Source of the DNA: a phage
Direction: 5' to 3' (one strand)
Sequence record: PZ445524.1
Length of the DNA stretch: 64,000 bases
Each line of letters starts with the position of its first letter. Positions within the stretch are counted from its first letter, which is position 1. The notes below the pieces were generated by a model, which made no database searches, was not told the origin of the DNA, and saw nothing but the letters and a program-made list of their open reading frames with translations. The translations under genes were made by a program, and so were the position numbers. Below, piece by piece: positions 1 through 64,000 of the stretch.

Positions 1-510
1 GTTCATATGAATTTTATATTGTTCAATAGGAAAATATTCAAATTCAATAACATTATCAACTTTCTTATGCGCAGCCTTAGCAATGTCTAAATTTATACCT
101 TGGGAAATCACTTTAATTGGTGATTTAATTAATAGCTCTTCTTCAGTGTACAAATATGCCCATGGTCTATTTTTAACATTTGGCCAAGACTGCGAAAACG
201 GCAAACGTATATCTGTAAATAAATAATAAATTTTACTTTTGTATTTTGCCATAAATTTTTGCGCAGATAAAATTGCTAAATTAGGTTTACCACCAAAAAA
301 GTTAATAGAAGAATTAACAACTATCAAACGGTCATAATCATTAACATCTACTTCATCAAAAGATTTAGTGTAAACACCATTTTTAAGAGAAATAATGTCG
401 ACATTAAGACCCATTTCAGAAATAACTTTAAAAAGATAAATAGTTTCAGAAGATGGAACAGTTTTAAAATTAATAACATTATTACCCATATTAATTATAG
501 CAATTTTCAT
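1..510 (-). CDS. bgt: DNA beta-glucosyltransferase, N-terminal ~170 aa; 3' end lies beyond window start
   Basis: Reverse-strand ATG at 508-510 gives MKIAIINMGNNVINFK..., matching the T4 Bgt N-terminus as recalled; sits downstream of gene 42 as in T4. Confidence 0.85.
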   Translation of the reverse strand, partial: MKIAIINMGNNVINFKTVPSSETIYLFKVISEMGLNVDIISLKNGVYTKSFDEVDVNDYDRLIVVNSSINFFGGKPNLAILSAQKFMAKYKSKIYYLFTDIRLPFSQSWPNVKNRPWAYLYTEEELLIKSPIKVISQGINLDIAKAAHKKVDNVIEFEYFPIEQYKIHMN

Positions 511-533
511 ATTATTCCTTTTATGTTAAACGA

Positions 534-1274
534 TTAAGCGTATTTTCCTACATAATCTTTTTTCGAAATATGTGTTTCGCCAGTATTCCACCAATGATCA
601 ACCAAGTAAAAATGACGAGAATACACATGTAGGCTTCCAACATTCCATATAATGGAACCTGCTTTATACTGGCGAGTTGAATCACCTGCATTCAAATCAG
701 ATACTAATTTATCTAATACGTATTTTTGCCATGCATAATCATTACGGAATCCGAAGACCACGTCATTTGAGCGCATGTTAACAACCGCATTGATTTTCTT
801 GTCACGAATCAGGTATTGTACTGTATTCGTGCACATAAAATCTGACATACCATCTTTATTATAGTCAAACTGCATAGATGGACGAGTATAAATCATGATA
901 CCACGTCGAGAATCAGGATTTTGACCAAGTTCAGCTAAACACATATCATACTGGGCATAGTTATCTTCTGACCAAATAGCCCAACCATAATTCGAGTTAA
1001 TTTCGCCTTTAGAAGATGCTACTTGTTGCCAAATCTTCGGTGTTTCACCCGGAATATCTTTAACGAACAAGCTCTTAGATTTATACCATTCAAGTTCACG
1101 CTGAATGTATTCATCATTAAGAGCGCCAAAAATAAACGGTTCATCTGCTACAAATGATGCGCCAATAATTTCAATAGTTTTAACACCAGTTTTATCAACT
1201 ACGAAATCTTTTTCTTTTAATGCAAGCCCCAAATGAAGACGGATTTCTTCAACTGTCATAGAGTCACTAATCAT
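534..1274 (-). CDS. 42: dCMP hydroxymethylase (gp42)
   Basis: 246-aa ORF, thymidylate-synthase-like fold, same length as T4 gp42; ATG at 1272-1274. Confidence 0.93.
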   Translation of the reverse strand: MISDSMTVEEIRLHLGLALKEKDFVVDKTGVKTIEIIGASFVADEPFIFGALNDEYIQRELEWYKSKSLFVKDIPGETPKIWQQVASSKGEINSNYGWAIWSEDNYAQYDMCLAELGQNPDSRRGIMIYTRPSMQFDYNKDGMSDFMCTNTVQYLIRDKKINAVVNMRSNDVVFGFRNDYAWQKYVLDKLVSDLNAGDSTRQYKAGSIIWNVGSLHVYSRHFYLVDHWWNTGETHISKKDYVGKYA

Positions 1275-1427
1275 TTAAACCTCAATTGATACATTCATAT
1301 TTAACTTGTAACAGTAATAAACCCCAACCTAAAATAATAGTTGGAATCATAAGAGGAACCGTTACACTATAGTATATACTTATTATAACCATCAAGATTA
1401 AAAGCAATGCTGCTATAATTTTGCTTT

Positions 1428-1679
1428 TCATTCCTTCTCTCTGATGATAATTACCTGATTTGGCTGTGCAGACTTTTTAGTTTCACCGGCAATTGACCAA
1501 ATAAATGTAATAAACCAACCAATAATTGACCAGTTAAACAGTAAAGATGTGAAAAAGATTCCTACTGTCGATTTTGACCCACGCATCAAGGCAATGAACC
1601 ATGGAAGCATGTATATAATAATAGCCAACACGCCTGAAACTAAAACCATAAAAATTGAACCTGCTACTAAAGTTTCCAT
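1428..1679 (-). CDS. imm: Superinfection immunity protein Imm
   Basis: 83-aa hydrophobic membrane protein in the T4 imm position between 43 and 42. Confidence 0.8.
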   Translation of the reverse strand: METLVAGSIFMVLVSGVLAIIIYMLPWFIALMRGSKSTVGIFFTSLLFNWSIIGWFITFIWSIAGETKKSAQPNQVIIIREKE

Positions 1680-1686
1680 GTTTTCC

Positions 1687-2067
1687 TCACTTAGTCAAAT
1701 TTTTTACACATGAATTATAAGAATTCACTACATACTCCATCGGAGCATTTTTACCGGTACGCCACTGGTAATTATTAGCCCAATTTGCCCAAAGCACAGC
1801 ACAGTAGTTTTCAATTTTTTCTTCGCGTGTAATTACATCCGAATTACGATATGCTTGAGCAGATTCATCTGGACGAATAGCTTCGTCAAAATTCGCCTGC
1901 ATTTGTTCTACTGTCTGTTTTGGAGCTTCTTTATAACACTTGACATTAGGATTATAAAATTTGCTTGAACAGTTTACAATTTTTCCTACATCAGACTGAT
2001 TTACTACCGGTCCTTGAGCTACACAACCAGCAAGACCTAATGCAATAACCAAAATAGCGATTTTCAT
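1687..2067 (-). CDS. Small lipoprotein (imm.1 position)
   Basis: Track start 2079 is TTG; in-frame ATG at 2065-2067 with GGAG 6 nt upstream gives MKIAILVIALGLAGC..., a signal peptide plus lipobox. Confidence 0.6.
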   Translation of the reverse strand: MKIAILVIALGLAGCVAQGPVVNQSDVGKIVNCSSKFYNPNVKCYKEAPKQTVEQMQANFDEAIRPDESAQAYRNSDVITREEKIENYCAVLWANWANNYQWRTGKNAPMEYVVNSYNSCVKNLTK

Positions 2068-2099
2068 TTCATTCTCCAAATCCGTATCAGTAGTTGATA

Positions 2100-2136
2100 G
2101 TTGTATAGTACCATAGAAGAACAGGGATGTAAACAG
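2100..2136 (-). promoter_or_regulatory. T4-type early sigma70 promoter (-35 GTTTAC, extended -10 TGGTACTAT)
   Basis: Minus-strand reading ctGTTTACatccctgttcttctaTGGTACTATac upstream of imm.1; the same cassette recurs near 27920 and 42064. Confidence 0.5.
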
Positions 2137-2221
2137 TTTTATGAAAAAAAATTTTTAGGGAATCCAAAGGGTCCAGAATCATCTCTTTTTCATAAGTATA
2201 GATTTATATTACTTGTATGAA

Positions 2222-2243
2222 AAAGGGACCTGGAGGTCCCTAG
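2222..2243 (-). terminator. Stem-loop gggacc-tgga-ggtccc followed by T-run, downstream of gene 43
   Basis: Perfect 6-bp GC-rich inverted repeat; minus-strand RNA has UUUUU after the stem. Confidence 0.5.
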
Positions 2244-2253
2244 ATTTATTCTA

Positions 2254-4950
2254 TCAGCCAAACAGGAAGTCTAACGAAGCTTTTTCTTCATAGTCCATGC
2301 CAGCCGATTCACACATACCCGCAAGCGGTTTAACAAACGATTTTTGGAACAAAGTTGAGTGGTCAATCCAAGATAGTACATCAGAACGAATTTCTTTTGG
2401 AAGTTCTGTACCCGATGGCCAAGCAATGCACTTGTCACCAAATGGATTTCCTTCACGTAATGGAAGAACCATTACCTTATTTCCATCCAAAATTGGAGCT
2501 ACACCCAGACCACTAACAGCTCGACGATAAGTTAGCACACCGCGAATATGGAACGGGCATTTAAATCCTGGCCAACCTTTATCATCATATTTCGCTATAT
2601 CGTTCGCAGTTTTTACTTCAGCAATAACTTTATAGTCAAGTTGACGATATTCTTTCTCGAAGTTCTTGTAGTATTCTTGGACAGACTCTTCACCTTCCTG
2701 AAGAATACGACGAATACTTTCTTCGAGAGCTTCTTGCACTGCTTTTGGTGTTGAACTCTGCTGAGTTTCCATACCCATGATTTTTAGATGCGGTTCAGCA
2801 AATCGTTTATCTTCCATATCATAAACGTTCAGAGCATAACGCTTTTTCGCTTTCCAAAATCCACCAACACCCTTTGAACCAAGTGGAGGGCAAGAAATAG
2901 CTTCACGGTCCATATGCATCAGATGCTCGCGGTTATTCATATAATCACATAACTCACGATATGCAACATCAATCATAGGTTCCATCTTTTTCTTACCGAA
3001 CTGATTCATAAATTCAACCAAATCGTTCTGCTCTTTGAATCGGTCAAGACCTACTTTTTCAATAACTTTATCTACACAAACATATACAGAATCAGTATCA
3101 CCTGCTGCAATGAAATCTTCGCCATTAGTTCCGCATACTTTATTCAGATATTCATTAATTTTACGAGCAATCCACTGAATACCGACTTGACCAAAAATTG
3201 TGATAGCAGTAGCATTTCGCAAATCATAGTAACGGAAATGAATATTACCAAGAGCACCATAAAGACTGTTAATGAGAATTTTACGGTTTAGCTGATTTGT
3301 ATTAGCAAGTGTAGCCGCTTTTTCACATTCTTCAATCAGACTATTGAGAACAGATTCGGTGTAATTCGATAGTTCATTTAAGAAATCATCACTGAACTTA
3401 ACATATCGTTCAACTTCTGGTTTAGTTGAACAAGACCCTGCGCCTTTCATAATAATCTTTTTAATAGCTTCGGCATTCATTTCTTCAGCGAACATTTTCT
3501 TTTTCCAATCTTTACGCTGGAAAAATACTTTAGCGATTTCCTTTGGAATGATACCTTCTTGATGCTTATCATACATCCATCCATTCGGAGAACAAGAATA
3601 TTCATCACTCGGTTTAGGAGCTGTTCCTGCGATATATTCATGAATTGGATGAACTTTAAACTGACCACGAATAGTCTCAGGACTAATGTTAACCTGACGA
3701 ATAATGCTCGGATACAGAGACGTCAAGTCAAAACTCATAATATATCGACGAGCAATTGGTTTAGGTTCAAATACAAATGCACCCGGAAAACTTTGTTTAA
3801 CGTGCGAACCTTGCTGAGGAATAACCTTATGTTCACCTTTCAATGAGTTAAAAATAATAGCATCCCAAGTTTTAATAGGACTCATTACGCCAGAAAAAGG
3901 CATTTTAGCGTAATAAGACATACTTAAAACTAGATCGATAAACCCGCGAATTTTATCGATTGCTTGAACTGATTCTACGTCAATGATGTTATAACTAATG
4001 TATCGTTGATGATTAGTCTCACGAAGTTTATTAATAGGACCGTCGTATGGTAATTTACCTTTTTTGGTTTCATGCTGAGCAACTGATTCCAAAGAGAATG
4101 ACGGCAAATTAGTAAAAGCGAATTTCTTGTACAAATCTAAATAATCAAGAATAGATACGCCATCAATAGAATAAATTTCTTTGCTACCGTACATATTTTG
4201 AATTAGTTTAGATTTTACCCGACCGATTGGAGAGAAGCGTTTCATACTGCGTTCACCCAGAATCATTTTAACGCGATTCATGATATACGGAACGTCAAAT
4301 CCCTCAATATTCCAACCAGTAAAAATAGCAGGTCGTTTCTGTTCCCAGAGATTGATATATTCCATGAGCATATCACGCTCATTATCGAATGGCATATAAA
4401 TTACTCGGTCAAGAATTTCTTGAGGAACTTCATCACCACCTTCACAGTCAAGCTTAGCAGCTAACTTTGCATCCCATTTTGATACTGAACCATACATTGA
4501 ATTCAAAAGGTCGAAAACATAAAAACGGTCATCAATTGAATCGTAATGAGTGATAGCATCAATTTCATATTCAGCTTTCATTGGGTCAGGAAATTTATCA
4601 CCAGTAACCTCAATGTCACAGTTAGCTACACGAACAAATTTTCGGTCATAAACAATTTCTGAACCATACGTATCACTGATATAAGCGAGTTTAAAATCGT
4701 TCATACCGAGAGCTTCGAGACCGATGTCTTCCATTCGCTTCATCCAATCTCGAGCATCTTTCATTGATGGAAATTTTTGAGGAGCGCAATTTTTACCATA
4801 GATGTCTTTGTACTTTGACTCTTCCTTACAATGCCTAAACATAGTCGGAAGATATTCTACTTCACGAGTACGTTCCTTTCCGTTTTCATCAATATAACGT
4901 TCAACAATGTTATTTCCGACTGTTTCAATAGAGATATAAAATTCTTTCAT
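2254..4950 (-). CDS. 43: DNA polymerase (gp43), family B
   Basis: 898-aa ORF, same length as T4 gp43; DTDS polymerase motif; exonuclease motifs; ATG at 4948-4950. Confidence 0.97.
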   Translation of the reverse strand: MKEFYISIETVGNNIVERYIDENGKERTREVEYLPTMFRHCKEESKYKDIYGKNCAPQKFPSMKDARDWMKRMEDIGLEALGMNDFKLAYISDTYGSEIVYDRKFVRVANCDIEVTGDKFPDPMKAEYEIDAITHYDSIDDRFYVFDLLNSMYGSVSKWDAKLAAKLDCEGGDEVPQEILDRVIYMPFDNERDMLMEYINLWEQKRPAIFTGWNIEGFDVPYIMNRVKMILGERSMKRFSPIGRVKSKLIQNMYGSKEIYSIDGVSILDYLDLYKKFAFTNLPSFSLESVAQHETKKGKLPYDGPINKLRETNHQRYISYNIIDVESVQAIDKIRGFIDLVLSMSYYAKMPFSGVMSPIKTWDAIIFNSLKGEHKVIPQQGSHVKQSFPGAFVFEPKPIARRYIMSFDLTSLYPSIIRQVNISPETIRGQFKVHPIHEYIAGTAPKPSDEYSCSPNGWMYDKHQEGIIPKEIAKVFFQRKDWKKKMFAEEMNAEAIKKIIMKGAGSCSTKPEVERYVKFSDDFLNELSNYTESVLNSLIEECEKAATLANTNQLNRKILINSLYGALGNIHFRYYDLRNATAITIFGQVGIQWIARKINEYLNKVCGTNGEDFIAAGDTDSVYVCVDKVIEKVGLDRFKEQNDLVEFMNQFGKKKMEPMIDVAYRELCDYMNNREHLMHMDREAISCPPLGSKGVGGFWKAKKRYALNVYDMEDKRFAEPHLKIMGMETQQSSTPKAVQEALEESIRRILQEGEESVQEYYKNFEKEYRQLDYKVIAEVKTANDIAKYDDKGWPGFKCPFHIRGVLTYRRAVSGLGVAPILDGNKVMVLPLREGNPFGDKCIAWPSGTELPKEIRSDVLSWIDHSTLFQKSFVKPLAGMCESAGMDYEEKASLDFLFG

Positions 4951-4968
4951 AGATATTCCTTAGTTTAT

Positions 4969-4987
4969 AGCCCGAGTTATTAGGCTC
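4969..4987 (-). promoter_or_regulatory. Probable gp43 translational operator hairpin
   Basis: mRNA reads GAGCCUAAUAACUCGGGCU then AAGGA and AUG; matches my recollection of the T4 gene 43 autoregulatory operator. Confidence 0.4.
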
Positions 4988-5008
4988 TTGATATATTATA
5001 CTCCAAAT

Positions 5009-5026
5009 AAGGGGCCGAAGCCCCTT
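5009..5026 (-). terminator. Intercistronic hairpin ggggc-cgaa-gcccc (UUCG loop in mRNA) after regA
   Basis: mRNA GGGGCUUCGGCCCC then U-rich tract, 5 nt after the regA stop. Confidence 0.5.
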
Positions 5027-5028
5027 GC

Positions 5029-5397
5029 TTAATTACCAATCGTATATTTAGGAACGAGTTTCCATTCATGTTTTTGTTTAAAAGAAATAACTCGGAAGTT
5101 ATTAGTTAAATCTTTCATAAAAGTTCTTTGACCAGGAACGATTTCAATCAGTCCCCAATCTTCTAACAGCCATGCAATCGAATCACGACGAACTTCATCT
5201 TCTTCTGTCATTTCAACTTGGCGACCATCCATACGAAGCATTTCTTTAAAATGAACGATATAGTATAGTCCTTTTTTCTGAAGAATATGACAGGACTGAT
5301 ACAGAACTTTATCTTTATTATTAGCAATTCCCATACGAGTCAAAGTTTCTTTTACTTTCAGAAAATCTTCAGGTTTTTTAAGAGTAATTTCAATCAT
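5029..5397 (-). CDS. regA: Translational repressor RegA
   Basis: 122-aa ORF, same length and position as T4 RegA (between 43 and 62). Confidence 0.9.
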   Translation of the reverse strand: MIEITLKKPEDFLKVKETLTRMGIANNKDKVLYQSCHILQKKGLYYIVHFKEMLRMDGRQVEMTEEDEVRRDSIAWLLEDWGLIEIVPGQRTFMKDLTNNFRVISFKQKHEWKLVPKYTIGN

Positions 5398-5398
5398 T

Positions 5399-5962
5399 TT
5401 ACCATTCCAATGCTAGTTTTTTGAGTTGTTTCTGTTCTTTTACGTTCTTAGTCACTTCTTTCAAAAAATCATCCGTGACTAAACCTTTTAGTTCTTTTAA
5501 TACTAAAGGAAGTTTTCCATTTTTAGTAAGAATTGATTTATAGTTAATTGCATCATTTGTATTAACTTGATACCGCTTAGCAAGTAACTTAATAATCAAT
5601 ACTTCGGTGGAATCTTCAACCAGTTTTGCCCATTTACCATATCTTTTACCACGAGGAACTGCAGCCATTAGATAATTAAAATGAGCTTCATCACTTAAGC
5701 CTGATCCAATTAAATTCATAGCATATACAGCTGGCATGCACTCTGGAAATTGTGATAATGCATTCTCAACCATGAATTTTGAATAATCTTTTTGAGCAAT
5801 AGAACATTTAGTTTTATTATTGATAGCTCCAATTATTTCAAAAAATTCATTTTCAGCTTTTTCTTTAAAAGAATCAGCAGCGGATTGGACAGCTGTCCAA
5901 TCTTTTGAATACCAAGCAACTTGATGCTCGTTTAATTGAATATCATCTTCAAATAAGCTCAT
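5399..5962 (-). CDS. 62: Clamp-loader small subunit (gp62)
   Basis: ATG at 5960-5962 gives 187 aa MSLFEDDIQ...; start overlaps gene 44 stop. Confidence 0.92.
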
Positions 5963-5963
5963 A

Positions 5964-6923
5964 TCACTTCCACTGCATTTCACATGCTAATTGAATGAAA
6001 AGATAAGCTAGATGCAATTCAGTATTAGCTGCAATACCATGATACTGATTATTTTCGCCGACAATTTCGTACATACGAATAATACTTTGTGGAGTTACAC
6101 GTGAATAGATTTCTTCGGCAAGTTTACCCACGAACCACGAATAATCAGCTGCATATTTTGGTGCTAAAGCTCTGAGTTGTTTAACATCTTTATTTTTGAG
6201 AGACTCAAGAACATCATCAATAGCACCACGATCGTTAGTAACCAGTGATAAAATACCAGCATCCAAAACACCTTTAGATGAATAACTATCGAGCTCGCCA
6301 ATAGTTTTACGAAAATCAGGAAAATTCTTTTTAACCAAAGCTGCTACAACTTTCATATCAGCTATAGCAATTCCTTCATGCTTACAGATTTCAGTCAATC
6401 GACGAATCATCTGCTTCATCATTTCAATTTTATCTTCATCGGTCGGTTGACCGAATGTAATAACTCGACAGCGTGACTGAAGTGGTTTAATAATACCATC
6501 AATATTGTTAGCAGTAATAATAATACTACAGTTTGAACTATAAGCTTCCATAAAGGAACGAAGATGTCGCTGAGACTCTGCTAACCCTGAGCGGTCAAAT
6601 TCATCAATAACGATTACTTTTTGACGACCATCAAATGAAGCGGCGCTGGCAAAATTAGTCAAAGGACCGCGAACGAAATCAATTTTACAGTCTGATCCAT
6701 TTACAAACATCATATCAGCATTTACATCATGACACAATGCTTTTGCTACAGTTGTTTTACCTGTTCCTGGAGAAGGAGAATGAAGAATAATATGTGGAAT
6801 CTTACCTTTACTTGTAATAGATTTAAAGGTTTCTTTATCAAAGGCGGGAAGAATACATTCATCGATAGTAGATGGACGATATTTCTGTTCAAGAATGTGT
6901 TCTTTTTCATTTACGGTAATCAT
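5964..6923 (-). CDS. 44: Clamp-loader ATPase subunit (gp44)
   Basis: ATG at 6921-6923 with GAGG SD gives 319 aa MITVNEKEH...; Walker A SPGTGKT. Confidence 0.95.
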
Positions 6924-6957
6924 AATTTCCTCATTCAAGTTTTAGTGTAAATTATAA

Positions 6958-6971
6958 AGGGCCGAAGCCCT
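6958..6971 (-). terminator. Intercistronic hairpin agggc-cgaa-gccct between genes 45 and 44
   Basis: UUCG-loop hairpin in mRNA; weak U-tract, so may be a stability or processing element rather than a terminator. Confidence 0.35.
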
Positions 6972-6974
6972 CTA

Positions 6975-7661
6975 TTAAAAATCGTGGGTAGAATCAGCTT
7001 CAAGAGCTACTACATAATTCGCATGTTCACCTTCAAATTTAGCAGCACCTTGTTTACCTTTTGCCCAGAGCAGAAGTTTATAATTTCCTGGTTGCATTTT
7101 CATATTTGCCATATTGATAATGAAATTAAATGTATTTTCACCATCATAATCACCAAGAGTCAAAGAATATTTAACACGGGTCAAAGCAGAATCTTCTACT
7201 TTATTAAAACCGTTAATTACGATTTTACCTTCTTTTACCGTGATAGCAATTGTATCAATTTGCAGACCACGAGATACACGCAACAGTTGTTGAAGGTCTT
7301 CAGCTTTAATTTCAGTAACAACAGATGCTACCGGGAATGGAATTGGTTTATTAGGAGCAACTACTGTACTCGGATCGGCTGCTGGCCAAAAAATTGTTGA
7401 ACGAGCATCAGCAATTTTAATATTTCCATCTTCTGACTGGGAAATTTCTGCATCATCATTAACTAGAGACAGAATACCGAGAAAACCGTTCAAATCGTAA
7501 ATTGCTACATCAAAATCAATAACGTCAGAAATATTTGCTTCCGCATAAGTTGTACCATTAACTGCACGAGTCATAATAAATTGACCTGATTTAAGCATAA
7601 TGCCAGAGTTAATAGTAGCGAAATTTTTAAGCAGAGCAGTAGTATCTTTAGACAGTTTCAT
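6975..7661 (-). CDS. 45: Sliding clamp (gp45)
   Basis: 228-aa ORF, same length and position as T4 gp45. Confidence 0.95.
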   Translation of the reverse strand: MKLSKDTTALLKNFATINSGIMLKSGQFIMTRAVNGTTYAEANISDVIDFDVAIYDLNGFLGILSLVNDDAEISQSEDGNIKIADARSTIFWPAADPSTVVAPNKPIPFPVASVVTEIKAEDLQQLLRVSRGLQIDTIAITVKEGKIVINGFNKVEDSALTRVKYSLTLGDYDGENTFNFIINMANMKMQPGNYKLLLWAKGKQGAAKFEGEHANYVVALEADSTHDF

Positions 7662-7716
7662 GTAATTTCCTTCAATTCAAATGAGATTTAATTTTATAAC
7701 TAATTTAATAAAGCAA

Positions 7717-8106
7717 TTAACGATTAAAATCAGCCGCAATTGTTTCCGCAACAATTTGAGCAGCAACAATTAGACGTTCATCTGCGTTACCGCAATAATC
7801 ATCTTCAAGACGTTCACCACATGAAGTCATAATAAATTTAGCACCGGCGTTTAGGGATTCTGTAGTATGTTTGCGCATCAGTTCAATCCATTTATTACTC
7901 ACTTCACAATCGATAGCTTCATAATATGCATGACGAGCAGGTGCAGATTTAATTTTGTTCTGAATAACTTCCATCGCGTTATCAGAAAGAGACAAAACCC
8001 ATGCTCGACGAATTTTATTTTGGTTTTGTGGATTTGATTCAGAACGCACGTGTTTTGGCTGAATATCTTTTACGTCAACAGTATAATTCACAGTAATTTT
8101 AGTCAT
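7717..8106 (-). CDS. rpbA: RNA polymerase-binding protein RpbA
   Basis: 129-aa ORF in the T4 rpbA position between 45 and 46. Confidence 0.8.
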
Positions 8107-8115
8107 AATACACCT

Positions 8116-8304
8116 TTAGTCATAATAATCAGTAACAGTCCAAGCTTCATTTCTATTGGACATTATTTTTGTATATTCTGCTTTAAATGCATTCCTAAGC
8201 ATAGATTCAGTAACTATATGCTCTTCATTAGAAAAATTATTTCTCAGAATATATCGTTTTATTTCAGGAATAGTTAATAGATGCTGTCCAGTTGAATATT
8301 CCAT
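8116..8304 (-). CDS. Hypothetical protein (45.2 position)
   Basis: 62-aa ORF between rpbA and gene 46. Confidence 0.55.
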   Translation of the reverse strand: MEYSTGQHLLTIPEIKRYILRNNFSNEEHIVTESMLRNAFKAEYTKIMSNRNEAWTVTDYYD

Positions 8305-8359
8305 GTTTTTCCTCCATAGAGATTATACTCTAATAAATTAAAGCATAATCTCTTATAAA

Positions 8360-10042
8360 TTAAACCATTACAGTAAATCGACCAACTTTCTTCATTTGAA
8401 GATGCTGACCATATTCTTGCGGGTCATGGTCTTTATGCGAAATTATAAAAACATTAGTGTTTTTCATTGAATTTATAATATTAGCTACACCTTTAATACC
8501 TTCGGCATCAAATGACCCATCAAACACTTCATCGAGTATTAATGTACTAATACTAACACCAGATACAGTAGAAGCAATATCACGCCAAGTAAATAAAAGA
8601 GCAATATCAATTCTTGCTTTTTCACCTTCACTAAATGAAGCATAACTAAAATCTTCGCGACCACGGGATTTAATTGTCTCATTAAATTCTTCATCTAATG
8701 TAAACACATAATCCGCTTCCATTATTTTAAGATAATGGTTAATCTGCTTATTAAATAATGGAATGTACTTTTTAATAATAGCACCTTTAATACCAGAATC
8801 TTTGAGCATATCAGTCAAAATTCCTCGGTGGTATTTTTCCATTACTAAATTAGTTTTTGTCTTAACAATTTTATCAAGTTCTTCTTGAAGCAGTGCTATT
8901 TCATCAGCATGGTCAATAAACTCAGAAGATGCTTTTTCTATAGCCGCTTTAACCTTTTTAGCTTTATCTACTGCTGCGATCAGAGATTGCTTTTTATTGC
9001 GAATATCATTTGCCAACGACTGCTGGGTTTTAATATTATCTCGGTATTCATCAACAAGAACTTTTAAATTATCACGATGTGTTGAAAGCTGTTCAAACGA
9101 ATGCGTACATTCAGAAACTTTATCTTTAATTTTAGAAACAACTTTATCACCGGAACTCAATTGCGACAAACAGGTTGGACATAATCCACCTTCGTGATAC
9201 ATATTAATGACTTTATTATATGAGTCAATTTTTGATTTAATTAAAACTGCTTCTTGACCGATTTTATTAAATGCATCAGTCGGGTCTTCATCTAAAACAA
9301 TATTAACTAATCTTTCATTAGCTTCTTCTATTTCCGATTTTAGCGTTCTAGCTTCTTTTGCCAAATCATCATACATATTTTGCAGACGAGTAAGGTTGTC
9401 ACCCGTTAATTTTTTCTGGCGTTCAACGTTATCATTATATATTTTAATTTGTTGGATAATACTATCTTTTTTAACATCAAGCACTTGGTTTTGTGAATTT
9501 AATTCGCGTATTAGTGCTTTATTAAGCTTATCCATTTCAGCTAATGTTCCTACCTCGAGCAGGTCTTCCACAAGCTTTCTTCGCGCAGGGGTCGACAAAC
9601 CCATGAAAGGGGTATACCCTGCTGTACCAAGGACAACAATCTGCTTGAAACTGGCATATGACATTCCGATAAGCTGTTCAAATTCTGCTTGGAAATCTTT
9701 ACTGCTGGCAGATTCATTAAGACGTGTACCGTTAACGGTGATTTCGAAAACGTTTGGTTTTTGTCCTCTTTTGATATAATACTTTTTCTCATCATATTCC
9801 ATCCACAGTTCAACTAAAAGTTCTTTCTTATTTGTGCTGTTTATTAATTGACCTTTCTTTACATCGCGAAATGGCTTGCCAAAAAGCCCAAATGTGATGG
9901 CTTCTAGCATAGTAGACTTACCACCGCCATTTCGTCCAGTAATAAGAGTTTTTTGAACCTTATCTAATTGAATGTCAACTCCATTTTGACCAACTGACAT
10001 TATATTTTTATATTTTACTCTATTAAGTTTAAAATTCTTCAC
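8360..10042 (-). CDS. 46: Recombination endonuclease subunit gp46 (Rad50/SbcC-like)
   Basis: 560-aa ORF; Walker A GRNGGGKST; long central coiled coil; CPTC zinc hook. Start is GTG at 10040-10042 with AAGGAA SD. Confidence 0.95.
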   Translation of the reverse strand: MKNFKLNRVKYKNIMSVGQNGVDIQLDKVQKTLITGRNGGGKSTMLEAITFGLFGKPFRDVKKGQLINSTNKKELLVELWMEYDEKKYYIKRGQKPNVFEITVNGTRLNESASSKDFQAEFEQLIGMSYASFKQIVVLGTAGYTPFMGLSTPARRKLVEDLLEVGTLAEMDKLNKALIRELNSQNQVLDVKKDSIIQQIKIYNDNVERQKKLTGDNLTRLQNMYDDLAKEARTLKSEIEEANERLVNIVLDEDPTDAFNKIGQEAVLIKSKIDSYNKVINMYHEGGLCPTCLSQLSSGDKVVSKIKDKVSECTHSFEQLSTHRDNLKVLVDEYRDNIKTQQSLANDIRNKKQSLIAAVDKAKKVKAAIEKASSEFIDHADEIALLQEELDKIVKTKTNLVMEKYHRGILTDMLKDSGIKGAIIKKYIPLFNKQINHYLKIMEADYVFTLDEEFNETIKSRGREDFSYASFSEGEKARIDIALLFTWRDIASTVSGVSISTLILDEVFDGSFDAEGIKGVANIINSMKNTNVFIISHKDHDPQEYGQHLQMKKVGRFTVMV

Positions 10043-10254
10043 AAAAGATTCCTTTTAATGTATCTTTTAGACCATTCTATCATATCATCATAATCTAAAA
10101 AGTATTCATCAAATTCAGCCATGCAAACAACACCTTGTGCTGTTTTTGATGTAATATAAATTATTCCAACATATCTAGAATCTTCTTCGATATAATCAAT
10201 ATTTGCTATGAATTCATCATTAATGTCAAATGTCGAAAACTTCACAGTATGCAT
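10039..10254 (-). CDS. Hypothetical small protein (46.1 position)
   Basis: Track ORF 10039-10302; likely start is the in-frame ATG at 10252-10254 (MHTVKF...), limiting overlap with the upstream ORF. Confidence 0.4.
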   Translation of the reverse strand: MHTVKFSTFDINDEFIANIDYIEEDSRYVGIIYITSKTAQGVVCMAEFDEYFLDYDDMIEWSKRYIKRNLL

Positions 10255-10489
10255 CCTTAATACAAGATACAGCCATATCTTGTAGTGATTTAGGTGTGTC
10301 ATTATCTAAAATGTTGAAGTTAAAAGATACAGCCCAGTCAGTGCAGACTGTAACCTTTTTAATACAATTATCTTCAACTTCTAGCGGTTCAAACCAGTAT
10401 TCAATAATTTCTTTATGCCCAATATCATCTTTTACTTCGCATTCAAAATGCTGACTCATCATAACATTTTTAAATTCATCAAAAGTCAT
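10226..10489 (-). CDS. Hypothetical small protein (46.2 position)
   Basis: 87-aa ORF between 47 and 46. Confidence 0.45.
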   Translation of the reverse strand: MTFDEFKNVMMSQHFECEVKDDIGHKEIIEYWFEPLEVEDNCIKKVTVCTDWAVSFNFNILDNDTPKSLQDMAVSCIKDAYCEVFDI

Positions 10490-11505
10490 TGTGTTGCCTC
10501 TACATATAGCTGATTTGCATATTGAATAAGTGCTTCACGGTCAGAATCAGTGATGTCTGGAATTGCATTAATATACTCTTCCATTAATGTCTGAAGCGAT
10601 TGAACTTCAACTTCTTCACTGTCATCTGACTCGACAGAGTTATCAATCTTTGACACAACTCGTAACGAATGCACAACTTTTTCTAGTTCAGATTCGAACT
10701 TCGTCAGATTTTTGTCTACTTCAGTTACTATAACACGTACTGATAGATTTGTAAAATCTTTATAGTCAATTTTTCCTTTAAATGGATAATGAATTCTACG
10801 ATGCCAGGTAGTATTGTTTGGAATAAATTCCATTCGTTCTGTTTCTGTATCAAACATCCAGAACCCACGAGGGTCATTCTCGTCACCTGCAGTTAGTGTC
10901 CATGGTGTCCCAATATATCTGACGTTTGCAGCCTCAGAAATAGTATGGAAGTGACCAGACCACACTTCTTTATAAGTCTTAAGGAAATCAGGTTCAAGAC
11001 CGTGAGATTTCATTCCTTTATAAAAATAAAATCCATTCAGTTCCCAGTGACCAACACAAAAAGAAGCAGATGAAGTTTTGATGTGCTCAAGAATTTCACC
11101 AGTATTTTCTTCGCACATCCAAGGAATCAAATCAATCAAACATCCGTCAAAATCTACTGTAGTAGGCTTATCATATACTTTAACATTAGGATATTTAGCC
11201 AAAAGCTCAGTAGAAGCATTTGGAGTTAAAGTATTTTTAAAGTGCATATCATGGTTTCCTACAACAGTATGCAGGGTAATACCAGCATCATCAAGCATTT
11301 GAACTATTTCACGAGCAAACTCCATAGTTTTATGCGTGATTGCTTTTCGCACATCAAAAATATCGCCGTATTGAATCCAGGTAGTAATTCCATTTTTCTT
11401 AGAATATTCTATCGCTTGCTTAATTCCATCCAACTGAATGGATTGAACCCACTCATCATCGGCTTTAACGCCTAAATGCCAATCACCTAAATTTAAAATT
11501 TTCAT
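10486..11505 (-). CDS. 47: Recombination endonuclease subunit gp47 (Mre11/SbcD-like)
   Basis: 339-aa ORF; calcineurin-like phosphoesterase motifs (GDWH, GNHD); same length as T4 gp47. Confidence 0.95.
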   Translation of the reverse strand: MKILNLGDWHLGVKADDEWVQSIQLDGIKQAIEYSKKNGITTWIQYGDIFDVRKAITHKTMEFAREIVQMLDDAGITLHTVVGNHDMHFKNTLTPNASTELLAKYPNVKVYDKPTTVDFDGCLIDLIPWMCEENTGEILEHIKTSSASFCVGHWELNGFYFYKGMKSHGLEPDFLKTYKEVWSGHFHTISEAANVRYIGTPWTLTAGDENDPRGFWMFDTETERMEFIPNNTTWHRRIHYPFKGKIDYKDFTNLSVRVIVTEVDKNLTKFESELEKVVHSLRVVSKIDNSVESDDSEEVEVQSLQTLMEEYINAIPDITDSDREALIQYANQLYVEATQ

Positions 11506-11666
11506 ATATCAAGAACCGTCATTGAAATGCAAAATAAAATTATTGAAATAAATCCATCTGGAGTGCTAAAGAACCCAATCCAACATGCTCTAGTGAATAG
11601 ATAAAATGCAAGAAAAAGTATCACATATCCAAGAAATATCATTATATCAAACTCCGTATAAAGCTA

Positions 11667-11683
11667 AAGGGCCGAAGCCCTTT
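11667..11683 (-). terminator. Hairpin aagggc-cgaa-gccctt overlapping the agt stop
   Basis: mRNA UAA then AGGGCUUCGGCCCUU then U-rich sequence. Confidence 0.45.
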
Positions 11684-12884
11684 ATTTTGTAATAATGTCA
11701 AACTGTTCTTTAAAGCAGAAGCTTGAATCTTGATGCTGATACAAAAATTCATATGCTTTTTCTCGCTCACGGTCATAAAGAGCTCGGTCAGATGACAGTT
11801 CTTTAATACGTTCAAATGTTGATTCCATGTCATTTTCATCAAACCAAATGATACCGCTATCATGCGAGGTCAAAGGAGTATTATCAACACGGAATTTTAA
11901 ATTTTCGCCAGTAGATTTCCAGAAAACAGGAATTGTACCGCAAGCACCTAATTCAAGATGAGTATATTCGAGTGAGCGTTGTAAGTATTTCTGGTTAAGT
12001 TTACTCAACTGATATCCAAAGCCAGATTTACTCATTCGTTCAAGCATTTCACTATTAATATAACAATCTAGGATTTGTGCCGGTTGATTCGGCGCGAGAT
12101 TCATTTTATCAATCTCACGATTACCGTAATATTCATACGGAATACCTTTTTCCTTAATTGCAATAAAAGCAGGGGAACGTTCAAGACCTTCCATTACAGT
12201 GGATTTACCAGAAGGTTTTAAGAATTTTTCGTGAAAATCAAACATCTGATAAAAACCTTTCCATGTAGTCGTACGACCAATCCAACGGTTGATGTTCATG
12301 TTAATTTCAGAAACATCTTTCCAATAAGTTGACCGAACCTTCGCAATATCCATAGGAGGCTGAAAGTTATATACTGTCGGTGCTTCTTCAATATCATCAA
12401 ACAGAGAAACAGTTTCTGGATACCATTCTTTCATCAGAACTTTATTAAAATCACCATTATCAGAATGGCTAAAAATAACATCAGCTCGACGAACAGTTTC
12501 TTCTAATCCCAAATTTCGACGCAAAGAAAGAACAGAATGATCATGCTGATAAACTACAACACGAATAGAAGGTTTAATATTATCTAAAAGTTTTTTATAG
12601 TTATTAATCGTGGCTTCTTGAACGGAAGTAGCAGGAACAGAATTAATAATTAGAATATCACAATCATTAATCAGTTTAAGTGCTTTATCGTATTCTTTAG
12701 CTAAAATAACTGGAATTGAAAATGATTTGTGGTCATGAGAACTTGTACGAGTAAATGATTTATCTTTAGCATAAACCAAAGTTACTTCATGACCATTTTT
12801 AATAAACCAATCACGTTGCTCGAGTGAGAATTTTGTTACACCACAACCTTCAAGACCCCGAGCCAGAAAAATGCATACTTTCAT
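11682..12884 (-). CDS. agt: DNA alpha-glucosyltransferase
   Basis: 400-aa ORF matching T4 Agt as recalled (MKVCIFLARGLEGCGVTKF...). Confidence 0.93.
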   Translation of the reverse strand: MKVCIFLARGLEGCGVTKFSLEQRDWFIKNGHEVTLVYAKDKSFTRTSSHDHKSFSIPVILAKEYDKALKLINDCDILIINSVPATSVQEATINNYKKLLDNIKPSIRVVVYQHDHSVLSLRRNLGLEETVRRADVIFSHSDNGDFNKVLMKEWYPETVSLFDDIEEAPTVYNFQPPMDIAKVRSTYWKDVSEINMNINRWIGRTTTWKGFYQMFDFHEKFLKPSGKSTVMEGLERSPAFIAIKEKGIPYEYYGNREIDKMNLAPNQPAQILDCYINSEMLERMSKSGFGYQLSKLNQKYLQRSLEYTHLELGACGTIPVFWKSTGENLKFRVDNTPLTSHDSGIIWFDENDMESTFERIKELSSDRALYDREREKAYEFLYQHQDSSFCFKEQFDIITK

Positions 12885-12938
12885 TTAATATCCTCTTTGT
12901 TTTGGTTCATTTTACCAAAAAATTTATAAAGCAATATA

Positions 12939-12952
12939 GGAGCCGAAGCTCC
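12939..12952 (-). terminator. Hairpin ggagc-cgaa-gctcc upstream of agt
   Basis: UUCG-loop hairpin in the intergenic region before agt. Confidence 0.35.
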
Positions 12953-13128
12953 TATCCACATAATACGCCATACAGAGGCTCGTTAGAACTTTTAAATTTT
13001 ATGCGCTTATATGTTATAGTTCCTTCTGCTTTAGCTTTATCATGAGACTCTTTAAAGCGTCTCATCATTTCCTCTTTAGAGGAACGAATTTTATTATAAT
13101 CTATTTCAGAAGTCTGGGTGTTCATCTT

Positions 13129-13335
13129 TCACAGTTGCCACCATTTTTTGACTTGATAAGAATCAACCCACACTTTCATATTAGGGTCTGCTCTTACAAT
13201 AGGAGGATTAACTTCTTTAATTGAACTATTACGGTATTCTTTTTCAGAAATTTTCACACAAAGATGACCATTCAAAGATTCAGTAAATCCTGCATTAATT
13301 TTAAGACGCTTGAATTTTACGCGTGTAAGCATCAA
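13129..13335 (-). CDS. Hypothetical small protein
   Basis: 68-aa ORF between 55 and agt; overlaps the upstream ORF, start uncertain. Confidence 0.35.
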   Translation of the reverse strand: MMLTRVKFKRLKINAGFTESLNGHLCVKISEKEYRNSSIKEVNPPIVRADPNMKVWVDSYQVKKWWQL

Positions 13336-13618
13336 TCATATCCTCAATCTGCGATCTAGTAGTCTTCCAAAGAATACTAATGAGTTCATCGTTATATGGC
13401 TGTTTTAGAATATCCCGACTTTTCTTGATAGCATATTCGTATTGAGCAAAATTATTATTTTCAGCTGCAATCTGAGCGTGCTTATAAAGACGATTCAGTT
13501 CGCGTTTGTTTTTAGACAATAACTTATTTGCTTTTCTTTCTGCTTCAAGACGGTTCTTTTCTTCAATAGAAGAAATAAGCTTTTCCACTTCATCATTAAT
13601 TTCGGGTTTATCAGTCAT
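13301..13618 (-). CDS. Hypothetical protein, helical
   Basis: 105-aa ORF, charged and helical; no recognised motif. Confidence 0.5.
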   Translation of the reverse strand: MTDKPEINDEVEKLISSIEEKNRLEAERKANKLLSKNKRELNRLYKHAQIAAENNNFAQYEYAIKKSRDILKQPYNDELISILWKTTRSQIEDMIDAYTRKIQAS

Positions 13619-13619
13619 A

Positions 13620-13838
13620 TTATTTCTCTAATATAAAATAAAAATCATCATCTGTTAAATGATACCGATAGTTTAATTCTACACCATTAGATTTAAAAGC
13701 GGTATCATACGGATTTTCTGGATCAATATCAATGTCAAGAGCTAAAACTTCCCTGAGATACATTTTAAGTAAATAGGGAATAGCTTCAACTTCAGGTATT
13801 TCTTCCAAGAATCCGGAGAGGTTAATCGTTAGCCTCAT
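13620..13838 (-). CDS. Hypothetical acidic small protein
   Basis: 72-aa ORF with ATG at 13836-13838; start overlaps the 3' end of gene 55. Confidence 0.45.
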
Positions 13839-14379
13839 ATAAAAAATCCAAACTAGGAGAATCGTCTACAACACTTTTCTTTTCAGCCCCCGGTGTTCTA
13901 TAGGTTGATTCTTCGTAATGCGTCATTTTATCGTAGATGTCTTGAATAAAAGTTTCATCTACTAACGCAACCATATCGTCGTCACGACTGTCATAGACAT
14001 TGTGAACGAAGTAACTATATTTCTTTGCAACTTCCTTACGTTCTTTTTTAATACGTTGGACGAATGCATTAAAACAAGCTTGAGTTATATACGCATGTGG
14101 GTTTTTATATTTCGTTTCATCAAAATTATGAAGCCCCTTAATAGAAGCTTCTATACCATCTGCAATCATTTCTTGTTTCCAAGACTGGGTGTATCCTGAA
14201 AAGTTGAAACGTTTAGATAAGCCTTCTGCAATAAGCATAATGGCTAATCCGATAGTATCATTCTGACGAACTACTTTATTTGGGTCTTTATTATTTGCTA
14301 ATTCTGTTTTCCAATCAATAATAGCTTGTAAAAGCTCTTTATTGTTTACGTAATTATATTTAGGCTTAGTTTCTGACAT
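13822..14379 (-). CDS. 55: Late-transcription sigma factor gp55
   Basis: ATG at 14377-14379 with GAGGTG SD gives 185 aa [11 protein letters not shown]..., matching T4 gp55 as recalled. Confidence 0.92.
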
Positions 14380-14457
14380 TTTCACCTCTTAGCTCAATTC
14401 ATAGATCTATTATATCATAATATTTGAAGATCTATCTTAAAGCATAGAGGATATCAG

Positions 14458-14727
14458 TTATCTAAGTAAGCAGTATGCTTGGAACACTTTCTCCATCATC
14501 TTTTTAAATTCATGAATATCTATATAATGACTAGTTAAATCAGCATGATATAAAAAGTCTAAAAACTTTTCATGTGTGCTAACATATTCACTTTCATTTA
14601 ATTCAGAAACATGACTTTCCCAATATCCAACACCAGTCTTATTTGGGAAAAATGAAATTTTCATGTATTGGTCAACATAGAAAATGCCATAATTTTCAAT
14701 AGTAATAGAAATATTAATAAATTTCAT
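14458..14727 (-). CDS. Hypothetical protein
   Basis: 89-aa ORF in the block between 55 and nrdH (T4 55.x positions). Confidence 0.45.
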   Translation of the reverse strand: MKFINISITIENYGIFYVDQYMKISFFPNKTGVGYWESHVSELNESEYVSTHEKFLDFLYHADLTSHYIDIHEFKKMMEKVFQAYCLLR

Positions 14728-14945
14728 ACATTCATCAACTTAGCCGCTTCAAGAGCTGCATCTAGTGAATCAAATTGATCGACATATTCAATCAGTTCGC
14801 CGTAATTAGCATATAACCACCATTGGCTAAATTCATACTCAAGGATGAATCCGTTTCCTTCAATTTGAGTTAAACCAATGCCATTTGTATTTACTTCATA
14901 TCCAGCAAGACGCAAATCGTTAATAAGAGCTTCGTTCATATTCAT
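14724..14945 (-). CDS. Hypothetical protein
   Basis: 73-aa ORF, start overlaps upstream stop. Confidence 0.45.
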   Translation of the reverse strand: MNMNEALINDLRLAGYEVNTNGIGLTQIEGNGFILEYEFSQWWLYANYGELIEYVDQFDSLDAALEAAKLMNV

Positions 14946-15268
14946 ACCTTAGTAATTTTCAGGTCTGCAAATTTTTTCTTGCGTTGATTTTTCATGCGAC
15001 GAATAGTTTTATCGGAAATTTCATGCTTTTGATAAGCTTTAGATTCTACACCAAAAGCTTTAACATCAAATTCTGACAAGATATATTGAACCAACAATTC
15101 ACGGACAGTATTGCGTCCAATCTTCTGATCATTCTGTTTCATCGTCTGATGAAGCTCTTTTTCCCATTTATCCAAAATTTGAGGAGTTACAATATCGCCT
15201 TTTTCTAGCAAAGAAACTACTTTATCATATGCGTAAGAATTAATGACGTTTTTAATTTGAATAGTCAT
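14942..15268 (-). CDS. Hypothetical protein
   Basis: 108-aa ORF with a basic C-terminal tail. Confidence 0.5.
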   Translation of the reverse strand: MTIQIKNVINSYAYDKVVSLLEKGDIVTPQILDKWEKELHQTMKQNDQKIGRNTVRELLVQYILSEFDVKAFGVESKAYQKHEISDKTIRRMKNQRKKKFADLKITKV

Positions 15269-15308
15269 ACATTATCCTCAATTACGTTAAAATTTTATCA
15301 TCCAAAAA

Positions 15309-15320
15309 GGGCCGAAGCCC
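15309..15320 (-). terminator. Hairpin gggc-cgaa-gccc after the 66-aa ORF
   Basis: mRNA GGGCUUCGGCCC directly after the stop codon. Confidence 0.4.
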
Positions 15321-15521
15321 TTAGCTAAACTTTTTGGCACCCTTCCAGCCTTCGTACATCATTGCGGCTGATATTAATATTGCTCCTGAGCAACTTGAAT
15401 ATTTGTGGTTCCAAAACCAATTCAGAAAAACTTCGTCATCAATACCTTGGGCTATCATATTTTCAAAGAACTGACGACGAGCTTCGGCAATTCGCTGCGA
15501 TAATTTAGATTCAGGATTCAT
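15321..15521 (-). CDS. Hypothetical small protein
   Basis: 66-aa ORF. Confidence 0.45.
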   Translation of the reverse strand: MNPESKLSQRIAEARRQFFENMIAQGIDDEVFLNWFWNHKYSSCSGAILISAAMMYEGWKGAKKFS

Positions 15522-15653
15522 TTAAATTTCCCAATTACCATTTTCATCAATAAATTTAATCCAGTCATTTACTGACCACTTAGTTGTATCGCCTTTTGGA
15601 GTAACATTTAAAGTATATAGTCCTTGCTTAAAAAGCATTCGTTTGATATTCAT
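15522..15653 (-). CDS. Hypothetical small protein (43 aa)
   Basis: Track ORF 15522-15737 overlaps the upstream gene; in-frame ATG at 15651-15653 (MNIKRMLF...) avoids the overlap. Confidence 0.3.
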   Translation of the reverse strand: MNIKRMLFKQGLYTLNVTPKGDTTKWSVNDWIKFIDENGNWEI

Positions 15654-15660
15654 ATTTTCC

Positions 15661-15954
15661 TCAGCTATAACGATAACACTCGTTTGATTTACGCTTAGCA
15701 ACCCGTTGAGAAGTATTATAATCAAAATCATCGTCAATGTAAACTGATTTTTTCAACTTTCTTACTTCACCGCGTAATTGACGATTTAACTCATCTTTAA
15801 CTTCTGAATCAATGCCTTTCATTCTACGCCATTTATCTGAGCGAAAAATGTTTTCAACCATATCTTTATGACTTACCCCATCAGGAGCTTTACGCTTTCC
15901 GAAATAGTCATAATCACGAACTTTCAAGTCTTTACGACGATACGTTTTACCCAT
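15661..15954 (-). CDS. Highly basic small protein
   Basis: Start moved to ATG 15952-15954 (MGKTYRRKDLKV...); 97 aa, very Lys/Arg rich. Confidence 0.45.
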   Translation of the reverse strand: MGKTYRRKDLKVRDYDYFGKRKAPDGVSHKDMVENIFRSDKWRRMKGIDSEVKDELNRQLRGEVRKLKKSVYIDDDFDYNTSQRVAKRKSNECYRYS

Positions 15955-16123
15955 GGAGTTTAATTTCCTTAGCAACTGAACTAAATACAGCACGATCACA
16001 AACCATGCGTTTGTTCCATTTAATCACAGTATAATGAACATCTAGATCATCGACTGCTGTAACAATAACGATATGTCCGTTAACACGATAATACTGATCA
16101 ATTTTAATCTCTTTATCAACCAT
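15947..16123 (-). CDS. Hypothetical small protein (58 aa)
   Basis: Found by hand, below the track cutoff: ATG 16121-16123 gives MVDKEIKIDQYYRVNGHIVIV...; stop overlaps the next ATG. Confidence 0.3.
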   Translation of the reverse strand: MVDKEIKIDQYYRVNGHIVIVTAVDDLDVHYTVIKWNKRMVCDRAVFSSVAKEIKLHG

Positions 16124-16151
16124 ATCAATTCCTCAAAGGCAATTCATGTGT

Positions 16152-16185
16152 TAATAATACCACAGTTTGAGCTCGTTGTAAACAA
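16152..16185 (-). promoter_or_regulatory. T4-type early promoter
   Basis: Minus strand GTTTAC, 18-nt spacer, TGGTATTAT. Confidence 0.45.
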
Positions 16186-16264
16186 CTTTGTGAAAATTAT
16201 TTTAGGGAATGATAAGAAGGGAACGATAGCTTAGAATGGTAATATACAGAATGTGAGAAAGAAA

Positions 16265-16277
16265 GGCCCAGAGGGCC
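16265..16277 (-). terminator. Hairpin ggccc-aga-gggcc after nrdH-like gene
   Basis: GC-rich inverted repeat directly after the stop. Confidence 0.35.
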
Positions 16278-16281
16278 CGTC

Positions 16282-16590
16282 TTAATCTTCTATGATATCT
16301 CTATCATATCCAAGTGAAATGAGAGTTTCTTTGAAGTGTTTAATGTTCTTTTGTCTAGAATCATTAATGAAAATGACTGGATAACGAATGTTAAGAGATG
16401 TGAATCCAGCGCGTTTAGCAAGAGATACAATCAGTGGACGATCATACTCAATCTTACCATTATTTGTAAGAACTTTATAGAAAGTAAAAGGAGCATTGAG
16501 CTCCTTTAGAAGTTTTGTAACTGATTGACATCCAGGACAACGACCTACTTCATCTGGAATTCCATAGACTTCAATCTTATTTTGTTTCAC
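16282..16590 (-). CDS. nrdH: Glutaredoxin/thioredoxin-like redox protein (NrdH-like)
   Basis: 102 aa with CPGC redox motif; GTG start at 16588-16590 with AAGGAA SD; T4 nrdH position. Confidence 0.65.
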   Translation of the reverse strand: MKQNKIEVYGIPDEVGRCPGCQSVTKLLKELNAPFTFYKVLTNNGKIEYDRPLIVSLAKRAGFTSLNIRYPVIFINDSRQKNIKHFKETLISLGYDRDIIED

Positions 16591-16592
16591 AA

Positions 16593-16805
16593 CTATTCCT
16601 TACTAAGAGCAGCATTCAGCTTGTTAGTAATTTTATCCAGACGCTCATTGAACTCACTAGAAGATAAGCCCTTTTCTGGAGAAATCAAACTAATCACGAA
16701 AAATATAGCAATAAAAGGAATAAGGAAAATAGCTCCAACTGCCATAAACAGAAAGAATGTTACAGTTGTAAGAAAATCAGCTAAACCTTTACGAAATTTA
16801 TACAT
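16593..16805 (-). CDS. Small membrane protein
   Basis: 70 aa with one long hydrophobic segment. Confidence 0.5.
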   Translation of the reverse strand: MYKFRKGLADFLTTVTFFLFMAVGAIFLIPFIAIFFVISLISPEKGLSSSEFNERLDKITNKLNAALSKE

Positions 16806-16923
16806 TTACCTTTACCTTTAATTAATTAACCAAGCATTGATAAGCACTAAACTATACTGGGAATAAAATTCTGGACCAAAATGAAAAATCATATCATTTA
16901 TAGTATCCATAATATAATTCAAT

Positions 16924-17394
16924 TTAATCATGTTTCCACACCCCATCGGTATTTGACCAAAGCCGCTGATTATCTGATCCTCGCCACAGCTTTTTAGTCG
17001 GAAGATTTTTCTCATACTTCCCATCAATAATAACATCAACATATTTAAGCATTTCTAGTTGTTTAATATCTTCAAACTTATATCCAGTCCACAACCAAAT
17101 GCTTTTATTGGGATAAAGATTTTTTACTGTTTGAACAATGCAATGAATAACATCTCGGTTATCAGGATAGAGAGGGTCACCTCCGGTTATAGTCAATCCT
17201 TCTATATAATCATTATTCAAACATTCAATTAATTGTTCTAGTGTTTCACCAGTGAATGGAACGCCATTTCTAGCATTCCATGTTGATTTATTATAACACC
17301 CTTCACATTTATGCAAACAGCCTGTAACGAAAAGAACGGTCCTGCAGCCAGGACCATTAATAAAATCGCAAGGATAAAATCTATCATAATTCAT
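16924..17394 (-). CDS. nrdG: Anaerobic ribonucleotide reductase activating protein NrdG (radical SAM)
   Basis: 156 aa with a radical-SAM-type cysteine cluster (CLHKCEGC); same length as T4 NrdG. Confidence 0.93.
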   Translation of the reverse strand: MNYDRFYPCDFINGPGCRTVLFVTGCLHKCEGCYNKSTWNARNGVPFTGETLEQLIECLNNDYIEGLTITGGDPLYPDNRDVIHCIVQTVKNLYPNKSIWLWTGYKFEDIKQLEMLKYVDVIIDGKYEKNLPTKKLWRGSDNQRLWSNTDGVWKHD

Positions 17395-19208
17395 TGGTGT
17401 TTAACCCTATGCATGATTTCTTTATTTTTGCCGAGATTAAATCCGCGTTCGTTCGGATTTCCCAAATAACCACACGTTCTTCTTATTGTGTTCATCTTTT
17501 TAGGATCAGTTTCTCCACAAATAGAACAAACAAATCCGTTTTCAGTAGGAGTCATTTCATGGGTACTTCCACATGTAAAACATTTATCTACTGGCATATT
17601 AACACCAAAATAATCTAAATGTTGTGCAGCATAATCCCACACGGCCTCAAGACCTTTCAAGTTATTTTTCATATCAGGAAGTTCAACATAAGAAATGTGA
17701 CCACCTGTCGCAATGAAATGATATGGCGCTTCACGAGAAATCTTTTCAAACGGAGTAATATTTTCTTCTACTGAAACATGGAAACTGTTAGTGTACCAAC
17801 CTTTATCGGTAACATCTTTTACGCTTCCATATTTTTCTGTATCGAGTTTACAGAAGCGATAACAAAGGTTTTCAGCAGGAGTCGAATATAAACTAAAAGC
17901 AAATCCAGTTCTTTCAGTCCACTGTTTAAGACGAGCATTCATTTTAGTTAAAATTTCTCGTCCAATATCACGACCGGCAAGAATATTCAATTCGTGAATA
18001 CCAATGTATCCTAAAGACACTGAACTTCTACCGTTTTTAAATAACTCAATTATGTCGTCATCAGGTTTAAGACGAACCCCGAATGCACCTTCTTGGTAAA
18101 GAATAGGAGCAACAGTAGCTTTAACTCCTTTTAAGGAACTAATTCTACACATCAAAGCTTCAAAACATAAATCCATTCGTTCATTAAATAGCTCAACAAA
18201 TTTCTGTTCATTGAACTGTGTTCCAATATAAGAATCTAACGCGATGCGAGGAAGATTCAGTGTTACAACACCAAGATTATTACGTCCATCAAGAATTTCA
18301 TTACCAGTCGAATCTTTCCATACGCTCAAGAAACTACGGCATCCCATCGGAGAAACAGGAACAGATGAACCAGTGATAGCTTTATTGTTCTTAGCTGAAA
18401 TAATATCAGGATACATCCTTTTGCTTGCACACTCTAGAGCAAGCTGCTTAATATCATAGTTCGGATCATCTTTATAAAGATTAACACCTTCTTCGACGAA
18501 CATAACAAGCTTAGGGAAAATAGGAGTTATCCCATCACGACCAAGACCTTTAATACGATTTTTCAGAATTGCTTTCTGAATCATTCGTTCAGTCCAGTCA
18601 GTTCCCGTACCAAATGTAATTGTTACAAAAGGTGTTTGCCCGTTTGAACTAAAGAGAGTATTTACTTCATATTCATAAGCTTGGAATGCATCGTATACGT
18701 CTTTTTCTGTTTTAGATTGAGCATAATTCAACGCATCAGCGATTTGCCATTTTTCTGCATCTTCAATATGTTTTGCATAGGTGCGTTTAACATAAGGAGA
18801 AAGTACTTTATCTACATTCGCAAAAGTCGTTCCGCCGTATTGGTGAGAAGCAACCTGTGCAGTAATTTGTGCCATAATTGCAGTAGCAACACCGATTGAT
18901 TTAGGAGTTTCAATCTGCGCATTACCAAGCTTAAATCCGTTCTCAAGCATTCCTTTTAAATCTACTAAACAGCAATTAGTAAATGGAAGAGCAGGGGAAT
19001 AATCAATATCATGGAAATGAATAATTCCGCTTTCATGCGCTTTCATAATAAAAGACGGGACCATATTTTTGGCAATGTGTTTAGACACAATACCAGCCAT
19101 AAGGTCCCGTTGAGTTGGAAAAACACGAGAATCTTTATTAGCATTCTCGTTTAAAAGGTCTTTATTAGTTTTATGAATCAATCCTTCAATTTCTTTTTCA
19201 ATTGTCAT
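17391..19208 (-). CDS. nrdD: Anaerobic ribonucleoside-triphosphate reductase NrdD, uninterrupted
   Basis: 605-aa continuous ORF; C-terminal glycyl-radical region (RRTCGYLGNP) and zinc-ribbon cysteines. Confidence 0.95.
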   Translation of the reverse strand: MTIEKEIEGLIHKTNKDLLNENANKDSRVFPTQRDLMAGIVSKHIAKNMVPSFIMKAHESGIIHFHDIDYSPALPFTNCCLVDLKGMLENGFKLGNAQIETPKSIGVATAIMAQITAQVASHQYGGTTFANVDKVLSPYVKRTYAKHIEDAEKWQIADALNYAQSKTEKDVYDAFQAYEYEVNTLFSSNGQTPFVTITFGTGTDWTERMIQKAILKNRIKGLGRDGITPIFPKLVMFVEEGVNLYKDDPNYDIKQLALECASKRMYPDIISAKNNKAITGSSVPVSPMGCRSFLSVWKDSTGNEILDGRNNLGVVTLNLPRIALDSYIGTQFNEQKFVELFNERMDLCFEALMCRISSLKGVKATVAPILYQEGAFGVRLKPDDDIIELFKNGRSSVSLGYIGIHELNILAGRDIGREILTKMNARLKQWTERTGFAFSLYSTPAENLCYRFCKLDTEKYGSVKDVTDKGWYTNSFHVSVEENITPFEKISREAPYHFIATGGHISYVELPDMKNNLKGLEAVWDYAAQHLDYFGVNMPVDKCFTCGSTHEMTPTENGFVCSICGETDPKKMNTIRRTCGYLGNPNERGFNLGKNKEIMHRVKHQ

Positions 19209-19678
19209 TTTAAACTCTTTCTAAGCTGCTTCTTGAATGAAGCTATTAATTGTGTTTTGGTGTCAGATTCATTATATTCAAATCCTCTTTGAAGCATCTC
19301 GGCCATCATTTCCTCTTTTCCTAAACGAGAAAATTCCTTTGATTTATCTCCAACAAAGTTAGGGTGAATATTATTTTGGGTGTAATCGGATTTTAAATAA
19401 GTAAGTAAATTTTCTAACCATTCAAGATAATCAACACCTTGTCCCTTTAAGCCAGAACGATTAAATTTATGCTTCATTTGACCTTCTGCGGCATTGCATA
19501 GATTACAAAGCAATCCACGTACCTTTCCTGCTTTTGGTCCATTTAATTCATGGTCATGATCGAGGTGATTAGCTTGAACATCAGGATTTAGTTCTCGTTG
19601 GCAAATTAAGCATTTACCGTTTTGTGCATCATAAAATTTCTGTTTTTCTTCTTTATATAATTTGCCAGTCAATAACAT
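19205..19678 (-). CDS. 49: Endonuclease VII (gp49), Holliday-junction resolvase
   Basis: 157 aa with CxxC zinc-binding cysteines and DHDH motif; stop overlaps nrdD start. Confidence 0.9.
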   Translation of the reverse strand: MLLTGKLYKEEKQKFYDAQNGKCLICQRELNPDVQANHLDHDHELNGPKAGKVRGLLCNLCNAAEGQMKHKFNRSGLKGQGVDYLEWLENLLTYLKSDYTQNNIHPNFVGDKSKEFSRLGKEEMMAEMLQRGFEYNESDTKTQLIASFKKQLRKSLK

Positions 19679-19719
19679 AATAAACCCTTACCTTAAATAG
19701 ATAAGGGTATTTATTATTT

Positions 19720-20205
19720 TCAAGTATTGTAAAACATTTGATGCAATCGCTTATATTGCCGAATCTTTTGGTCAGAAAAAGAAATTTGAGTTTCAAGCCA
19801 TTCAATATATTCTGCCGCAGCTTGCATCAAATTTCCTTCGTAATCATCAATATCTTTTTTCAACGCCGATTTAGCTAATGCGTATGAAATACGTTCACCT
19901 TGAAAACCGGCTTTAGGCTTCTGAATAACTTGATTAGTTCGCTCTACAACTTCTTCAATTTCGCCATTTTCGACTGATTCAGTATTCCACAAGCACCAAT
20001 ACGTAATTGGCTTATCATAGATGTTAATAATCTTTCCATCAGAAAGTTCAATTTCAATAATTCCAGTATCAGGTTCTATATCATCTTCACATTCTTTTGC
20101 AAGTTCACGAACTTTAAAGACAGTACCTGCACTAAGTTCCGGCCAGTAATTACACAGCCCTATATCAGCACGATTAATTCTAAACCACTTATCTACTGTA
20201 ATCAT
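19720..20205 (-). CDS. pin: Probable PinA-like protein (Lon protease inhibitor)
   Basis: Track start is TTG; ATG at 20203-20205 gives 161 aa, the recalled T4 PinA length, in the expected position after gene 49. Confidence 0.5.
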   Translation of the reverse strand: MITVDKWFRINRADIGLCNYWPELSAGTVFKVRELAKECEDDIEPDTGIIEIELSDGKIINIYDKPITYWCLWNTESVENGEIEEVVERTNQVIQKPKAGFQGERISYALAKSALKKDIDDYEGNLMQAAAEYIEWLETQISFSDQKIRQYKRLHQMFYNT

Positions 20206-20327
20206 GTCCCATCTCCATATCAATTAAGTCATTTATTGTAGGTTCATTGTATACTGTTTCTTCATCAGTGTAAACCGGTTCTTCCGGCTCTGGCTCTACA
20301 GTTTCCCATCTAGCCGCCCACCAGGGT

Positions 20328-20537
20328 TTAACCCCGAAGCTTATTAAGTTCTTCATAATCAATCCAGGATTCTAATCCTGATGGCAAATCAGATTCAATT
20401 TCCCAAAGAAGTTCTTCAATTTTATGAAGACGATCTAATTCTTCAGCTGGAATAGTAACCATTGATGGAGTTCTTGATACACTAATATCGTAAATCATAT
20501 TTACCCCAGTTTGACCATGCAATCGCCGTATTTCCAC
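20328..20537 (-). CDS. Hypothetical acidic small protein
   Basis: 69-aa ORF. Confidence 0.4.
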   Translation of the reverse strand: MEIRRLHGQTGVNMIYDISVSRTPSMVTIPAEELDRLHKIEELLWEIESDLPSGLESWIDYEELNKLRG

Positions 20538-20716
20538 TTAGAAATAGACTTTTCGCCATTAGAATAATAAACTTCGAGTTTAGCACGATTATTTTTAATT
20601 TGAATAACCTTGGCTGTCATCAAAGTTCCATATCCATAGTAAACTGCAACTTCATCACCTACATATACCGCGCTTCCGCGGTAATCATGGATATAATCAG
20701 TTCCTTCGAGCATCAT
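20501..20716 (-). CDS. Hypothetical small protein
   Basis: 71-aa ORF; overlaps neighbours, start uncertain. Confidence 0.4.
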   Translation of the reverse strand: MMLEGTDYIHDYRGSAVYVGDEVAVYYGYGTLMTAKVIQIKNNRAKLEVYYSNGEKSISKWKYGDCMVKLG

Positions 20717-20976
20717 TTAAAGTATTCCCGCAATTGGTCAAATCCACCAATATGACTTCCATCAGGAGCAAATACCTGAGGCATTGTCAAGCCGATTTGA
20801 GTATCACGACCTAGTTTAGTCAGAAGCTCAGCAATTTTCTCATCATCAAAAACACCTTTTTCCGGCATAATGTTGATAAATTCAAACGGCTGTTTCTTCA
20901 CAGTCAAAAGACGTTTTGCATTATCGCAATACACACATTTATGGATGTTGCTATCATAACCATATACTTTAAACAT
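20713..20976 (-). CDS. nrdC: Thioredoxin/glutaredoxin NrdC
   Basis: 87 aa with CVYC active site; matches T4 NrdC as recalled. Confidence 0.9.
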   Translation of the reverse strand: MFKVYGYDSNIHKCVYCDNAKRLLTVKKQPFEFINIMPEKGVFDDEKIAELLTKLGRDTQIGLTMPQVFAPDGSHIGGFDQLREYFK

Positions 20977-20977
20977 A

Positions 20978-21220
20978 TTATTCCTTAATTCCTAGTACTT
21001 GTTTAAAAGTCTCGTCGTAATCAAGACTTTGGCCCGTTTGTTCTTTATGTTTGTATATAATATCACTTACTTCTGATAGCATATTTTTATATGAACGAGT
21101 TAAAGCTGATTTAAGCACGCTGTATCTATCAGGAAATTTACCGTGTTCATTATAATAAGCTATTGCTAATTCACGGACTGCCTTTTCGGCAGTCTCCATA
21201 TATTCTTTACGCTTGGTCAT
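20978..21220 (-). CDS. Hypothetical protein (nrdC.1 position)
   Basis: Track ORF runs to 21379 inside the upstream gene; in-frame ATG at 21218-21220 ([10 protein letters not shown]...) gives 80 aa. Confidence 0.4.
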
Positions 21221-21503
21221 TTTCTTCTCGGTCAAATCGGTGTTTACAATGGCGACATTTATAACGAAGATTATTAGTCTGCCAATGGACCAATTGCACC
21301 TGTTCAGTTCCACATTCAGGGCAATTAGGAACGTATTTAGAAGCCCTTTCGCGACGTTTAACCATAGCCATAATGGCATCCCATGCTGGAGGTTTAAAAT
21401 CTAAATCGTCAGTAACTAGCAGTCCTTTATCAAACCCAGCGCATGGAGTCCATTCAGGAAAATCTGAAGCTTCGGCAATATCTTCTAATAGACGCTTTTT
21501 CAT
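21207..21503 (-). CDS. Zinc-ribbon protein
   Basis: 98 aa with CPEC...CRHC four-cysteine zinc-ribbon signature. Confidence 0.5.
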
Positions 21504-22426
21504 TTCAATACCTCAATAGCATTACGTAAACCATTTGCTTTTGCATTAAGAGCTTTTAACAATTTGGTGTGTTCTGCAATTTGGGCTTCAACTTCAATCA
21601 AACGAGCATTGAGATATTCGCGTTCTTCTTTCATAGTATCATTCCCATGATTGGATTTTGGTGTAGGTTTAAATTCACTAGGGTCCTTTAATTTAATAAC
21701 AAATTTAGTTTCAAACAGTGAAAGACCATAATTCATATTATCATCAAAGGATTTGACTACATCCATATCAGATAATAACACGCGTAAATTATAAGCCAAA
21801 GAACTAATAGTTTCATTGTGTTTATTAGCTTCGCGTGGTTTCATATACGGAAGATTTTTATATATCTCGTGCGGAGCACAAATGATAATTGACAATTCAA
21901 ATTGCCCATTCTGGGACGATGGAGTGAATTTAGCCGTAACCCAGTCTTTTACATTTACATTAATAGTACGGTTATCACCATGACAAAACAGTCTACGAGA
22001 ATGCTTAAAAAGCATATTCACATTATTATTAAATTCGTGTGAAAATTCACTAGCAAATTTTTCTTTACTATCTTTAGAAAACCATTCTTCTAAATAAGTT
22101 CTTTTCACGTCGTTAATAATATTAAATGTAACAACACTAGCATTTGATACATTAGTCTCAATGTAGCTTGGATACATAAATTTTTTAACATTATTAACAG
22201 CTATCACAGAAGATAGTAATCGGGAACGTTTGAACCACTCGAGCAAAGAACCAAGAGAATGTGAATATGCATTTTGTGTATCTTTACAAATATGGTTTTC
22301 CCATCCAATATAGTCTAAAAAATCACGAAGAATATTATTGATTACTGCTCTGTGTCCTATCTGATAATTACGATGTTTAGTAATAAGACTGTCAAAATAA
22401 TCAATATAATGTTTACGAGTTTTCAT
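21500..22426 (-). CDS. Hypothetical protein with C-terminal coiled coil (member 1 of 4)
   Basis: 308 aa; last ~40 residues heptad-like ([37 protein letters not shown]). Confidence 0.55.
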   Translation of the reverse strand: MKTRKHYIDYFDSLITKHRNYQIGHRAVINNILRDFLDYIGWENHICKDTQNAYSHSLGSLLEWFKRSRLLSSVIAVNNVKKFMYPSYIETNVSNASVVTFNIINDVKRTYLEEWFSKDSKEKFASEFSHEFNNNVNMLFKHSRRLFCHGDNRTINVNVKDWVTAKFTPSSQNGQFELSIIICAPHEIYKNLPYMKPREANKHNETISSLAYNLRVLLSDMDVVKSFDDNMNYGLSLFETKFVIKLKDPSEFKPTPKSNHGNDTMKEEREYLNARLIEVEAQIAEHTKLLKALNAKANGLRNAIEVLK

Positions 22427-22478
22427 GTTCTTCTCACTTGGTTAATGATTTATACTCCGAGCCATCCTTGGCTTTAAA

Positions 22479-23480
22479 TTACTTAATTAACTGTAAAGCT
22501 TGTTCCAGACGATCAAGACGATTAACAGATTCTTCCCAAATCCTTTTAGCCTGCTCATATTCTTTCTGCGCTTTATTAGAAATTTCTAGAACTTCTTTAT
22601 AAGCTTTTTCTAGTGCAATAACTTCTGGACGAATTTCTATCGGTTCAGGTGAATCATCAAGACATTCCATTAGTTCCTCAAGGGTAGTTTCTTCTTTAGG
22701 AGTATTCACAATTTCATCACATTTTTGTTGATAAATTTCTTTATCAGTAGGTGAGTACGCGCACTTTACTTCACGAAGACTAATTACAATTTTATATCCT
22801 TCCCAACCGCATATATTCTTAAAAGGATAAGTATGAATATTTTCTACTGTTTCCATACAAAGTAATGCGGTCTCTAATTGACGAGTTATAGTGCTAGCAA
22901 TTGAGAAAAATTTATTAATGTTCTTTTGGTTAGTTTCTGGTGTAAAAAATCCATAATTCACAAAAATAGATACTTTATTTTTATCAAGTTCATATTCTTT
23001 TATGATAATCATATCAGAAGCCAAAGGATGAATTTGACGATAATCGCCATAACATAATTTAGAAGCTGATTTTAGAATCTGTCCTTTGAAAAGTCTGAAA
23101 TTACTAATCCAACGACGAGTAAAAATATTCTCAGGGTCTTCTTTATTATTAAGATGATAAGAATTAACATCACCGAACCAATTATATCCTACTACATCTT
23201 TGGTTCGTTTAATTTCTTTCCCAAAATTACCAAGAATATCCCGATTAACCAAATATGAAAGAAGACGAGACTCTTTAAAGGTTTTCTTGATAAGATCTTT
23301 ATCTACACGGCTAGAAATTTTACGAATTTCATGAATAAATTTAGTAGAAGAAACAATACCTGCATCAACACTATTGAGCCATTGATTGATAATAGAAAGA
23401 ACGCTATTTTGGCCAAACATCGGTATAGCTTTATCATCAATAACGCTATTGAATGATTTGATATATTCGTTACGAGTCAT
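22479..23480 (-). CDS. Hypothetical protein with C-terminal coiled coil (member 2 of 4)
   Basis: Track start is TTG; ATG at 23478-23480 with GAGGAG SD gives 333 aa; C-terminal coiled coil. Confidence 0.55.
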   Translation of the reverse strand: MTRNEYIKSFNSVIDDKAIPMFGQNSVLSIINQWLNSVDAGIVSSTKFIHEIRKISSRVDKDLIKKTFKESRLLSYLVNRDILGNFGKEIKRTKDVVGYNWFGDVNSYHLNNKEDPENIFTRRWISNFRLFKGQILKSASKLCYGDYRQIHPLASDMIIIKEYELDKNKVSIFVNYGFFTPETNQKNINKFFSIASTITRQLETALLCMETVENIHTYPFKNICGWEGYKIVISLREVKCAYSPTDKEIYQQKCDEIVNTPKEETTLEELMECLDDSPEPIEIRPEVIALEKAYKEVLEISNKAQKEYEQAKRIWEESVNRLDRLEQALQLIK

Positions 23481-23506
23481 ATTAATCTCCTCAGTAGAAA
23501 GTAAGA

Positions 23507-23540
23507 ACATTATACCACATCCTTGTGGCAAAGTAAACTA
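23507..23540 (-). promoter_or_regulatory. T4-type early promoter (GTTTAC ... TGGTATAAT)
   Basis: Near-consensus -35 and extended -10 just upstream of the 22479-23480 gene. Confidence 0.5.
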
Positions 23541-24563
23541 GTTCAGTGCATTTAGTGCATTGTTCAGTTTAGAACGTTGCTTTGTCAGATTTTGAACCCT
23601 TGACTGAGCTTGTTTTAACACCTTTTCAGCTTCTAGCACTTCATTGGTCGCTTTAACGAGTTCAGCATCTACTGCTTTAAGAGACTTCTCAATCGCATCT
23701 GCATGCCATTTTTCAACAGGTTTAAGACTCGGATTTTCAACAGGAAGAAAATTCACTTTATTGAATTTCCATGCATCTTTATTACCTGAACTATACATCC
23801 AAAATTTAGGATCGTTTGATAAGTAATTGGATAAATTTAAATTTAAGTTATCTTGCACTTCCTGCTTTTTCTCTTGCGGGACTTCGTCCTTTCTCAAAAA
23901 TTCATATTTAAATGAAACGATCATATCAAGTTCATATGATGTTGTATCTAACTTAAATCGTTCAAAACGAGGTAAAATCTTAGATTGAACAGCAGCAACA
24001 ACATCCATATACTTAAATGCTTCTGTCAACTGTGATTTAAGGCATTCACAAATTGAAAGAGAATTTTTTGTATTAGGTTTAAAGCTAATTCGTGCAGTTC
24101 TATTATTTTCTTTTAACGGTCTTACTTCCATCTGAAGAGTATAACCATCAAATTTCAGATTCTTTAAGTTAATATCAGAGCCTTTTAATCGACTAGCAGT
24201 AGACAAAATTTGCTTTAATTGTCTACGGAATAGAGCAATAAATCTCCATTCAAGACGATAATGATTTGGATTGAAAAATCCAGATGATAAATCGACCTTA
24301 CTTTGACCAACGCCTTGAACAAATAGAGGATTTTTATAATCAATAGTTTTACAGAAATCGGTGAGCTGCTCACGAGCAGTCATTTGTGTAATATACCCCG
24401 CTTTACTAAAATGACGTAACCATTCACTGCTATTCATATATTTAAAGTGAATATCACGATTAACTTTATCAGGGTCTAAATTATTTTGGCACAAAAATGT
24501 CATAACATCACGAGTATAGCTGGCATTACGAACCATATCTTCAATTTGAGAACGAGTTTTCAT
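23538..24563 (-). CDS. Hypothetical protein with C-terminal coiled coil (member 3 of 4)
   Basis: 341 aa; C-terminal coiled coil. Confidence 0.55.
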   Translation of the reverse strand: MKTRSQIEDMVRNASYTRDVMTFLCQNNLDPDKVNRDIHFKYMNSSEWLRHFSKAGYITQMTAREQLTDFCKTIDYKNPLFVQGVGQSKVDLSSGFFNPNHYRLEWRFIALFRRQLKQILSTASRLKGSDINLKNLKFDGYTLQMEVRPLKENNRTARISFKPNTKNSLSICECLKSQLTEAFKYMDVVAAVQSKILPRFERFKLDTTSYELDMIVSFKYEFLRKDEVPQEKKQEVQDNLNLNLSNYLSNDPKFWMYSSGNKDAWKFNKVNFLPVENPSLKPVEKWHADAIEKSLKAVDAELVKATNEVLEAEKVLKQAQSRVQNLTKQRSKLNNALNALN

Positions 24564-24571
24564 GGTGTTCC

Positions 24572-25459
24572 TTAAGATTTAAGTAAATCAACAATTTTAA
24601 TTAACTTTTCACGCTCAGATTTAGCTTTACTACTCAATCCAGATAGTCTGAAAATTTCATCATCATATTGTTGAATAGAAATATTCAGCTCTTCAATCTG
24701 TTTATTAAAATAATCAATTTGTTCAGAATGTTTTTCGTTACTACGAAATGGTACAAGTTTTGTAGGCAATTTAGTTGAACTGGATTCATTCGGGCGATAA
24801 ATTAAAATGCAATTTGAACCAATCGGGCATTTAGCACCAGATGAATATTCTAACGTTCCAGCTTCTTTTAAAACTTCAAAAGCTAAACAGAGATGATGCC
24901 CCATATTAACATAATCTGTAGAGCGAGCTCTGATGTAATAATCATCTCCACGAGTACTAAATTTAAAGCATTTAAGGTCTTCTGTATTATTGGTCTTAAA
25001 AATCATTTGTTTATCTAGACCTTTAGCTAATCGAGCACCTAATGCTAATAATCGTCGTTGATTTTCCCACAAATCTGCGATCATTTGGTCGAATGATAAT
25101 TTCGGCATTAGTCGGCCATAAAGGTCATATCCTTTATTATAATTACGAAGGATTTCACTCGCGTTAATACGAGACAATGCTCCAATTTTATTAAGGGCTT
25201 TCATAATGCGATTAGATAAACTCATTCCAGACCCGTTTGTTCGCTGTAAATGTTTATCTAATCCAAACCCAATATCAACTTTAAATTTATCTAAAATTTC
25301 TGCATGAACATCTTTATCAATAACATTCAAATCCAAAGTTGGGTTAAATCTATGAAAAAATTTATCTGGCTCTCCACGACGAAGTACAGTCCATTCATTC
25401 AATTTTTTATTAACTAAAGATTTAATTACTGCATTGACATTATTAATTACTACTGACAT
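24572..25459 (-). CDS. Hypothetical protein with C-terminal coiled coil (member 4 of 4)
   Basis: Track start is TTG; ATG at 25457-25459 with GAGGAAAAT SD gives 295 aa; C-terminal coiled coil. Confidence 0.55.
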   Translation of the reverse strand: MSVVINNVNAVIKSLVNKKLNEWTVLRRGEPDKFFHRFNPTLDLNVIDKDVHAEILDKFKVDIGFGLDKHLQRTNGSGMSLSNRIMKALNKIGALSRINASEILRNYNKGYDLYGRLMPKLSFDQMIADLWENQRRLLALGARLAKGLDKQMIFKTNNTEDLKCFKFSTRGDDYYIRARSTDYVNMGHHLCLAFEVLKEAGTLEYSSGAKCPIGSNCILIYRPNESSSTKLPTKLVPFRSNEKHSEQIDYFNKQIEELNISIQQYDDEIFRLSGLSSKAKSEREKLIKIVDLLKS

Positions 25460-25466
25460 ATTTTCC

Positions 25467-25874
25467 TCACTCAATTTCAATTTTACTAAATATACAGAAT
25501 AAGATAGAACAGACTATATAAGCACCACACACAGATTGAACTAATACCATTCCAAAGAACCAAACAATATTATCAAACCATGTCTGTTTTACGTCGAAAG
25601 GACGTAAACTTACAGTAATATTATCACCTTTTTCTATTGAAGAATACATCTCCGGTGAAATATATTCGCTAAATCTATAACCGTCTTTGAGTTCATATAC
25701 AGCAATAAACGATAAACTAGACCCCTTTCCTTGAGTTCCTGTAAGGGTATTAACTACAGTAACATCATAATCTTTATAATGCATATAATCATTAATTGCG
25801 TAATAACCATATGCAATTACTATACATAAACAACATATCAATAAATTCAATCTTTTAATTATCAACTGTTTCAT
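25467..25874 (-). CDS. Membrane protein
   Basis: 135 aa with N-terminal and C-terminal hydrophobic helices. Confidence 0.5.
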   Translation of the reverse strand: MKQLIIKRLNLLICCLCIVIAYGYYAINDYMHYKDYDVTVVNTLTGTQGKGSSLSFIAVYELKDGYRFSEYISPEMYSSIEKGDNITVSLRPFDVKQTWFDNIVWFFGMVLVQSVCGAYIVCSILFCIFSKIEIE

Positions 25875-25904
25875 AATAATCTCAATTAAAAGGGCTTAGA
25901 ACCA

Positions 25905-25924
25905 TTATACCATCCTTGGTATAA
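25905..25924 (-). terminator. Hairpin ttatacca-tcct-tggtataa after the 175-aa ORF
   Basis: 8-bp inverted repeat a few nt after the stop. Confidence 0.3.
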
Positions 25925-25929
25925 AGCGG

Positions 25930-26457
25930 TTATGCGAGTACCGTCTTTAACCGTTCTTCAAACTTCCGAAGAGTGTTCTGGCGTTCAGCTCTTTGCTTTT
26001 TGTAAGTTTCAATACGCTCTGAAATGAGAGTGTATCGTTCATTTACTGATTCTTTCATAAAATCAGGAATTTCACGAGAAGCTTTAATCTCATCAAATTT
26101 ATCAATAACAGCTTGCTCTTCAGCAATTAAGTTATCATACATCAAAATATCTTTCTTGATGAACTCAATATCTTCTTGAGTTACACGAGATAATTTAGAT
26201 GCTTTATCCTTTTTGTACTGTTCATTAGTATCACGAGACCAGTGTAATGTACGATTTTTATTCGTATTTTTGTAAATTTCTACAATACCAATCTCATCGA
26301 TAATAACGATCCAATTCCAACGAGATTTGTAAATTTGCCCTCCGTCAACCGTGATTTCACCTCCGATTGAGATGTCATTAAAGAACTTGCTTTGTGCTTC
26401 AGATTTAAATTTACCATCGTTGTAATTTACCAGGTTGAAAATATCTTTAGCGTTCAT
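25930..26457 (-). CDS. Hypothetical protein
   Basis: 175-aa ORF with charged helical C-terminus. Confidence 0.5.
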   Translation of the reverse strand: MNAKDIFNLVNYNDGKFKSEAQSKFFNDISIGGEITVDGGQIYKSRWNWIVIIDEIGIVEIYKNTNKNRTLHWSRDTNEQYKKDKASKLSRVTQEDIEFIKKDILMYDNLIAEEQAVIDKFDEIKASREIPDFMKESVNERYTLISERIETYKKQRAERQNTLRKFEERLKTVLA

Positions 26458-26517
26458 TTTGTGTTCCTCCGTAGTTGATAGTTGTATAGTACCACAGAGG
26501 AACAGTCTTGTAAACCA

Positions 26518-26820
26518 CTAAAAGAAACTTCTTTCACAATTTTTTCCACTGAACCACGCGCTCACTGCTTTCTTAGTCTCAGGAGCAGTGTTATCCATAA
26601 ACCATTCAAAGGCAGCCTTTTTATGATTCTGGAGGGCTTCTCGGGCTTTAATCTGCTCACGGTCTATTAACACTAACATATGAGCCTTTCTTGTCACCAG
26701 GGGCTTCTTATGATTTTTTGAATACTCCCAATCATTTGTCCATCGCATCGTTGTTGCGAATTGAAGTACAGCTTCTTTAATCTTAGTTTCGTAAATTTCA
26801 CGAGCCTTTGAGTATAACAT
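26518..26820 (-). CDS. Hypothetical protein
   Basis: Track start 26832; ATGs also at 26823 and 26820; GGAGGT lies between the first and later ATGs, so 26820 is favoured. Confidence 0.4.
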   Translation of the reverse strand: MLYSKAREIYETKIKEAVLQFATTMRWTNDWEYSKNHKKPLVTRKAHMLVLIDREQIKAREALQNHKKAAFEWFMDNTAPETKKAVSAWFSGKNCERSFF

Positions 26821-26921
26821 CATTACCTCCATTTACCAGTTTAATTCTAGTCATCTTTTTGATGGCAGTCCATATAATCTATTTCTGAACTGCCTTTTTG
26901 TCACAGAAGGCCTCTTATGAA

Positions 26922-27890
26922 TTATTTCAGAAGAGTAACCTCAGCGATTTCTTCCCAACCGTTTTTGTCGGTCATAATAAAGTCAGCAAGATAAAGAGCA
27001 GTACGCAGTGAAACATTGCGTAAACGGTTAACATTGACTTTCATCCATGATAATGCTTTATAAGTTTCTTCATCAGAAAGACCGCGCTTTTGCATCATGT
27101 CAGTTGAAAGAATAACATCTTCAACCCTGACCATAATTTCTTCATTAGTGTGAACACCCAAATCCAAATAAACTGAGCGGGACACTAATGCTTGTAAATG
27201 TGGAGCAAGTTTAGTACCACGGTCTAATTCGCGGTCAATGTCAACGTTTGTGATAAAAACAATCGTTCCTTTAAATTCAAACTCACGCTCAATGCCTTTT
27301 TCTTCTAAATAAGAAGATGCAGTGCTCCAGCAGACTTTACGGGTCTCTCCAGTGTCCAGAGCAGCTTTCAGAAGATTAAGAATGTCCATATCAGAGAAAA
27401 CATCCACATCATCAATCAAAAGGACAGAATTCTCTTCACGATTATTCCAGAGCTGTTCATAAAGACCGATACCAGAGATTTTACCGTTAATGCTTTTATA
27501 TTCAATGTATCCAATATCATTTGCTTTATTTAAAGCTTTATCTAAAGAATACGTTTTACCAATACCTGCTGCTCCCGAGATAATTAATGAACGAATATTT
27601 CCGTTAATAATACCATTCGTCATCATTCCCATAACATTAAATCTTTTATTAATGCGGGTTTTCATATCTTCATATGATTCTTTAACTTCTTCAACTTTTA
27701 CACCATCATATGAAATGTCTGATTTGTAAACCCAAACACCACGACGTTTACCGTCAATTTCAACAAAAACTTTACCATCTCCTTGTGCATCTACTGGTGC
27801 ATTATCTGGGAACCATTCGCCTAAGAGCTCAAAAGTTCCAGAGATTTCTTTACCGAAGTAGATACCCTTATTGATAGTTACAGTTTTCAT
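26922..27890 (-). CDS. P-loop ATPase
   Basis: Track start is TTG; ATG at 27888-27890 with GGAG SD gives 322 aa; Walker A GAAGIGKT and Walker B LLIDDVD. Confidence 0.6.
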   Translation of the reverse strand: MKTVTINKGIYFGKEISGTFELLGEWFPDNAPVDAQGDGKVFVEIDGKRRGVWVYKSDISYDGVKVEEVKESYEDMKTRINKRFNVMGMMTNGIINGNIRSLIISGAAGIGKTYSLDKALNKANDIGYIEYKSINGKISGIGLYEQLWNNREENSVLLIDDVDVFSDMDILNLLKAALDTGETRKVCWSTASSYLEEKGIEREFEFKGTIVFITNVDIDRELDRGTKLAPHLQALVSRSVYLDLGVHTNEEIMVRVEDVILSTDMMQKRGLSDEETYKALSWMKVNVNRLRNVSLRTALYLADFIMTDKNGWEEIAEVTLLK

Positions 27891-27919
27891 TTTATTCTCC
27901 AAATCCGTATCAGTTGATA

Positions 27920-27956
27920 GTTGTATAGTACCATAAAGCTTTATGCTTGTAAACAG
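27920..27956 (-). promoter_or_regulatory. T4-type early promoter cassette (copy of the 2100-2136 element)
   Basis: Shares the leader ccgtatcag...ttgatagttgtatagtaccat...gtaaacagtttt with the elements at 2081-2165 and 42041-42127. Confidence 0.45.
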
Positions 27957-27984
27957 TTTTGTGAAAAATTTTTGAAATAAAAAA

Positions 27985-28002
27985 GGGAGCCCGAAGGCTC
28001 CC
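27985..28002 (-). terminator. Hairpin gggagcc-cgaa-ggctccc after the nucleotidyltransferase gene
   Basis: 7-bp GC stem with UUCG loop in mRNA, 2 nt after the stop, followed by U-rich tract. Confidence 0.5.
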
Positions 28003-28004
28003 TA

Positions 28005-29015
28005 TCATTTATAATAACTTCGGTGGTTTTCAAGATAGACCTTCTCAAGGAAGTCATCCCAGAAACCCATGTCTACTTTTTGCTGCATACCGTTCTTAGA
28101 AGCTTCAGTAGATGCTGCTTCTACTTGATCGACCACATCTTCCAAAAACTCTTGAACCGTTTTAAATGGATGTTTACCCAACTTCACGTCGAGAATAAAT
28201 GGAGCGTCTTTGAGTGGATAGACTAAGTCGCCAGTTTTGTAAATTTCCAATAGTTGAAGTCCACCACGACAAGCATGGCTCAGAGCTTTCCAGTCAATGC
28301 CTTCGTTGGCTTCGGCCTTACGAGCGCGTTCACCATATTCAGCATCTAATTTGTTCAGTGACTGCTTAAGCTCAATAAGAGAAAGAGTTGTCTGATATTT
28401 ACGACCCAACACAGTGTAGAACGTTTGTGGGCCTGTTTTCTCATGATTATGAAATACCCATTCACAGAACTCGTTCTCTGGAAGACGATGCTTAATATCT
28501 TCAACTTTAGTGCGACGCTGCTTAATAGAACCATCTTCTTGGTAATCAACCCATTGCTCAGGGATTTGATTAACTACTTTCAATACATCGCGTAATGCAG
28601 CCAAACGAGAACCCTTGACACCGTATTTAGAAGCTTGCTTGCGAACATATCCTAAATATGATTTCATGTTAGTCGTATAAAAACGAGAACGGTTGTCTTG
28701 AATAAACTTCCACACATCAGGCAAATCAGATTTAACCACTAGCTCAGGTGGAGTGTGAAGCATATCTAATGCTACAGTTTCACCATCTGCTGCTAATTTA
28801 AAGAAATACTTAAGACTGTATAGTTCATGGTCAATATCATCTTTAGTGTTTTTAGATGATGTGTTGTTAGTGTTTTTACTCATATGCTCTTTGACGTTTC
28901 CGATAAGAATATCGCGAGCAGGAGGAACAAAAATTTCTTTAAAATCTACATCAGATTCTGGGGTAGAAGTTCCATAAAGATGACTACCAAAATAAGACTT
29001 AACTACAGTTTTCAT
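28005..29015 (-). CDS. Polymerase-beta-superfamily nucleotidyltransferase-like protein
   Basis: N-terminal motif GSHLYGTSTPESDVDF (GS-x10-DxD) plus a later acidic residue (VALDMLH). Start ambiguous: track 29051 is TTG, ATGs at 29039, 29030, 29015; the start region overlaps the 3' end of the HNH gene. Confidence 0.55.
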   Translation of the reverse strand: MKTVVKSYFGSHLYGTSTPESDVDFKEIFVPPARDILIGNVKEHMSKNTNNTSSKNTKDDIDHELYSLKYFFKLAADGETVALDMLHTPPELVVKSDLPDVWKFIQDNRSRFYTTNMKSYLGYVRKQASKYGVKGSRLAALRDVLKVVNQIPEQWVDYQEDGSIKQRRTKVEDIKHRLPENEFCEWVFHNHEKTGPQTFYTVLGRKYQTTLSLIELKQSLNKLDAEYGERARKAEANEGIDWKALSHACRGGLQLLEIYKTGDLVYPLKDAPFILDVKLGKHPFKTVQEFLEDVVDQVEAASTEASKNGMQQKVDMGFWDDFLEKVYLENHRSYYK

Positions 29016-29778
29016 TATTAGACCTTTCATAATCTTCATTAAATTGTACAATCAATCGATGATAATTAGATTTTGGATATCCTAATTTACTTATATAAGT
29101 TCCGAATGACCCACGTTTAGGTCTATTTAATTTAATCCATAACTTATAAAGTAAGTCATAGTCTTGCCAATGTTTACCAGTTCTTTGTCTAATTTTAGAT
29201 GAATTTGATTGTTTCTTTTTAGTTTCAAAATTATTCAAAGATTTTTTGACTGCAGCAGAGTGTTTTTCTTTAACTCCCGGTCGTTTAAAAGCAGCTTTCA
29301 CCCCTTTAGATATTTTTTCTTTAACTTCCGGTTTGTTTTGTGCTTCTAACTGGGATTCTGAAATTTTAGCCCTTATTTCAGGAAGACTTAATGTTATCGA
29401 ACGTTTTTCTCTGTATTCATTAGACTTCCACATTTCTTTCATTGTATTAGAATGTATTTTTGAAAATTTTTCTCTAACTAACTGATATCCTCTTGAAGTT
29501 AATTTGAGATTTCTTCCTAAAGAATCTTCTCCAAAATTATAAAATGACCACCATGCATAAATTAATCCAGGCGAATTATAATGAATTTTAGCTAAAAGCC
29601 AATGGGCTATAAAATGCTCTCTAGCTGTTAATAAAACTAGATTATCAGAATCATCATTACCACCAATACAAGATGGAATAATATGATGCTTTTCCGTATA
29701 AAAATTTAATTTAGATTTATCTAATTTTCTGAGTTTTCCTTTCTTAATTAAATTATTATATACTTTAGTATAATTCAT
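28999..29778 (-). CDS. mobD: HNH homing endonuclease (MobD-like)
   Basis: 259 aa; HNH core EKHHIIPSCIGGNDDSDNLVLLTAREHFIAHW; repeated basic C-terminal modules (PEVKEKISKGVKAAFKRPGVKEKHSAAVKKS). Confidence 0.75.
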   Translation of the reverse strand: MNYTKVYNNLIKKGKLRKLDKSKLNFYTEKHHIIPSCIGGNDDSDNLVLLTAREHFIAHWLLAKIHYNSPGLIYAWWSFYNFGEDSLGRNLKLTSRGYQLVREKFSKIHSNTMKEMWKSNEYREKRSITLSLPEIRAKISESQLEAQNKPEVKEKISKGVKAAFKRPGVKEKHSAAVKKSLNNFETKKKQSNSSKIRQRTGKHWQDYDLLYKLWIKLNRPKRGSFGTYISKLGYPKSNYHRLIVQFNEDYERSNNENCS

Positions 29779-29852
29779 TGGTTCTTCGTCTCATTTAATT
29801 TTGCTTTGCATTTATAACACATGTCTGTTCCACTTGAAATAAACATATTTCC

Positions 29853-30410
29853 TCACTTTGAAATCATAGTTGGAATAACAGAATCAAGATAAGTCTTTAG
29901 TGCAATAGCTTCGTCTTTGTTTAATGTAATGATATGTGATCGAAAATCGTCAATTTGACGAATAGATACTATATCTCCCTCTTCATAGCATTTTGACACA
30001 TTTAAAATAGTTTCATCATTATGATTACAGGAGTTAGTAATAATAGCATTACATTTTTTAAACCATTTTAAATTATGTTTTCTTTTAGTAGAATCATAAA
30101 AATATTTAATGTTAGTTATAAAATTATCCCAATTATTAATTGATAAGCACATTGACTCGCTTTTAATATTAAATCCTGGGCATGAAGAATAAAAATGAAT
30201 TTTATGCTCATCATTAATGCTTACAATTTTATCAGTGTAAGCATATTCAATTTGGGTTAAACGAACAATTTCGCTAGGCGTAAAATATAACATGTCATCT
30301 TCTTGCGTCAAACGATACATGTTATTTACTTTTTCTATAGCCAATTCACCAAAAAGCGGACTAACTTCTAATACTAATCGTTTCATATTGATTCTCTTCG
30401 ACTCACTCAC
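29853..30410 (-). CDS. Hypothetical Cys-rich protein
   Basis: 185 aa with scattered cysteines; start may be GTG at 30410 or ATG at 30386. Confidence 0.45.
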   Translation of the reverse strand: MSESKRINMKRLVLEVSPLFGELAIEKVNNMYRLTQEDDMLYFTPSEIVRLTQIEYAYTDKIVSINDEHKIHFYSSCPGFNIKSESMCLSINNWDNFITNIKYFYDSTKRKHNLKWFKKCNAIITNSCNHNDETILNVSKCYEEGDIVSIRQIDDFRSHIITLNKDEAIALKTYLDSVIPTMISK

Positions 30411-30543
30411 AATTACATACTCCTTTGAATAATATCAATAATGTTGTTCACCAGATTATAAGTAAACATTGGGTAATTATATTGAATCATCACATACACA
30501 ACAAACAAAATTTTCATTCTCTTCTCCTTGACAGTTGACAAGA

Positions 30544-30577
30544 TTACTATACCATAACCTTGCCAACTTGTAAACCA
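30544..30577 (-). promoter_or_regulatory. T4-type early promoter (GTTTAC ... TGGTATAGT)
   Basis: Minus strand GTTTAC, 18 nt, TGGTATAGT. Confidence 0.45.
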
Positions 30578-30751
30578 TTAAATGACGTTTTCAATAAAAT
30601 TCTGAAGCTTTGTGTGAGCATCAACCATGATTTTCATTTCTTCCTTTGCGAAAGCTGTACCTCTTTCCCGAGAAGAACATTCATAGTCAGAAACTGCATT
30701 AGCATATTCTTCAATTAGCTTCATTAAAAACATCTGCTTTTCAGTTTTCAT
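30578..30751 (-). CDS. Hypothetical small protein (57 aa)
   Basis: Found by hand: ATG 30749-30751 with GGTGGAAT SD gives MKTEKQMFLMKLIEEYANAV... Confidence 0.3.
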   Translation of the reverse strand: MKTEKQMFLMKLIEEYANAVSDYECSSRERGTAFAKEEMKIMVDAHTKLQNFIENVI

Positions 30752-30935
30752 TATTCCACCTAATCATTTCAAGATATTGAACTAACTTAGCTTTAGATTT
30801 ATCCAAATCCTTTTTAGCTGCTTCTATACCGTCGTATGAATATCCTTCACAATGCTCAACTGCTAATTGGTATGAATCTATTTCAATATCACGTGCTAAT
30901 TTAATGATTTTTTCAAACTGTTCACGTGTTAGCAT
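30741..30935 (-). CDS. Hypothetical small protein
   Basis: 64-aa ORF. Confidence 0.4.
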   Translation of the reverse strand: MLTREQFEKIIKLARDIEIDSYQLAVEHCEGYSYDGIEAAKKDLDKSKAKLVQYLEMIRWNNEN

Positions 30936-30937
30936 AA

Positions 30938-31120
30938 TTAAACTCTCGTATTATGATCGATAATTTCATCAAGAAACATATCTAACGCTTCTAAAGCATT
31001 ATCAACTTTAGCTTCAAGTTCTTCAATACCTGATAAGGCAAAGTTAATGCGTTCCTCATCTGCTTTACGAATTAAAGCTACCAATTCCTTAATTTTATCA
31101 GCTTGTTCGATACTAATCAT
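30938..31120 (-). CDS. Hypothetical small acidic protein
   Basis: ATG at 31118-31120 (MISIEQADK...) overlaps the upstream stop by 1 nt. Confidence 0.4.
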   Translation of the reverse strand: MISIEQADKIKELVALIRKADEERINFALSGIEELEAKVDNALEALDMFLDEIIDHNTRV

Positions 31121-31308
31121 TATTCCACCACATATGAAAGAGAGAATATTGCACACGCCATGTGAGTTGCAACTTCATCACACATATTATAACGTTTCTT
31201 AAGAAGTTCTACAAGTTCTTCACTAGTAACTTCATCCATGTCGACGAAAAAATCACCATTAATGATGACGTAGATATTTCCTTCTTGATTGAGTGCTTCA
31301 ATTTTCAT
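31120..31308 (-). CDS. Hypothetical small protein
   Basis: ATG at 31306-31308 with AGAGGAGAA SD ([10 protein letters not shown]...). Confidence 0.4.
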
Positions 31309-31332
31309 GATGTTCTCCTCTTTATCCGATGG

Positions 31333-31368
31333 TTGTATAGTACCACAGCTCAAACGGAAAGTAAACCG
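31333..31368 (-). promoter_or_regulatory. T4-type early promoter
   Basis: Minus strand GTTTAC and TGGTACTAT, upstream of the 31120-31308 gene. Confidence 0.45.
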
Positions 31369-31382
31369 GTAAAATGAAAAAA

Positions 31383-31398
31383 GTCTCCCGAAGGAGAC
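31383..31398 (-). terminator. Hairpin gtctcc-cgaa-ggagac
   Basis: mRNA GUCUCCUUCGGGAGAC, 5 nt after the stop of the 128-aa ORF. Confidence 0.45.
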
Positions 31399-31403
31399 TA
31401 ATG

Positions 31404-31790
31404 TTATTCGAGGGAAAGAAGATACTTACTCTGGTAAAACATTCCAGTAATATCATCTATCGTGCTTTGGATGGCTGGAGGCATTTCTTTATAAATGCTG
31501 TTAGATTGGTCTAGTATGCGATCAATCATTTTAATTGTGTCGGTAGGAAGTTTACTAGCATCTGGAATTGAAGGTGTGTATTTTCTACCAGAATACCCCA
31601 AATATTGCTCACCAAATTTATCAATCAAATCTGGCAACTCGGAGAAAATAAAATCGTATGCTTTGTGTCTAGCATAACTTTTAGTTTCAAAATGTGCAGA
31701 ATGAAAATAAGCTTGTGCAGCCATTAATAAACCTAAGTATTCATCTGCCTTTGAAGGTTTTCCACTTTGTGAAAAGTCGCTGAATTTCAT
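31404..31790 (-). CDS. Hypothetical protein (immediately downstream of rI)
   Basis: 128-aa ORF; start overlaps rI stop. Confidence 0.5.
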
Positions 31791-32080
31791 TCAGTCTCCA
31801 ATTTAATGTTCATAATTCTAGCGTATGATTGTGCCATCTCCGCGCCTCGTTCTATACATTCAAAATCAGAAGAGCACGGGTCATTTTTATAGGTCGTTCT
31901 CATAAAACTATAGAATTGTTCAGACGATTCTACGCTTTTATTTTCAAAAAGCATATAAACGTGCCTAATACCAGATTCCATAAATTTATCAAAATGAGGA
32001 TCGACATTCGCTTCAATCGATGGAGATAAAACAAATGACAATCCTAGCATGGCAAATAGTGCCGTTGCTTTTAAGGCCAT
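31787..32080 (-). CDS. rI: Lysis-inhibition regulator RI (antiholin)
   Basis: 97 aa with signal-anchor MALKATALFAMLGLSFVLSPSIEA; matches T4 RI as recalled. Confidence 0.8.
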   Translation of the reverse strand: MALKATALFAMLGLSFVLSPSIEANVDPHFDKFMESGIRHVYMLFENKSVESSEQFYSFMRTTYKNDPCSSDFECIERGAEMAQSYARIMNIKLETE

Positions 32081-32092
32081 AAAGGCCTCCTA

Positions 32093-32305
32093 TCATTTTT
32101 GCCCTGTATTTACTTTATGCCGATGCACGGCCTTAACTTTATCAAGGTATTTTTCAAAATTTCGCAATCTAGTATAGTCTGCCGGAGATTGGTTGAGTGA
32201 TACTTCTCGACGCAAAGCTGAAATGATATTTCCAACTTCCCTACGAATTTCATCTAATTGAAGCACAGTAAGATTGCGAAGTTGCTTTTCAGTTAATTGT
32301 AGCAT
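32093..32305 (-). CDS. Hypothetical basic small protein
   Basis: 70-aa ORF between tk and rI. Confidence 0.45.
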
Positions 32306-32347
32306 ATATACCCCTTTAGTTAGATAAACCTATTTATAACTTTTGCA

Positions 32348-32929
32348 CTAACCGAGCTTTTTAGTTAATTCATTCCAATGTTTTCTACACAAAGAAACAT
32401 AAATTTCATCACCAATACAGATTTGATTACCTTCTTTAACGGGTGTTCCATCTTCCATTAATCGAGCTGTCATAATAGCTTTTTTACCACAATGACAAAC
32501 TGCCTTTAGTTCAATAAGTTTATCTGCAATCGCCAAAAGTTCTTTAGAACCTTCAAACAATTTTCCAGCGAAATCAGTCCTTAATCCATAAGCCATAACA
32601 GGAACATTATATGTATCAACAATTCGACTCAATTGATGCACCTGTTCAGTTTTTAAAAACTGGGCTTCATCTACAAATACGCAATGAATATCTTTTTGTG
32701 CTTCAGCCCATTTATAGAACTCGAAAATATCCATATCATCTGTAATAATATTTGCTTCCTGCCTAATTCCAATGCGAGAAACGACTTCACAGACAGAATC
32801 GCGAGTATCAATAGCAGGCTTAAGAACTAATACACTCATTCCACGTTCTTTATAATTATGTGCAGCAGTCAAAAGAGAAGCAGATTTTCCAGCATTCATT
32901 GCTGCATAAGTAAAAATTAAACTCGCCAT
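32348..32929 (-). CDS. tk: Thymidine kinase
   Basis: 193 aa; P-loop AAMNAGKS and C-terminal zinc-ribbon cysteines; same length as T4 Tk. Confidence 0.95.
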   Translation of the reverse strand: MASLIFTYAAMNAGKSASLLTAAHNYKERGMSVLVLKPAIDTRDSVCEVVSRIGIRQEANIITDDMDIFEFYKWAEAQKDIHCVFVDEAQFLKTEQVHQLSRIVDTYNVPVMAYGLRTDFAGKLFEGSKELLAIADKLIELKAVCHCGKKAIMTARLMEDGTPVKEGNQICIGDEIYVSLCRKHWNELTKKLG

Positions 32930-32930
32930 T

Positions 32931-33119
32931 TTAATCCTTAGTTAAATTTTCTAAATATGTTTTTAAATCATTTTCAGCTTTATCGATAGATTTTACTAAT
33001 TCGTAATATGTTTCGGCATCTCCATATTCAGAAGATATTTCAAAAGACAAATCCTTTTCTAAACTAATAATTTCACCAACTAAAAATAATATTTCGTTCT
33101 TTTGTTCGCGAGTAATCAT
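32931..33119 (-). CDS. Hypothetical small acidic protein
   Basis: 62-aa ORF (tk.1 position). Confidence 0.4.
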   Translation of the reverse strand: MITREQKNEILFLVGEIISLEKDLSFEISSEYGDAETYYELVKSIDKAENDLKTYLENLTKD

Positions 33120-33307
33120 AAGGAATTTATATAATCAATGAGTTCTTGTTCTTTATTATCGAATTCTTTAGAAAGTTCTTCGTACTCGTTTGCACTAAAA
33201 GGACCGCATTCATTACAAACTTTTTCCAATTCACTATTTTTATCCATAACTTCGTGGATAAGAGAAAAGAGTTTGTCTTTTTGTTCTTTACTTAAACTCA
33301 TAACCAT
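33116..33307 (-). CDS. Hypothetical small acidic protein
   Basis: 63-aa ORF. Confidence 0.4.
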   Translation of the reverse strand: MVMSLSKEQKDKLFSLIHEVMDKNSELEKVCNECGPFSANEYEELSKEFDNKEQELIDYINSL

Positions 33308-33525
33308 GTCACCTTTAAGCAGTATTCTTCTACATGCTGTTTACGACCTTTCTTATCAATAAAGGTATATTCAACGAATGTTCCAATGTAGTCTTTATCT
33401 ACATCATGTGGACTATTAATTGGACATTTAGTACGGCAAATGCGTTCCCATTGACGAATAATTACTGCCTTATTCTTTGGGTCATATGGATGTGGATAAT
33501 GTATATTCATAATAATGGTTCCCAA
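33298..33525 (-). CDS. Hypothetical small protein
   Basis: 75-aa ORF. Confidence 0.4.
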   Translation of the reverse strand: MGTIIMNIHYPHPYDPKNKAVIIRQWERICRTKCPINSPHDVDKDYIGTFVEYTFIDKKGRKQHVEEYCLKVTWL

Positions 33526-33974
33526 TCAACAATCACAATTTCTAATTTAGAGGAATATGTATCTAAAATCCCCTCAATAATATCCCAGTTCCCTTTACCT
33601 ATGCCTGCACCAATCCTAGGCATATAGATTGTAGGTTTAATCAGTTTATTTTCACCAAACTCATTTAATTCTAACATACAATTCATTAAAGCGGAATATT
33701 CAAAATTTGGCCCTGGTTGAAATTGAGTATAAAGATTAAAGCAGTAAGCTTTATGAGTCCTAAAGTATTTTTCATAGACTGAATAAGAACCAAGTTTAGT
33801 TACATCACCCCATTCAGTCTGTAATTTATCAGCTTCCAAAATTTTAGGGAAAGCTTTGGTTAATTGACCTGCGACTCCAGCTTTCATCGTATGAAAACAA
33901 TTGCATCCATGCGCAATATTTTTACCTTCAGTGAAAAGGGCGACAATATCGCCCTTGATATATTTTACAATCAT
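33507..33974 (-). CDS. Macro-domain-like protein (putative ADP-ribose binding or processing)
   Basis: 155 aa; N-terminal GDIVALFTEGKNIAHGCNCFHTMKAGVAGQL and later IGAGIGKG resemble the two Gly-rich macro-domain loops. Confidence 0.6.
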   Translation of the reverse strand: MIVKYIKGDIVALFTEGKNIAHGCNCFHTMKAGVAGQLTKAFPKILEADKLQTEWGDVTKLGSYSVYEKYFRTHKAYCFNLYTQFQPGPNFEYSALMNCMLELNEFGENKLIKPTIYMPRIGAGIGKGNWDIIEGILDTYSSKLEIVIVDWEPLL

Positions 33975-34318
33975 TTAGTACTCAATCCTCGATTATAAGA
34001 ATCTACCAAACGGTCAACCATTGAATGACAAGCGGCTTTATCTTTCTCCTCCGCAACTGAACATTCTAAGGTATTCCACTTTTTAGCATATCGTTTTAAT
34101 AATGTATCGTTTTTGTATCTGCTTGATTTATCTCTTTCTCCGTCTTTATATGCATATATTAATTTCTGTGCAAATTCAGCTTGGCATGCTTTATTTTTCC
34201 CACAATAATCTGCCGCAGTGCGGTTTACATATTCTCTAATTTCAGTATATGATGTATCTGCTGACGCAGAAGCAGAAAATGAAATTAATCCTATACATAA
34301 AACCAAAATTTTAGTCAT
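33971..34318 (-). CDS. Secreted small protein (vs position)
   Basis: 115 aa with signal peptide MTKILVLCIGLISFSASASA; lies immediately downstream of the SLT-like gene. Confidence 0.45.
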   Translation of the reverse strand: MTKILVLCIGLISFSASASADTSYTEIREYVNRTAADYCGKNKACQAEFAQKLIYAYKDGERDKSSRYKNDTLLKRYAKKWNTLECSVAEEKDKAACHSMVDRLVDSYNRGLSTK

Positions 34319-34856
34319 TTACTATTTCCAAAAGTTTATTATTTTTAAGGTAATTAGCCTTTTCTAGGACTTCAGAAGCATATTTAGAACCAGCTTTAAC
34401 ATTCCATCCCGAATTATAAGAGGATATTGCTTTTCTTATATCGCCCTTATGTATATTTAACCAATAAGAAAGTTCAATGTACGCCCAGGAAGCTGAATTG
34501 GATCGTTTATTCAACATTCTTTTTATTTCAGCATCGGTCATATTATAACCAAGTTCCTTAACTCTTGCTCGCATAGTAGGCAAATAATTTTGGAACATTC
34601 CGTAGGCGTGATGCTTTGGTTTAGATTTTAAATTAACTCCGCCAGAGCTTTCTTGCCATAAAATAGCAGCCATTATATGACCTAATCCGCTCTTGTGGAT
34701 ATTTTTGTGTGTTTTATATTTTCCATCCTTAGAAAATTGTTCCCCGAATTGATACGCGTAACGCATGTTATCGAGTTGGACATTACTGAAAGTATGCTCG
34801 GAGCTATGTGCCATCATTGAAATGGCCAATAGACCAGCGAGTAGTGCTTTTCTCAT
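34311..34856 (-). CDS. Secreted protein with lytic-transglycosylase-like motif
   Basis: 181 aa with signal peptide; ILWQESSGG resembles the SLT-domain E-S catalytic motif. Confidence 0.4.
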   Translation of the reverse strand: MRKALLAGLLAISMMAHSSEHTFSNVQLDNMRYAYQFGEQFSKDGKYKTHKNIHKSGLGHIMAAILWQESSGGVNLKSKPKHHAYGMFQNYLPTMRARVKELGYNMTDAEIKRMLNKRSNSASWAYIELSYWLNIHKGDIRKAISSYNSGWNVKAGSKYASEVLEKANYLKNNKLLEIVND

Positions 34857-34863
34857 GCTTACC

Positions 34864-35325
34864 TCATTGAGTTTTAATTACTGCTTTAGAAGCCTTTCCT
34901 GGTAAACGACGACTGTTGATAATTGCCATCCTACATTGAAGTGACGGGTCTTTGAACTTCGCGTTAGGTTTACAAACTGTAAATCCAAGCCAAAGATTTC
35001 CATCTGTGATTTCTAAACGTCCAGGACGATATTCAACCCCATCAATAAAATCCTCGTCAATGTCAGGACGCGGAGGCATACTCAGGAATTCATTAACTTC
35101 TAAAACATGGTCTTTTATTTTATGGAATAATTCAAAAACGTATGTCTCATCAATCTCCCGTTGAATTGCGCGATCAAGAAGATGCTGAGAATATTTTAGA
35201 TGAAACGATGAGACTCCTGCTGCTTTTGATGCCTCACGAATCTCATTGTTAATTTGACGAAACTCCGACTCAAAGTGACGACGAAGCTTATTTCGACGGA
35301 TAAAAACTTCTGTATTGATAGTCAT
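34864..35325 (-). CDS. regB: Endoribonuclease RegB
   Basis: 153 aa; matches T4 RegB as recalled (MTINTEVFIRRNKLRRHFE...). Confidence 0.9.
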   Translation of the reverse strand: MTINTEVFIRRNKLRRHFESEFRQINNEIREASKAAGVSSFHLKYSQHLLDRAIQREIDETYVFELFHKIKDHVLEVNEFLSMPPRPDIDEDFIDGVEYRPGRLEITDGNLWLGFTVCKPNAKFKDPSLQCRMAIINSRRLPGKASKAVIKTQ

Positions 35326-35384
35326 GTTATTCTCCTCTTAACTGATAGAAAAATTATACCACAGTCAAGAGGAAAAGTAAACAG

Positions 35385-35663
35385 TTATTCTTTAAATCTA
35401 ATCAATTTATTCATAGACTTTGAAACTTCTGCACGAACCTCATGTAGATTTTTGAGCTGTTCAAGACGCTGCGTATAGTAAGCAATTTCATCTTCTTCGA
35501 GACAGTCCTGTGAATCTTCTTTAAGATAACGTGCATAGTCCTGGAAAGCGTTACGAACTACTTCCTGGAAATCATCAAGACTTTGAATTTTCTTAGGAGC
35601 AGCAGATACACGACGAGGGGCAGTATAATACTCATAACCAAACCCTGCGCTTAATTGAGCCAT
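35385..35663 (-). CDS. Hypothetical protein
   Basis: Start moved to ATG 35661-35663 ([10 protein letters not shown]...), overlapping the upstream stop. Confidence 0.4.
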
Positions 35664-35959
35664 TAGTATTTTTCCTCTGGTTGGAACACTGCACGACAAG
35701 CCCACATACTGGCTTCTTTGAGTTTCGTTTTAGCAATAGTTAACTGATCGAGGCTTTCGGCGTAATTCTTCGCGAGTTCATCATCTTCACAGCTATCAAA
35801 TGCTTCCCAAAATTCATCGTATAAAGCATCAAAGATAAGTCCTAAACGAACTTCAGCGTCTTTAATAGCATTTACTTTACCGATTTTTTCGTCGGTGTGT
35901 GGCTTATAACCTTTAATATCTTCAATCATATTTGACTTCCTCACCAGTGCATAAATCAT
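35663..35959 (-). CDS. Hypothetical protein in the T4 vs.4 (Acb2) position
   Basis: Position-based only (vs.4 slot after regB). Track start is TTG; ATG at 35957-35959, or ATG at 35927-35929 which has a GAGGA SD. Confidence 0.4.
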
Positions 35960-36143
35960 ATTCAACTAAACGAATAGGTTCATGAATGCCATATCCCTGA
36001 ACAGAAATTTCTGTCGTAGGATAAATTCCATCAATATCGCCCATATTCCACGCTTCATTAAATTGCTGTTCGCCTGAATTACTAAACCACTCGGCGAAAG
36101 CATTTAGAACATCTTTAGAACCTTCAATAATTATCTTTGCCAT
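35922..36143 (-). CDS. Hypothetical acidic small protein
   Basis: 73-aa ORF; start overlaps the grcA-like stop. Confidence 0.4.
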   Translation of the reverse strand: MAKIIIEGSKDVLNAFAEWFSNSGEQQFNEAWNMGDIDGIYPTTEISVQGYGIHEPIRLVEYDLCTGEEVKYD

Positions 36144-36505
36144 TACAAACTCTCGGTGAAGGTACGAGCGATAACGTCGCGCTGCTGTTCCGGAGTCAGA
36201 GAGTTAAAGCGAACTGCATAACCGGATACACGGATGGTCAGCTGCGGATATTTTTCCGGATGCTTAACTGCATCTTCCAGAGTTTCACGACGCAGAACGT
36301 TAACGTTCAGGTGCTGACCACCTTCAATTTTAACTGTAGGCTGTGACTCAATTTCAATTTCACGGGCATGCAAACCATAGAAAATTTCTGGGTCTACAAA
36401 AGAGTCCTCTTTAAAGGTTTTAGAGACAATAATTCGTGCTTGAATACCATCTTCAAAATAAATAGTACCTTTATGTGTGCCTTCAAGAATTTGATATGCT
36501 TTCAT
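36143..36505 (-). CDS. grcA: Autonomous glycyl-radical cofactor (GrcA/YfiD-like; T4 Y06I homolog)
   Basis: 120 aa; the C-terminal ~59 residues ([60 protein letters not shown]) match E. coli GrcA as I remember it; the 3' half is visibly more GC-rich than its surroundings. Confidence 0.88.
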
Positions 36506-36512
36506 ATAAACC

Positions 36513-36839
36513 TCAATTAGAAAATAAATTTATCCAAGATTGTTCTTTAATTAAAAATGGCTCAGAATCATATGCCATTAAACTTTGCGTAATTAGTCCT
36601 TTAAAAGGCCCATCAATAAATTCCATGGTAAAATATGGAATTTTATTCATTAGCCGTGCATTAGGAGCAGTACACAAAACTCTGCATCCTTTGAATACGC
36701 CTTTTTGCAATTTGTATTGCTTAGGATAAAATTCGCTTAAAATGTTATTTTTTGCCAAAATTTCAAAATGATTCACCAATTTATTTTTAATAGTTTTTGG
36801 CGAAAAATAAAGATATTCGAAAAGCTGAGTGTCTGTCAT
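36513..36839 (-). CDS. Hypothetical protein
   Basis: Start moved to ATG 36837-36839 (MTDTQLFEY...), overlapping the upstream stop. Confidence 0.4.
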
Positions 36840-37378
36840 CATTGCATTCCGATTACGAAAAACTGTGGACGAGTAATACCACCAATACAACATTTAATAT
36901 TACAGCAGCAGTGTACAGTGTCAATATGGACACTATAAATTTTATCCATATCAGGAGATTTAACAGGCTCATCAATTATATACAAAATTCGCGAAAGCTT
37001 TAAACCTCTGAACTTGCTTCCTTTATTACCGATAAAACTGCGCACAGAATCAGTAAATAAACGAAAACGTATATCATCATTAGAATAACGCGAAAATTCC
37101 TTTTTGATGCTATTTGCAGAAATTTTAGCGTAAGCTGAAGTATTAGAAAGAACAATAACTGTTCCGCCATCATACAACCAATTAGCGGCAAAATTAGTTA
37201 CTGCAGTTGATTTACCGGATTGACGTCCACCATCTAGTCGAAGTGTGCAATACTGCTTAAGTAAGTCTTCAAATGGTGGGATATAATCGTTTTTACAAAT
37301 TTCTTCTACTCTAGCATCAGAATGGTGTGTAAAAGCATTCATCAGGGATAGATAAGGACCAGTTAAAAATGTTCTCAT
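36839..37378 (-). CDS. P-loop NTPase-like protein
   Basis: Walker A GGRQSGKST and Walker B ILYIIDE; start ambiguous (ATGs at 37426, 37408, 37378; only the last has a weak SD). Confidence 0.45.
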   Translation of the reverse strand: MRTFLTGPYLSLMNAFTHHSDARVEEICKNDYIPPFEDLLKQYCTLRLDGGRQSGKSTAVTNFAANWLYDGGTVIVLSNTSAYAKISANSIKKEFSRYSNDDIRFRLFTDSVRSFIGNKGSKFRGLKLSRILYIIDEPVKSPDMDKIYSVHIDTVHCCCNIKCCIGGITRPQFFVIGMQ

Positions 37379-37555
37379 TTTATTCTCTCTAAATTTGGGC
37401 CATTCCATGGCGCATGAATTGTCCATTTCTGTATTTACCCATTACCGCACTTGGGCTTGACCTTATTACAGGTTGGCGGGAATCCCTCACAAAATCATGA
37501 GGTCCAGGTTGTTCCCATGTTATTTAAATGTAAATAGGTCTGAGTATTCGCTTTA

Positions 37556-38134
37556 TTAGGAATTACGGGCTGCATTAGCAACGGCATACGCGTACTGAAT
37601 ATTAGCGTCTTTAAACTTACCTTTAGAGGTATCTATTTCTGCCTTAAAGCCGCCTTTAGTCATAACATCGGCAAATTCTTTACGGAAAGCCATTGCATCA
37701 AGACCTTTCCATGATGATTTATGCTTAGCAAATTCAAGACCTGCGAAGTTAACAGCCTTAGCTAATTTATTATCAATAACCCATTTACCGGCTTTAGGCA
37801 CAAACTTCGGGCCTTTCTGTTTAGAGAACAGTTTTAAATTCCAGCGGCGAAGGTCTGCATCAGCTTTAACAAATTCTGAGTCTAAGTTACTAGCAACAAC
37901 ATCTTCAATATGAGCAAATTTAAGTCCGTCAACTTCAATATTTAAATCGGTACGCCAGCGAAGTCCTTCCCATGCGAAGGCTTTAAAGTCGGAAGCCTTT
38001 GTAGCTAAGTACCGTTCAATAGGAGCTGTTTTAGGGTCAAAGCCGTTTCCCGATCGGTAGGTCCACTCATCTTTGTTAATGCCTTTGGCCTTTACTACAG
38101 AAGCTTCGGCAATAAATTCTTGATATGTTTTCAT
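37556..38134 (-). CDS. ipIII: Internal protein III
   Basis: 192 aa beginning with the capsid-targeting leader MKTYQEFIAEA. Confidence 0.8.
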   Translation of the reverse strand: MKTYQEFIAEASVVKAKGINKDEWTYRSGNGFDPKTAPIERYLATKASDFKAFAWEGLRWRTDLNIEVDGLKFAHIEDVVASNLDSEFVKADADLRRWNLKLFSKQKGPKFVPKAGKWVIDNKLAKAVNFAGLEFAKHKSSWKGLDAMAFRKEFADVMTKGGFKAEIDTSKGKFKDANIQYAYAVANAARNS

Positions 38135-38150
38135 GCGTTTCCTTTAATTT

Positions 38151-38468
38151 TTATTCTTTAGGGAAGTTTTTAGAATATGCATCATAAAGCTTATTTCCAA
38201 TACGGCGGAAAACTCTAGCCGCAAAACGATTTTCTGGGTTTTTAATCATGATTTGCATCATATAAGTACCCGCGTCAGAAAGAGCTTCTTCATAGTACCC
38301 GTTAATTTCTTTAAGAGTCCTACGTTTACCACCAGGACCATCAACAGTGATTTTCCATTTACCTGTAGAAGTGCGACTTGGCGGCTCAACTTGTTCAATC
38401 CAAATATAACCGCCTTCTACACGTTGTCCTGCAGCAGATTCTGCAATAAATTCTTGATATGTTTTCAT
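38151..38468 (-). CDS. ipII: Internal protein II
   Basis: 105 aa beginning MKTYQEFIAES. Confidence 0.75.
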   Translation of the reverse strand: MKTYQEFIAESAAGQRVEGGYIWIEQVEPPSRTSTGKWKITVDGPGGKRRTLKEINGYYEEALSDAGTYMMQIMIKNPENRFAARVFRRIGNKLYDAYSKNFPKE

Positions 38469-38556
38469 GTGTTTCCTTTAAATATTTTAATTAGTAATTT
38501 GTCTCTTCAAGCAACTGTGAATATACTATCACAATTCTAGGAGAAAGTAAACAACT

Positions 38557-39087
<531 letters not shown>

Positions 39088-39528
39088 TTAAAAGAGGTTG
39101 TTCATTATTCGGTAAAGTGAAGGACCCATCACATATTGCCACTGAGTACGAGGAATAAGAGCAAAAGCGTCCATCTCTGGAATCATAACGCCATCTTTAT
39201 TTTCAAAATAAGACTCGCAACGGCAATTTCTAAACATCTCATGCTCTACTGGAATCGTATAATAAAATAACTGTAGGTCTTTATTACTAGAATATTTAAA
39301 TACACCTAGGTCTTCTAGAAGGTCTGGATTATAATTGCTAAAACCAGTCTCTTCTAAGCATTCTCTTCGTGCTGCATCTAATGCGCTTAAATCAGAACAT
39401 TCTACACGACCTTTTGGAATATCCCAACGATGTGCCATCATTCCAGGCTTACGAGAACCAGTAACCCGACCCATAAATAAATCTTTATCTTCTGTCATAA
39501 AGATAATACCAGCTGATAATGTTTTCAT
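39088..39528 (-). CDS. nudE: Nudix hydrolase NudE
   Basis: Nudix box (RECLEETGF); ATG at 39526-39528 with AGGAA SD; track extends to a TTG at 39543. Confidence 0.85.
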   Translation of the reverse strand: MKTLSAGIIFMTEDKDLFMGRVTGSRKPGMMAHRWDIPKGRVECSDLSALDAARRECLEETGFSNYNPDLLEDLGVFKYSSNKDLQLFYYTIPVEHEMFRNCRCESYFENKDGVMIPEMDAFALIPRTQWQYVMGPSLYRIMNNLF

Positions 39529-39887
39529 TTTAATTTCCTGCAATCACTCACAAACTCTTTCATTGATTCATTTTCAATATAAGACATGTAGCTATTATAT
39601 TCCTTTAATTGTATTTTGTAATCCTTTTTTCTTTGCCAATTTATTTTAAAATTATCATAATGAAAATATAGCATGATACCAAAGAATGAAAATAATGAAA
39701 TCGCTATAGTAAAACGAAGTTCACTCCAAACCTCTGTTATAATTACTGTGCCGTCGATGTTTAAAATAAGACAGTCAATTAACAATCCAAAAAGACTACC
39801 TGCAAGAGCTGCAGCCAACGCCACAGCAAAAATTAAAAATGACTCAGGAAACGAATATTTGACTTTATTTAATTTTGGCTTTTGCAT
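39525..39887 (-). CDS. Small membrane protein
   Basis: 120 aa with two predicted transmembrane helices. Confidence 0.5.
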   Translation of the reverse strand: MQKPKLNKVKYSFPESFLIFAVALAAALAGSLFGLLIDCLILNIDGTVIITEVWSELRFTIAISLFSFFGIMLYFHYDNFKINWQRKKDYKIQLKEYNSYMSYIENESMKEFVSDCRKLK

Positions 39888-40261
39888 CGTGATTCCTTAA
39901 CAAATTTCATAATTTCATTAAATTCATACATATCAAGTTTAAGCTGATGTTCCCTTTTAATCTTTTTACATTGGGCTTTCCAATCGCGTACACGTTTACG
40001 ATAATGTCTTCCTTGATACCAATATCCTATCCAGTTTACAGGTACTAATAAAAATGGAACTATTAATGGAAGAATTAGCATTAACACAAGTATTTCGCCA
40101 GAATCAATATCAGTCATAACATCTAAAACACCTCCAATAATCAATAGAATTACAAATGATATGAGTATCACAGGACCTATTAATACATCAGTAGAAATTA
40201 TCTGACGCTTTAATTCATACTTCAACGGTTTACTTGGAAGGTATAGTGATGGTTTTGACAT
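39869..40261 (-). CDS. Small membrane protein
   Basis: Track start is TTG; ATG at 40259-40261; two hydrophobic helices. Confidence 0.45.
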   Translation of the reverse strand: MSKPSLYLPSKPLKYELKRQIISTDVLIGPVILISFVILLIIGGVLDVMTDIDSGEILVLMLILPLIVPFLLVPVNWIGYWYQGRHYRKRVRDWKAQCKKIKREHQLKLDMYEFNEIMKFVKESRCKSQN

Positions 40262-40838
40262 ATTCTCTACATTCCTTAACAAATTTTTCTAGTAATAAAT
40301 CACTTTCAAAATTAGGATTTTCCACTAATTTATCAAAAAGACCATCAACAATATTCAAGATATTTCTTTTACTAAGAATACGTTTATTTTCATGCTTCGT
40401 TTCAGAATCAACTATAAGAGTAAAGAAATATTTCTTTCCCTGAAATTTTACTGTAGTATCAATATAGAATAAATTTGACTTTTGTAAGTTACGTTTAAAC
40501 CATGCGTCACTTAAACTATAAACACCGAGATAATCAAAATCGTCGTTTAAATAACAAACTGTCCATTCAGGGGAAATGAAATCAGTAAATTCAACATCAA
40601 AATCACATGTCAATAAATGAATTGATTCAATGCTGTTAATAAGTATTCCAGGACGTATTAAAGACTTTTTACCTCTGGAAAATCTTCCAGAAAGACTTTC
40701 ATCAGTTTCATATGAAGAACCCCAATAATAATTACGTCCTTCTGCCATACGTTTAAGAGCATTTAGCAATTGGTCTGGAACATCAACTTGCCTTTGGAAC
40801 TCTTCAAACATTGAATTGAAATCACTTTGCATTTTCAT
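40230..40838 (-). CDS. Hypothetical protein
   Basis: 202-aa ORF. Confidence 0.5.
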   Translation of the reverse strand: MKMQSDFNSMFEEFQRQVDVPDQLLNALKRMAEGRNYYWGSSYETDESLSGRFSRGKKSLIRPGILINSIESIHLLTCDFDVEFTDFISPEWTVCYLNDDFDYLGVYSLSDAWFKRNLQKSNLFYIDTTVKFQGKKYFFTLIVDSETKHENKRILSKRNILNIVDGLFDKLVENPNFESDLLLEKFVKECREYVKTITIPSK

Positions 40839-40859
40839 TCCTATTTACTCCAAGTAATA

Positions 40860-40873
40860 GGGGCCGAAGCCCC
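40860..40873 (-). terminator. Hairpin ggggc-cgaa-gcccc
   Basis: UUCG-loop hairpin 7 nt after the stop of the 197-aa gene. Confidence 0.45.
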
Positions 40874-40879
40874 TTATCA

Positions 40880-41473
40880 TTATTTCAGAGAATTAATATA
40901 TTCCTGAACATCGGCAGAGGTAGTTTCAACCCCAGAAATATTGCCATTAAATGTTTCAACTCGAGCAAGAGTATCTTCAATATCAACCTTAGTCAGTGCT
41001 GCAATTTCAACTACATCATCAGCAGTACTAATTCCAAGTGCATTCGCTGCACGAGTTTCACGGATATATTCCAATTTAACTGCAAGTTCTTGGCGAGCAT
41101 CATCTAACTCAACTACTTTCTTAGCGATTTCAATTCGCATTTCAGCATAACCATCAGCTTTAGTAGTCAGCTGTTCAGCTGTTCGACGATATAGCAAACC
41201 GAGTTTAGCATGCATTGTTACATCTTGACCTTCGGAAAGAAGCTTGCGAATTTCACGCTCTTTTGATTCAGCCTGCTTATTCTTTTCGACAATAAGTTCA
41301 CGAATACGCTTTTCTTCATTAATAGATTTAACAGAAGCAGTTTTTAGATCTTTAATTTTATCAAGCAGTTTTGCTGCTGCGGCAGTATACTGTTCTTCAA
41401 CAGATAAATTTTTAGCCATAGCAGAACCAAGTTTAGTGCGAATAAACTCAACAATTTTCTTCAGTGTGTTCAT
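40880..41473 (-). CDS. All-alpha coiled-coil protein
   Basis: 197 aa, heptad-rich and charged throughout. Confidence 0.5.
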
Positions 41474-41516
41474 AGTATTTCCTTAGGTTAATTAAGATTT
41501 AAAATCCATGAGAGTA

Positions 41517-41693
41517 TTATACTCCGGATAGGTTGTAAACTATTTCAACATCGCCTTTTGCTGCTTTATAACCTTCAGCCCAAGATACAACCGAGTTTTT
41601 ATCCGAAGATTCAAATTCTGGCATTGGGCTTTCGCCAATGTTCACGCAGTATGTTTCTTCATTTTCGTCAAACCAAATAATTAAAGTAGTCAT
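41517..41693 (-). CDS. Hypothetical small protein (58 aa)
   Basis: Found by hand: MTTLIIWFDENEETYCVNIGESPMPEF... Confidence 0.3.
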   Translation of the reverse strand: MTTLIIWFDENEETYCVNIGESPMPEFESSDKNSVVSWAEGYKAAKGDVEIVYNLSGV

Positions 41694-41762
41694 TTATTTC
41701 TCCGTTTTCTGTATTTGTTTTGATAAGTCTATAATAACACCGTCCTTGGCGTTTGTACACAA

Positions 41763-42026
41763 TTATTTCATATTATTGAAATATTCTTCTGCGATTTCAT
41801 CGTTATCATGGTAAACTTTAGAAGACAGTTTAACATAACCTTCAGCAGTGAACATGTTAATCACAACCTTTACAGTATACCACTGACCATCTTCATTACC
41901 CATTACTGCGTAAGTTTCAAACATCGGATGGTCAGGACCGATAACTTTAATATCATTCACTGTACGACCAAAATCTTCTGAAACACATTTCATAAAGAAG
42001 TTGAACAGTTCACCGTAATTATCCAT
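41763..42026 (-). CDS. Hypothetical protein
   Basis: Track start is TTG; ATG at 42024-42026 preceded by the same GGAGAATAAA leader seen at 27890 and 2067. Confidence 0.45.
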   Translation of the reverse strand: MDNYGELFNFFMKCVSEDFGRTVNDIKVIGPDHPMFETYAVMGNEDGQWYTVKVVINMFTAEGYVKLSSKVYHDNDEIAEEYFNNMK

Positions 42027-42063
42027 TTTATTCTCCAAGTTGTTTTCTGTATCAGTAGTTGAT

Positions 42064-42100
42064 AGTTGTATAGTACCATGGAAGAACAGGGATGTAAACA
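42064..42100 (-). promoter_or_regulatory. T4-type early promoter cassette (near-identical copy of 2100-2136)
   Basis: About 80 bp nearly identical to 2088-2165. Confidence 0.5.
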
Positions 42101-42227
42101 GTTTTGTGAAAAATTTTTAGGGAATTCTAGGGCGGGGAGGGGCAATTAAAAGATAGGATAATATATTATAAAGGGTATAAACTAAATGACGCCTAGAGAG
42201 GTCTGGAAAGGCCTAGATACCAAAAAG

Positions 42228-42246
42228 CCCTATCATTTAGATAGGG
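42228..42246 (-). terminator. Intrinsic terminator ccctatc-loop-gataggg with U-tract
   Basis: 7-bp stem then CUUUUUG on the minus strand, 9 nt after the stop of the 187-aa gene. Confidence 0.5.
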
Positions 42247-42254
42247 ATTTAAAA

Positions 42255-42818
42255 TTATTTACCTAGTTTAGCTATTATAGCTTCGGCAGCAGCTTTTAGC
42301 TTAGATGCAGTGTTAATACGATTTTTAATTTCAGTATAAGCATCGCCAAGAACATCAAGGCTATCAGAATAAACACTTACACTATTGCGTTCGCTATTTG
42401 AAATAGAACCTTTAGTTTTACGATCAAAATCGGTATACACGTCTTGAAGATCGCGGGCTGCCTTCTTTGCATCATCCAATGCATCAAGAGCTTTATTCAA
42501 AGCATTAACATATTTTTTAGTGTCAAACATATTCTTAGAAATTTTGACAGGTGCGCGTTCAGGAGTAGCTAAGGCAGATTTAGGAACCTGTTTACCAGAT
42601 GCCAGTTTCTTAGAAATTTTGAAAAATGCTTTATTGAAATTATTTTCTTGACTCATCGTAAAAGAACTATTATCGATGTTATACATTTCAATAGCTTTAG
42701 CTTTCCACTTAAGAAAATCGCCCCGGTCTTTTGGGTCCAAGTGGAAGAATACTTTAGTAAGATCTGCTTCAGATGGTAATTTTGCTGCTTCGGTTAAAAA
42801 TTCTGCATAGGTTTTCAT
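42255..42818 (-). CDS. Internal-protein-like protein with capsid-targeting leader (187 aa)
   Basis: N-terminus MKTYAEFLTEAAK follows the MKT(Y/F)xEF(I/L)xE leader pattern of T4 internal proteins. Confidence 0.55.
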   Translation of the reverse strand: MKTYAEFLTEAAKLPSEADLTKVFFHLDPKDRGDFLKWKAKAIEMYNIDNSSFTMSQENNFNKAFFKISKKLASGKQVPKSALATPERAPVKISKNMFDTKKYVNALNKALDALDDAKKAARDLQDVYTDFDRKTKGSISNSERNSVSVYSDSLDVLGDAYTEIKNRINTASKLKAAAEAIIAKLGK

Positions 42819-42897
42819 TTAAAATCCTTGAAATAATTTATTGGTTATTAATTATTTATTATTGTAACAGCATTCTCCGAGTGATTCAAACTAAAAA

Positions 42898-42919
42898 GCC
42901 CCAACCTTTCGGTCGGGGC
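42898..42919 (-). terminator. Intrinsic terminator closing the tRNA/stable-RNA operon
   Basis: mRNA GCCCCGACC-GAAA-GGUUGGGGC then UUUUU. Confidence 0.55.
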
Positions 42920-42925
42920 TAAGCC

Positions 42926-43236
42926 TTGCGGCAACCTTGTCGGGGTTCCACCTGCTAAGGCAAGTGTTTGTACGAAACGCCGGGACTTGAACCCGGTTAT
43001 TGAGTAGTTGACGCTACTCAATATTTTTAAAAGGCCATATCTCGACCATATCCGAACGTTCCGTCAAAAACGCTACTCGGCTTATGGCAAAGATATTTCC
43101 TCGAATCGATAATTCGGTGCGCCGTTTCTGCTGTGATGTAAGGGGATATTAACAAATCGTAAAGATTTATTAAGACCAGTCCTTACTCAGGGAACATCAG
43201 TCCGACGACTTACCGGTAGCGACCCGGTTTCTTGTC
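42926..43236 (-). ncRNA. Stable small RNA region downstream of tRNA-Arg (T4 rnaC/rnaD equivalent), boundaries unresolved
   Basis: No ORF; lies between tRNA-Arg and the terminator; contains a 9-bp hairpin and a T-arm-like GGGTTCAAGTCCC element. Confidence 0.4.
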
Positions 43237-43313
43237 TGGTCGAGGCAGAAGGATTCTAACCTTCAACCTACGGATTAGAAATCCGTTGCTCTATACAATT
43301 GAGCTATGCCCCG
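43237..43313 (-). tRNA. tRNA-Arg (anticodon UCU), CCA encoded
   Basis: Cloverleaf built by hand: acceptor CGGGGCA/TGCCTCG, anticodon loop TTTCTAA, T-loop GTTAGAATCC. Confidence 0.85.
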
Positions 43314-43316
43314 TAA

Positions 43317-43982
43317 TTAAAATTTCATTTTTCGACCTTTAAACCATCCTTCTGGAATTGGGTCAGTTTTCTTAATACGTTTAGAAACTTTTTCATCTAA
43401 TGAATGAATCCACATCATACCAAATTGGGAATTCTTTTCGCCCTGTTGATGTTTATTTCTGGCGTGAGATTCTTTCATTTTATTAATAGTTTCAGGAGTA
43501 TGATGCTTATTTAAAAATCTGCTATTATTTAAAAATTTTTCCCTGTATTCAGGAGTTGACCACAAGCGTTTAAATACATTTGAACCATGTTTACGATATT
43601 TTTCTTGAAGTAAAATATCATTTTTAAAACGTGACTTAAACGATTTAGCTCCTTTTAAGCTAGCATCTTTCTTCTGGTTTAGCATCCCAGGAATATTTAC
43701 ATGATCCCATCCACCTTCACCACCAAGTTTTAAATTATACACATCTGGTCTATTTAAAAACTCTTCTGTGACAATATTTTTCTCGGCTTCAAGCATAGAT
43801 TCTTTATCATCAAAATACTCTAATATTTCTTTAGAAAAATTTTCTATACCATATTTATCTTGGGCTCTTTTTAATAATTTACCAGAACCCATATATCCAT
43901 CATCTAAATTTTCGGTAGAATGCGCACCAATATAAATTTTATTATTAATTTTATTTGTTATTTTATAAGTGTAATGGAACAT
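43317..43982 (-). CDS. segB: GIY-YIG homing endonuclease SegB
   Basis: 221 aa; GIY-YIG motif (YTYKITNKINNKIYIGAHST); sits between tRNA subclusters as in T4. Confidence 0.85.
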   Translation of the reverse strand: MFHYTYKITNKINNKIYIGAHSTENLDDGYMGSGKLLKRAQDKYGIENFSKEILEYFDDKESMLEAEKNIVTEEFLNRPDVYNLKLGGEGGWDHVNIPGMLNQKKDASLKGAKSFKSRFKNDILLQEKYRKHGSNVFKRLWSTPEYREKFLNNSRFLNKHHTPETINKMKESHARNKHQQGEKNSQFGMMWIHSLDEKVSKRIKKTDPIPEGWFKGRKMKF

Positions 43983-44023
43983 AAATATCTCCTATTTCTA
44001 AGAGTATTTATGTTCCCAAAATA

Positions 44024-44095
44024 TGGCCCTGGGTGGAATTGAACCACCATCTGGCGATTATGAGTCGCTTGCTTGAACCTTCCAGCTACAGGGCC
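44024..44095 (-). tRNA. tRNA-Ile (anticodon CAU), CCA not encoded
   Basis: Acceptor GGCCCTG/CAGGGCC; anticodon loop CTCATAA; T-loop GGTTCAATTCC. Confidence 0.8.
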
Positions 44096-44096
44096 T

Positions 44097-44172
44097 TGGT
44101 GCTGATTGACGGAATCGAACCGCCGACCTTCTCATTACAAGTGAGTTGCTCTACCTACTGAGCTAAATCAGC
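44097..44172 (-). tRNA. tRNA-Thr (anticodon UGU), CCA encoded
   Basis: Acceptor GCTGATT/AATCAGC; anticodon loop CTTGTAA; T-loop GGTTCGATTCC. Confidence 0.85.
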
Positions 44173-44174
44173 AA

Positions 44175-44261
44175 CGGAGGCGATAGGATTTGAACCTATG
44201 AGTCGCCGGAGCGACTGCCGGTTTTCAAGACCGGTGCATTAAACCACTCTGCCACGCCTCC
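44175..44261 (-). tRNA. tRNA-Ser (anticodon UGA), long variable arm, CCA not encoded
   Basis: Acceptor GGAGGCG/CGCCTCC with G discriminator; anticodon loop CTTGAAA; long extra arm. Confidence 0.85.
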
Positions 44262-44263
44262 AG

Positions 44264-44337
44264 TCTCCGCGGCAGGATTTGAACCTGCGACATTCTGCTC
44301 CCAAAGCAGACGCTCTACCAAACTGAGCTACACGGAG
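44264..44337 (-). tRNA. tRNA-Pro (anticodon UGG), CCA not encoded
   Basis: Anticodon stem TCTGC/GCAGA with loop TTTGGGA; T-loop GGTTCAAATCC. Confidence 0.85.
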
Positions 44338-44347
44338 TAAATTAAAT

Positions 44348-44421
<74 letters not shown>

Positions 44422-44426
44422 AAATT

Positions 44427-44513
44427 TGGTGCGAGAAGTGGGACTCGAACCCACAAGGAAATCATTCCGCAGCATTTTAAGTGCTGTGCCTTTACCAATT
44501 TGACCATTCTCGC
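44427..44513 (-). tRNA. tRNA-Leu (anticodon UAA), long variable arm, CCA encoded
   Basis: Acceptor GCGAGAA/TTCTCGC; anticodon loop CTTAAAA; long extra arm. Confidence 0.85.
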
Positions 44514-44514
44514 G

Positions 44515-44587
44515 CTGGGAATAAAGGACTCGAACCTTTGCATCCTGGAATCAAAATCCAGTGCCTTACCAACTTGGCTAATTCCCA
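44515..44587 (-). tRNA. tRNA-Gln (anticodon UUG), CCA not encoded
   Basis: Acceptor TGGGAAT/ATTCCCA; anticodon loop TTTTGAT; only 1 nt separates it from tRNA-Leu. Confidence 0.85.
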
Positions 44588-44656
44588 ATTATTAACAAAG
44601 GCTCTCTAACAAGAACCCTTGATGATAGAGGGTATTAATCAGTGCGGTATGAGTTA

Positions 44657-44681
44657 ATAATAACAAATAATTCTTAAAGCA
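44657..44681 (-). promoter_or_regulatory. Candidate MotA-dependent middle promoter for the tRNA operon
   Basis: Minus strand aTGCTTTAa (MotA-box-like), 12 nt, TATTAT, about 70 nt upstream of tRNA-Gln. Confidence 0.4.
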
Positions 44682-44684
44682 TAT

Positions 44685-44972
44685 TTACCATTTATGATGA
44701 TATGTATTTACGATACATTCAAGACCCAAAGGATTCTTGAAAATATCATATTCAAGAGGACCTTTTTCCGTTTCAATAAAGAAATCAAAATTTACTGTAT
44801 TAAATTTACGGTCTTCCTTTACTAATTTAACTTGAGAAGATGAACGGTCAATGTAAACCTTTTCAACTTCAAAACATGTTAAAATTCCATAATCATCAAT
44901 CAAGGCTTTAGCTGCGTCTTGATCATATTTATATCCATTTTCAATGGACGATACTTTCGCATAAAGAATCAT
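44685..44972 (-). CDS. Hypothetical protein
   Basis: 95-aa ORF upstream of the tRNA cluster. Confidence 0.45.
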   Translation of the reverse strand: MILYAKVSSIENGYKYDQDAAKALIDDYGILTCFEVEKVYIDRSSSQVKLVKEDRKFNTVNFDFFIETEKGPLEYDIFKNPLGLECIVNTYHHKW

Positions 44973-44974
44973 TA

Positions 44975-45385
44975 TCAGCCTCTATCAACAATAGCATGAG
45001 TATGGGCATTTACAATTTGCCACCAATCGAAACGATTGGAACCATAATCTGGTTTATTTTCATTTTCTTTAATGATATCACGCAGTTTATCTTCTGTTTC
45101 AGCATACGCAATTAAATCATCATATCCGCCACAAGGATAATAATTATCACCTGCGAATAAAAGAAAATTTACCTTAGATGGATTTACGTAATAATGGTCT
45201 TTAGGATATTTAGTTCCTCTCCAATCAGTTACTTCAACATAACGGTAAGAAAATCCATTTTTACTTTCAATCCAACTCCACGCTTCAAAAGGAGTATTAA
45301 AAACTTTATCAGGTATTAAATTACCTTCAAAATGAGAAGGATTTGCATAATCCCCAGCATAAACATAGTATTCGTTAATACTCAT
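44975..45385 (-). CDS. Hypothetical aromatic-rich protein
   Basis: 136-aa ORF rich in Tyr and Trp. Confidence 0.5.
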   Translation of the reverse strand: MSINEYYVYAGDYANPSHFEGNLIPDKVFNTPFEAWSWIESKNGFSYRYVEVTDWRGTKYPKDHYYVNPSKVNFLLFAGDNYYPCGGYDDLIAYAETEDKLRDIIKENENKPDYGSNRFDWWQIVNAHTHAIVDRG

Positions 45386-45571
45386 CTATTCACCTTTAGA
45401 AATTTTATCCATAACAATAGCGATTAAACCAATTAAAAATGCTACTACAAGTGAAAACACATTTTCTGATGTAGTTAATAATCCGCATATAAATCCAACA
45501 AACATTGAAAAACTAAAAGCGGAAGCAGAAATTGCAATAGCAACATTTCGAATTAATTCACAACGTTTCAT
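45386..45571 (-). CDS. Small two-helix membrane protein (61 aa)
   Basis: ATG at 45569-45571 with GAGGAG SD (MKRCELIRNVAIAISASAFSF...); two hydrophobic segments. Confidence 0.45.
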   Translation of the reverse strand: MKRCELIRNVAIAISASAFSFSMFVGFICGLLTTSENVFSLVVAFLIGLIAIVMDKISKGE

Positions 45572-45632
45572 TTTATTCTCCTCAGTAGTTGATAGGGTAA
45601 TAATATCACTATTAAAACCCAATGTAAACAAT

Positions 45633-45857
45633 TTATTCAACACCAGCGGCTTTCAAAAGTTTTTTAAGATTGGCAACACCTTGAGCAGAAAATGTGACCT
45701 TGCCACCTTTTTCACTGATAGAACCAACCAATTTAGCAAGTTTATCATTAGGAATTTTTTTAAAATCAGCCAATGTTCCATCAAAGGTTTTTGAAACAAA
45801 AGGCAGTTCGTCTTCATGTCTTTTAGCTTCTGCAATAAATTCTTGATATGTTTTCAT
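45633..45857 (-). CDS. ipI: Internal protein I-like (capsid-targeted, 74 aa)
   Basis: Starts MKTYQEFIAEAKRH (ATG 45855-45857); in the T4 ipI position upstream of 57B. Body not verified against T4 IPI. Confidence 0.6.
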   Translation of the reverse strand: MKTYQEFIAEAKRHEDELPFVSKTFDGTLADFKKIPNDKLAKLVGSISEKGGKVTFSAQGVANLKKLLKAAGVE

Positions 45858-45892
45858 TTTAGTTTCCATTTGGATGTTTTGTTTTGATAGGG

Positions 45893-45926
45893 TAATAATA
45901 TCACCACCCTATCTAAAAGTAAACAG
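45893..45926 (-). promoter_or_regulatory. T4-type early promoter of the ipI-like gene
   Basis: Minus strand GTTTAC, about 18 nt, TGATATTAT within the conserved ttttgatagggtaata element. Confidence 0.45.
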
Positions 45927-45934
45927 TTTATAAA

Positions 45935-46243
45935 CTATTTTATTCCGCGTGATGCAATTGTGTTCTGTCGTTTAACACCAGTTTGTTTAAAGTCATGATT
46001 GTCGATTTGATCGGTACGAGCAACTCCGAATGATGATTTGATTTTAGCTTTAGATCCTTTAGTTATAGAAATAAACATCTCGGAAGCCCCTTTCTTAAAG
46101 TCCGAGGCGATTACTTCAACGCCGTTCTTAGCAAGTGACTTCAGAATTGCCTCTGCATACTCATCGTCAAGACTCGTCTGAGTATTAATAACGAATGTCT
46201 TTGGCGCAGCCGCTTCATTGATAAATTCTTTAAATGTTTTCAT
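45935..46243 (-). CDS. Internal-protein-like protein with capsid-targeting leader (102 aa)
   Basis: Starts MKTFKEFINEAAA; basic body. Confidence 0.55.
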   Translation of the reverse strand: MKTFKEFINEAAAPKTFVINTQTSLDDEYAEAILKSLAKNGVEVIASDFKKGASEMFISITKGSKAKIKSSFGVARTDQIDNHDFKQTGVKRQNTIASRGIK

Positions 46244-46271
46244 TTTATTTTCCTAATTAATTTTGATAGGG

Positions 46272-46305
46272 TAATAGTATCACTACTAAAACCACATGTA
46301 AACAA
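46272..46305 (-). promoter_or_regulatory. T4-type early promoter (IP cassette)
   Basis: Minus strand GTTTAC, 18 nt, TGATACTAT; the 5' leader is nearly identical to that of the next gene. Confidence 0.45.
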
Positions 46306-46315
46306 CTTTGTGAAA

Positions 46316-46573
46316 TTATTTTAAATCTTCTAATCGTTTCTTCATCTTAGAACCGTTCTTAGCGATTTCGCCTGCATCAGAGCATAATGCTAAAAGCGCT
46401 TTAACTTTAGTTTGGTCTCCTTTAAAAGATGAAGGATCCACAGCAGCAGCAAGTTCTTTAATACGAGAGAAAAGACGCTCAGCTTCAGCTAAAGCCATTC
46501 CAAGCTTTACTTCCATACCGTGGGAAGATTCAGTGATAGTAGTTTTTGTAGCAAACTCTTTGAAAGTTTTCAT
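46316..46573 (-). CDS. Internal-protein-like protein with capsid-targeting leader (85 aa)
   Basis: Starts MKTFKEFATKTTITE. Confidence 0.55.
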   Translation of the reverse strand: MKTFKEFATKTTITESSHGMEVKLGMALAEAERLFSRIKELAAAVDPSSFKGDQTKVKALLALCSDAGEIAKNGSKMKKRLEDLK

Positions 46574-46601
46574 TTTATTTTCCTAATTAATTTTGATGAG
46601 G

Positions 46602-46635
46602 TAATAGTATCACTACCTCATCAGTATGTAAACAA
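46602..46635 (-). promoter_or_regulatory. T4-type early promoter (IP cassette)
   Basis: Same element as 46272-46305 with a few substitutions. Confidence 0.45.
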
Positions 46636-46645
46636 CTTTGTGAAA

Positions 46646-47342
<697 letters not shown>

Positions 47343-47343
<1 letters not shown>

Positions 47344-48068
47344 TATAGTACCTTTAGTGTATTTTTAATTTTAGAAAAAAGTTCTTCAAGAGAACCATCG
47401 TTTGTAATTACTAAATCGCCATCACGAATTGGCAATCCAGCTTCTGTAATATGTGTATCATTGGATTTTTGACCAGGACGAACTACATGAATTACTGTAG
47501 CACCCATCGCCCTAGCCGCATCCATTTCATGATCTTGACGGGTATCAGGAACGATATAATAATCATAACCTGAGTTAAATTTATCAAGATAATCTAAAGC
47601 AAATAATTTTACCCAGTACATGCGGTCGAAGTTATTAACAATCAAATCCGTACCTAGGGCTTGCATCAGACGACGGACTGACCATTGATCTTCAATATTA
47701 TTTATAACGTCAATAATCTTGTTAAATGCTACGGAATTAACTGATTCTTGTCCTTCGTCATCAAAAACAAACACACCTTTAATTGGGCTTTTACCATTAA
47801 GATAGCAAAATGCTTGTTCCATAATCGTGATTACTTCTGATTTAGTCAGATTTAAATTAGTCTCACGATCATAGTCAATTCCTTCAAACTCTTTACGAGT
47901 TAAGCAAGGATAGTCAGTGTTTGCTGCAAATACTCCCCATGCATAAGCCAATGCATCCTTAATAGGACCAGCAAGTTGGTATTTAACTGCAGAATAATTG
48001 CTCATGATAAAATCAGCAGTAGTATCTTTTCCACTACGCTTTACACCGCTTAAAAAGATTAGTTTCAT
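47343..48068 (-). CDS. 1: Deoxynucleoside monophosphate kinase (gp1)
   Basis: ATG at 48066-48068 with GAGGAG SD gives 241 aa; P-loop GVKRSGKDT. Confidence 0.93.
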
Positions 48069-48117
48069 GTGTTTCTCCTCAAATTTAATTAAGATTATAA
48101 CACACAAAACTGAAGCA

Positions 48118-48648
48118 TTAAACTTCTGCTATAATTTTTCCATCTTTTTCTACTTGAAAATAGGTGTAAGGAATCGTTGCTGTACATACTAAAGCCGGGT
48201 CTGAATCTTCCGTATAGCTAAATTCTACTTCAGATAGGTCAGAAACCCAAGGCTTATAAAAATTTATTGACATCACGATTTCAGTTTTGCTATTATCTAA
48301 GATGTAAAGCGTAATGTACTCAGGACCTGTTTTTTGGGCAGTATTTTCACCTGTAAGATAGTTGCTAGTTCCTAGCATCCATTCATACATTCCTATCCAC
48401 GACTTAAGCTCTTCATCAACTATAAATCTCACGATGAGTGGATCATACTCGAATGTAGCACCTGGACGTTGTGCTCGGCCCAGTCCAAACGGCCCAGTCA
48501 CGGTATCAGTAACAGGTATTCTAATTCCTGGAATAGGAACTGACTGAGCATTTAAAGTAAAAGCAGATGTAGTATTACTATGTGGTATTGATACTACAAA
48601 GTTAGTTGTATTTGCTTGGTTAAAAATTTGTTGCAGAGCTTGCGACAT
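48118..48648 (-). CDS. 3: Tail completion/sheath stabiliser gp3
   Basis: ATG at 48646-48648 with GAGG SD gives 176 aa MSQALQQIFNQ... Confidence 0.9.
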   Translation of the reverse strand: MSQALQQIFNQANTTNFVVSIPHSNTTSAFTLNAQSVPIPGIRIPVTDTVTGPFGLGRAQRPGATFEYDPLIVRFIVDEELKSWIGMYEWMLGTSNYLTGENTAQKTGPEYITLYILDNSKTEIVMSINFYKPWVSDLSEVEFSYTEDSDPALVCTATIPYTYFQVEKDGKIIAEV

Positions 48649-48754
48649 ATATTCCTCATAATGCTTTATAATTGTTGGTGGTATAATGGGTCTAAGTCCC
48701 TTCCATTCAATTCCATTTAGAACAAACAACAGAAAAGAATGGAAGATAATAGAA

Positions 48755-49579
48755 TTAAATATTTGACCAGACTTTGTTTGCAGAGAAACGTTTTCCTTTT
48801 GAAACGAACTGCTGAAGTGGCATCAACACAACGTTCGCCCAGTCTTTCGGGGCGATTTCAACAAGGCTACCCATAATATTACCAGGTATATATGCCTTAA
48901 TCATTTGGTCTGCACCCCTAAATCCTTTCACTTGACTCCAATCAATTTTTAATTTCGTTTTATTAGTAATAGTAGGTGTATTTGCATATTGCTTTAAAAG
49001 CTCTTCTAGAAATTGCTGACGAGCTTTAGGTGGAATATAGTGCAAGTTTAATCCGTACATTAAATTATGCTTACCTAAACCAAGGTAAATTATCAAAGGA
49101 AATTTATCCCAGTAAGGAAGAGTTTCCTTGTGTTTAGCATCATAAGCAAAAGCATATATTCGTCCCGGTTGCGGGCGAACAACTTTATGTCCTTTTACTT
49201 GCTTAATAGTTTCAGCAAACCACTTTCTTGTTTTATTATTAATTGCTGCACCTTCATTACGAATTTTATCACGCAATGTTTGTCTGAATGAATTTATCAT
49301 AAGCAGTTGTCTTTCTTGCTTATTGAGTTTATTCATTGGTTTTGATTCAAGCTTTTGAATCTTTTCAGCCGTTTTAATTCCTGAAGCATATTTTGACATT
49401 GCTGAAGTAAACGTAGAGTATTTGATTCCTCTTTCTTCAGCAAATTGCTTTCCTGTCATTCCTTTTGCTTTGGCCTTTTTATATTCAAGACCTATCTGAA
49501 TCCATTTCTTTTCGTTTAATGATTGCTTAACCTTTGGAACTTGGGGAGTGCTTTCATTAATTATTTGAAAAATAGCCAT
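48755..49579 (-). CDS. 2: DNA end-protector protein gp2
   Basis: 274-aa basic protein in the T4 gene 2 position. Confidence 0.9.
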
Positions 49580-50031
49580 TATGCCCCCTTAAAGCCAAGA
49601 GCTCGTAATCCATCTTCTGTTAGAATTCTAAATTTTATTCCACGCTTTTCAGCTAAAGATTGTGCTGCTTTCCATTTGTCGGTATTAACAGAATATGTAT
49701 AAATTTCATTCATAAATCTTTTTTTCGCTGCGGTTGTTAGATGTGCTGGTTTAACTGGTGGTTGTGTTTCTTTTTTAGGTTTTATTTCAATAAAAAATTC
49801 TTGCCCAGAAGAATCTTTCATCCAAATATCCATGAAGTATCTACGTTTTTTCCCTTCTGCATTACAAAAATAAGGAATTACTGCTGTTTCACTACCCCAT
49901 GCAATAATTTCTGGATTTTTATCTAACCATTCAAAAAAGAATTTTTCCCAATTTGATCTATACGTAATTTTTTTAGGGTCACCTCTATACTTTGATATAT
50001 TTTTAGGAACCCATTTTCCAGAATATGCCAT
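49579..50031 (-). CDS. 4: Head completion protein gp4
   Basis: 150-aa ORF; stop overlaps gene 2 start. Confidence 0.9.
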
Positions 50032-50042
50032 TGGATTCTCCT

Positions 50043-50050
50043 TATAAATA
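50043..50050 (+). promoter_or_regulatory. T4 late promoter TATAAATA for gene 53
   Basis: Exact TATAAATA about 29 nt upstream of the gene 53 ATG. Confidence 0.7.
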
Positions 50051-50057
50051 GATAATA

Positions 50058-50065
50058 TATTTATA
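50058..50065 (-). promoter_or_regulatory. T4 late promoter TATAAATA (minus strand) for gene 4
   Basis: Plus strand TATTTATA is the reverse complement of TATAAATA, about 27 nt upstream of the gene 4 ATG. Confidence 0.65.
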
Positions 50066-50078
50066 AACAGGAGGGCCC

Positions 50079-50669
50079 ATGCTCTTTACATTTTTTGATC
50101 CGATTGAATATGCGGCCAAAACGGTGAATAAAAACGCGCCGACTATTCCTATGACAGATATTTTTAGAAACTATAAAGACTATTTTAAACGCGCTCTTGC
50201 GGGATACCGCTTACGTACTTATTATATCAAAGGTTCACCACGCCCGGAAGAATTAGCAAATGCTATATACGGAAATCCACAGCTGTATTGGGTTTTATTG
50301 ATGTGTAATGATAATTATGACCCGTATTATGGATGGATTACTTCACAAGAAGCTGCTTATCAGGCATCTATACAAAAATACAAAAATGTAGGTGGAGACC
50401 AAATAGTATATCATGTGAATGAGAACGGTGAAAAATTTTATAATTTAATATCATACGATGATAATCCATATGTTTGGTATGATAAAGGCGATAAAGCTAG
50501 AAAATATCCTCAATACGAAGGAGCACTTGCTGCGGTCGATACGTATGAAGCTGCTGTTCTTGAAAATGAAAAACTTCGTCAAATAAAAATAATAGCAAAA
50601 TCAGACATCAATTCATTTATGAACGACCTTATACGTATAATGGAGAAATCTTATGGAAATGATAAGTAA
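50079..50669 (+). CDS. 53: Baseplate wedge protein gp53
   Basis: 196-aa ORF, same length and position as T4 gp53. Confidence 0.92.
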   Translation: MLFTFFDPIEYAAKTVNKNAPTIPMTDIFRNYKDYFKRALAGYRLRTYYIKGSPRPEELANAIYGNPQLYWVLLMCNDNYDPYYGWITSQEAAYQASIQKYKNVGGDQIVYHVNENGEKFYNLISYDDNPYVWYDKGDKARKYPQYEGALAAVDTYEAAVLENEKLRQIKIIAKSDINSFMNDLIRIMEKSYGNDK

Positions 50670-52380
50670 TAACCTTAATTGGTTTGTTGGTGTTGTTGAA
50701 GATAGAATGGACCCATTAAAATTAGGTCGTGTTCGTGTTCGTGTGGTTGGTCTGCATCCACCTCAAAGAGCACAAGGTGATGTAATGGGTATTCCAACTG
50801 AAAAATTACCATGGATGTCAGTTATTCAACCTATAACTTCTGCAGCAATGTCAGGAATTGGAGGTTCTGTTACAGGGCCAGTAGAAGGAACTAGAGTTTA
50901 TGGTCATTTTTTAGACAAATGGAAAACTAACGGAATTGTCCTTGGTACGTATGGTGGAATAGTTCGCGAAAAACCGAATAGACTTGAAGGATTTTCTGAC
51001 CCAACTGGGCAGTATCCTAGACGTTTAGGAAATGATACTAACGTACTAAACCAAGGCGGAGAAGTAGGATATGATTCGTCTTCTAACGTTATCCAAGATA
51101 GTAACTTAGACACTGCAATAAATCCCGATGATAGACCACTATCAGAAATTCCAACTGATGATAATCCAAATATGTCAATGGCTGAAATGCTTCGCCGTGA
51201 TGAAGGATTAAGACTAAAAGTTTATTGGGATACTGAAGGATATCCGACAATTGGTATTGGTCATCTTATCATGAAGCAGCCAGTTCGTGATATGGCTCAA
51301 ATTAATAAAGTTTTATCAAAACAAGTTGGTCGTGAAATTACTGGAAACCCAGGTTCTATTACAATGAAAGAAGCGACGACTTTATTTGAACGTGATTTGG
51401 CTGATATGCAACGGGACATTAAATCACATTCTAAAGTAGGACCAGTCTGGAAAGCTGTCAACCGTTCTCGTCAAATGGCGTTAGAAAATATGGCATTTCA
51501 GATGGGTGTTGGTGGTGTAGCTAAATTTAACACAATGTTAACTGCTATGTTAGCAGGAGATTGGGAAAAAGCATATAAAGCCGGTCGTGATTCATTGTGG
51601 TATCAACAAACAAAAGGCCGTGCATCCCGTGTTACCATGATTATTCTTACGGGGAATTTGGAATCATATGGTGTTGAAGTGAAAACACCAGCTAGGTCTT
51701 TATCTGCAATGGCTGCTACTGTAGCTAAATCTTCTGACCCTGCTGACCCTCCTATTCCAAATGACTCGAGAATTTTATTCAAAGAACCAGTTTCTTCATA
51801 TAAAGGTGAATATCCTTATGTGCATACAATGGAAACTGAAAGCGGACATATTCAGGAATTTGATGATACCCCTGGGCAAGAACGATACAGATTAGTTCAT
51901 CCAACTGGAACTTATGAAGAAGTATCACCGTCAGGAAGAAGAACAAGAAAAACTGTTGATAATTTGTATGATATAACCAACGCTGATGGTAATTTTTTGG
52001 TAGCCGGTGATAAAAAGACTAACGTCGGTGGATCAGAAATTTATTATAACATGGATAATCGTCTTCATCAAATAGATGGAAGTAATACAATATTTGTACG
52101 TGGCGATGAAACTAAGACAGTTGAAGGTAATGGAACTATCCTAGTCAAAGGTAATGTTACTATTGTAGTTGAAGGCAATGCTGACATTACAGTTAAAGGA
52201 GATGCTACCACTTTAGTTGAAGGAAATCAAACTAATACAGTAAATGGAAACCTTTCTTGGAAAGTTGCCGGGACAGTTGATTGGGACGTTGGTGGTGATT
52301 GGACAGAAAAAATGGCATCTATGAGTTCTATTTCATCTGGTCAATACACAATTGATGGATCGAGGATTGACATTGGCTAA
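50653..52380 (+). CDS. 5: Baseplate hub spike and tail lysozyme gp5
   Basis: 575 aa; lysozyme domain (MAEMLRRDEGLRLKVYWDTEGYPTIGIGHL) and C-terminal VxGxxxxx beta-helix repeats. Confidence 0.97.
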   Translation: MEMISNNLNWFVGVVEDRMDPLKLGRVRVRVVGLHPPQRAQGDVMGIPTEKLPWMSVIQPITSAAMSGIGGSVTGPVEGTRVYGHFLDKWKTNGIVLGTYGGIVREKPNRLEGFSDPTGQYPRRLGNDTNVLNQGGEVGYDSSSNVIQDSNLDTAINPDDRPLSEIPTDDNPNMSMAEMLRRDEGLRLKVYWDTEGYPTIGIGHLIMKQPVRDMAQINKVLSKQVGREITGNPGSITMKEATTLFERDLADMQRDIKSHSKVGPVWKAVNRSRQMALENMAFQMGVGGVAKFNTMLTAMLAGDWEKAYKAGRDSLWYQQTKGRASRVTMIILTGNLESYGVEVKTPARSLSAMAATVAKSSDPADPPIPNDSRILFKEPVSSYKGEYPYVHTMETESGHIQEFDDTPGQERYRLVHPTGTYEEVSPSGRRTRKTVDNLYDITNADGNFLVAGDKKTNVGGSEIYYNMDNRLHQIDGSNTIFVRGDETKTVEGNGTILVKGNVTIVVEGNADITVKGDATTLVEGNQTNTVNGNLSWKVAGTVDWDVGGDWTEKMASMSSISSGQYTIDGSRIDIG

Positions 52381-52414
52381 TATACTTCCAATGAGCGCTG
52401 ATTTAGGAGAATCC

Positions 52415-52909
52415 ATGGAAGGTTCTTCTATCGACGTCACCTTTACCGCTCAATTAGAAACAGGTGAAACGTTAGTATCTATAAATATAACTAGTTACGA
52501 AGAAACTCCTGGGGTTTTAGTAGAAGAAAATCGCTTATATGGAACATATGAATCTGTGTTTGGATTTGGAAATGACGCGTTGAAATATCGACTAGGCGAT
52601 GAATTTAAAACTGCTGCTTCATGGGAAGAACTTCCTACTGATTCTGACACTCAGTTGTATTTGTGGAAAGCTCCTCAGAATCTCCAGAAGACATTCACTT
52701 ACGAAGTAACATTAATATATGACTACCAAGAACAAAGTGAATCTGGGGGTTCTGGCAGTAATTCTAGGTCATCTTCTGATACTACTGAACCGACAGATCC
52801 TCCTGCTCCAGTAAGAAAAACTCTCGTTAAAAATTATACTAAAACTATAGTTGGAAATTGGAGTCGTTGGGCTAATAAACTGAGAAGCTATGTGTATGAG
52901 AGGCCATAA
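52415..52909 (+). CDS. 5.1: Baseplate-associated protein gp5.1
   Basis: ATG at 52415 with AGGAG SD; track ORF begins at 52352 inside gene 5. Confidence 0.7.
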
Positions 52910-53203
52910 ATGTCAGGATTAAGTTATGATAAGTGTGTTACTGCTGGCCATGAAGCGTGGCCTCCAACAGTTGTGAATGCTACACAAAGTAAAGTATTCA
53001 CTGGAGGAATTGCTGTTCTAGTAGCAGGCGATCCAATTACAGAACATACAGAAATTAAAAAGCCATATGAAACACATGGCGGAGTGACACAACCCAGAAC
53101 TTCTAAGGTATATGTCACTGGAAAGAAAGCTGTTCAAATGGCTGATCCAATATCATGTGGTGATACTGTGGCTCAGGCATCATCTAAAGTATTCATTAAA
53201 TAG
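52910..53203 (+). CDS. 5.4: PAAR-repeat spike-tip protein gp5.4
   Basis: 97-aa ORF immediately after 5.1, same length and position as T4 gp5.4. Confidence 0.85.
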
Positions 53204-53211
53204 GATTTAAA

Positions 53212-55194
53212 ATGGCAAATACCCCTGTAAATTATCAATTAACAAGAACAGCAAATGCTATTCCCGAGATATTCGTCGGGGGTACGTTTGCTGAAATAAA
53301 ACAAAACCTCATTGAATGGCTTAATGGCCAAAATGAATTTTTGGATTATGATTTTGAAGGCTCAAGATTAAACGTTCTGTGTGACCTTTTGGCTTATAAT
53401 ACACTGTACATTCAGCAGTTTGGTAATGCTGCTGTGTATGAAAGCTTTATGCGTACTGCTAACTTACGAAGTTCAGTTGTTCAAGCTGCACAAGATAACG
53501 GATATTTACCTACTTCAAAATCCGCTGCGCAGACCGAAATTATGTTAACATGCACTGACGCATTGAATAGGAATTACATTACTATTCCTCGCGGAACTCG
53601 CTTTTTAGCATATGCAAAAGATACTTCTGTTAATCCATATAACTTCGTTTCTACCGAAGACGTTATTGCTATTCGTGATAAAAATAACCAATATTTTCCG
53701 CGTTTAAAATTGGCCCAGGGGCGTATAGTAAGAACTGAAATCATTTATGATAAATTAACACCTATTATCATTTATGATAAAAATATTGATAGAAACCAGG
53801 TTAAATTATATGTTGATGGAGCGGAATGGATTAACTGGACGAGAAAGTCAATGGTTCATGCTGGTTCAACATCAACGATTTACTATATGCGTGAAACTAT
53901 TGATGGAAACACTGAATTCTATTTTGGTGAAGGTGAAATTTCTGTTAATGCTTCTGAAGGAGCTTTGACCGCTAATTATATCGGAGGTCTTAAACCTACT
54001 CAGAACTCTACGATTGTTATTGAGTACATCAGTACTAATGGCGCTGACGCGAACGGAGCAGTCGGATTTTCATACGCAGATACATTAACAAATATAACTG
54101 TCATCAATATTAATGAAAATCCAAACGATGACCCAGATTTTGTTGGGGCAGATGGAGGCGGTGATCCAGAAGATATTGAGCGTATTCGCGAATTGGGTAC
54201 TATTAAACGCGAAACCCAACAACGATGCGTAACTGCGACTGACTATGATACATTCGTTTCAGAGAGATTTGGTTCTATTATTCAGGCAGTTCAAACTTTC
54301 ACTGATTCTACTAAACCTGGGTATGCATTTATTGCTGCTAAACCTAAATCAGGATTGTATTTAACTACTGTGCAACGTGAAGATATTAAAAATTATCTCA
54401 AAGACTATAATTTAGCTCCTATTACGCCATCAATTATTTCTCCTAATTATCTTTTTATTAAGACTAATTTAAAAGTCACATATGCTTTAAATAAGCTGCA
54501 AGAATCCGAACAGTGGCTCGAAGGTCAAATAATTGATAAAATTGATCGTTATTATACCGAAGATGTAGAAATTTTTAACTCGTCTTTCGCCAAGTCTAAG
54601 ATGTTGACATATGTAGATGATGCAGATCATTCTATCATTGGTTCATCAGCGACAATTCAAATTGTTCGTGAAGTACAAAACTTCTATAAAACACCTGAAG
54701 CAGGTATTAAATACAATAATCAAATAAAAGATCGTTCTATGGAATCTAATACGTTTTCATTTAATTCTGGACGAAAGGTTGTAAATCCTGATACTGGTTT
54801 AGAAGAAGATGTATTATATGACGTTCGCATAGTATCAACAGACCGAGATTCTAAAGGAATTGGTAAAGTTATTATTGGTCCATTTGCTTCTGGCGATGTT
54901 ACAGAAAATGAAAACATTCAGCCGTATACAGGCAACGATTTTAACAAATTAGCAAATTCTGATGGACGCGACAAATACTATGTTATCGGTGAAATAAATT
55001 ATCCAGCTGATGTGATTTATTGGAATATCGCTAAAATTAATTTAACATCTGAAAAATTTGAAGTTCAAACTATTGAATTATATTCTGACCCAACCGATGA
55101 TGTTATCTTTACTCGCGATGGTTCACTGATTGTATTTGAAAATGACTTACGTCCACAATACTTAACTATCGATTTGGAGCCTATATCACAATGA
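53212..55194 (+). CDS. 6: Baseplate wedge protein gp6
   Basis: 660-aa ORF, T4 gp6 length and position. Confidence 0.95.
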   Translation: MANTPVNYQLTRTANAIPEIFVGGTFAEIKQNLIEWLNGQNEFLDYDFEGSRLNVLCDLLAYNTLYIQQFGNAAVYESFMRTANLRSSVVQAAQDNGYLPTSKSAAQTEIMLTCTDALNRNYITIPRGTRFLAYAKDTSVNPYNFVSTEDVIAIRDKNNQYFPRLKLAQGRIVRTEIIYDKLTPIIIYDKNIDRNQVKLYVDGAEWINWTRKSMVHAGSTSTIYYMRETIDGNTEFYFGEGEISVNASEGALTANYIGGLKPTQNSTIVIEYISTNGADANGAVGFSYADTLTNITVININENPNDDPDFVGADGGGDPEDIERIRELGTIKRETQQRCVTATDYDTFVSERFGSIIQAVQTFTDSTKPGYAFIAAKPKSGLYLTTVQREDIKNYLKDYNLAPITPSIISPNYLFIKTNLKVTYALNKLQESEQWLEGQIIDKIDRYYTEDVEIFNSSFAKSKMLTYVDDADHSIIGSSATIQIVREVQNFYKTPEAGIKYNNQIKDRSMESNTFSFNSGRKVVNPDTGLEEDVLYDVRIVSTDRDSKGIGKVIIGPFASGDVTENENIQPYTGNDFNKLANSDGRDKYYVIGEINYPADVIYWNIAKINLTSEKFEVQTIELYSDPTDDVIFTRDGSLIVFENDLRPQYLTIDLEPISQ

Positions 55195-58100
55195 CAGTAA
55201 AAGCACCTTCAGTCACTAGTCTCAGAATTTCCAAGTTATCCGCAAATCAGGTGCAAGTACGCTGGGATGACGTTGGTGCTAATTTCTACTATTTTGTAGA
55301 AATCGCTGAGACAAAAACAGACTCGGGGGAAAATCTCCCGAGTAATCAATACAAATGGATTAACTTAGGATATACAGCAAATAATAGTTTCTTTTTTGAT
55401 GATGCTGATCCATTAACAACATACATTATTAGAGTAGCCACAGCTGCGCAAGATTTTGAGCAGTCTGATTGGATTTATACCGAAGAGTTTGAAACTTTTG
55501 CTACAAATGCTTATACATTTCAAAACATGATTGAAATGCAATTAGCCAATAAATTCATTCAGGAAAAATTTACTCTTAATAATTCTGATTATGTTAATTT
55601 TAATAATGATACTATAATGGCTGCATTGATGAATGAATCGTTCCAATTCAGCCCATCATATGTTGATGTTTCATCAATAAGTAATTTTATTATTGGTGAA
55701 AATGAGTATCATGAAATACAAGGTTCCATTCAGCAAGTATGTAAGGATATTAATCGAGTTTATTTGATGGAATCAGAAGGGATTCTATATCTTTTTGAGC
55801 GCTATCAGCCTGTAGTTAAAGTATCCAATGATAAAGGACAAACCTGGAAAGCTGTGAAGCTCTTCAATGACCGTGTAGGATATCCTTTATCTAAGACAGT
55901 ATATTACCAATCTGCGAACACAACATACGTTCTAGGATACGACAAGGTCTTCTATGGCCGTAAATCGACTGACGTTAGATGGTCAGCAGATGATGTCAGA
56001 TTCAGTTCACAGGATATAACATTTGCTAAATTAGGAGACCAACTTCATTTAGGATTCGATGTTGAAATCTTCGCTACTTATGCTACTTTACCAGCGAATG
56101 TATACCGTATAGCTGAGGCTATTACTTGCACGGATGATTATATCTATGTTGTTGCCAGAGATAAAGTTAGATACATAAAAACGAGTAATGCACCTATAGA
56201 TTCTGATCCATTATCCCCAACATATTCGGAAAGACTTTTTGAACCTGACACAATGACTATAACCGGAAATCCTAAAGCAGTATGCTATAAAATGGATTCT
56301 GTTGGTGATAAAGTTTTTGCTCTTATTATTGGTGAAGTTGAAACATTAAATGCCAATCCGAGAACATCAAAAATAATTGATTCCGCTGATAAAGGAATAT
56401 ATGTTTTAAACCATGATACGAAAACGTGGAAAAGAGTTTTTGGTAATACTGAAGAAGAAAGAAGACGTATTCAACCCGGATATGCGAATATGTCAACTGA
56501 CGGTAAATTAGTTTCTCTGTCTTCGAGTAATTTTAAATTTTTAAGTGATAATGTTGTTAATGACCCTGAAACTGCAGCAAAATATCAGTTAATTGGTGCT
56601 GTCAAATATGAATTTCCTCGTGAATGGTTAGCTGATAAGCATTATCATATGATGGCATTTATAGCGGATGAAAAATCTGATTGGGAGACTTTTACTCCTC
56701 AACCAATGAAATACTACGCAGAACCGTTCTTTAACTGGTCTAAAAAATCTAACACACGCTGTTGGATAAACAACTCTGATAGAGCTGTAGTAGTTTATGC
56801 GGATTTAAAATACACCAAAGTTATAGAAAATATTCCGGAAACATCACCAGATAGATTAGTACATGAATACTGGGATGATGGCGATTGCACTATAGTAATG
56901 CCAAATGTTAAATTCACTGGATTTAAAAAATACGCATCAGGAATGCTTTTCTATAAAGCCTCCGGTGAAATAATTTCTTACTATGATTTTAACTATCGTG
57001 TGAGAGATACAGTAGAAATTATTTGGAAGCCAACTGAAGTATTTTTAAAAGCATTTTTACAAAACCAAGAGCATGAGACTCCTTGGTCACCAGAAGAAGA
57101 GCGTGGATTAGCTGACCCCGATTTAAGGCCATTAATTGGCACAATGATGCCTGATTCTTATTTGTTACAGGATTCGAATTTTGAGGCATTTTGCGAAGCA
57201 TATATTCAATATCTTTCTGATGGATATGGAACTCAGTATAACAATTTACGAAATTTAATTCGTAATCAGTATCCTAGAGAAGAGCATGCATGGGAATATT
57301 TGTGGTCAGAGATATATAAAAGAAACATTTATTTAAATGCTGATAAACGCGATGCTGTTGCGAGATTCTTTGAATCACGTAGCTATGATTTTTATTCTAC
57401 TAAAGGAATTGAAGCATCATACAAGTTTCTTTTTAAAGTTCTTTATAATGAAGAAGTTGAAATTGAAATTGAATCTGGGGCTGGTACTGAATATGACATA
57501 ATCGTTCAATCTGATTCTTTGACTGAAGATTTAGTAGGACAAACGATTTATACGGCAACAGGAAGATGTAATGTTACTTATATAGAAAGAAGCTATTCTA
57601 ATGGTAAATTGCAATGGACCGTAACTATTCATAATCTTTTGGGAAGATTAATTGCTGGTCAAGAAGTTAAAGCAGAAAGACTCCCTAGTTTTGAAGGCGA
57701 AATTATTCGTGGCGTTAAAGGAAAGGATTTGCTTCAAAACAATATAGACTATATTAATAGAAGTAGATCATACTATGTAATGAAAATTAAATCCAATTTA
57801 CCTTCTTCCCGCTGGAAATCTGACGTTATTCGTTTTGTTCATCCAGTAGGATTTGGATTTATAGCAATTACCCTTTTAACAATGTTTATTAATGTTGGTT
57901 TAACTCTTAAACATACAGAGACTATAATTAATAAATACAAAAACTATAAATGGGATTCTGGATTGCCTACTGAATATGCCGACAGAATAGCTAAATTAAC
58001 TCCAACCGGTGAAATTGAGCATGATTCAGTAACAGGCGAAGCAATTTATGAGCCTGGCCCAATGGCTGGTGTAAAATATCCTCTTCCTGATGACTATAAT

Positions 58101-58289
58101 GCTGAAAATAATAATTCAATATTTCAAGGTCAATTGCCGTCTGAACGACGTAAATTAATGAGTCCTTTATTTGATGCATCTGGAACAACATTTGCGCAAT
58201 TTAGAGATTTAGTTGATAAACGTCTAAAAGATAATATAGGAAATCCAAGAGACCCTGAAAATCCAACACAGGTTAAAATAGATGAATGA
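55191..58289 (+). CDS. 7: Baseplate wedge protein gp7
   Basis: 1032-aa ORF, T4 gp7 length and position. Confidence 0.95.
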   Translation: MTVKAPSVTSLRISKLSANQVQVRWDDVGANFYYFVEIAETKTDSGENLPSNQYKWINLGYTANNSFFFDDADPLTTYIIRVATAAQDFEQSDWIYTEEFETFATNAYTFQNMIEMQLANKFIQEKFTLNNSDYVNFNNDTIMAALMNESFQFSPSYVDVSSISNFIIGENEYHEIQGSIQQVCKDINRVYLMESEGILYLFERYQPVVKVSNDKGQTWKAVKLFNDRVGYPLSKTVYYQSANTTYVLGYDKVFYGRKSTDVRWSADDVRFSSQDITFAKLGDQLHLGFDVEIFATYATLPANVYRIAEAITCTDDYIYVVARDKVRYIKTSNAPIDSDPLSPTYSERLFEPDTMTITGNPKAVCYKMDSVGDKVFALIIGEVETLNANPRTSKIIDSADKGIYVLNHDTKTWKRVFGNTEEERRRIQPGYANMSTDGKLVSLSSSNFKFLSDNVVNDPETAAKYQLIGAVKYEFPREWLADKHYHMMAFIADEKSDWETFTPQPMKYYAEPFFNWSKKSNTRCWINNSDRAVVVYADLKYTKVIENIPETSPDRLVHEYWDDGDCTIVMPNVKFTGFKKYASGMLFYKASGEIISYYDFNYRVRDTVEIIWKPTEVFLKAFLQNQEHETPWSPEEERGLADPDLRPLIGTMMPDSYLLQDSNFEAFCEAYIQYLSDGYGTQYNNLRNLIRNQYPREEHAWEYLWSEIYKRNIYLNADKRDAVARFFESRSYDFYSTKGIEASYKFLFKVLYNEEVEIEIESGAGTEYDIIVQSDSLTEDLVGQTIYTATGRCNVTYIERSYSNGKLQWTVTIHNLLGRLIAGQEVKAERLPSFEGEIIRGVKGKDLLQNNIDYINRSRSYYVMKIKSNLPSSRWKSDVIRFVHPVGFGFIAITLLTMFINVGLTLKHTETIINKYKNYKWDSGLPTEYADRIAKLTPTGEIEHDSVTGEAIYEPGPMAGVKYPLPDDYNAENNNSIFQGQLPSERRKLMSPLFDASGTTFAQFRDLVDKRLKDNIGNPRDPENPTQVKIDE

Positions 58290-59286
58290 TTCAAGTGTTA
58301 TCTATCGTGCGATAGTTACTTCAAAATTTAGAACAGAAAAAATGTTGAATTTTTATAATTCAATTGGAAGTGGTCCAGATAAAAACACTATCTTTATCAC
58401 ATTTGGAAGATCAGAACCATGGTCATCAAATGAAAATGAGGTGGGCTTTGCCCCACCTTATCCAACCGATTCTGTATTAGGCGTAACTGACATGTGGACG
58501 CATATGATGGGAACAGTAAAAGTTCTTCCATCAATGCTTGATGCAGTTATTCCTCGTCGAGATTGGGGAGATACTAGATATCCGGATCCATACACATTTA
58601 GAATTAACGATATTGTAGTGTGTAACTCAGCTCCTTACAATGCTACTGAATCAGGCGCAGGCTGGTTAGTATATCGTTGTTTAGATGTTCCTGATACCGG
58701 AATGTGTTCAATCGCATCTTTAACTGATAAAGATGAATGCCTTAAGTTAGGTGGAAAATGGACTCCTTCTGCTAGGTCAATGACTCCGCCTGAAGGCCGA
58801 GGAGATGCTGAAGGAACAATTGAACCTGGAGACGGATATGTTTGGGAATATCTATTTGAGATTCCGCCTGATGTATCTATAAATAGATGTACGAATGAAT
58901 ATATCGTGGTTCCTTGGCCTGAGGAATTAAAAGAAGACCCGACTAGATGGGGGTATGAAGATAATCTCACTTGGCAACAAGATGATTTTGGATTAATTTA
59001 CCGTGTTAAGGCAAATACTATCCGTTTTAAAGCATATTTAGATTCAGTTTATTTTCCTGAAGCTGCATTGCCAGGAAATAAAGGATTTAGACAAATATCA
59101 ATAATCACGAATCCTCTTGAAGCTAAAGCTCATCCAAATGACCCAAACGTTAAAGCTGAAAAGGATTATTATGACCCAGAAGATTTAATGAGGCATTCGG
59201 GTGAAATGATTTACATGGAAAATAGGCCACCTATTATTATGGCAATGGATCAAACAGAAGAAATCAATATTCTGTTTACATTTTAA
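58282..59286 (+). CDS. 8: Baseplate wedge protein gp8
   Basis: 334-aa ORF, T4 gp8 length and position. Confidence 0.95.
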   Translation: MNDSSVIYRAIVTSKFRTEKMLNFYNSIGSGPDKNTIFITFGRSEPWSSNENEVGFAPPYPTDSVLGVTDMWTHMMGTVKVLPSMLDAVIPRRDWGDTRYPDPYTFRINDIVVCNSAPYNATESGAGWLVYRCLDVPDTGMCSIASLTDKDECLKLGGKWTPSARSMTPPEGRGDAEGTIEPGDGYVWEYLFEIPPDVSINRCTNEYIVVPWPEELKEDPTRWGYEDNLTWQQDDFGLIYRVKANTIRFKAYLDSVYFPEAALPGNKGFRQISIITNPLEAKAHPNDPNVKAEKDYYDPEDLMRHSGEMIYMENRPPIIMAMDQTEEINILFTF

Positions 59287-59291
59287 ATTAA

Positions 59292-59316
59292 GGGAGCCCA
59301 TGGGCTCCCTTTTTCT
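59292..59316 (+). terminator. Intrinsic terminator after gene 8
   Basis: Palindrome gggagccc-a-tgggctccc followed by TTTTTC. Confidence 0.6.
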
Positions 59317-59317
59317 T

Positions 59318-59325
59318 TATAAATA
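59318..59325 (+). promoter_or_regulatory. T4 late promoter TATAAATA for gene 9
   Basis: Exact TATAAATA about 25 nt upstream of the gene 9 ATG. Confidence 0.7.
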
Positions 59326-59349
59326 CTATAAACTCATAAGGAAACCGCT

Positions 59350-60216
59350 ATGTTCATTCAAGAACCAAAGAAATTGATTGATACCGGCGAAATTGGTAAC
59401 GCTTCTACTGGTGATATCTTATTCGACGGTGGTAATAAAATTAATAGTGATTTTAACGCAATTTATAATGCGTTTGGCGATCAGCGTAAAATGGCAGTAG
59501 CAAACGGCACTGGAGCAGATGGTCAAATTATTCATGCTACTGGATATTATCAAAAACACTCTATTGCAGAGTACGCAACTCCAGTAAAAGTTGGCACTAG
59601 GCATGATATTGATACCTCTACTGTAGGTGTTAAAGTTATCATTGAAAGAGGCGAACTCGGCGATTGTGTTGAATTCATTAACTCTAATGGATCAATATCA
59701 GTTACTAATCCTTTGACAATTCAAGCTATTGATTCAATTAAAGGTGTTTCAGGTAATTTAGTAGTAACTAGCCCATATAGTAAAGTAACTTTACGCTGTA
59801 TTTCATCTGATAATTCTACGTCGGTTTGGAATTATTCTATTGAAAGTATGTTTGGACAAAAGGAATCACCAGCTGAAGGTACATGGAATATTTCTACATC
59901 TGGATCAGTTGACATTCCATTATTTCATCGTACTGAATACAATATGGCTAAATTGCTAGTTACGTGCCAATCGGTAGATGGAAGAAAAATTAAAACAGCA
60001 GAAATAAATATTCTTGTGGATACTGTTAATTCAGAGGTAATTTCTTCTGAATATGTTGTCATGCGAGTTGGGAATGAAACCGAAGAAGACGAAATCGCTA
60101 ATATTGCATTTAGTATTAAAGAAAACTATGTAACGGCGACTATAAGTTCTTCAACTGTCGGTATGAGAGCAGCAGTTAAAGTTATCGCTACGCAGAAAAT
60201 CGGGGTGGCTCAATAA
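59350..60216 (+). CDS. 9: Baseplate protein gp9 (long tail fibre socket)
   Basis: 288-aa ORF, T4 gp9 length and position. Confidence 0.95.
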   Translation: MFIQEPKKLIDTGEIGNASTGDILFDGGNKINSDFNAIYNAFGDQRKMAVANGTGADGQIIHATGYYQKHSIAEYATPVKVGTRHDIDTSTVGVKVIIERGELGDCVEFINSNGSISVTNPLTIQAIDSIKGVSGNLVVTSPYSKVTLRCISSDNSTSVWNYSIESMFGQKESPAEGTWNISTSGSVDIPLFHRTEYNMAKLLVTCQSVDGRKIKTAEINILVDTVNSEVISSEYVVMRVGNETEEDEIANIAFSIKENYVTATISSSTVGMRAAVKVIATQKIGVAQ

Positions 60217-62024
60217 TGAAACAAAATATTAATATCGGTAATGTTGTAGATGATGGTACCGGTGACTACCTGCGTAAAGGTGGTATAAAAATAAATGAAA
60301 ACTTTGATGAGCTTTATTATGAACTTGGTGATGGTGATGTTCCATATTCAGCCGGTGCCTGGAAAACTTATGATGCTTCATCTGGGCAAACACTAAAAGC
60401 TGAATGGGGAAAATCATACGCTATTAATACCTCTTCTGGAAGAGTGACTATAAATCTTCCAAAAGGAACAGTTAATGATTACAACAAGGTAATTAGAGCT
60501 AGAGACGTATTTGCTACATGGAACATCAACCCAGTTACTTTAGTAGCTGCTTCCGGTGATACGATTAAAGGGTCTGCAGTACCAGTTGAAATTAATGTTC
60601 AATTCAGTGATTTAGAACTAGTGTATTGTGCCCCAGGACGTTGGGAATATGTCAAAAATAAACAAATTGACAAAATTACCAGTTCAGACATTAGTAATGT
60701 AGCTCGTAAAGAATTTTTAGTCGAAGTCCAAGGACAAACGGACTTTTTAGATGTTTTCCGTGGAACTAGTTATAATGTAAATAACATCAGAGTAAAACAT
60801 CGCGGTAACGAATTGTATTACGGTGATGTGTTTAGCGAAAACAGCGATTTTGGCTCTCCGTGCGAAAATGAAGGAGAACTAGTTCCTCTTGATGGATTTA
60901 ATATTCGATTAAGACAGCCTTGTAATATTGGTGACACTGTTCAAATTGAAACATTTATGGATGGTGTATCGCAGTGGAGAAGTTCATATACAAGACGTCA
61001 AATTAGATTGTTAGATTCAAAATTAACGTCAAAAACTTCTTTAGAAGGAAGCATTTACGTTACTGATTTATCAACAATGAAATCAATTCCATTTTCTGCT
61101 TTTGGATTAATTCCAGGAGAACCTATTAATCCTAACTCTCTTGAGGTTCGTTTTAATGGAATTTTACAAGAATTGGCTGGAACAGTTGGAATGCCATTAT
61201 TTCATTGTGTTGGTGCCGATTCAGACGATGAAGTAGAATGCTCTGTTTTAGGTGGAACTTGGGAACAATCTCATACCGATTATTCAATTGAAACTGATGA
61301 AAACGGCATACCGGAAATTTTACATTTCGATAGAGCATTTGAGCATGGTGACATTATCAATATCACCTGGTTTAATAATGATTTGGGTACATTATTAACA
61401 AAAGACGAGATTATTGATGAAACTGATAATCTCTATGTATCGCAAGGACCGGGAGTAGATATTTCTGGTGATGTAAATTTAACAGACTTCGATAAAATTG
61501 GTTGGCCAAATGTAGAAGCAGTTCAATCTTATCAACGCGAATTTAATGCTGTTTCAAATATCTTTGATACGATTTATCCTATTGGAACTATATATGAAAA
61601 CGCTGTTAATCCAAATAACCCTGTTACATATATGGGATTCGGCTCATGGAAATTATTTGGGCAAGGAAAAGTTTTAGTTGGATGGAATGAAGATATTTCG
61701 GATCCGAATTTTGCTCTAAATAACAACGATTTAGATTCTGGTGGAAATCCTTCGCATACTGCAGGTGGAACAGGTGGTTCTACTTCGGTTACATTGGAAA
61801 ATGCTAATCTTCCTGCAACTGAAACAGATGAAGAAGTTCTAATAGTTGATGAAAATGGATCAGTCATTGTTGGTGGGTGTCAATACGATCCAGATGAATC
61901 CGGTCCAATTTACACTAAATACCGTGAAGCTAAAGCATCTACTAACTCTACTCACACTCCGCCAACATCAATAACTAACATTCAACCATATATTACAGTT
62001 TATCGTTGGATAAGGATTGCATAA
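60216..62024 (+). CDS. 10: Baseplate protein gp10
   Basis: 602-aa ORF, T4 gp10 length and position. Confidence 0.95.
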
Positions 62025-62683
62025 TGAGTTTACTTAATAATAAAGCGGGAGTTATTTCCCGCTTAGCCGATTTTCTTGGTTTTAGACCTAAAGCTGGTAA
62101 TATAGATGTAATGAATCGTCAATCAGTTGGGTCAGTGACAATTTCTCAATTAGCGAAAGGATTTTATGAACCAAACGTAGAATCAGCTATTAATGACGTT
62201 CATAATTTTTCTATAAAAGACGTTGGTACAATTATTACTAATAAAACTGGTGTTTCTCCTGAGGGTGTTTCTCAAACTGATTATTGGGCATTTTCTGGAA
62301 CTGTAACAGACGATTCTCTTCCTCCGGGTTCTCCTGTTACGGTATTAGTATTTGGTCTTCCAGTTTCAGCAACAACTGGAATGACGGCAATTGAGTTTGT
62401 TGCAAAAGTTCGTGTTGCCCTTCAAGAAGCTATTGCGTCATTTACTGCTATCAACTCATATAAAGACCATCCAACAGATGGTAGTAAATTAGAAGTTACT
62501 TATTTAGATAATCAAAAACATGTATTAAGCACATATTCTACATATGGAATAACTATTTCGCAGGAAATTATTTCTGAGTCTAAACCTGGCTATGGTACAT
62601 GGAATTTATTAGGCGCACAAACTGTAACTTTAGATAATCAGCAGACTCCTACAGTATTTTATCATTTTGAGAGAACAGCATGA
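62024..62683 (+). CDS. 11: Baseplate protein gp11
   Basis: ATG at 62024 overlapping the gene 10 stop gives 219 aa [10 protein letters not shown]... Confidence 0.93.
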
Positions 62684-64000
62684 GTAATAATACATATCAA
62701 CACGTTTCTAATGAATCTCGTTATGTAAAATTTGATCCTACCGATACGAATTTTCCACCAGAGATTACTGATGTTCAGGCTGCTATAGCAGCCATTTCTC
62801 CTGCTGGCGTAAATGGAGTTCCTGATGCATCGTCAACAACAAAGGGAATTTTATTTCTTGCCACTGAACAGGAAGTTATAGATGGAACTAATAATACCAA
62901 AGCAGTTACACCAGCAACGTTGGCAACAAGATTATCATATCCAAACGCAACTGAAACTGTTTACGGATTAACAAGATATTCAACCAATGATGAAGCCATT
63001 GCCGGAGTTAATAATGAATCTTCTATAACTCCAGCTAAATTTACTGTTGCTCTTAATAATGCGTTTGAAACACGAGTTTCAACTGAATCCTCTAATGGTG
63101 TTATTAAAATTTCATCTCTACCGCAAGCATTAGCTGGTGCAGATGATACTACTGCAATGACTCCATTAAAAACACAGCAGTTAGCTATTAAATTAATTGC
63201 GCAAATTGCTCCTTCTGAAACTACAGCTACAGAGTCTGACCAGGGTGTTGTTCAATTAGCAACAGTAGCACAGGTTCGTCAGGGAACTTTAAGAGAAGGC
63301 TATGCAATTTCTCCTTATACGTTTATGAATTCATCTGCTACTGAAGAATATAAAGGCGTAATTAAATTAGGAACACAGTCAGAAGTTAACTCGAATAATG
63401 CTTCCGTTGCAGTTACTGGCGCAACTCTTAATGGTCGTGGTTCTACAACGTCAATGAGAGGCGTAGTTAGATTAACAACAACGGCTGGTTCACAGAGTGG
63501 AGGCGATGCTTCATCAGCCTTAGCTTGGAATGCTGATGTTATCCACCAAAGAGGCGGTCAAACGATTAATGGAACACTTCGCATTAATAATACGCTCACG
63601 ATAGCTTCAGGTGGAGCAAATATTACCGGAACAGTTAACATGACCGGTGGTTATATTCAAGGTAAGCGTGTCGTAACACAAAATGAAATTGATAGAACTA
63701 TTCCTGTCGGAGCTATTATGATGTGGGCCGCTGATAGTCTTCCTAGTGATGCTTGGCGTTTTTGCCACGGTGGAACCGTTTCAGCGTCAGATTGTCCATT
63801 ATATGCTTCTAGAATTGGAACAAGATATGGCGGAAGCTCATCAAATCCTGGATTACCTGATATGCGTGGTCTTTTTGTTCGTGGCTCTGGTCGTGGCTCT
63901 CACTTAACAAATCCAAATGTTAATGGTAATGACCAGTTTGGTAAACCTAGATTAGGTGTAGGTTGTACTGGTGGATATGTTGGTGAAGTACAGAAACAAC
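62680..64000 (+). CDS. 12: Short tail fibre protein gp12, N-terminal ~440 aa; continues beyond window end
   Basis: ATG at 62680 overlapping the gene 11 stop; [31 protein letters not shown]... matches the T4 gp12 N-terminus as recalled. Confidence 0.93.

Follow-up and report, generated by a model that had tools for sequence, protein, structure and literature searches.

The free-standing endonucleases MobA and MobE of phage T4 are reported to nick a single strand of the target DNA and to be passed on preferentially in crosses (PMC2988022), and several T4 endonucleases have target genes that differ from their insertion sites (Table 1, PMC2988022). For MobD, the same 2010 review gives the activity as 'ND' and the target as 'unknown', making mobD one of the few T4 homing-endonuclease genes with both entries blank in the reference table (PMC2988022), and no later study of MobD activity or target was found in the literature. 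A further described system is I-HmuI, which binds an extended site as a monomer (PMC3664794; PMC5714182), and the DNA-binding domains of I-HmuI and I-TevI consist of NUMOD3 helices and a helix-turn-helix (PMC3664794).

The window analysed here is a 64,000-nucleotide stretch of phage DNA (PZ445524.1), in which a first-pass annotation had marked a MobD-like open reading frame. This frame was indeed found on the minus strand, with an ATG start, no earlier in-frame start, and a product of 259 amino acids. By sequence comparison it is the ortholog of T4 mobD, beyond merely MobD-like: the product is identical to T4 MobD (NP_049710) at 258 of 259 amino acids, with T186 here and A186 in T4, and the DNA is identical at 778 of 780 nucleotides. 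mobD is already a known gene, also called nrdC.12 in T4, and its annotation as 'homing endonuclease MobD' is correct and is left unchanged. The gene and its surroundings are laid out as follows.

28005..29015, minus strand: nrdC.11, Pol-beta-type nucleotidyltransferase of the RlaP family (Pfam RlaP, E 2e-11)
28999..29015, minus strand: stretch of 17 nt shared by the mobD 3' end (..N E N C S stop) and the opening codons of nrdC.11 (M K T V V K), from the sequence
28999..29778, minus strand: mobD coding sequence (open reading frame list; T4 annotation and synteny; PHROG 655)
29779..29852, minus strand: intergenic leader upstream of mobD, from the sequence
29853..30410, minus strand: mobD.1, the upstream neighbour, a y05I-like putative transcription factor (Pfam T4_y05I_N and T4_y05I_C)

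The gene order nrdC.10–nrdC.11–mobD–mobD.1 is that of T4, with mobD, nrdC.11 and mobD.1 on one strand, and nine other carriers have the identical layout, in which mobD lies between nrdC.11 and mobD.1 and ends inside nrdC.11. The mobD stop codon (28999-29001) is 17 nt within nrdC.11, whose true start is the ATG at 29015 according to the T4 annotation and is conserved in 35 related loci; the earlier observation that the stop overlaps the start of a nucleotidyltransferase-like gene was therefore accurate. The overlap is annotated alike in T4, RB3, CM8, G28 and NRG-P0074. Database searches returned 1640 homologs of MobD, the closest at E 1e-169, and a match to PHROG 655 'homing endonuclease' at E 1e-56. 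The mobD copies of RB3, CM8, G28 and FL08 have 100% DNA identity to that of the window. The genome around mobD differs from T4 by approximately 2.6% over 2.5 kb, which makes the window part of another Tequatrovirus and not of T4 itself.

The nuclease part of MobD was located by homolog alignment, by structure modelling and by comparison with solved HNH domains.

29584..29700, minus strand: HNH / ββα-metal catalytic core, amino acids 27-65
29683-29688, minus strand: HNH residues H31 and H32
29641-29643, minus strand: HNH residue N46
29614-29616, minus strand: HNH residue H55
29602-29604, minus strand: HNH residue H59

The first-pass annotation had made its reading depend on the conservation of the HNH catalytic residues. 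On proper alignment of 115 homologs these residues proved invariant; the full set of invariant core positions is E29, H31, H32, P35, G40, N46, H55, H59 and L62. The AlphaFold2 model (pLDDT 91.6) predicts strands at 28-32 and 47-51 followed by a helix at 52-65, a ββα-metal core with pLDDT of 93-98, and has the His-Me finger layout, with H31/H32 at the end of β1, N46 before β2, and H55/H59 in the following helix. The HNH motifs of 6me0 (a group II intron maturase) and 6ghc (McrA) match MobD residue-for-residue, and the best Foldseek matches were HNH domains with a probability of up to 0.97, yet every E-value was above 0.2. The Pfam HNH model PF01844 scored below its gathering threshold of 21.4 bits, at 18.2 bits for the full protein and 20.0 bits for the N-terminal fragment; the homologs P0005, P0009, P0013 and P0015 exceed that threshold. 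The 'clear HNH core' of the first-pass annotation is thus clear by its aligned residues and predicted fold, but not by the curated HMM.

The remainder of the protein appears to be devoted to DNA binding, and two features were assigned to it.

29179..29421, minus strand: five tandem basic helical modules of about 17 amino acids, amino acids 120-200, diverged NUMOD3-like (self-similarity, homolog alignment, model)
29011..29175, minus strand: C-terminal three-helix domain, amino acids 202-256 (HW.DYDLLY.LW..LNRPKRG.FGT.ISK.GYP.SNY), presumed helix-turn-helix DNA-binding module

The repeated lysine-rich modules that had been reported, with the peptide PEVKEKISKGVKAAFKRPGVKEKHSAAVKKS (amino acids 150-180, 29239-29331), are real and lie where homologs carry NUMOD3 minor-groove-binding repeats. 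Their sequences are NEYREKRS.., PEIRAKIS.., PEVKEKIS.., PGVKEKHS.. and FETKKKQS... The two most alike, KPEVKEKISKGVK and RPGVKEKHSAAVK, are 17 amino acids apart and have a BLOSUM62 score of 35, a value reached by 1 in 1000 shuffles of the central region (21.9±3.4). All five modules are predicted to be helical with a pLDDT of about 97, and they line up without gaps, unit for unit, with the five NUMOD3 repeats that Pfam confirms in the homolog P0025. MobD modules share with NUMOD3 (PF07460), which is found in I-TevI, I-BmoI and many MobD homologs, the position, the period of about 17 amino acids and the core E-x-[KR]-x-K-[IM]-S, but have K/R-P where the canonical unit starts with G-K-x-H-S. Neither the full sequence nor the central segment taken by itself matched the NUMOD3 HMM at E ≤ 10, and BLAST with the central segment alone was marginal, at E 1e-3 to 1e-6 uncorrected and ≥1e-3 after composition correction. 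Sequence searches of Pfam, NCBIfam and PDB placed neither the central repeats nor the C-terminal domain in a family. The single-sequence model of the C-terminal 65 amino acids was poor (pLDDT 66.6), and a fold search with that model was uninformative. More remote members of the family that share this C-terminal domain are not adjacent to nrdC.11-type genes.

A comparison of mobD presence and absence among T4-like genomes had been proposed, and it gave strong population-genetic signs of mobility. Near-full-length mobD was found in 54 phage records of the GenBank phage collection, 47 of them at ≥99% identity, so that carriers make up approximately 8% of T4-like records (54 versus about 605-680 records holding the flanks); IMG/VR gave only 35 distinct nrdC.11 loci and was not the source of these frequencies. 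In ten carriers from Europe, Asia and the classical RB collection, mobD is 99.7-100% identical to the window, with flanks that are 94.7-97.7% (nrdC.11) and 89-98.5% (mobD.1) identical. Nucleotide diversity among ten carriers and the homology breakpoints with RB14 delimit the same block, at one end of which lies a patch that sets carriers apart.

28995..29827, minus strand: T4-type mobD cassette of 833 bp, consisting of a 49-nt leader, mobD, and the start of nrdC.11 (21 nt) in recoded form (RB14 breakpoints, π)
28995..29007, minus strand: nrdC.11 nt 9-21, a carrier-specific patch with candidate immunity changes in a putative homing site (carrier/non-carrier comparison)

Within 28995-29827 π is approximately 0.002, versus 0.04-0.11 outside. 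The exact left junction of the cassette follows ..CAAGTGGAA. This is not an otherwise empty intergenic site: the cassette replaces RB32ORF096c and 097c, which other T-even phages keep, and the breakpoints with RB14 show ORF097c (from nt 20) and ORF096c in the place of the cassette. The mobD-linked block runs from 21 nt inside nrdC.11 to 19 nt past the mobD.1 stop codon. Because carriers and non-carriers are interleaved beyond these ends without fixed differences, hitch-hiking of the neighbouring genes with mobD, as had been suggested, is not supported. For example, CM8 nrdC.11 is 0.9% from that of a non-carrier, and mobD.1 has no fixed carrier/non-carrier differences and has mixed nearest neighbours. 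No co-conversion gradient remains in the flanks. These sequence comparisons show that the recent spread of mobD took the form of a compact cassette of 0.8 kb, and they support homing. Between lineages pN/pS is about 0.2 (0.15-0.25) in all three MobD domains, which shows purifying selection on the protein and a maintained function. At least one natural copy, that of Pu-Krd-SF5, is a pseudogene, and G8 has a clean mobD deletion.

Upstream of mobD, the first 19 nt of ORF097c persist as a remnant at 29828-29846, as determined by alignment with the RB14 ORF097c start. The sequence TATAAATG (29809-29816) matches the T4 late-promoter box TATAAATA at 7 of 8 positions and is presumably a late promoter, judged by the T4 late consensus. 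No good Shine-Dalgarno sequence or other recognisable ribosome-binding site was found in the mobD leader, a hairpin sequestering the ribosome-binding site, as in I-TevI or segB, was not found upstream of the gene (ΔG -8.4 kcal/mol, z = 0.6), and a sigma-70 promoter scan of the upstream region was at chance level. An origin of the 49-nt leader from ORF096c/ORF097c, or its reading as an operator-like copy of the putative homing site, was rejected with alignment scores within the shuffle range.

The insertion point was also found occupied in two other lineages. NRG-P0074 and the IMG/VR locus L011 carry diverged mobD genes (74-80% amino acid identity) as insertions of approximately 770 nt exactly between the ORF096c stop and the nrdC.11 ATG, with ORF096c intact beside them, and close relatives of both, with flanks 94-97% identical, have an uninterrupted junction. 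The T4-type, NRG-P0074-type and L011-type genes all abut the nrdC.11 start codon, a common insertion point in three lineages. Across the 1011 nt of nrdC.11, the only fixed differences between ten carriers and ten non-carriers are at nt 9, 13, 15, 18, 19 and 20, and the non-carrier version of the nt 9-21 site is absent from the window when up to 3 mismatches are allowed. Between NRG-P0074 and L014, its relative with an empty site, the differences fall at nearly these positions; L011 instead differs from its relatives at nt 24-33 and at nt 9-21 still reads as non-carriers do. NrdC.11 with the 'carrier-type' M5V change is also present in genera without mobD, and the non-carrier L015 has a carrier-type nrdC.11 5' end. 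The mobD stop codon itself arises from the nt 9-21 changes, which could thus be a by-product of cassette formation. Just downstream of the insertion point are the codons for the invariant N-terminal motif YFGSHLYGTSTPESDVDF of nrdC.11 (32 loci, several genera). Across genera the nrdC.11 5' end is conserved at the nucleotide level, but other parts of the gene are more so, and conservation by itself is therefore no pointer to it as the target. From the comparisons taken together, we infer that the likely target of MobD is the 5' end of nrdC.11.

We consider it probable that MobD is a free-standing HNH (ββα-metal) homing endonuclease that cuts mobD-less relatives near the ORF096c/nrdC.11 junction, and that the 833-bp cassette is then copied in. 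In the scheme that we propose, the N-terminal 100 or so amino acids would be the nuclease, the five basic NUMOD3-like helices would lie along the DNA, and the C-terminal three-helix module would anchor the enzyme on a long asymmetric site. During a mixed infection, MobD would nick or cut a co-infecting relative without mobD at or near the junction, most probably within the first 35 nt or so of nrdC.11, just before the stretch that encodes the invariant GS...DxD nucleotidyltransferase motif. The mobD-carrying genome would then serve as the repair template from which the cassette is copied, with the loss of ORF096c and ORF097c as well in T4-type phages, and the carrier site would be immune, being split by the insertion and recoded at nrdC.11 nt 9-21. 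The enzymatic activity, the choice between a nick and a double-strand break, the exact target and the mechanism of immunity are what we infer in this scheme. A narrower proposal is put forward tentatively, and may well not hold in full: the homing site would be the first 35 bp or so of nrdC.11, carriers would be immune through recoding of 6-7 nt (T4-type, NRG-P0074-type) or through a Ser-codon switch further in (L011-type), and each T4-type homing event would delete two conserved genes from the recipient, ORF096c, which encodes a membrane protein, and ORF097c. If this is true, an endonuclease gene would be actively eliminating genes of its host phages throughout the Tequatrovirus population.

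MobD could also be a real homing endonuclease that cleaves elsewhere, in ORF096c, ORF097c or a distant flanking gene, with the nt 9-21 patch a scar of cassette formation. In characterised free-standing T4 endonucleases such as SegF, SegG and MobE, insertion point and cut are often hundreds of bp apart; such distant cutting is usual among Seg and Mob enzymes, so the cut site may lie away from the junction. T4-type carriers without ORF096c and ORF097c would be immune to cutting there because any such site is absent, and both the origin of the mobD stop codon in the patch and the non-carrier sequence retained by L011 fit a scar. On the other hand, a site inside ORF096c would need to be mutated in the non-T4 lineages, which keep that gene intact beside mobD, carrier-specific alleles are absent from the whole of mobD.1 and from nrdC.11 outside the patch, and the insertion point is common to three lineages to the nucleotide. 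We regard cleavage elsewhere as unlikely.

A nuclease that no longer drives its own spread, either a relic or a protein domesticated for example against competing phages or for regulation, and moved by the ordinary homologous recombination that is very frequent in these phages, perhaps under selection for another benefit, appears more improbable still. T4-like genomes are mosaic, the mobD flanks recombine freely, translation signals for mobD are not evident, the gene is dispensable because a pseudogenised copy and a clean deletion exist, and T4 intron endonucleases can double as repressors (PMC2988022). However, a near-clonal cassette across backgrounds 4-10% apart needs the recent, fast spread that drive gives, the catalytic residues are intact and invariant, the exact site is common to the three lineages, and the nuclease and DNA-binding parts are alike under purifying selection over a divergence at which synonymous sites are saturated. 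As for a chance open frame or mis-called gene, long open reading frames on either strand are commoner in an AT-rich context such as this, but the 1640 homologs, the PHROG match, the confident fold and codon-level purifying selection stand against it; it is already refuted by the homology and selection data and can practically be dismissed. A homing endonuclease acting near the ORF096c/nrdC.11 junction remains the reading we prefer.

New here are the carrier share, the near-identical 833-bp cassette, the nt 9–20 differences, the two further lineages at the same junction, and pN/pS. The comparisons define the borders of the cassette to the nucleotide and supply natural empty sites for three lineages, along with a carrier-specific patch of 13 nt as a candidate immunity determinant, and the expectation that neighbours ride along is corrected, as the T4-type cassette displaces two genes instead. 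Compared with T4 MobD itself, nothing of substance is different, with the same neighbours and the same 17-nt overlap with nrdC.11. T4 MobE and MobA resemble MobD as free-standing, intergenic genes of T4-type phages with a patchy distribution, whose products carry an N-terminal HNH domain and a separate C-terminal region for DNA binding, but they have other insertion sites and the target genes nrdB and gene 39, and their similarity to mobD at the DNA level is limited to the HNH core. I-HmuI is intron-encoded and belongs to the His-Me subgroup HNH_3 / zf-His_Me_endon, whereas T4 MobA-E are in group 1, with a PF01844-type HNH (PMC5714182), and its structure (PDB 1u3e) was absent among the sequence and fold matches of MobD. 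In architecture, however, this HNH nickase from an intron of Bacillus phage SPO1 resembles the layout presumed for MobD, with an HNH nuclease, NUMOD3-type minor-groove helices and a helix-turn-helix (PMC3664794; PMC5714182).

A DNA search with positions 28000-30500 of the window matched 679 phage records, the top matches being T4 and its close relatives (97.4% identity), in which the annotated gene order is nrdC.11 – mobD – mobD.1 – mobD.2. The ORF under study differs from T4 mobD at 2 of 780 nt and its product from T4 MobD at a single residue (T186 in the window, A186 in T4). This near-identity points to a Tequatrovirus segment carrying mobD itself, rather than simply the MobD-like HNH homing endonuclease gene proposed in the first-pass annotation. 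The overlap that annotation had noticed with the downstream nucleotidyltransferase-like gene, nrdC.11, is also real. Although the nrdC.11 frame is open from a TTG at 29051, the gene really begins with the ATG at 29015, since this is the start annotated in T4 and is conserved across 35 related loci, and the mobD stop therefore falls within nrdC.11.

28999..29778, minus strand: mobD ORF, 259 aa, ATG start with no in-frame start further upstream
28999-29001, minus strand: mobD stop codon, 17 nt inside nrdC.11

The product name 'molybdopterin-guanine dinucleotide biosynthesis protein MobD' sits on homologues of T4 mobD.4 or mobD.1 (T4 RefSeq, L001 5923-6105, and many other records), and 'thioredoxin' sits on nrdC.10 and nrdC.11 in phage records; both look like name-driven misannotations spreading among phage records.

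When presence and absence were compared among T4-like genomes, as had been proposed, near-full-length mobD was found in 54 records (47 at ≥99% identity, one at 90-95%, and the remainder at approximately 73%), against 605-679 records containing its flanks. The other 218 matching records have only the HNH core in common with mobD, from other mob genes. A spread sample of non-carriers had approximately 985 bp in its place, with two genes, RB32ORF096c (ORF096c, a small membrane protein) and RB32ORF097c (ORF097c, a paralogue of the upstream y05I-like neighbour mobD.1), and the annotations of RB14 and RB32 already carry the remark 'replaces mobD'. Homology between the window and RB14 ends at 29019/29020 and returns at 29828, and finer alignment gave the borders of an 833-bp cassette:

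29828, minus strand: left cassette junction, past the first 19 nt of ORF097c, …CAAGTGGAA|
28995, minus strand: right limit of carrier-specific sequence, nrdC.11 nt 21

Nine more carriers (T4, RB3, CM8, G28, Pu-Krd-SF5, pSe_SNUABM_01, FL08, BYEP01 and KFS-EC3), originating from the USA, Ireland, Germany, Russia, Korea, Denmark and China, were compared with the window and were 99.7-100% identical in mobD, 94.7-97.7% in nrdC.11 and 89-98.5% in mobD.1. Mean pairwise diversity among carriers is approximately 0.002 over 28995-29827, all of it due to seven singletons, and jumps abruptly to 0.04-0.11 on either side. Against ten non-carriers, the only fixed differences in nrdC.11 are at nt 9, 13, 15, 18, 19 and 20; nt 22-50 hardly vary in either group, and from nt 51 on divergence between groups equals that within them. 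No fixed differences were found in mobD.1 in the compared sample. For six of the ten carriers the nearest nrdC.11 is that of a non-carrier, with CM8 only 0.9% from one. The near-uniform cassette, diverged flanks and interleaved neighbours argue that the cassette moved recently across diverged backgrounds and that the neighbouring genes, which had been suspected of spreading with mobD, did not travel along.

Comparison of 35 IMG/VR loci from several Tevenvirinae genera showed ORF096c immediately upstream of nrdC.11 in many of them, which looks like the ancestral arrangement. Diverged mobD genes were found in two lineages, NRG-P0074 (74% aa identity) and locus L011 (80%), each time as an insertion of approximately 770 nt that falls precisely at the boundary between ORF096c stop and nrdC.11 ATG; relatives with flanks 94-97% identical (L014 and L015; L030) keep this junction uninterrupted. 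Insertion at the nrdC.11 start is thus common to all three mobD lineages. T4-type carriers and non-carriers differ within nrdC.11 nt 9-21, and nearly the same positions distinguish NRG-P0074 from L014, its relative with an empty site. In L011 this stretch is retained, and the differences lie at nt 24-33 and include a Ser AGC→TCA switch. This region precedes the codons of the nucleotidyltransferase's invariant YFGSHLYGTSTPESDVDF motif. Because of the shared insertion point, the carrier-specific changes, and the absence of the non-carrier version from the window, we propose nrdC.11 nt ~1-35 as the putative homing site. Against this, the nt 9-21 changes also generate the mobD stop codon, the NrdC.11 V5 variant is present in genera without mobD, L015 lacks mobD yet has carrier-type sequence, and the 5' region is not the gene's most conserved part. 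It is also common for free-standing T4 endonucleases to cleave DNA away from the site at which they are inserted. Across genera, the first 40 nt of nrdC.11 (L008-L036, positions 3001-3040) fall into two classes, ATGAAAGGCTAYTTYGGTAGYCA (Met5, Ser = AGY) and GTNAAR… (Ser = TCN), the former kept even at synonymous positions among genera whose NrdC.11 is only 64-82% identical to that of the window; these could be endonuclease-sensitive and endonuclease-resistant alleles.

Although the Pfam HNH match to MobD is under threshold (18.2 bits for the whole protein and 20.0 for the isolated N-terminus; cut-off 21.4), the proposed HNH core stands, as the catalytic residues are conserved on alignment. In 115 of 1640 homologues from a database search, E29, H31, H32, P35, G40, N46, H55, H59 and L62 are invariant, and they align with the HNH motifs of a group II intron maturase (6me0) and McrA (6ghc). 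PHROGs places MobD in phrog_655 'homing endonuclease' (E 1e-56). A confident AlphaFold2 model from the 115-homologue alignment (pLDDT 91.6) predicts a ββα-metal core (strands 28-32 and 47-51, helix 52-65), a run of long helices at 95-200, and a three-helix unit at 202-256. Its top Foldseek matches are HNH domains (Cas8-HNH, McrA and Cas9 HNH), although the elongated shape of the model keeps their statistics weak. A 146-aa MobD fragment from a Logan assembly (P0004) has systematic C-to-T-type changes relative to T4 (S→F, H→Y, T→I, P→L), and seems to have been assembled from T4 DNA reads after chemical or enzymatic conversion rather than to be a natural variant.

The repeated basic modules previously noted resolve into five units of period 17 at aa 120-200, with core E-x-[KR]-x-K-x-S. 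The best internal match, KPEVKEKISKGVK with RPGVKEKHSAAVK (offset 17 aa), scores 35, against 21.9±3.4 for shuffles of the central region, 1/1000 of which reached 35. Many homologues have Pfam NUMOD3 at this position, and the repeats align gapless and in register with five confirmed NUMOD3 units of one homologue (P0025). However, the NUMOD3 HMM did not match MobD itself and segment-only BLAST of the repeats was marginal once composition was corrected, so we call them putative diverged NUMOD3-like helices. Distant family members have the same C-terminal W..LW…GYP..NY domain at unrelated loci (L053 2826-3584 and L054 4001-4744), one between the dCMP-deaminase region and gene 31 of a T4-like contig and the other near terminase in a Klebsiella prophage; this C-terminal domain therefore has no fixed link to nrdC.11.

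Among the three mobD lineages, pN/pS is approximately 0.15-0.25 whether measured in the nuclease, the repeats or the C-terminal part, with synonymous sites saturated, which argues that MobD, its putative DNA-binding half included, is kept functional. Loss was also observed. In Pu-Krd-SF5 (L044 2501-3280) one nonsense substitution, equivalent to window 29552, gives two annotated CDS in a freshly pseudogenised copy that is otherwise 99.9% identical; Pu-Krd-SF1 and SF2 apparently share it. Phage G8 (L007 2817-3017) has lost all DNA between two copies of the 14-mer AATAATGAAAACTG, at 29006-29019 (mobD/nrdC.11 junction) and 30742-30755 (mobD.3/mobD.2a junction), the only two in the 64-kb window, where none is expected. 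The genes from mobD.2a through mobD are gone as a result, and mobD.3 now runs into the ..NNENCS tail.

Optional genes have a hotspot in the nrdC.9-mobD.1 stretch. Beside nrdC.10, a gene for a seg-like (GIY-YIG) endonuclease is present in RB3 (L041 1-177), pSe_SNUABM_01 (L045 1-625), FL08 (L046 1-627), RB32 (L049 1-427) and AR1 (L050 1-427), and is missing from the window and T4; in SV76 (L040 1394-1879) a ModA-like ORF separates nrdC.10 from nrdC.11. In RB14 (L002 3158-3541) and SV76 (L040 3479-4302), mobD.1 and ORF097c are truncated or split into small ORFs while the DNA is still homologous over its full length, which suggests ongoing decay of these y05I-like genes in a subset of non-carriers.

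In the 74-nt mobD leader, TATAAATG at 29809-29816 matches 7/8 positions of the T4 late-promoter consensus; no convincing Shine-Dalgarno sequence or significant RNA structure was found there. The 3' end of mobD provides AAGG nine nt upstream of the nrdC.11 ATG, the same spacing as in non-carriers, and nrdC.11 therefore keeps a ribosome-binding site. A 2010 review gives two descriptions of mobD, as a cassette lacking a promoter and as a gene with a promoter close to the 3' end of its upstream neighbour; it also records that half of the free-standing endonucleases are missing a recognisable translation-initiation region (PMC2988022).

The identification of mobD holds but is not new. For decades, mobD of T4 has carried the annotation of a putative HNH mobile endonuclease. 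The 2010 review lists it as free-standing, HNH, with insertion site nrdC.11/mobD.1, activity 'ND' and target 'unknown' (PMC2988022), and a 2017 classification put MobA-E in His-Me group 1 (PMC5714182); later experimental work on MobD was not found in the literature. To this the present analysis adds exact cassette borders, population evidence for recent spread without hitch-hiking, one site recurring in three lineages, and a predicted target open to testing.

What the first reader, a model, noticed from the sequence alone, without database searches (positions are those of the whole stretch)
33507..33974. Macro-domain-like protein in the tk-regB accessory block, with a Nudix hydrolase nearby
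The 155-aa protein carries two Gly-rich segments that resemble the ADP-ribose-binding loops of macro domains, and NudE (39088-39528) is a Nudix hydrolase (T4 NudE is reported to act on ADP-ribose). A phage macro domain could remove ADP-ribose marks laid down by host defence toxins, degrade ADP-ribose-derived immune signals, or tune the phage's own ADP-ribosyltransferases. This is inference from motifs only.
Basis: inference. Interest (0 to 1): 0.7.

Follow-up and report, generated by a model that had tools for sequence, protein, structure and literature searches.

The report
T4 tk.4/adfM anti-DarTG2 macrodomain gene

Summary
The 155-aa ORF at 33507-33974 (minus strand) is real. It is the orthologue of phage T4 gene tk.4, with 152/155 identical residues and conserved gene order tk–tk.1-4–vs–vs.1–regB. 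The macrodomain call holds: Pfam Macro scores above its cut-off, an AlphaFold model built with a 100-sequence alignment has pLDDT 96, and the best structural matches are BT1257, Poa1p, DarG and TARG1 (ALC1-like class). The two Gly-rich segments align with the two ADP-ribose-binding loops.

The function is already published. The A1pp/macro motif has been noted since at least 2006. A 2025 preprint (HIDEN-SEQ) found tk.4 to be the only T4 gene needed to resist DarTG2, confirmed this with a clean knockout, and renamed it adfM.

This analysis adds three points. The protein has an invariant Gln where DarG and TARG1 have their catalytic Lys, as in the Lys-less thymidine-ADP-ribose hydrolase SCO6735. 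It is only about 18% identical to the DarG-like "AdfM" of PhiKZ. This phage carries a common loop-1 allele (MKAG instead of T4's MGSG).

NudE is a genuine Nudix protein, but it lies 5 kb and about 14 genes away, and nothing links it to tk.4. Verdict: confirmed, already known, low interest.

The parts
33507..33974 (-). tk.4 / adfM coding sequence (155 aa), a stand-alone macrodomain protein
   Evidence: ORF listing. 152/155 identical to T4 Tk.4. Pfam Macro. AF2 pLDDT 96.4. Fold matches.
33867..33911 (-). Residues 22-36, H-G-C-N-C-F-H-T-M-K-A-G-V-A-G: macrodomain loop 1 with conserved H22 and N25. This phage has K31-A32 where T4 has G31-S32.
   Evidence: Alignment to TARG1, DarG, PhiKZ AdfM and BT1257. 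Column conservation. Nucleotide differences from T4 cluster in codons 29-35. The allele is found in 47 phage records.
33723..33731 (-). Codons Y82-T83-Q84. Q84 occupies the position of the catalytic Lys of TARG1 (K84) and DarG (K80).
   Evidence: Profile alignments. Q84 is invariant in 100/100, 71/71 and 140/140 homologues. The SCO6735 Gln85 precedent is in PMC9411070.
33585..33620 (-). Residues 119-130, P-R-I-G-A-G-I-G-K-G-N-W: macrodomain loop 2 (phosphate-binding loop). G126 sits at the position of TARG1 D125.
33971..33974 (-). ATGA overlap: the tk.4 start codon overlaps the vs stop codon, which suggests translational coupling within one transcript
   Evidence: Sequence read directly.
33507..33510 (-). 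ATGA overlap: the tk.4 stop codon overlaps the tk.3 ATG as annotated in T4
35353..35381 (-). Best sigma-70-like promoter match upstream of regB (TTTACT-17-TATAAT with an extended TG). It is a candidate early promoter for the co-directional regB-vs.1-vs-tk.4-tk.3-tk.2-tk.1-tk run.
   Evidence: Consensus scan only; this is not evidence of function. No MotA-box middle-promoter match lies on the minus strand between 31 kb and 44.6 kb.
39088..39543 (-). nudE (Nudix hydrolase). This is context only and is not shown to act with tk.4.
   Evidence: Pfam NUDIX E=1.7e-13. 149/151 identical to T4 NudE. The T4 record lists ADP-ribose among its substrates.

Best explanation
The gene is the orthologue of T4 tk.4/adfM, an orphan, antitoxin-like counter-defence enzyme. 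It is probably expressed early, from the polycistronic regB-to-tk unit. The host toxin DarT2 attaches ADP-ribose to thymidine in single-stranded DNA. The 155-aa macrodomain most likely binds that ADP-ribose between its two Gly-rich loops and hydrolyses the thymine-ribose bond, releasing free ADP-ribose and restoring replicable phage DNA. The chemistry is probably not that of DarG or TARG1, because their nucleophilic Lys is replaced by an invariant Gln (Q84) and TARG1's Asp is replaced by Gly (G126). It more likely follows the SCO6735-type route. There the Gln, held in place by the conserved Asn (here N25), positions the distal ribose, and a backbone-held water starts bond cleavage. Shown here: identity to T4 Tk.4, the macro fold, and the active-site residue pattern. 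Shown in the literature, for T4 only: the gene is required against DarTG2. Inferred: the enzymatic removal of ADP-ribose from DNA, and the Gln-type mechanism.
Against: No biochemical assay of T4 Tk.4 was found; the preprint itself says enzymatic removal 'seems likely'. The genetic evidence comes from a preprint on T4, not from this phage. This phage's allele changes G31, which is Gly in about 86% of the family, to Lys inside loop 1. The effect of that change on activity is unknown, although the allele is common in natural phages, including RB51, wV7 and near-identical T6. Tk.4 lacks the 5-6-residue longer 'mobile loop' that the SCO6735 authors associate with DNA binding. The NCBIfam DarG model scores far below its cut-off, 24 against 250 bits.
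Confidence: 0.8

Rival explanations
1. The protein neutralises DarT2 mainly without catalysis, by binding or occluding the toxin or by shielding ADP-ribosylated DNA, rather than by hydrolysing the modification.
For: Catalytically dead SCO6735 Q85A still inhibited DarT in vitro more strongly than DarG K80A or TARG1 K84A. The phage factors AdfA and AdfB act by binding DarT directly. Tk.4 lacks the catalytic Lys of DarG.
Against: Tk.4 has no counterpart of DarG's C-terminal DarT-binding domain, since it is 155 aa and consists of the macro domain only. The isolated DarG macrodomain K80A did not inhibit DarT. The residues needed for catalysis in SCO6735 (the Asn27 and Gln85 equivalents) are invariant across hundreds of homologues, including stand-alone bacterial ones with no DarT neighbour. 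That pattern fits an enzyme better than a toxin binder.
Confidence: 0.07
2. Its main role is to erase ADP-ribose from proteins or RNA. Candidates are marks from other host ADP-ribosyltransferase toxins or from the phage's own Alt, ModA and ModB enzymes. On this view DarTG2 protection is one facet or a side activity.
For: ALC1-like macrodomains such as TARG1 and SCO6735 also remove Glu/Asp-linked ADP-ribose from proteins. T4 encodes three ADP-ribosyltransferases. RNA ADP-ribosylation defences exist, for example CmdTAC.
Against: Alt, ModA and ModB modify arginine. From general knowledge of the family, macrodomains are not known to cleave that linkage. T4 carrying tk.4 is still strongly restricted by CmdTAC. 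The only phenotype reported for tk.4 is DarTG2-specific.
Confidence: 0.08
3. It is a metabolic enzyme, as the legacy 'phosphatase' annotation implies: an ADP-ribose-1''-phosphate phosphatase or O-acetyl-ADP-ribose deacetylase, possibly feeding ADP-ribose to NudE for recycling.
For: PHROG 335 and RefSeq name it 'phosphatase' / 'A1pp motif'. Yeast Poa1p is a top structural match, and it shares the H-x-C-N-C motif, with Tk.4 H22 and T29 at the positions of Poa1p H23 and S30. T4 NudE hydrolyses ADP-ribose.
Against: The name only reflects the old label for the macro domain. No source of Appr-1''-p in T4 infection was identified. tk.4 and nudE are 5 kb apart. nudE was not a hit in the DarTG2 screen, where tk.4 was the single hit. 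A metabolic role would not explain the DarTG2-specific phenotype.
Confidence: 0.04

Closest known systems
T4 Tk.4 = AdfM (anti-DarT factor Macrodomain), bioRxiv 10.1101/2025.11.20.689424
   Same: It is the orthologue: 152/155 identical residues, the same length, and the same position between vs and tk.3.
   Different: There are three substitutions (A15T, G31K, S32A), two of them in ADP-ribose-binding loop 1. They sit in a patch where the nucleotide differences from T4 cluster.
SCO6735 (Streptomyces coelicolor) and BT1257 (Bacteroides thetaiotaomicron): Gln-type ALC1-like macrodomains
   Different: Identity to BT1257 is only about 26-29%. Tk.4 lacks their longer mobile loop (a 6-residue gap in the alignment). 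Gly replaces SCO6735 Val25, although that role is backbone-mediated. Tk.4 is phage-encoded.
DarG antitoxin macrodomain (DarTG2 toxin-antitoxin system)
   Different: There is no catalytic Lys80, which is Gln here. There is no C-terminal DarT-binding domain and no adjacent darT. The NCBIfam DarG model scores 24 bits against a cut-off of 250.
PhiKZ gp104 'AdfM' (chimallivirus DarG2-like macrodomain, PMC13309987)
   Same: It has the same name and the same counter-defence role against DarTG2. It is a macrodomain whose conserved Asn is needed for full activity.
   Different: It belongs to a different lineage. PhiKZ AdfM is DarG-like (E=9e-25 to Mtb DarG) and keeps the 'PTK' lysine. It is about 18% identical to Tk.4, and BLASTP aligns only 23 residues at E=0.017. 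It is imported into the phage nucleus.
T4 AdfN (gp30.3, NADAR) against DarTG1
   Same: It follows the same strategy, an orphan antitoxin-like ADP-ribosylglycohydrolase carried by T-even phages.
   Different: It has an unrelated fold (NADAR), acts on guanosine-linked ADP-ribose, does not counter DarTG2, and is not encoded in this window.
Human TARG1 (OARD1) and yeast Poa1p
   Same: They are the top Foldseek hits, with the same class and loop architecture. TARG1 also removes DarT-made DNA ADP-ribosylation (title and abstract listed).
   Different: The TARG1 catalytic dyad K84/D125 is Q84/G126 here. Poa1p is a phosphatase on a small-molecule substrate.

Membership tests
Macro domain (Pfam PF01661) | Profile score above the curated gathering threshold | tested here: met
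   25.0 bits against a cut-off of 22, E=1.9e-5, covering profile positions 2-113 of 118. The margin is narrow, but the family profile matches solved macrodomains at E=7e-20.
Macro domain (Pfam PF01661) | Three-layer alpha/beta/alpha macro fold | tested here: met
Macro domain (Pfam PF01661) | Two Gly-rich ADP-ribose-binding loops (loop 1 and loop 2) | tested here: met
   M30-KAG-VAG36 and P119-RIGAGIGKG-128 align with the loops of TARG1, DarG and BT1257. G33, A35, G122 and G124 are invariant.
Macro domain (Pfam PF01661) | Binds ADP-ribose | not testable with these tools
   This needs ITC, a thermal-shift assay or a co-crystal structure.
ALC1-like macrodomain class (TARG1, DarG, SCO6735, Poa1p) | Closest structural and sequence relatives fall in this class rather than in the MacroD, PARG or macroH2A classes | tested here: met
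DarG antitoxin (NCBIfam NF048014) | Equivalog model score above its cut-off | tested here: not met
   24.3 bits against a cut-off of 250. PADLOC DarG gives E=1.7e-7 over the macro part only.
DarG antitoxin (NCBIfam NF048014) | Catalytic lysine (Taq DarG K80) | tested here: not met
   Gln84 occupies that column and is invariant in the family.
DarG antitoxin (NCBIfam NF048014) | C-terminal DarT-binding domain and an adjacent darT gene | tested here: not met
   The protein is 155 aa and consists of the macro domain only. Its neighbours are vs and tk.3.
SCO6735/BT1257-type (Gln-type) thymidine-ADP-ribose hydrolases | Gln at the TARG1-K84/DarG-K80 position, with the conserved Asn and His of loop 1 | tested here: met
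   Q84, N25 and H22 are present. BT1257 shows Q at the same column. The essential role of SCO6735 Gln85 and the importance of Asn27 are described in PMC9411070.
SCO6735/BT1257-type (Gln-type) thymidine-ADP-ribose hydrolases | Mobile loop five residues longer than in DarG and TARG1 | tested here: not met
   BT1257 has a 6-residue insertion after the Y-T-Q strand that Tk.4 lacks. The feature is described.
SCO6735/BT1257-type (Gln-type) thymidine-ADP-ribose hydrolases | Hydrolyses DarT-made dT-ADP-ribose on ssDNA | not testable with these tools
   This needs a gel-shift de-ADP-ribosylation assay.
T4 tk.4/adfM orthologue group | High identity to T4 Tk.4 and a conserved position between vs and tk.3 | tested here: met
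   98% amino-acid identity. The 3.1-kb tk-regB block is 98.6% identical to T4 and collinear with it.
T4 tk.4/adfM orthologue group | Required for plating on DarTG2-expressing hosts | not testable with these tools
   This is reported for T4 only. It has not been tested for this phage or its K31/A32 allele.
Poa1p-type ADP-ribose-1''-phosphate phosphatase | Residues mutated in the deposited Poa1p structures (H23, S30) and phosphatase activity | tested here: inconclusive
   H22 and T29 sit at the equivalent positions in the pairwise alignment. Activity cannot be tested here, and the Poa1p structure paper was not available in the library.

The most novel reading that the evidence does not exclude
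T-even AdfM is not a captured DarG. It is a phage copy of a large family of stand-alone, Lys-less (Gln-type) bacterial macrodomains. That would mean phages recruited anti-DarT2 macrodomains at least twice from different lineages (T4-type and PhiKZ-type). The loop-1 allele in this phage (K31/A32, shared with RB51, wV7 and near-identical T6) could alter substrate range or efficiency against particular DarT2 variants or other nucleic-acid ADP-ribosylation.
Probability: 0.3. Interest if true: 0.4.

Novelty: already known. Interest (0 to 1): 0.15.

Why it matters
The gene illustrates how phages carry orphan antitoxin-like enzymes to undo DNA ADP-ribosylation by DarTG systems. That story is already told for T4 (AdfN against DarTG1, AdfM/Tk.4 against DarTG2). 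What remains open is biochemical. No enzymatic assay of the T4-type protein was found. It also lacks the catalytic lysine of DarG and TARG1, so it would be a second natural test case, after SCO6735, for lysine-independent cleavage of thymidine-linked ADP-ribose. Homologues occur in about 5% of sequenced phage genomes, so an assay would support or correct the widespread 'phosphatase' or 'hypothetical protein' annotations.

Tried and rejected
1. Single-sequence AlphaFold2 gave a useless model (pLDDT 38). It was replaced by a run using a 100-sequence alignment.

2. I looked for a DarT-like partner next to bacterial homologues. In 80 genome loci the neighbours are lineage-specific housekeeping genes (ArgC-, SecA- and IleS-like by sequence), and no neighbour family recurs in more than 9 loci. 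The family is therefore not a toxin-antitoxin module.

3. Two 'bacterial MAG' homologues (P0071, P0099) turned out to lie on T4-like phage contigs carrying Rnl1, a Dda-like helicase, PNK and dCMP deaminase. They say nothing about bacterial context.

4. A MotA-box middle-promoter pattern search found no minus-strand site between about 31 kb and 44.6 kb. The only promoter candidate for tk.4 is the sigma-70-like site upstream of regB, and that is a consensus match only.

5. I considered and rejected a functional operon with nudE. The genes are 5.1 kb apart, and the T4 DarTG2 screen recovered tk.4 alone.

6. I considered membership of the DarG family and rejected it on three defining features.

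7. The SCO6735 sequence could not be retrieved for a direct alignment. The equivalence of Q84 and Gln85 rests on both aligning to TARG1 K84 and DarG K80.

8. Two literature queries failed because a term was too short.

Full report
**What is there**

The window is a T4-like phage (Tequatrovirus). The 3.1-kb stretch from tk to regB is 98.6% identical to T4 and 98.9% identical to phages BF15, F26 and NIC06P2. Window 29001-37516 is collinear with T4 56431-64938. The ORF at 33507-33974 on the minus strand encodes 155 aa. It matches T4 Tk.4 at 152 of 155 residues and is 100% identical to the protein of Tequatrovirus NIC06P2. It sits where tk.4 sits in T4, between vs (valyl-tRNA synthetase modifier) and tk.3. 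ATGA start/stop overlaps join it to both neighbours, which suggests one transcript and coupled translation. The only good sigma-70-like site upstream on this strand lies in front of regB. No MotA-box pattern lies nearby on this strand. Both are consensus scans, not evidence of function.

**Is it a macrodomain?**

Yes.
- Pfam Macro (PF01661) scores 25 bits against a gathering score of 22.
- The single sequence already finds the solved macrodomains BT1257, Poa1p, TARG1/OARD1 and DarG.
- A profile of 100 homologues raises these matches to E=7e-20 (BT1257), 2.4e-16 (TARG1), 8.7e-16 (SCO6735), 1.5e-14 (Poa1p) and 3.7e-14 (Mtb DarG).
- Single-sequence AlphaFold2 failed (pLDDT 38). With the alignment the model has pLDDT 96.4 and pTM 0.91.
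- Foldseek against the PDB puts TARG1, Poa1p, BT1257 and DarG on top.
They align with macrodomain loops 1 and 2.

The observation and the fold assignment are therefore confirmed.

**Already known**

Nolan et al. 2006 reported the A1pp (macro) match in tk.4 orthologues (PMC1524935). Several GenBank records already call the gene 'macro domain protein'.

Johannesman et al. [quoted passage not shown] The HIDEN-SEQ preprint (bioRxiv 10.1101/2025.11.20.689424) then infected a DarTG2 host with a T4 transposon library and found tk.4 as the single significant hit. A clean knockout was sensitised to DarTG2. The authors noted the structural similarity to the Mtb DarG macrodomain and renamed the gene adfM. 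They state that enzymatic removal of ADP-ribose from DNA 'seems likely'; no enzymatic assay of the protein is described in the passages I read.

**What the active site says about mechanism**

An HMM-guided alignment compared the window protein with TARG1, two DarG macrodomains, PhiKZ AdfM and BT1257.
- N25 aligns with DarG N22 and PhiKZ N23. Mutating either reduces activity.
- Q84 aligns with TARG1 K84, DarG K80 and the 'PTK' lysine of PhiKZ AdfM.
- G126 aligns with TARG1 D125.

The protein therefore lacks the nucleophilic lysine that is essential in DarG; K80A is inactive and fails to rescue DarT toxicity. The Gln is not an accident of this phage. It is invariant in 100/100 homologues from the word-indexed search, in 71/71 bacterial genome homologues (selected on other motifs), and in 140/140 further cluster representatives.

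There is a direct precedent. Streptomyces SCO6735, a stand-alone ALC1-like macrodomain 54% identical to BT1257, has Gln85 at this position. It is dead as Q85A or Q85E, yet it cleaves DarT-made thymidine-ADP-ribose faster than DarG and rescues DarT toxicity. Its authors propose that Gln85, held by Asn27, positions the distal ribose while a backbone-held water starts the reaction (PMC9411070).

Tk.4 shares the His, Asn and Gln of that type, and BT1257 is its nearest solved relative. It lacks the longer 'mobile loop' of SCO6735 and BT1257. My best reading is a Gln-type, lysine-independent thymidine-ADP-ribose glycohydrolase. This step is inference.

**Relation to other 'AdfM' and DarG proteins**

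PhiKZ gp104 is also named AdfM and has been shown biochemically to remove DarT2 marks (PMC13309987). It is a close DarG relative (E=9e-25 to Mtb DarG) and keeps the lysine. It shares only about 18% identity with Tk.4. The two AdfM proteins are therefore separate recruitments within one macrodomain class.

Tk.4 fails DarG membership on three counts: model score (24 against 250 bits), catalytic lysine, and domain architecture.

The Tk.4-type family is large. It has 1371 50%-identity representatives at E<=1e-30 and 19,090 at E<=1e-3. Homologues occur in 2728 of 50,697 phage records across many genera. More than 500 bacterial chromosomal copies exist. The 80 inspected are stand-alone genes with housekeeping neighbours and no recurrent DarT-like partner.

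**The allele in this phage**

The three differences from T4 are A15T, G31K and S32A. Many of the nucleotide differences between the two genes fall in codons 29-35, that is, in loop 1. Position 31 is Gly in about 86% of the family. The exact 42-nt allele occurs in at least 21 phage records, including wV7, RB51, RB68, HY03 and SG1. It occurs with one mismatch in T6, AR1 and PST. It is therefore a common natural variant and presumably functional. In DarG and SCO6735, a lysine one position further along this loop contributes to activity (DarG K29E, SCO6735 K34E). Whether K31 does something similar is speculation.

**NudE**

The ORF at 39088-39543 is a genuine Nudix protein, 99% identical to T4 NudE. 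The T4 record lists ADP-ribose among its substrates. It lies 5.1 kb from tk.4, beyond regB, the vs.3-vs.8 genes, the internal-protein genes and lysozyme e. The T4 DarTG2 screen recovered only tk.4. NudE could in principle break down the ADP-ribose that Tk.4 releases, but nothing here supports a functional pair.

**Verdict**

The gene and its role are already known, so interest is low. The residual open point is biochemical: the T4-type enzyme has not been assayed, and it must work without the DarG/TARG1 lysine.

Noticed in passing
window 37427-38556 (compare T4 64939-66502): T4 denV (endonuclease V) and ipII are absent. tblastn finds neither anywhere in the 64-kb window. ipIII (37556-38134) follows vs.8 directly.
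   Followed up: partly
window 38151-38468 (-): There is an extra 105-aa ORF between ipIII and lysozyme e. It begins MKTYQEFIAE, the same N-terminal leader as ipIII, and matches phrog_3966 (unknown function). It looks like an alternative internal-protein cassette in a known variable spot.
   Followed up: partly
window 36839-37490 (-): The vs.8 homologue matches T4 Vs.8 in two reading frames (aa 1-32 at 37490-37395; aa 26-219 at 37426-36842). This suggests a frameshift or a different start relative to T4.
   Followed up: no
window 39525-39554: T4 gene e.2 (T4 67652-67960) is missing between nudE and e.3. The alignment to T4 jumps from T4 67501 to 67957.
   Followed up: no
window 33867-33890 (tk.4 codons 29-36): The nucleotide differences from T4 cluster tightly in the loop-1 codons, giving MKAG instead of MGSG, while most of the rest of the gene is identical. 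This looks like a small recombination patch or a selected allele. It is shared with RB51, RB68, wV7 and HY03, and nearly with T6.
   Followed up: partly
L002 41-2397 (T4-like phage contig filed under a Bacilli MAG): In a distant T4-like phage contig the Tk.4-type macrodomain gene lies two genes downstream of a DUF4326 gene, beside an Rnl1-type RNA ligase and a Dda-like helicase. From memory, DUF4326 is NADAR-related. The two types of ADP-ribose eraser may cluster in some phages.
   Followed up: no
phage record OL964745.1 (Escherichia phage T4 subline), hit H30: In this T4 stock the tk.4 match is split into two pieces annotated as two macro-domain proteins, which suggests a disrupted gene in a laboratory subline. 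A separate paper reports a Ser36Gly difference in tk.4 between T4 sublines.
   Followed up: no
window 34311-34856 (-), vs.1: Vs.1 matches the SLT lytic transglycosylase domain just above the Pfam cut-off (25.1 against 21.3 bits) and begins with a hydrophobic, signal-like N-terminus (MRKALLAGLLAISMMAHS).
   Followed up: no

Follow-up and report, generated by a model that had tools for sequence, protein, structure and literature searches.

The vs.1 and vs genes of a T4-type phage: a predicted exported lytic transglycosylase and its putative periplasmic partner

In the window, that is, the whole stretch of 64,000 nucleotides of phage DNA analyzed here (PZ445524.1), the minus strand carries two closely packed ORFs immediately 3' of regB. 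They encode proteins of 181 aa (34311-34856) and 115 aa (33971-34318) and are the T4 genes vs.1 and vs. On balance, we consider it probable that vs.1-vs is an early, translationally coupled periplasmic module, in which a lytic transglycosylase and its partner modify the sacculus. The 181-aa protein is 100% identical to T4 Vs.1 (UniProt P13311), and the 115-aa protein matches T4 Vs (P13310) at 114 of 115 residues, the conservative K115R being the only difference. The window belongs to a T4-type phage (Tequatrovirus); the DNA of the region is 99% identical to Tequatrovirus genomes, and both the order regB-vs.1-vs-tk.4 and the gene overlaps are shared with T4, with no substantive difference. Thus, the finding rediscovers known, catalogued genes, which the earlier note on this DNA had not identified as named T4 genes. 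A comparative genomics study of 2006 (PMC1524935) had already published the resemblance of vs.1 to SLT, and GenBank annotations include "SLT domain-containing protein"; with the transglycosylase similarity in print since 2003-2006, that part is known. The second "secreted protein" of the earlier note is the product of a gene annotated everywhere as a cytoplasmic valyl-tRNA synthetase (ValRS) modifier. Given this annotation, in use for ~40 years, a signal peptide is less expected on Vs than on Vs.1.

The vs.1 gene (34311..34856, minus strand) encodes a 181-aa precursor matching Pfam SLT and phrog_600 (E=2e-68), and vs (33971..34318, minus strand) encodes a 115-aa precursor of 13.0 kDa that matches phrog_1256 (E=2.7e-39) and is annotated "valyl-tRNA synthetase modifier". 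By the ORF coordinates, the end of vs.1 and the beginning of vs share 8 nt (ATGACTAA, 34311..34318, minus strand), which we infer to be a translational-coupling junction. The flanking genes are given for context only. Upstream and outside the module is the regB endoribonuclease gene (34864..35325, minus strand; Pfam REGB_T4, E=1.4e-68), whose product differs from T4 RegB by one substitution; downstream is tk.4 (33507..33974, minus strand), which overlaps vs by 4 nt (ATGA) and encodes a macro-domain protein (Pfam Macro, 25 bits; cutoff 22). T4 Tk.4 has been named AdfM, an anti-DarTG2 factor (bioRxiv 10.1101/2025.11.20.689424).

Upstream of regB we observed a T4-type early-promoter-like site (35353..35381, minus strand). 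Read from 35381 to 35353, it consists of GTTTAC-N17-TATAAT with a TG-extended -10 element, matching the consensus at 10 of 12 positions with the TG present. Judging from sequence, it is the likely source of a regB-vs.1-vs-tk.4 transcript, and no terminator-like site was seen on the minus strand between it and tk. The proposal that the pair is early is supported by this arrangement, by GenBank record X04567, which is entitled "58.3 to 65.5 kb early region", and by T4 omics data, in which vs.1 and vs are both classed as early RNA and middle protein (PMC9697503 supplement).

The motif ILWQESSGG (Vs.1 residues 65-73) had been likened to the catalytic Glu-Ser motif of soluble lytic transglycosylases, and a profile search against the SLT and GEWL families had been suggested. 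A Pfam search placed SLT (PF01464) above threshold, at 25.1 bits against a gathering cutoff of 21.3, over residues 61-154 of Vs.1 and positions 16-101 of the 117 in the profile; the same family is precomputed on 17 of 77 Vs.1 homologues. The predicted catalytic acid/base, Glu69 in WQE69SS (codon 34650..34652, minus strand; assigned by conservation and hhalign), is invariant in all 32 aligned Vs.1 sequences, down to 40% identity, and is also kept in nine more distant homologues from Acinetobacter, Aeromonas, Vi1-like, and Felix-O1-like phages. In hhalign comparisons with weak scores (E ~0.17), it aligns with Glu37 of T7 gp16 and Glu64 of E. coli MltE, which we take to be the catalytic glutamates of those proteins. 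Across the 32 sequences, G86, F88, Q89, N90, Y147, N148, G150, and Y159 do not vary either, with little or no variation in the segments G86-M-F88-Q89-N90 and S-Y147-N148-S-G150 that hold most of them, and the motifs E-S/T, G-x-[FYM]-Q-N, and S-Y-N-[SA]-G persist in the homologues from the same four distant phage groups.

The AF2 model of Vs.1 (pLDDT 88.9, pTM 0.83) has the corresponding fold. In a Foldseek search of the PDB, the best 29 matches were all GH23 enzymes (probability 0.9-1.0, TM ~0.45-0.53), with modest E-values of 7e-3 at best; the matches include MltD, Slt, LtgA, Cj0843, goose lysozyme, a GH23 chitinase, phi6 lysin, and the T7 core protein. Sequence and profile searches with Vs.1 and Vs against PDB chains gave nothing significant, and an NCBIfam search found nothing. 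The Pfam threshold, the catalytic Glu, the further motifs, and the lysozyme-like alpha-helical fold all place Vs.1 in the SLT/GH23 family, and the resemblance noted for ILWQESSGG is upheld. We therefore predict Vs.1 to be an exported lytic transglycosylase of the GH23/SLT type, with its chemistry presumed from the family; the sequence is also compatible with a goose-lysozyme-like hydrolase or a chitinase. The mature protein is predicted to have ~163 aa, 18.8 kDa, a pI of 9.7, and no Cys. Of the roles suggested in the earlier note (superinfection exclusion, lysis timing, or envelope remodelling), the modeled fold would support only the last, in a generic sense.

A muralytic enzyme encoded between e and rI, in what could be taken as a lysis neighborhood, might also be an auxiliary endolysin for end-of-cycle lysis or for the timing of lysis inhibition. 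Weak PHROG matches of Vs.1 to endolysin and lytic tail protein families agree with this, as do the Felix-O1-like homologues, which are annotated "putative lysin" and lie near spanins and rIIA/B, and the presence of an antiholin gene within 1-2 kb in distant T4-like loci. However, early expression and a Sec signal of its own mean that the activity of Vs.1 would not be holin-gated. T4 lysis depends on gpe and holin T, which also counts against an endolysin role; the reference transposon library of T4 shows vs.1 to be non-essential, and the literature found reports no lysis phenotype for it. A role in lysis thus seems very improbable, and we retain Vs.1 as an early exported transglycosylase.

Signal peptides were called by our own n/h/c-region heuristic, which is not a trained predictor; it looks for a positive n-region, an uncharged h-region of 10-15 residues, and small residues at -3/-1, within the first ~25 residues. 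The predicted signal peptide of Vs.1 spans residues 1-18 (34803..34856, minus strand) and consists of MRK, ALLAGLLAISMMA, and AHS, with cleavage before S. That of Vs spans residues 1-20 (34259..34318, minus strand) and consists of MTK, ILVLCIGLISFSASA, and SA, with cleavage before D. The heuristic is passed by 6 of the 103 putative genes in the window, one of them encoding the antiholin RI, which is experimentally exported and serves as a positive control. Since an adjacent pair of positive genes is expected by chance ~0.3 times per window, the argument for export rests on conservation across phages and not on adjacency in a single genome. The n/h/c properties are kept in 31 of 31 Vs.1 homologues (all 32 aligned sequences), and each of the 17 full-length Vs homologues, with identities as low as 19%, likewise begins with an n/h/c signal peptide. 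In both families, the properties of the N-terminal segment are kept across homologues while the sequence itself is poorly conserved. In the AF2 models, residues 1-20 have a pLDDT of ~56 in Vs.1 and ~48 in Vs, the N-terminus of the latter being disordered and outside the helical bundle. By the heuristic, then, both proteins have the sequence features of Sec/SPase I-exported proteins, and the statement of the earlier note that both genes encode N-terminal signal peptides extends to every full-length homologue examined.

In the Karamvirus orthologues of Vs, the plain signal peptide is replaced by a lipoprotein signal peptide ending in LSGC. Two other interpretations of the Vs N-terminus were rejected: T4 Vs itself as a lipoprotein (LVLC, residues 5-8), where Leu occupies position -1 and the Cys varies among homologues, and an internal vs start that would bypass the signal peptide, the first 99 residues containing no further Met.

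By sequence (phrog_1256 and identity to T4), Vs belongs to the T4 Vs family PF26829 (ValRS_modifier), which is precomputed on all 13 Vs homologues. A HMMER search with the Vs profile against 1.84 billion representatives returned only eight clusters, all of them phage Vs-like, and so there is no cellular relative to lend a function to Vs. At E<=10, a Pfam search with 18 Vs members gave no recurrent family, the LprI and lysozyme-inhibitor families being absent, and the lipoprotein-site model was touched by only the two members with a lipobox. The AF2 model of Vs (pLDDT 84; helices at residues 22-39, 43-63, 70-86, and 91-112) predicts a four-helix bundle, and the mature protein is predicted to have 95 aa, 11.0 kDa, and a pI of 8.9. 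The sole invariant columns in the family are C39, C45, G60, C86, C97, L104, and G111. Together with the Karamvirus lipobox, the four invariant cysteines lend indirect support to a predicted cleavage and periplasmic location of Vs.

The two genes are also linked across phages. In 10 of the 10 loci of Tevenvirinae and Twarogvirinae examined with a local Vs HMM, Acinetobacter phages included, the Vs ORF either adjoins vs.1 at its 3' end or overlaps it there. The linkage holds where regB and tk.4 are not neighbors (loci L005, L006, and L010), and comparable junctions of the TAAATG, TAATG, or ATGA-overlap type occur in L003, L005, L006, L010, L011, L012, L013, and L014. Among records of Acinetobacter phages, each of the 69 that contain Vs.1 has a match to Vs as well. 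At the same time, ~40% of the Vs.1-bearing phage records, such as Aeromonas phage 31, Det7, and Felix-O1-like phages, have no detectable Vs, and therefore Vs is dispensable for the function of Vs.1.

The annotated function of Vs implies residence in the cytoplasm, whereas its sequence predicts export. According to the annotation, Vs would be the cytoplasmic tau subunit that binds host ValRS, its N-terminus unused or inefficiently used as a signal, its synteny with vs.1 meaningless, and Vs.1 an independent exported transglycosylase. The ValRS-modifier label stands in T4 RefSeq and in hundreds of genomes. Classical genetics and biochemistry reportedly assigned to the vs locus a ~10-kDa peptide that binds and stabilizes cytoplasmic ValRS, and the T4 vs peptide is said to rescue a temperature-sensitive valS host in vivo; work by Neidhardt and Marchin is likewise said to support Vs as the ValRS modifier. 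These findings require Vs to be cytoplasmic, and the classical literature as cited in PMC8076793 speaks for it as well. The four clustered cysteines, which lie at one end of the modeled bundle, could be a cytoplasmic Zn(Cys)4 site rather than disulfides.

Several observations argue against a cytoplasmic Vs. All family members keep the signal-peptide property despite drift in the underlying sequence, a signature of selection for export, and in one clade its place is taken by a lipoprotein signal, which could not bring the protein to ValRS. The family reaches phages of Acinetobacter, Morganella, and Klebsiella, always adjoining the exported SLT gene. The original GenBank record has only "ORF 60.9", the name vs having been attached later. 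The mature mass of 11.0 kDa is closer than the 13.0 kDa of the precursor to the reported ~10-kDa peptide; a peptide of this size fits mature Vs, hence a processed and therefore exported protein. Full-length Vs with an N-terminal His tag formed inclusion bodies (PMC8076793), which we also count toward export. We judge a purely cytoplasmic Vs to be rather unlikely. That Vs is an exported, disulfide-stapled periplasmic partner of Vs.1, lipid-anchored in some phages, with the ValRS label mis-assigned or reflecting a secondary or in-extract association, is a tentative proposal, plausible yet short of probable.

Fitness data bear on both genes. In the T4 HIDEN-SEQ experiment, insertion counts in vs and vs.1 were both ~10-fold below those of flanking genes after competition in LB; in M9 glucose, vs had a log2FC of -2.19 (adjusted p 0) and vs.1 a log2FC of -0.87 (p 0.0055), and vs.1 was significantly depleted on isolate CFE299. 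In the 2025 transposon screen, vs was the T4 gene with the strongest dependence on minimal medium, a result interpreted via ValRS. The impairment of a clean vs knockout is specific to minimal medium (M9), where amino-acid supply limits growth; this counts in favor of a cytoplasmic Vs, and the M9-specific defect fits a role in amino-acid supply or translation at least as well as one in the envelope. The transposon phenotype of vs.1 could reflect polarity on the translationally coupled vs. In the literature searched, only three reports bore on vs.1 function or Vs localization: the comparative genomics study of 2006, an expression study from 2021, and the HIDEN-SEQ preprint of 2025.

The same data weigh on the possibility that Vs inhibits Vs.1 in the periplasm, or confers immunity to it, and so restrains the enzyme until lysis, in the manner of T4 Spackle or of the Ivy/PliC-type inhibitors. 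Vs is small, helical, and predicted to be exported, it is encoded directly after a muralytic enzyme with inferred translational coupling, and in M9 its loss costs more than that of vs.1. Nevertheless, an antidote model predicts that loss of vs.1 is harmless, whereas insertions in vs.1 were depleted to the same degree as those in vs in LB, and to a greater degree on CFE299. Because vs.1 insertions are not neutral, we down-weight any toxin/antidote relationship. Many phages carry Vs.1 and lack Vs, and no similarity of Vs to known inhibitor families (Spackle, Ivy, PliC/MliC, LprI) was detected in sequence or fold. An inhibitory Vs is thus improbable.

In the model that we favor, an early periplasmic module, the promoter upstream of regB would drive an early transcript of vs.1 and vs, and the pair would be translated as coupled genes. 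Vs.1 would be exported via Sec, its signal peptide then being cleaved, and would act in the periplasm as a small lytic transglycosylase of family 1 (GH23/SLT) with a single domain. By analogy with the family, Glu69 would protonate the MurNAc-GlcNAc glycosidic bond, and the cut would leave a 1,6-anhydro-MurNAc end. Vs would likewise be exported and fold as a four-helix bundle, its four invariant cysteines at one end most likely forming two disulfides, and would act in the envelope with Vs.1, probably as a partner or regulator rather than an antidote. The module, conserved in T4-like phages, would alter the sacculus of the infected cell from early infection; it would be unneeded in rich medium, yet would add fitness, most clearly in minimal medium. 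The model leaves the classical role of the tau peptide, binding of cytoplasmic ValRS, unaccounted for; that role would be a second activity, an association of the processed protein, or the result of ORF mis-assignment.

If the model is correct, it defines a widespread early cell-wall module in the periplasm of hosts of T4-like phages, and the minimal-medium defect of vs mutants reflects an envelope function of two genes. If Vs is exported and works with Vs.1, the ValRS reading of the 2025 screen needs revisiting, and so would an annotation spread over >1,000 phage genomes, including those of Acinetobacter and Klebsiella phages. The purpose of the ValRS modification by T4 has been unexplained since the 1960s.

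Among known systems, T4 Spackle (gp61.3) is a small, helical, signal-peptide-bearing early protein and a periplasmic inhibitor of the gp5 tail lysozyme. It acts on a muralytic enzyme in the periplasm, as Vs might; no sequence or structural match between Spackle and Vs was found, and, whereas Spackle is an inhibitor, the transposon data speak against Vs being purely an inhibitor. The Tgl protein of Kayvirus (Staphylococcus phage K) is, according to PMC7150955, a phage enzyme with a transglycosylase motif that is secreted by host export in a holin-free manner. It differs from Vs.1 in its Gram-positive host and in belonging to another protein family (IsaA/SceD-like). The family-1 enzymes (GH23, PF01464), such as E. 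coli MltE/EmtA and Slt70 and P. aeruginosa MltD and Slt, share with Vs.1 the lysozyme-like helical fold, the E-S, G-x-x-Q, and A/S-Y-N-x-G motifs, the C-terminal Tyr, and the periplasmic location, which is predicted for Vs.1. Unlike them, Vs.1 is reduced to one minimal domain of ~160 aa, whose N-terminal helix and hairpin (residues 25-58) are phage-specific; a lipid anchor, LysM, and a superhelical domain are all absent. In sequence, the resemblance to these enzymes is marginal, with no phmmer matches in the PDB and a Pfam score 4 bits above the cutoff. The N-terminal domain of T7 gp16 and other virion-borne SLT domains are, like that of Vs.1, phage-encoded. The WTE37SR, LGMMQ, and AYNQG motifs of T7 gp16 are in register with WQE69SS, YGMFQ, and SYNSG of Vs.1, and the T7 core protein is a Foldseek match of Vs.1. 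While T7 gp16 is an internal virion protein for DNA ejection, Vs.1 stands alone, carries a signal peptide, and is produced early in the infected cell.

The two adjacent genes that the earlier note placed downstream of regB are confirmed as minus-strand ORFs: vs.1 (34311-34856, 181 aa), directly downstream of regB, and vs (33971-34318, 115 aa), which follows it. They overlap by 8 nt (ATGACTAA), and the vs stop in turn overlaps by 4 nt the macro-domain gene tk.4 (33507-33974, minus strand), recently named AdfM, anti-DarTG2 factor (bioRxiv 10.1101/2025.11.20.689424). The DNA of the region is ~99% identical to many Tequatrovirus genomes; the 181-aa product is T4 Vs.1 with no differences, and the 115-aa product is T4 Vs except for K115R. 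Thus, both genes, left unnamed in the note, are already catalogued in T4. On the other side, vs.4 (35663-35959, minus strand), still "hypothetical" in many records, matches the Pfam Acb2/Tad1 hairpin domain (70.5 bits, cutoff 27), which indicates the T4-type Acb2 cyclic-nucleotide sponge (anti-CBASS). With acb2 upstream and adfM downstream, the pair is embedded among counter-defence genes.

The early character of the genes is supported by a T4-early-type promoter match (GTTTAC-N17-TATAAT with TG upstream; 35381-35353, minus strand) just upstream of regB, by the title of the original GenBank entry, "58.3 to 65.5 kb early region", and by T4 dual-omics data. In the latter, vs and vs.1 are both "early RNA, middle protein" (PMC9697503 supplement), so both proteins are produced. 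No terminator-like site on the minus strand was found between regB and vs.1, vs, or the tk genes. The regB ribosome-binding region (35326-35345, minus strand; TAAGAGGAGAATAACATG) includes GGAG, which is absent from the vs.1 Shine-Dalgarno sequence (GAGGTAAGCATG). GGAG is the RegB cleavage motif, and its presence here agrees with the autoregulation known for regB.

Vs.1 is probably a GH23 lytic transglycosylase that is exported to the periplasm and produced from the early phase of infection onward. The suggested profile search succeeded, Vs.1 scoring 25.1 bits against the Pfam SLT family (cutoff 21.3); weak PHROGs matches are to lytic tail, endolysin, and internal-virion SLT families, and direct sequence searches of the PDB gave no matches. 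The confident AlphaFold model (pLDDT 88.9) has exclusively GH23 proteins as PDB neighbours (probabilities near 1, TM-scores ~0.5, modest E-values): MltD, Slt, LtgA, Cj0843, goose-type lysozymes, a GH23 chitinase, the phi6 lysin, and the T7 core protein. In profile alignments, WQE69SS of Vs.1 falls on WTE37SR of T7 gp16, with the downstream gp16 motifs in register, and on IE64S of E. coli MltE; we take Glu37 and Glu64 to be the catalytic residues of these enzymes. The transglycosylase-like Glu-Ser motif proposed in the note is therefore upheld, E69 being invariant in 32 sequences (to 40% identity) together with G86, F88, Q89, N90, Y147, N148, G150, and Y159. Acinetobacter, Aeromonas, Vi1-like, and Felix-O1-like phage homologues retain the motifs E-S/T, G-x-[FYM]-Q-N, and S-Y-N-[SA]-G, and tblastn detects the family in 2,046 phage records. 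The SLT-like nature of vs.1, the headline claim of the note, is already published: the match was reported for orthologues in six genomes by Nolan et al. 2006 (PMC1524935), who cite earlier PSI-BLAST results, and some GenBank records carry the label "SLT domain-containing protein". Other records misname vs.1 as "endoribonuclease", "site-specific RNA endonuclease", "putative RegB protein", or "C-type lysozyme/alpha-lactalbumin family protein".

The signal peptides reported on both genes also stand. Export was scored by n-region charge, an uncharged h-region, and small residues at -3/-1, our own scheme rather than a trained predictor; the exported antiholin RI, the positive control, passes. The n, h, and c segments are MRK, ALLAGLLAISMMA, and AHS/S in Vs.1 and MTK, ILVLCIGLISFSASA, and SA/D in Vs. 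Six of the 103 putative genes in the window pass; because two adjacent passing genes are expected by chance ~0.3 times per window, the argument for export rests on conservation. The feature is kept in 31/31 aligned Vs.1 homologues and in 17/17 full-length Vs-family members while the segment sequence drifts freely, and both AlphaFold models place the first ~20 residues, at low confidence, outside the fold. Further export-type N-termini, all on the minus strand and functionally unassigned, belong to a lipobox protein (1687-2067; LAGC, Pfam DUF5481), a 135-aa protein with a hydrophobic anchor at its N-terminus (25467-25874; phrog_2547), and a 61-aa protein (45386-45571; phrog_1692).

The coupling of the two genes is conserved. 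By local HMM, a Vs ORF lies immediately 3' of vs.1 in all ten Tevenvirinae/Twarogvirinae loci examined. A gene of the Vs family PF26829 starts at or overlaps the vs.1 stop even on contigs whose Vs.1 is only 40-53% identical to that of T4, and likewise in Acinetobacter phage Mokit, Klebsiella phage Roth66, Enterobacter phage KMB20, Escherichia phage WG01, and Edwardsiella phage PEi20; in locus L004 it is broken by a scaffold gap. In loci L005 and L006, vs adjoins vs.1 although regB and tk.4 are not neighbours. The two genes meet at TAAATG or TAATG or overlap, often with a GGTGGA-like Shine-Dalgarno sequence inside the last vs.1 codons. By tblastn, 796 records have T4-type Vs and ~411 more have Vs of a second clade, all 69 Acinetobacter records among the latter. 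Thus, Vs is tied to an exported transglycosylase as far as Acinetobacter phages, and Vs.1 can occur without Vs: the local HMM found no Vs ORF in the loci of Aeromonas phage 31, Det7, and the Felix-O1-like phage finno. The signal-peptide-bearing Vs.1-like SLT proteins of finno (Ounavirinae; 2001-2549 of its locus, adjoining rIIA/rIIB and near the spanins) and Det7 (Ackermannviridae; 1953-2570 of its locus) have no Vs beside them, and so, among large myoviruses, the exported small SLT protein is far more widespread than the pair. Where T4 has tk.4, clade-2 T4-like phages (Acinetobacter, Klebsiella, metagenomic) have a third gene after vs, overlapping vs by 4 nt in Mokit (2824-3249 of its locus) and L011 (2363-2755) and by 14 nt in L005 (4836-5246, 136 aa). 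The translated products of the Mokit and L011 genes (130-141 aa) have their own signal peptide. The antiholin gene rI lies 1-2 kb beyond this position in Mokit, L004, and L006.

Vs is annotated everywhere as "valyl-tRNA synthetase modifier", a cytoplasmic function; the 1986 T4 sequence lists the gene as "ORF 60.9", later equated with vs, and some GenBank names have become "valyl-tRNA synthetase". Scanning 1.84 billion representative proteins in full with HMMER gave only 8 Vs clusters, all phage. The model (pLDDT 84) is a four-helix bundle (helices 22-39, 43-63, 70-86, 91-112), and a structural search returned no informative neighbour. Among 18 aligned sequences (identity down to 19%, including distant members recovered from genomic context), the sole invariant columns are C39, C45, G60, C86, C97, L104, and G111. 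The cysteines border the turns H1-H2 and H3-H4, which puts all four at one end of the modelled bundle and would suit two disulfides; alternatively, they may form a Zn(Cys)4 site. In Karamvirus, the Vs N-terminus is a lipoprotein signal (ALSGC/K; two different sequences), seen in KMB20 (2049-2372 of its locus) and protein P0096 with no SPase I site; the GenBank CDS begins 51 nt too late, masking it. The "vs" CDS annotated in PEi20 covers a 54-aa fragment (2236-2400 of its locus); this is an annotation error and not a pseudogene, as the full 115-aa ORF (2053-2397), signal peptide included, is intact.

The purified tau peptide, reportedly ~10 kDa, fits the predicted mature Vs (95 aa, 11.0 kDa) better than the 13.0-kDa precursor, and processing would imply export. 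Insolubility of full-length Vs with an N-terminal His tag in E. coli (PMC8076793) is as expected of a tagged pre-protein, a weak indication. Export of Vs is the likelier case; that Vs works with Vs.1 in the envelope is more tentative, its chances being slightly below even. The main obstacle to this view is the classical evidence, by which the vs locus is said to stabilise cytoplasmic ValRS in vivo.

Transposon data for T4 (HIDEN-SEQ; 10.1101/2025.11.20.689424) bear on a common function. Both genes are non-essential, and of all T4 genes vs shows the strongest depletion in M9 glucose versus LB (LB 26.6, M9 5.0, log2FC -2.19, adjusted p 0), as a clean knockout confirms; vs.1 is at 22.6 and 11.9 (-0.87, adjusted p 0.155, raw p 0.0055). 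Flanking genes are flat, as vs.3 (652.1, 626.2, -0.06, adjusted p 1.0), vs.4 (265.2, 262.3, -0.02, adjusted p 1.0), and tk.4 (289.6, 275.0, -0.07, adjusted p 1.0), or up, as regB (178.6, 403.0, +1.17, adjusted p 0.797). Already in LB, reads in vs and vs.1 are ~10-fold below their neighbours, and on the natural isolate CFE299 depletion is significant for vs.1 (-1.20, adjusted p 0.015), with vs in the same direction (-1.04, not significant). This shared profile fits a common function and argues against Vs merely neutralising a harmful Vs.1; the vs.1 profile could also reflect polarity of insertions on translationally coupled vs. The minimal-medium phenotype, explained via ValRS by the HIDEN-SEQ authors, is compatible with either a ValRS or an envelope role.

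The pair may remodel the sacculus in a way that matters in natural or slow-growing hosts, may interact with lysis or lysis inhibition, or may act in superinfection; no evidence here favours the specific roles suggested in the note. In summary, the observation is correct, but the genes are known. The additions are that the vs.1-vs coupling is conserved and that Vs bears an export signature; these contradict the long-propagated annotation of Vs and are cheap to test.

Follow-up and report, generated by a model that had tools for sequence, protein, structure and literature searches.

We conclude with high confidence that the vs.6 gene in the 64,000-nt window (by the window we mean the whole stretch of phage DNA that was analysed) is a Tequatrovirus ortholog of a PFL-repair gene, and that it is a chimera in which the half encoding the radical domain has been overwritten by host grcA, a replacement that happened at least twice. 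The positions of the gene, its parts and the other genes considered are given in Table 1.

Table 1. Features of the vs.6 locus, and the nrdD and nrdG genes, numbered by position in the window.
Feature	Position	Strand	Basis
vs.6 (Y06I) ortholog, GrcA-like autonomous glycyl-radical cofactor, 120 aa plus stop	36143..36505	-	ORF list, T4 annotation, Pfam, PDB, PHROG
Shine-Dalgarno sequence GAGG, 5 nt 5′ of the ATG	36511..36514	-	Direct sequence reading
Phage-type 5′ part, gene nt 1-178 (codons 1-59 plus 1 nt)	36328..36505	-	GC 0.337, GC3 0.20, ~33% aa identity to the GrcA N-terminal region
Codon 54 (Ser here; hypervariable, S/P/T/Q/H/Y/N among otherwise near-identical phages), six codons 5′ of the junction	36344..36346	-	Phage comparison
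Host-derived tract, gene nt 179-347, 169 nt, 100% E. coli grcA	36159..36327	-	Exact run, GC 0.503
Ragged 3′ edge, last five codons plus stop (TTC ACC GAG AGT TTG TAA)	36143..36158	-	Phage comparison
nrdD	17391..19208	-	
nrdG	16924..17394	-	

The first-pass annotation of this DNA had called a GrcA-like glycyl-radical cofactor at positions 36143-36505, and the ORF was found at exactly these coordinates. It aligns base for base with vs.6 of T4 (NC_000866 63557-63919), a locus annotated as "autonomous glycyl radical cofactor GrcA", with at least 95% nucleotide identity, and the gene order around it (vs.8-vs.7-vs.6-vs.5-...-regB) is as in T4. The stop codon (TAA) and the ATG of the next ORF downstream, which is vs.5-like, overlap as TAATG, and a scan for promoters and terminators around the gene gave signals no better than those of shuffled controls. 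What had been described as a homolog of T4 Y06I is in fact its ortholog, the two proteins differing at 2 of 120 residues (S54P and R73H). The phage itself is a Tequatrovirus distinct from T4, the best public match to positions 34000-39000 of the window being 96.7% identical. The whole vs.6 gene is 99.2% identical to that of phages Pinarejo and phiD1, and it is found at full length with at least 95% identity in about 490 records.

The protein was placed among the glycyl-radical proteins by several searches. It has the make-up of the GrcA/YfiD cofactors, which are small (~14 kDa) and stand-alone and have a glycyl-radical domain at the C-terminal end. Pfam PF01228 (Gly_radical) matched residues 60-101 with an E value of 2.4e-18 and 67.1 bits (cutoff 22.2), PHROGs assigned the protein at full length to phrog_1209, and the radical-glycine motif RVSGY is present. 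In a search of the PDB, the solution (NMR) structure of GrcA (6OWR) matched residues 22-120 (E = 9e-42), and residues 58-120 aligned to residues 697-759 of PflB (E = 4.6e-26, about 78% identity). The best model in NCBIfam was TIGR04365 (spare_glycyl), to which the protein scored 154.7 bits, under the curated cutoff of 170; for comparison, E. coli GrcA scored 234 bits, and the homolog of phage CC31, which is unconverted (that is, lacks the host-type tract described below), scored 157. The score falls below the cutoff because the N-terminal half is divergent, and therefore we regard the protein as a member of a phage subfamily (PHROG 1209) and not as a strict equivalog by sequence.

It was found that residues 61-120 of the vs.6 protein are identical to residues 68-127 of E. 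coli GrcA at 60 of 60 positions, which agrees with the identity over the C-terminal ~59 residues given in the first-pass annotation. The exact DNA match of 169 nt is to the grcA allele of O157:H7 PV15-279, among others. The segment codes for the glycyl-radical domain (EGGQHLNV...RVSGYAVRF...ARTF), in which RVSGY contains the radical glycine. Each of the 5,426 complete E. coli genomes searched has a grcA that is 97.3% identical to the last 185 nt of the gene. All five mismatches to grcA in the 3′ half are synonymous and confined to the last five codons, which in grcA read TTT ACT GAA AGC CTG (the codons of the window are given in Table 1); in other phages, host-type and phage-type variants are combined in different ways at these codons. 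On the 5′ side of the junction, the DNA has no meaningful similarity to grcA. The N-terminal half had earlier been judged phage-like, as is borne out by its low identity to GrcA (Table 1) and its relatives in T4-like phages, the 5′ part being conserved among T4-like genera.

The composition of the gene changes at the same place. The GC content of the identical run exceeds that of the rest of the gene (Table 1) and of the window, which is 0.349. Only 0.3% of the 169-nt segments in the 64 kb reach the GC content of the tract, the remainder of them being the tRNA cluster and an adjacent RNA-like region, and a megablast search of the whole 64-kb window against the 5,426 E. coli genomes returned no match except the vs.6 tract. 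When the gene was aligned to grcA and GC content was compared along it, an ordinary level of identity and a uniform GC content were both clearly ruled out, with the junction placed at gene nt 179. Thus the proposal made from the letters alone, of a chimera that arose by recent recombination with host grcA and whose 3′ half is more GC-rich than its AT-rich flanks, was upheld.

A very different explanation would be that no transfer took place and that the nucleotide identity is the product of convergent codon usage and purifying selection on a conserved radical domain. The protein sequence of this domain is indeed extremely conserved across hosts and phages, and grcA uses host-preferred codons. 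However, the tract and E. coli grcA are identical at 42 of 42 synonymous sites over 169 nt (dS 0), which effectively refutes this explanation and leaves it next to no probability. The homologs of Slopekvirus and RB43 have 97-100% amino acid identity in the radical domain at only 80-82% nucleotide identity, and those of Karamvirus have 76-81% DNA identity; the homolog of Karamvirus CC31 has a dS greater than 1 to any host and AT-rich third positions, and for the unconverted pair CC31/L090 (L090 being one of the viral contigs) dS is 0.51 in the tract segment versus 0.195 in the 5′ half. Therefore, selection at the protein level cannot explain the nucleotide identity to the host. Furthermore, Klebsiella phages match the synonymous variants of Klebsiella and not those of E. 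coli, as described below, and no similar host-identical run was found elsewhere in the 64 kb.

For identification of the donor, the last 180 nt of the gene were compared with grcA of 80 bacterial species (among the matches listed) and with the vs.6 homologs of 80 viral contigs and 16 named phages, with K. pneumoniae grcA taken from a K. pneumoniae chromosome filed as a plasmid in PLSDB. The nucleotide identity of the 3′ half declines along the host phylogeny, from 97.2% with E. coli through 95.6% with another Escherichia sp. and 90.6% with Citrobacter to less than 87% with Salmonella. The pflB and tdcE genes were rejected as donors, their identity being only about 81-83%. T5-like phages, jumbo phages and Pasteurellaceae-like metagenomic contigs had at most 84% identity to any host in the set.

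When an NJ tree was built from the tract, the sequences of Tequatrovirus and Mosigvirus fell inside Escherichia (bootstrap 271/300) and the unconverted phage homologs stood apart, whereas the Jiaodavirus phages of Klebsiella grouped with K. pneumoniae and K. aerogenes. The bootstrap values for the latter group are modest because the tract is short (112/300 for K. pneumoniae plus Jiaodavirus alone, 149/300 when K. aerogenes is included). The 5′ halves follow the phage genera, with identities to the window of 0.99 within Tequatrovirus, 0.88 to Mosigvirus and 0.72-0.74 to Jiaodavirus. In the hosts, GC3 of grcA is uniform in both halves (0.43 and 0.45 in E. coli, 0.54 and 0.67 in K. pneumoniae), dS is congruent in both halves across Escherichia, Citrobacter, Salmonella and Klebsiella, and the ung-grcA synteny is conserved. 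In the phage genes, GC3 rises from the 5′ part to the tract, from 0.20 to 0.45 in the window as in the E. coli phages, and from 0.25 to 0.60 in the Klebsiella phages, compared with 0.15 to 0.24 in the unconverted homologs. Because host grcA is uniform and congruent, the compositional break occurs in the phage genes only, and the phage tracts are nested in host clades, the sequences indicate that the direction of transfer was from host to phage. Near identity alone gives no direction, and it would equally be expected if E. coli and Klebsiella had taken the 3′ half of grcA from T4-like phages; the features of host grcA just described, and the break seen in phage genes only, make this reverse transfer highly improbable. 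The GC content of the tract (0.50, and 0.56-0.57 in the Jiaodavirus phages) also fits a host genome and not a phage of 35% GC.

The tract is wider than a single phage, which is an observation absent from the first-pass annotation: it is common to Tequatrovirus and Mosigvirus and has a Klebsiella-type counterpart in Jiaodavirus. The 3′ half of the window gene was found at 95% identity or more in about 624 phage records, and the E. coli-type tract is common to at least 600 records of Tequatrovirus and Mosigvirus. For the 5′ half, 482 records were at least 95% identical, and 152, including the named Mosigvirus phages sampled, were at 80-90%. In 17 E. coli phages (10 Tequatrovirus and 7 Mosigvirus), the tract has 0-6 mismatches per 165 nt to E. 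coli grcA, and the 5′ junction (...AAA ATT / GAA GGT GGT..., the slash marking the junction) is identical in all 17. The mean dS over 70 pairs of Tequatrovirus and Mosigvirus genes was 0.437 in the 5′ half and 0.094 in the tract, and the tract is the most conserved segment between these genera in a 2.5-kb neighbourhood. Between the window and phage PhAPEC2, synonymous differences were found at 13 of 38 sites in the 5′ half and 3 of 42 sites in the tract (Fisher p = 0.004). The dS of the tract is far below that of the 5′ half, and therefore the tract postdates the divergence of the genes in which it lies.

The Jiaodavirus phages of Klebsiella (W15-2, Roth20, 15882-3 and one IMG/VR contig) have a 5′ half that is 72-74% identical to that of the window. 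Their tract encodes the Klebsiella-type residues ETLLDAVEH, in contrast to ETLEDAVKH in E. coli, and it has 3-10 mismatches per 165 nt to K. pneumoniae grcA, compared with 17-21 to E. coli; the two host genes themselves differ at 19 of the 165 tract sites. The tract has the same boundaries in these phages as in those of E. coli. The Karamvirus homologs are unconverted, with 31-43 mismatches. Because the Jiaodavirus tract is Klebsiella-type and that of Tequatrovirus and Mosigvirus is E. coli-type, we infer that this one domain was replaced from a host on at least two occasions, each time by a sequence matching the host of the phage.

An IMG/VR contig (L111) with 91% identity to Y. artesiana grcA was considered as a third, Yersinia-matched case. 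Its flank encodes ung, which marks it as a bacterial ung-grcA fragment classed among the viral sequences, and it was rejected.

Within the E. coli phages, the distribution of alleles is suggestive of repeated exchange with the host, but it is not conclusive. E. coli grcA is polymorphic at two sites of the tract (CAG or CAA at host codon 71, CGT or CGC at host codon 80), and both sites vary among the phages. Five of the 17 phages are identical at 165 of 165 nt to an extant E. coli allele, and not all to the same one. The tract of the window is the CAG/CGT allele, a minority in E. coli as judged from the spread of the listed matches; the tracts of G8, L085, PYps5T and L088 are the CAA/CGT allele, and that of Jbel differs from CAA/CGC at a single position. 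Four states (CGT, CGC, CGG and CAT) occur at phage codon 73, and therefore the polymorphism shared with E. coli at that codon could be due to recurrent mutation. Tequatroviruses isolated on Yersinia or Salmonella retain the E. coli-type tract, which means that a phage does not automatically take on the allele of its current host.

The last five codons were also considered as a nested series of 3′ endpoints, with E for host-type and P for phage-type codons. The patterns PPPPP, EPPPP, EEPPP and EEEPP fit such a series, but when more phages were included the patterns were mosaic (EEPPE, EEPEP and EEPEE), and the series was abandoned.

Because all of the E. coli phages share one 5′ junction, much the same picture could result from a single ancient acquisition in the ancestor of Tequatrovirus and Mosigvirus, followed by slow evolution or by spread from phage to phage, without repeated exchange with E. 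coli. The junction would, however, be shared in any case, as it lies where the DNA homology ends. Also in favour of a single acquisition are the codons that most of these phages have in common (CAA at codon 64 and GAG at codon 118), the derived CCA at codon 91 and TTG at codon 97 that a Mosigvirus subclade shares in a vertical-looking pattern, and the retention of the E. coli tract by the Yersinia and Salmonella isolates. Slow evolution does not sit well with a tract dS between the genera that is about one fifth of the 5′-half value, when unconverted lineages have no intrinsic synonymous constraint on this segment, nor does a single event sit well with five phages identical to extant and differing E. 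coli alleles; Jiaodavirus requires a separate, Klebsiella-derived event regardless. On balance, we consider a single acquisition in the E. coli phages rather unlikely, although it retains appreciable weight.

A stronger form of repeated exchange would be that the radical-domain half evolves in concert with the host gene, with T-even phages continually re-copying it from whichever enterobacterium they have replicated in. We put this forward tentatively, as a possibility against which we lean slightly. If it is true, the tract would hold one extant E. coli or Klebsiella allele in one phage and another in the next, and it would be a record of recent host use. It would also mean that selection keeps the spare part exactly matched to the PflB/PflA pair of the host, and that host-to-phage gene conversion is ongoing in strictly lytic, hmC-modified phages that degrade host DNA.

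With respect to mechanism, T-even phages destroy host DNA and use modified cytosine, and T4 recombines efficiently with homologous plasmid-borne DNA, as in marker rescue and with insertion/substitution vectors. We propose that an old grcA homolog of the phage lineage supplied the AT-rich N-terminal half, which is common to other T4-like genera, and that this ancestral homolog was about 80% identical to host grcA only inside the radical domain, as the CC31 homolog is today. In an infected cell, the host chromosomal allele would then have replaced the 165-169 nt for the radical domain, most probably when phage DNA and fragments of the host chromosome underwent homologous recombination or gene conversion. 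Conversion would have been limited to the sole part of the gene in which phage and host DNA are similar enough to pair, and the ends of the homology would have set the junctions, one where EGGQHLNV begins and the other a few codons short of the stop. Once converted, the segment would be fully homologous to the host gene, and therefore further exchange should be easy; exchange of the tract has probably been repeated within the E. coli phages, such that the phage copy follows the host copy.

The vs.6 gene and its function are already known from T4 Y06I. In PMC8683613, T4 Y06I and E. coli YfiD are described as the two experimentally validated "spare part" proteins: PFL activase (PFL-AE) radicalises Y06I and YfiD, and both bind O2-cleaved PFL, with activity restored (Wagner et al. 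2001, PMID 11444864, as cited there). Because the window protein differs from T4 Y06I at only 2 of 120 residues, we infer that it too is a radical cofactor that restores PFL. In this proposed sequence of events, the vs.6 protein would be made by the phage after infection, and the host activase PflA would put the radical on the glycine of RVSGY. The radicalised protein would then dock onto host PFL whose C-terminal radical domain had been cut off by oxygen, and the restored PFL activity would allow fermentative energy metabolism to continue under micro-oxic conditions.

The first-pass annotation had offered a different partner, in which the vs.6 protein would serve as a spare radical domain for oxygen-damaged phage NrdD, activated by NrdG. 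NrdD is also a glycyl-radical enzyme cleaved by O2, and both NrdD and NrdG are encoded in the window as had been noted (Table 1). However, they lie about 17 kb away from vs.6, and in a BLASTP comparison of the vs.6 protein with the NrdD of the window the best E value was 3.9, with the radical motif not aligned. The domain is of the PFL/GrcA type, being 100% identical to that of host GrcA and about 78% identical to PflB 697-759, and T4 Y06I acts on PFL with PFL-AE (as described in PMC8683613, a source that also speculates on spare parts for further glycyl-radical enzymes). The repeated replacement of the domain by a host, PFL-specific allele leaves host PflB and PflA as the only sensible partners. 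A role in the rescue of NrdD is therefore unsupported and, in our view, very unlikely.

Recombination between host and phage inside an auxiliary metabolic gene is not new as a type of process, and psbA and psbD of cyanophages provide documented cases (PMC1484495). What seems to be new here is that the radical-domain half of vs.6 is a verbatim and recent copy from the host chromosome, and that different T4-like genera carry the allele of their own host within the same boundaries. In the literature consulted, including the review PMC2993671 and the T4 omics paper PMC9697503, no earlier report of a host-matched, repeatedly replaced vs.6 domain was found, although a remark in older papers is possible. 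The vs.6 locus offers a clean, datable and experimentally testable case of homologous host-to-phage gene conversion, in phages usually thought to be insulated from host DNA. The hundreds of genomes available allow a population analysis of vs.6. The tract may also serve as a host-tracking marker, and the gene may make it possible to test, in a natural setting, how good the match between a spare-part protein and the enzyme under repair needs to be.

Among known systems, the nearest is vs.6 of T4 itself (Y06I, NP_049730), which lies at the same site between vs.7 and vs.5, encodes 120 aa and is the same chimera with an E. coli-type 3′ half. The T4 tract has 2 mismatches per 165 nt to E. coli, one of them being the R73H change, whereas the window allele has 0. 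Furthermore, the window carries the minority E. coli CAG at codon 64, and it keeps the phage-type TTC ACC GAG where T4 has the host-type TTT ACT GAA. E. coli GrcA (YfiD; 6OWR, TIGR04365) resembles the window protein in combining a variable N-terminal region with a PFL-like radical domain. However, the N-terminal region of the window protein is only about 33% identical over residues 22-60 and could not be aligned over residues 1-21. The protein is also shorter than GrcA, by 7 residues, and it is encoded by a lytic phage gene with phage codon usage in the N-terminal half.

The unconverted homologs (those of Karamvirus CC31 and PG7 in PHROG 1209, and those of T5-like phages) belong to the same family and have the same length and position, with a clearly homologous N-terminal half. 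They differ in the DNA of the radical domain, which has a GC3 of 0.22-0.30, is 75-81% identical to any host grcA and encodes phage residues such as TKETLEDAVQH.

The psbA and psbD genes of cyanophages are host-derived auxiliary metabolic genes that have undergone host-phage intragenic recombination (Sullivan et al. 2006, PMC1484495; Zeidner et al. 2005, cited there). As in vs.6, their GC content is patchy, segments have been exchanged with host alleles, and sequences cluster by host range (PMC1484495). Unlike the cyanophage genes, vs.6 and grcA gave no evidence of flow from phage to host. In addition, the exchange at vs.6 involves one sharply bounded domain that is 100% identical to an extant host allele, and it is found in hmC-containing T-even phages of enterobacteria, with the same boundaries in separate genera that have different hosts.

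The 5-kb neighbourhood of vs.6 (window 34000..39000) is a mosaic among Tequatroviruses: the closest public phage over this interval was VEc74, at just 96.7% identity, and vs.6 alone was 99.2% identical to its counterparts in phages Pinarejo and phiD1. The features recorded farther along the window are given in the table below. A search of the GC-rich stretch for tRNA and Rfam families returned no match, and this stretch probably corresponds to species 1/2, the small stable RNAs of T4.

Features farther along the window
Feature	Window position	Remark
GC-rich stretch (GC at least 0.50)	42895..43067	adjoins tRNA-Arg
tRNA cluster	43237..44587	eight genes

Within vs.6, codon 54 (window 36344..36346), which precedes the host-derived tract by six codons, was found to be hypervariable across phages that are otherwise near-identical. 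It encodes Ser in the window and Pro in T4, and Thr, Gln, His, Tyr, and Asn occur at this position in other phages. Variation inside the tract was found in E. coli as well as in phages. In the E. coli grcA loci compared (L001 and L177-L180), CAG/CAA and CGT/CGC are segregating at codons 71 and 80, respectively, and the equivalent vs.6 codons, 64 and 73, are both variable among phages too. Four states were found at vs.6 codon 73, namely CGT, CGC, CGG, and CAT, the last of which is present in T4 and results in the substitution R73H.

The C-terminal domains of vs.6 from Slopekvirus and RB43-type phages (L094-L100) were 97-100% identical to E. coli GrcA in amino acid sequence but just 80-82% identical in DNA sequence, with a GC3 of about 0.45. 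This domain could be the product of an old, ameliorated conversion, or else could reflect strong constraint at the protein level. Among other phages, Salmonella phage Lv5cm (MZ150757.1) had two vs.6 matches within one record, and a grcA-like gene with 86.8% identity to the tract was present in the 288-kb jumbo Klebsiella phage vB_Kpn_AM_K4.

The contig IMGVR_UViG_2706794630_000006 (L111) is filed as viral in IMG/VR; it was considered as a phage with a tract resembling grcA of its own host and was rejected, because inspection of the flank revealed a Yersinia-like bacterial ung-grcA locus. In PLSDB, CP125156.1 (L167) is labelled a plasmid, yet it is a complete 5.37-Mb K. pneumoniae chromosome. 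The grcA gene of K. aerogenes NCTC10006 (LR134122.1, L168), also from PLSDB, contains a homopolymer frameshift that is probably an assembly error.

Comparison of the Jiaodavirus phages W15-2 (L163) and Roth20 (L164) gave dS values of 0.245 in the tract and 0.11 in the 5′ half of vs.6. The tract of this pair is more diverged than the 5′ half, which is the opposite of the pattern in the E. coli phages. The higher value in the tract would fit conversion events whose donors were distinct Klebsiella species or alleles.
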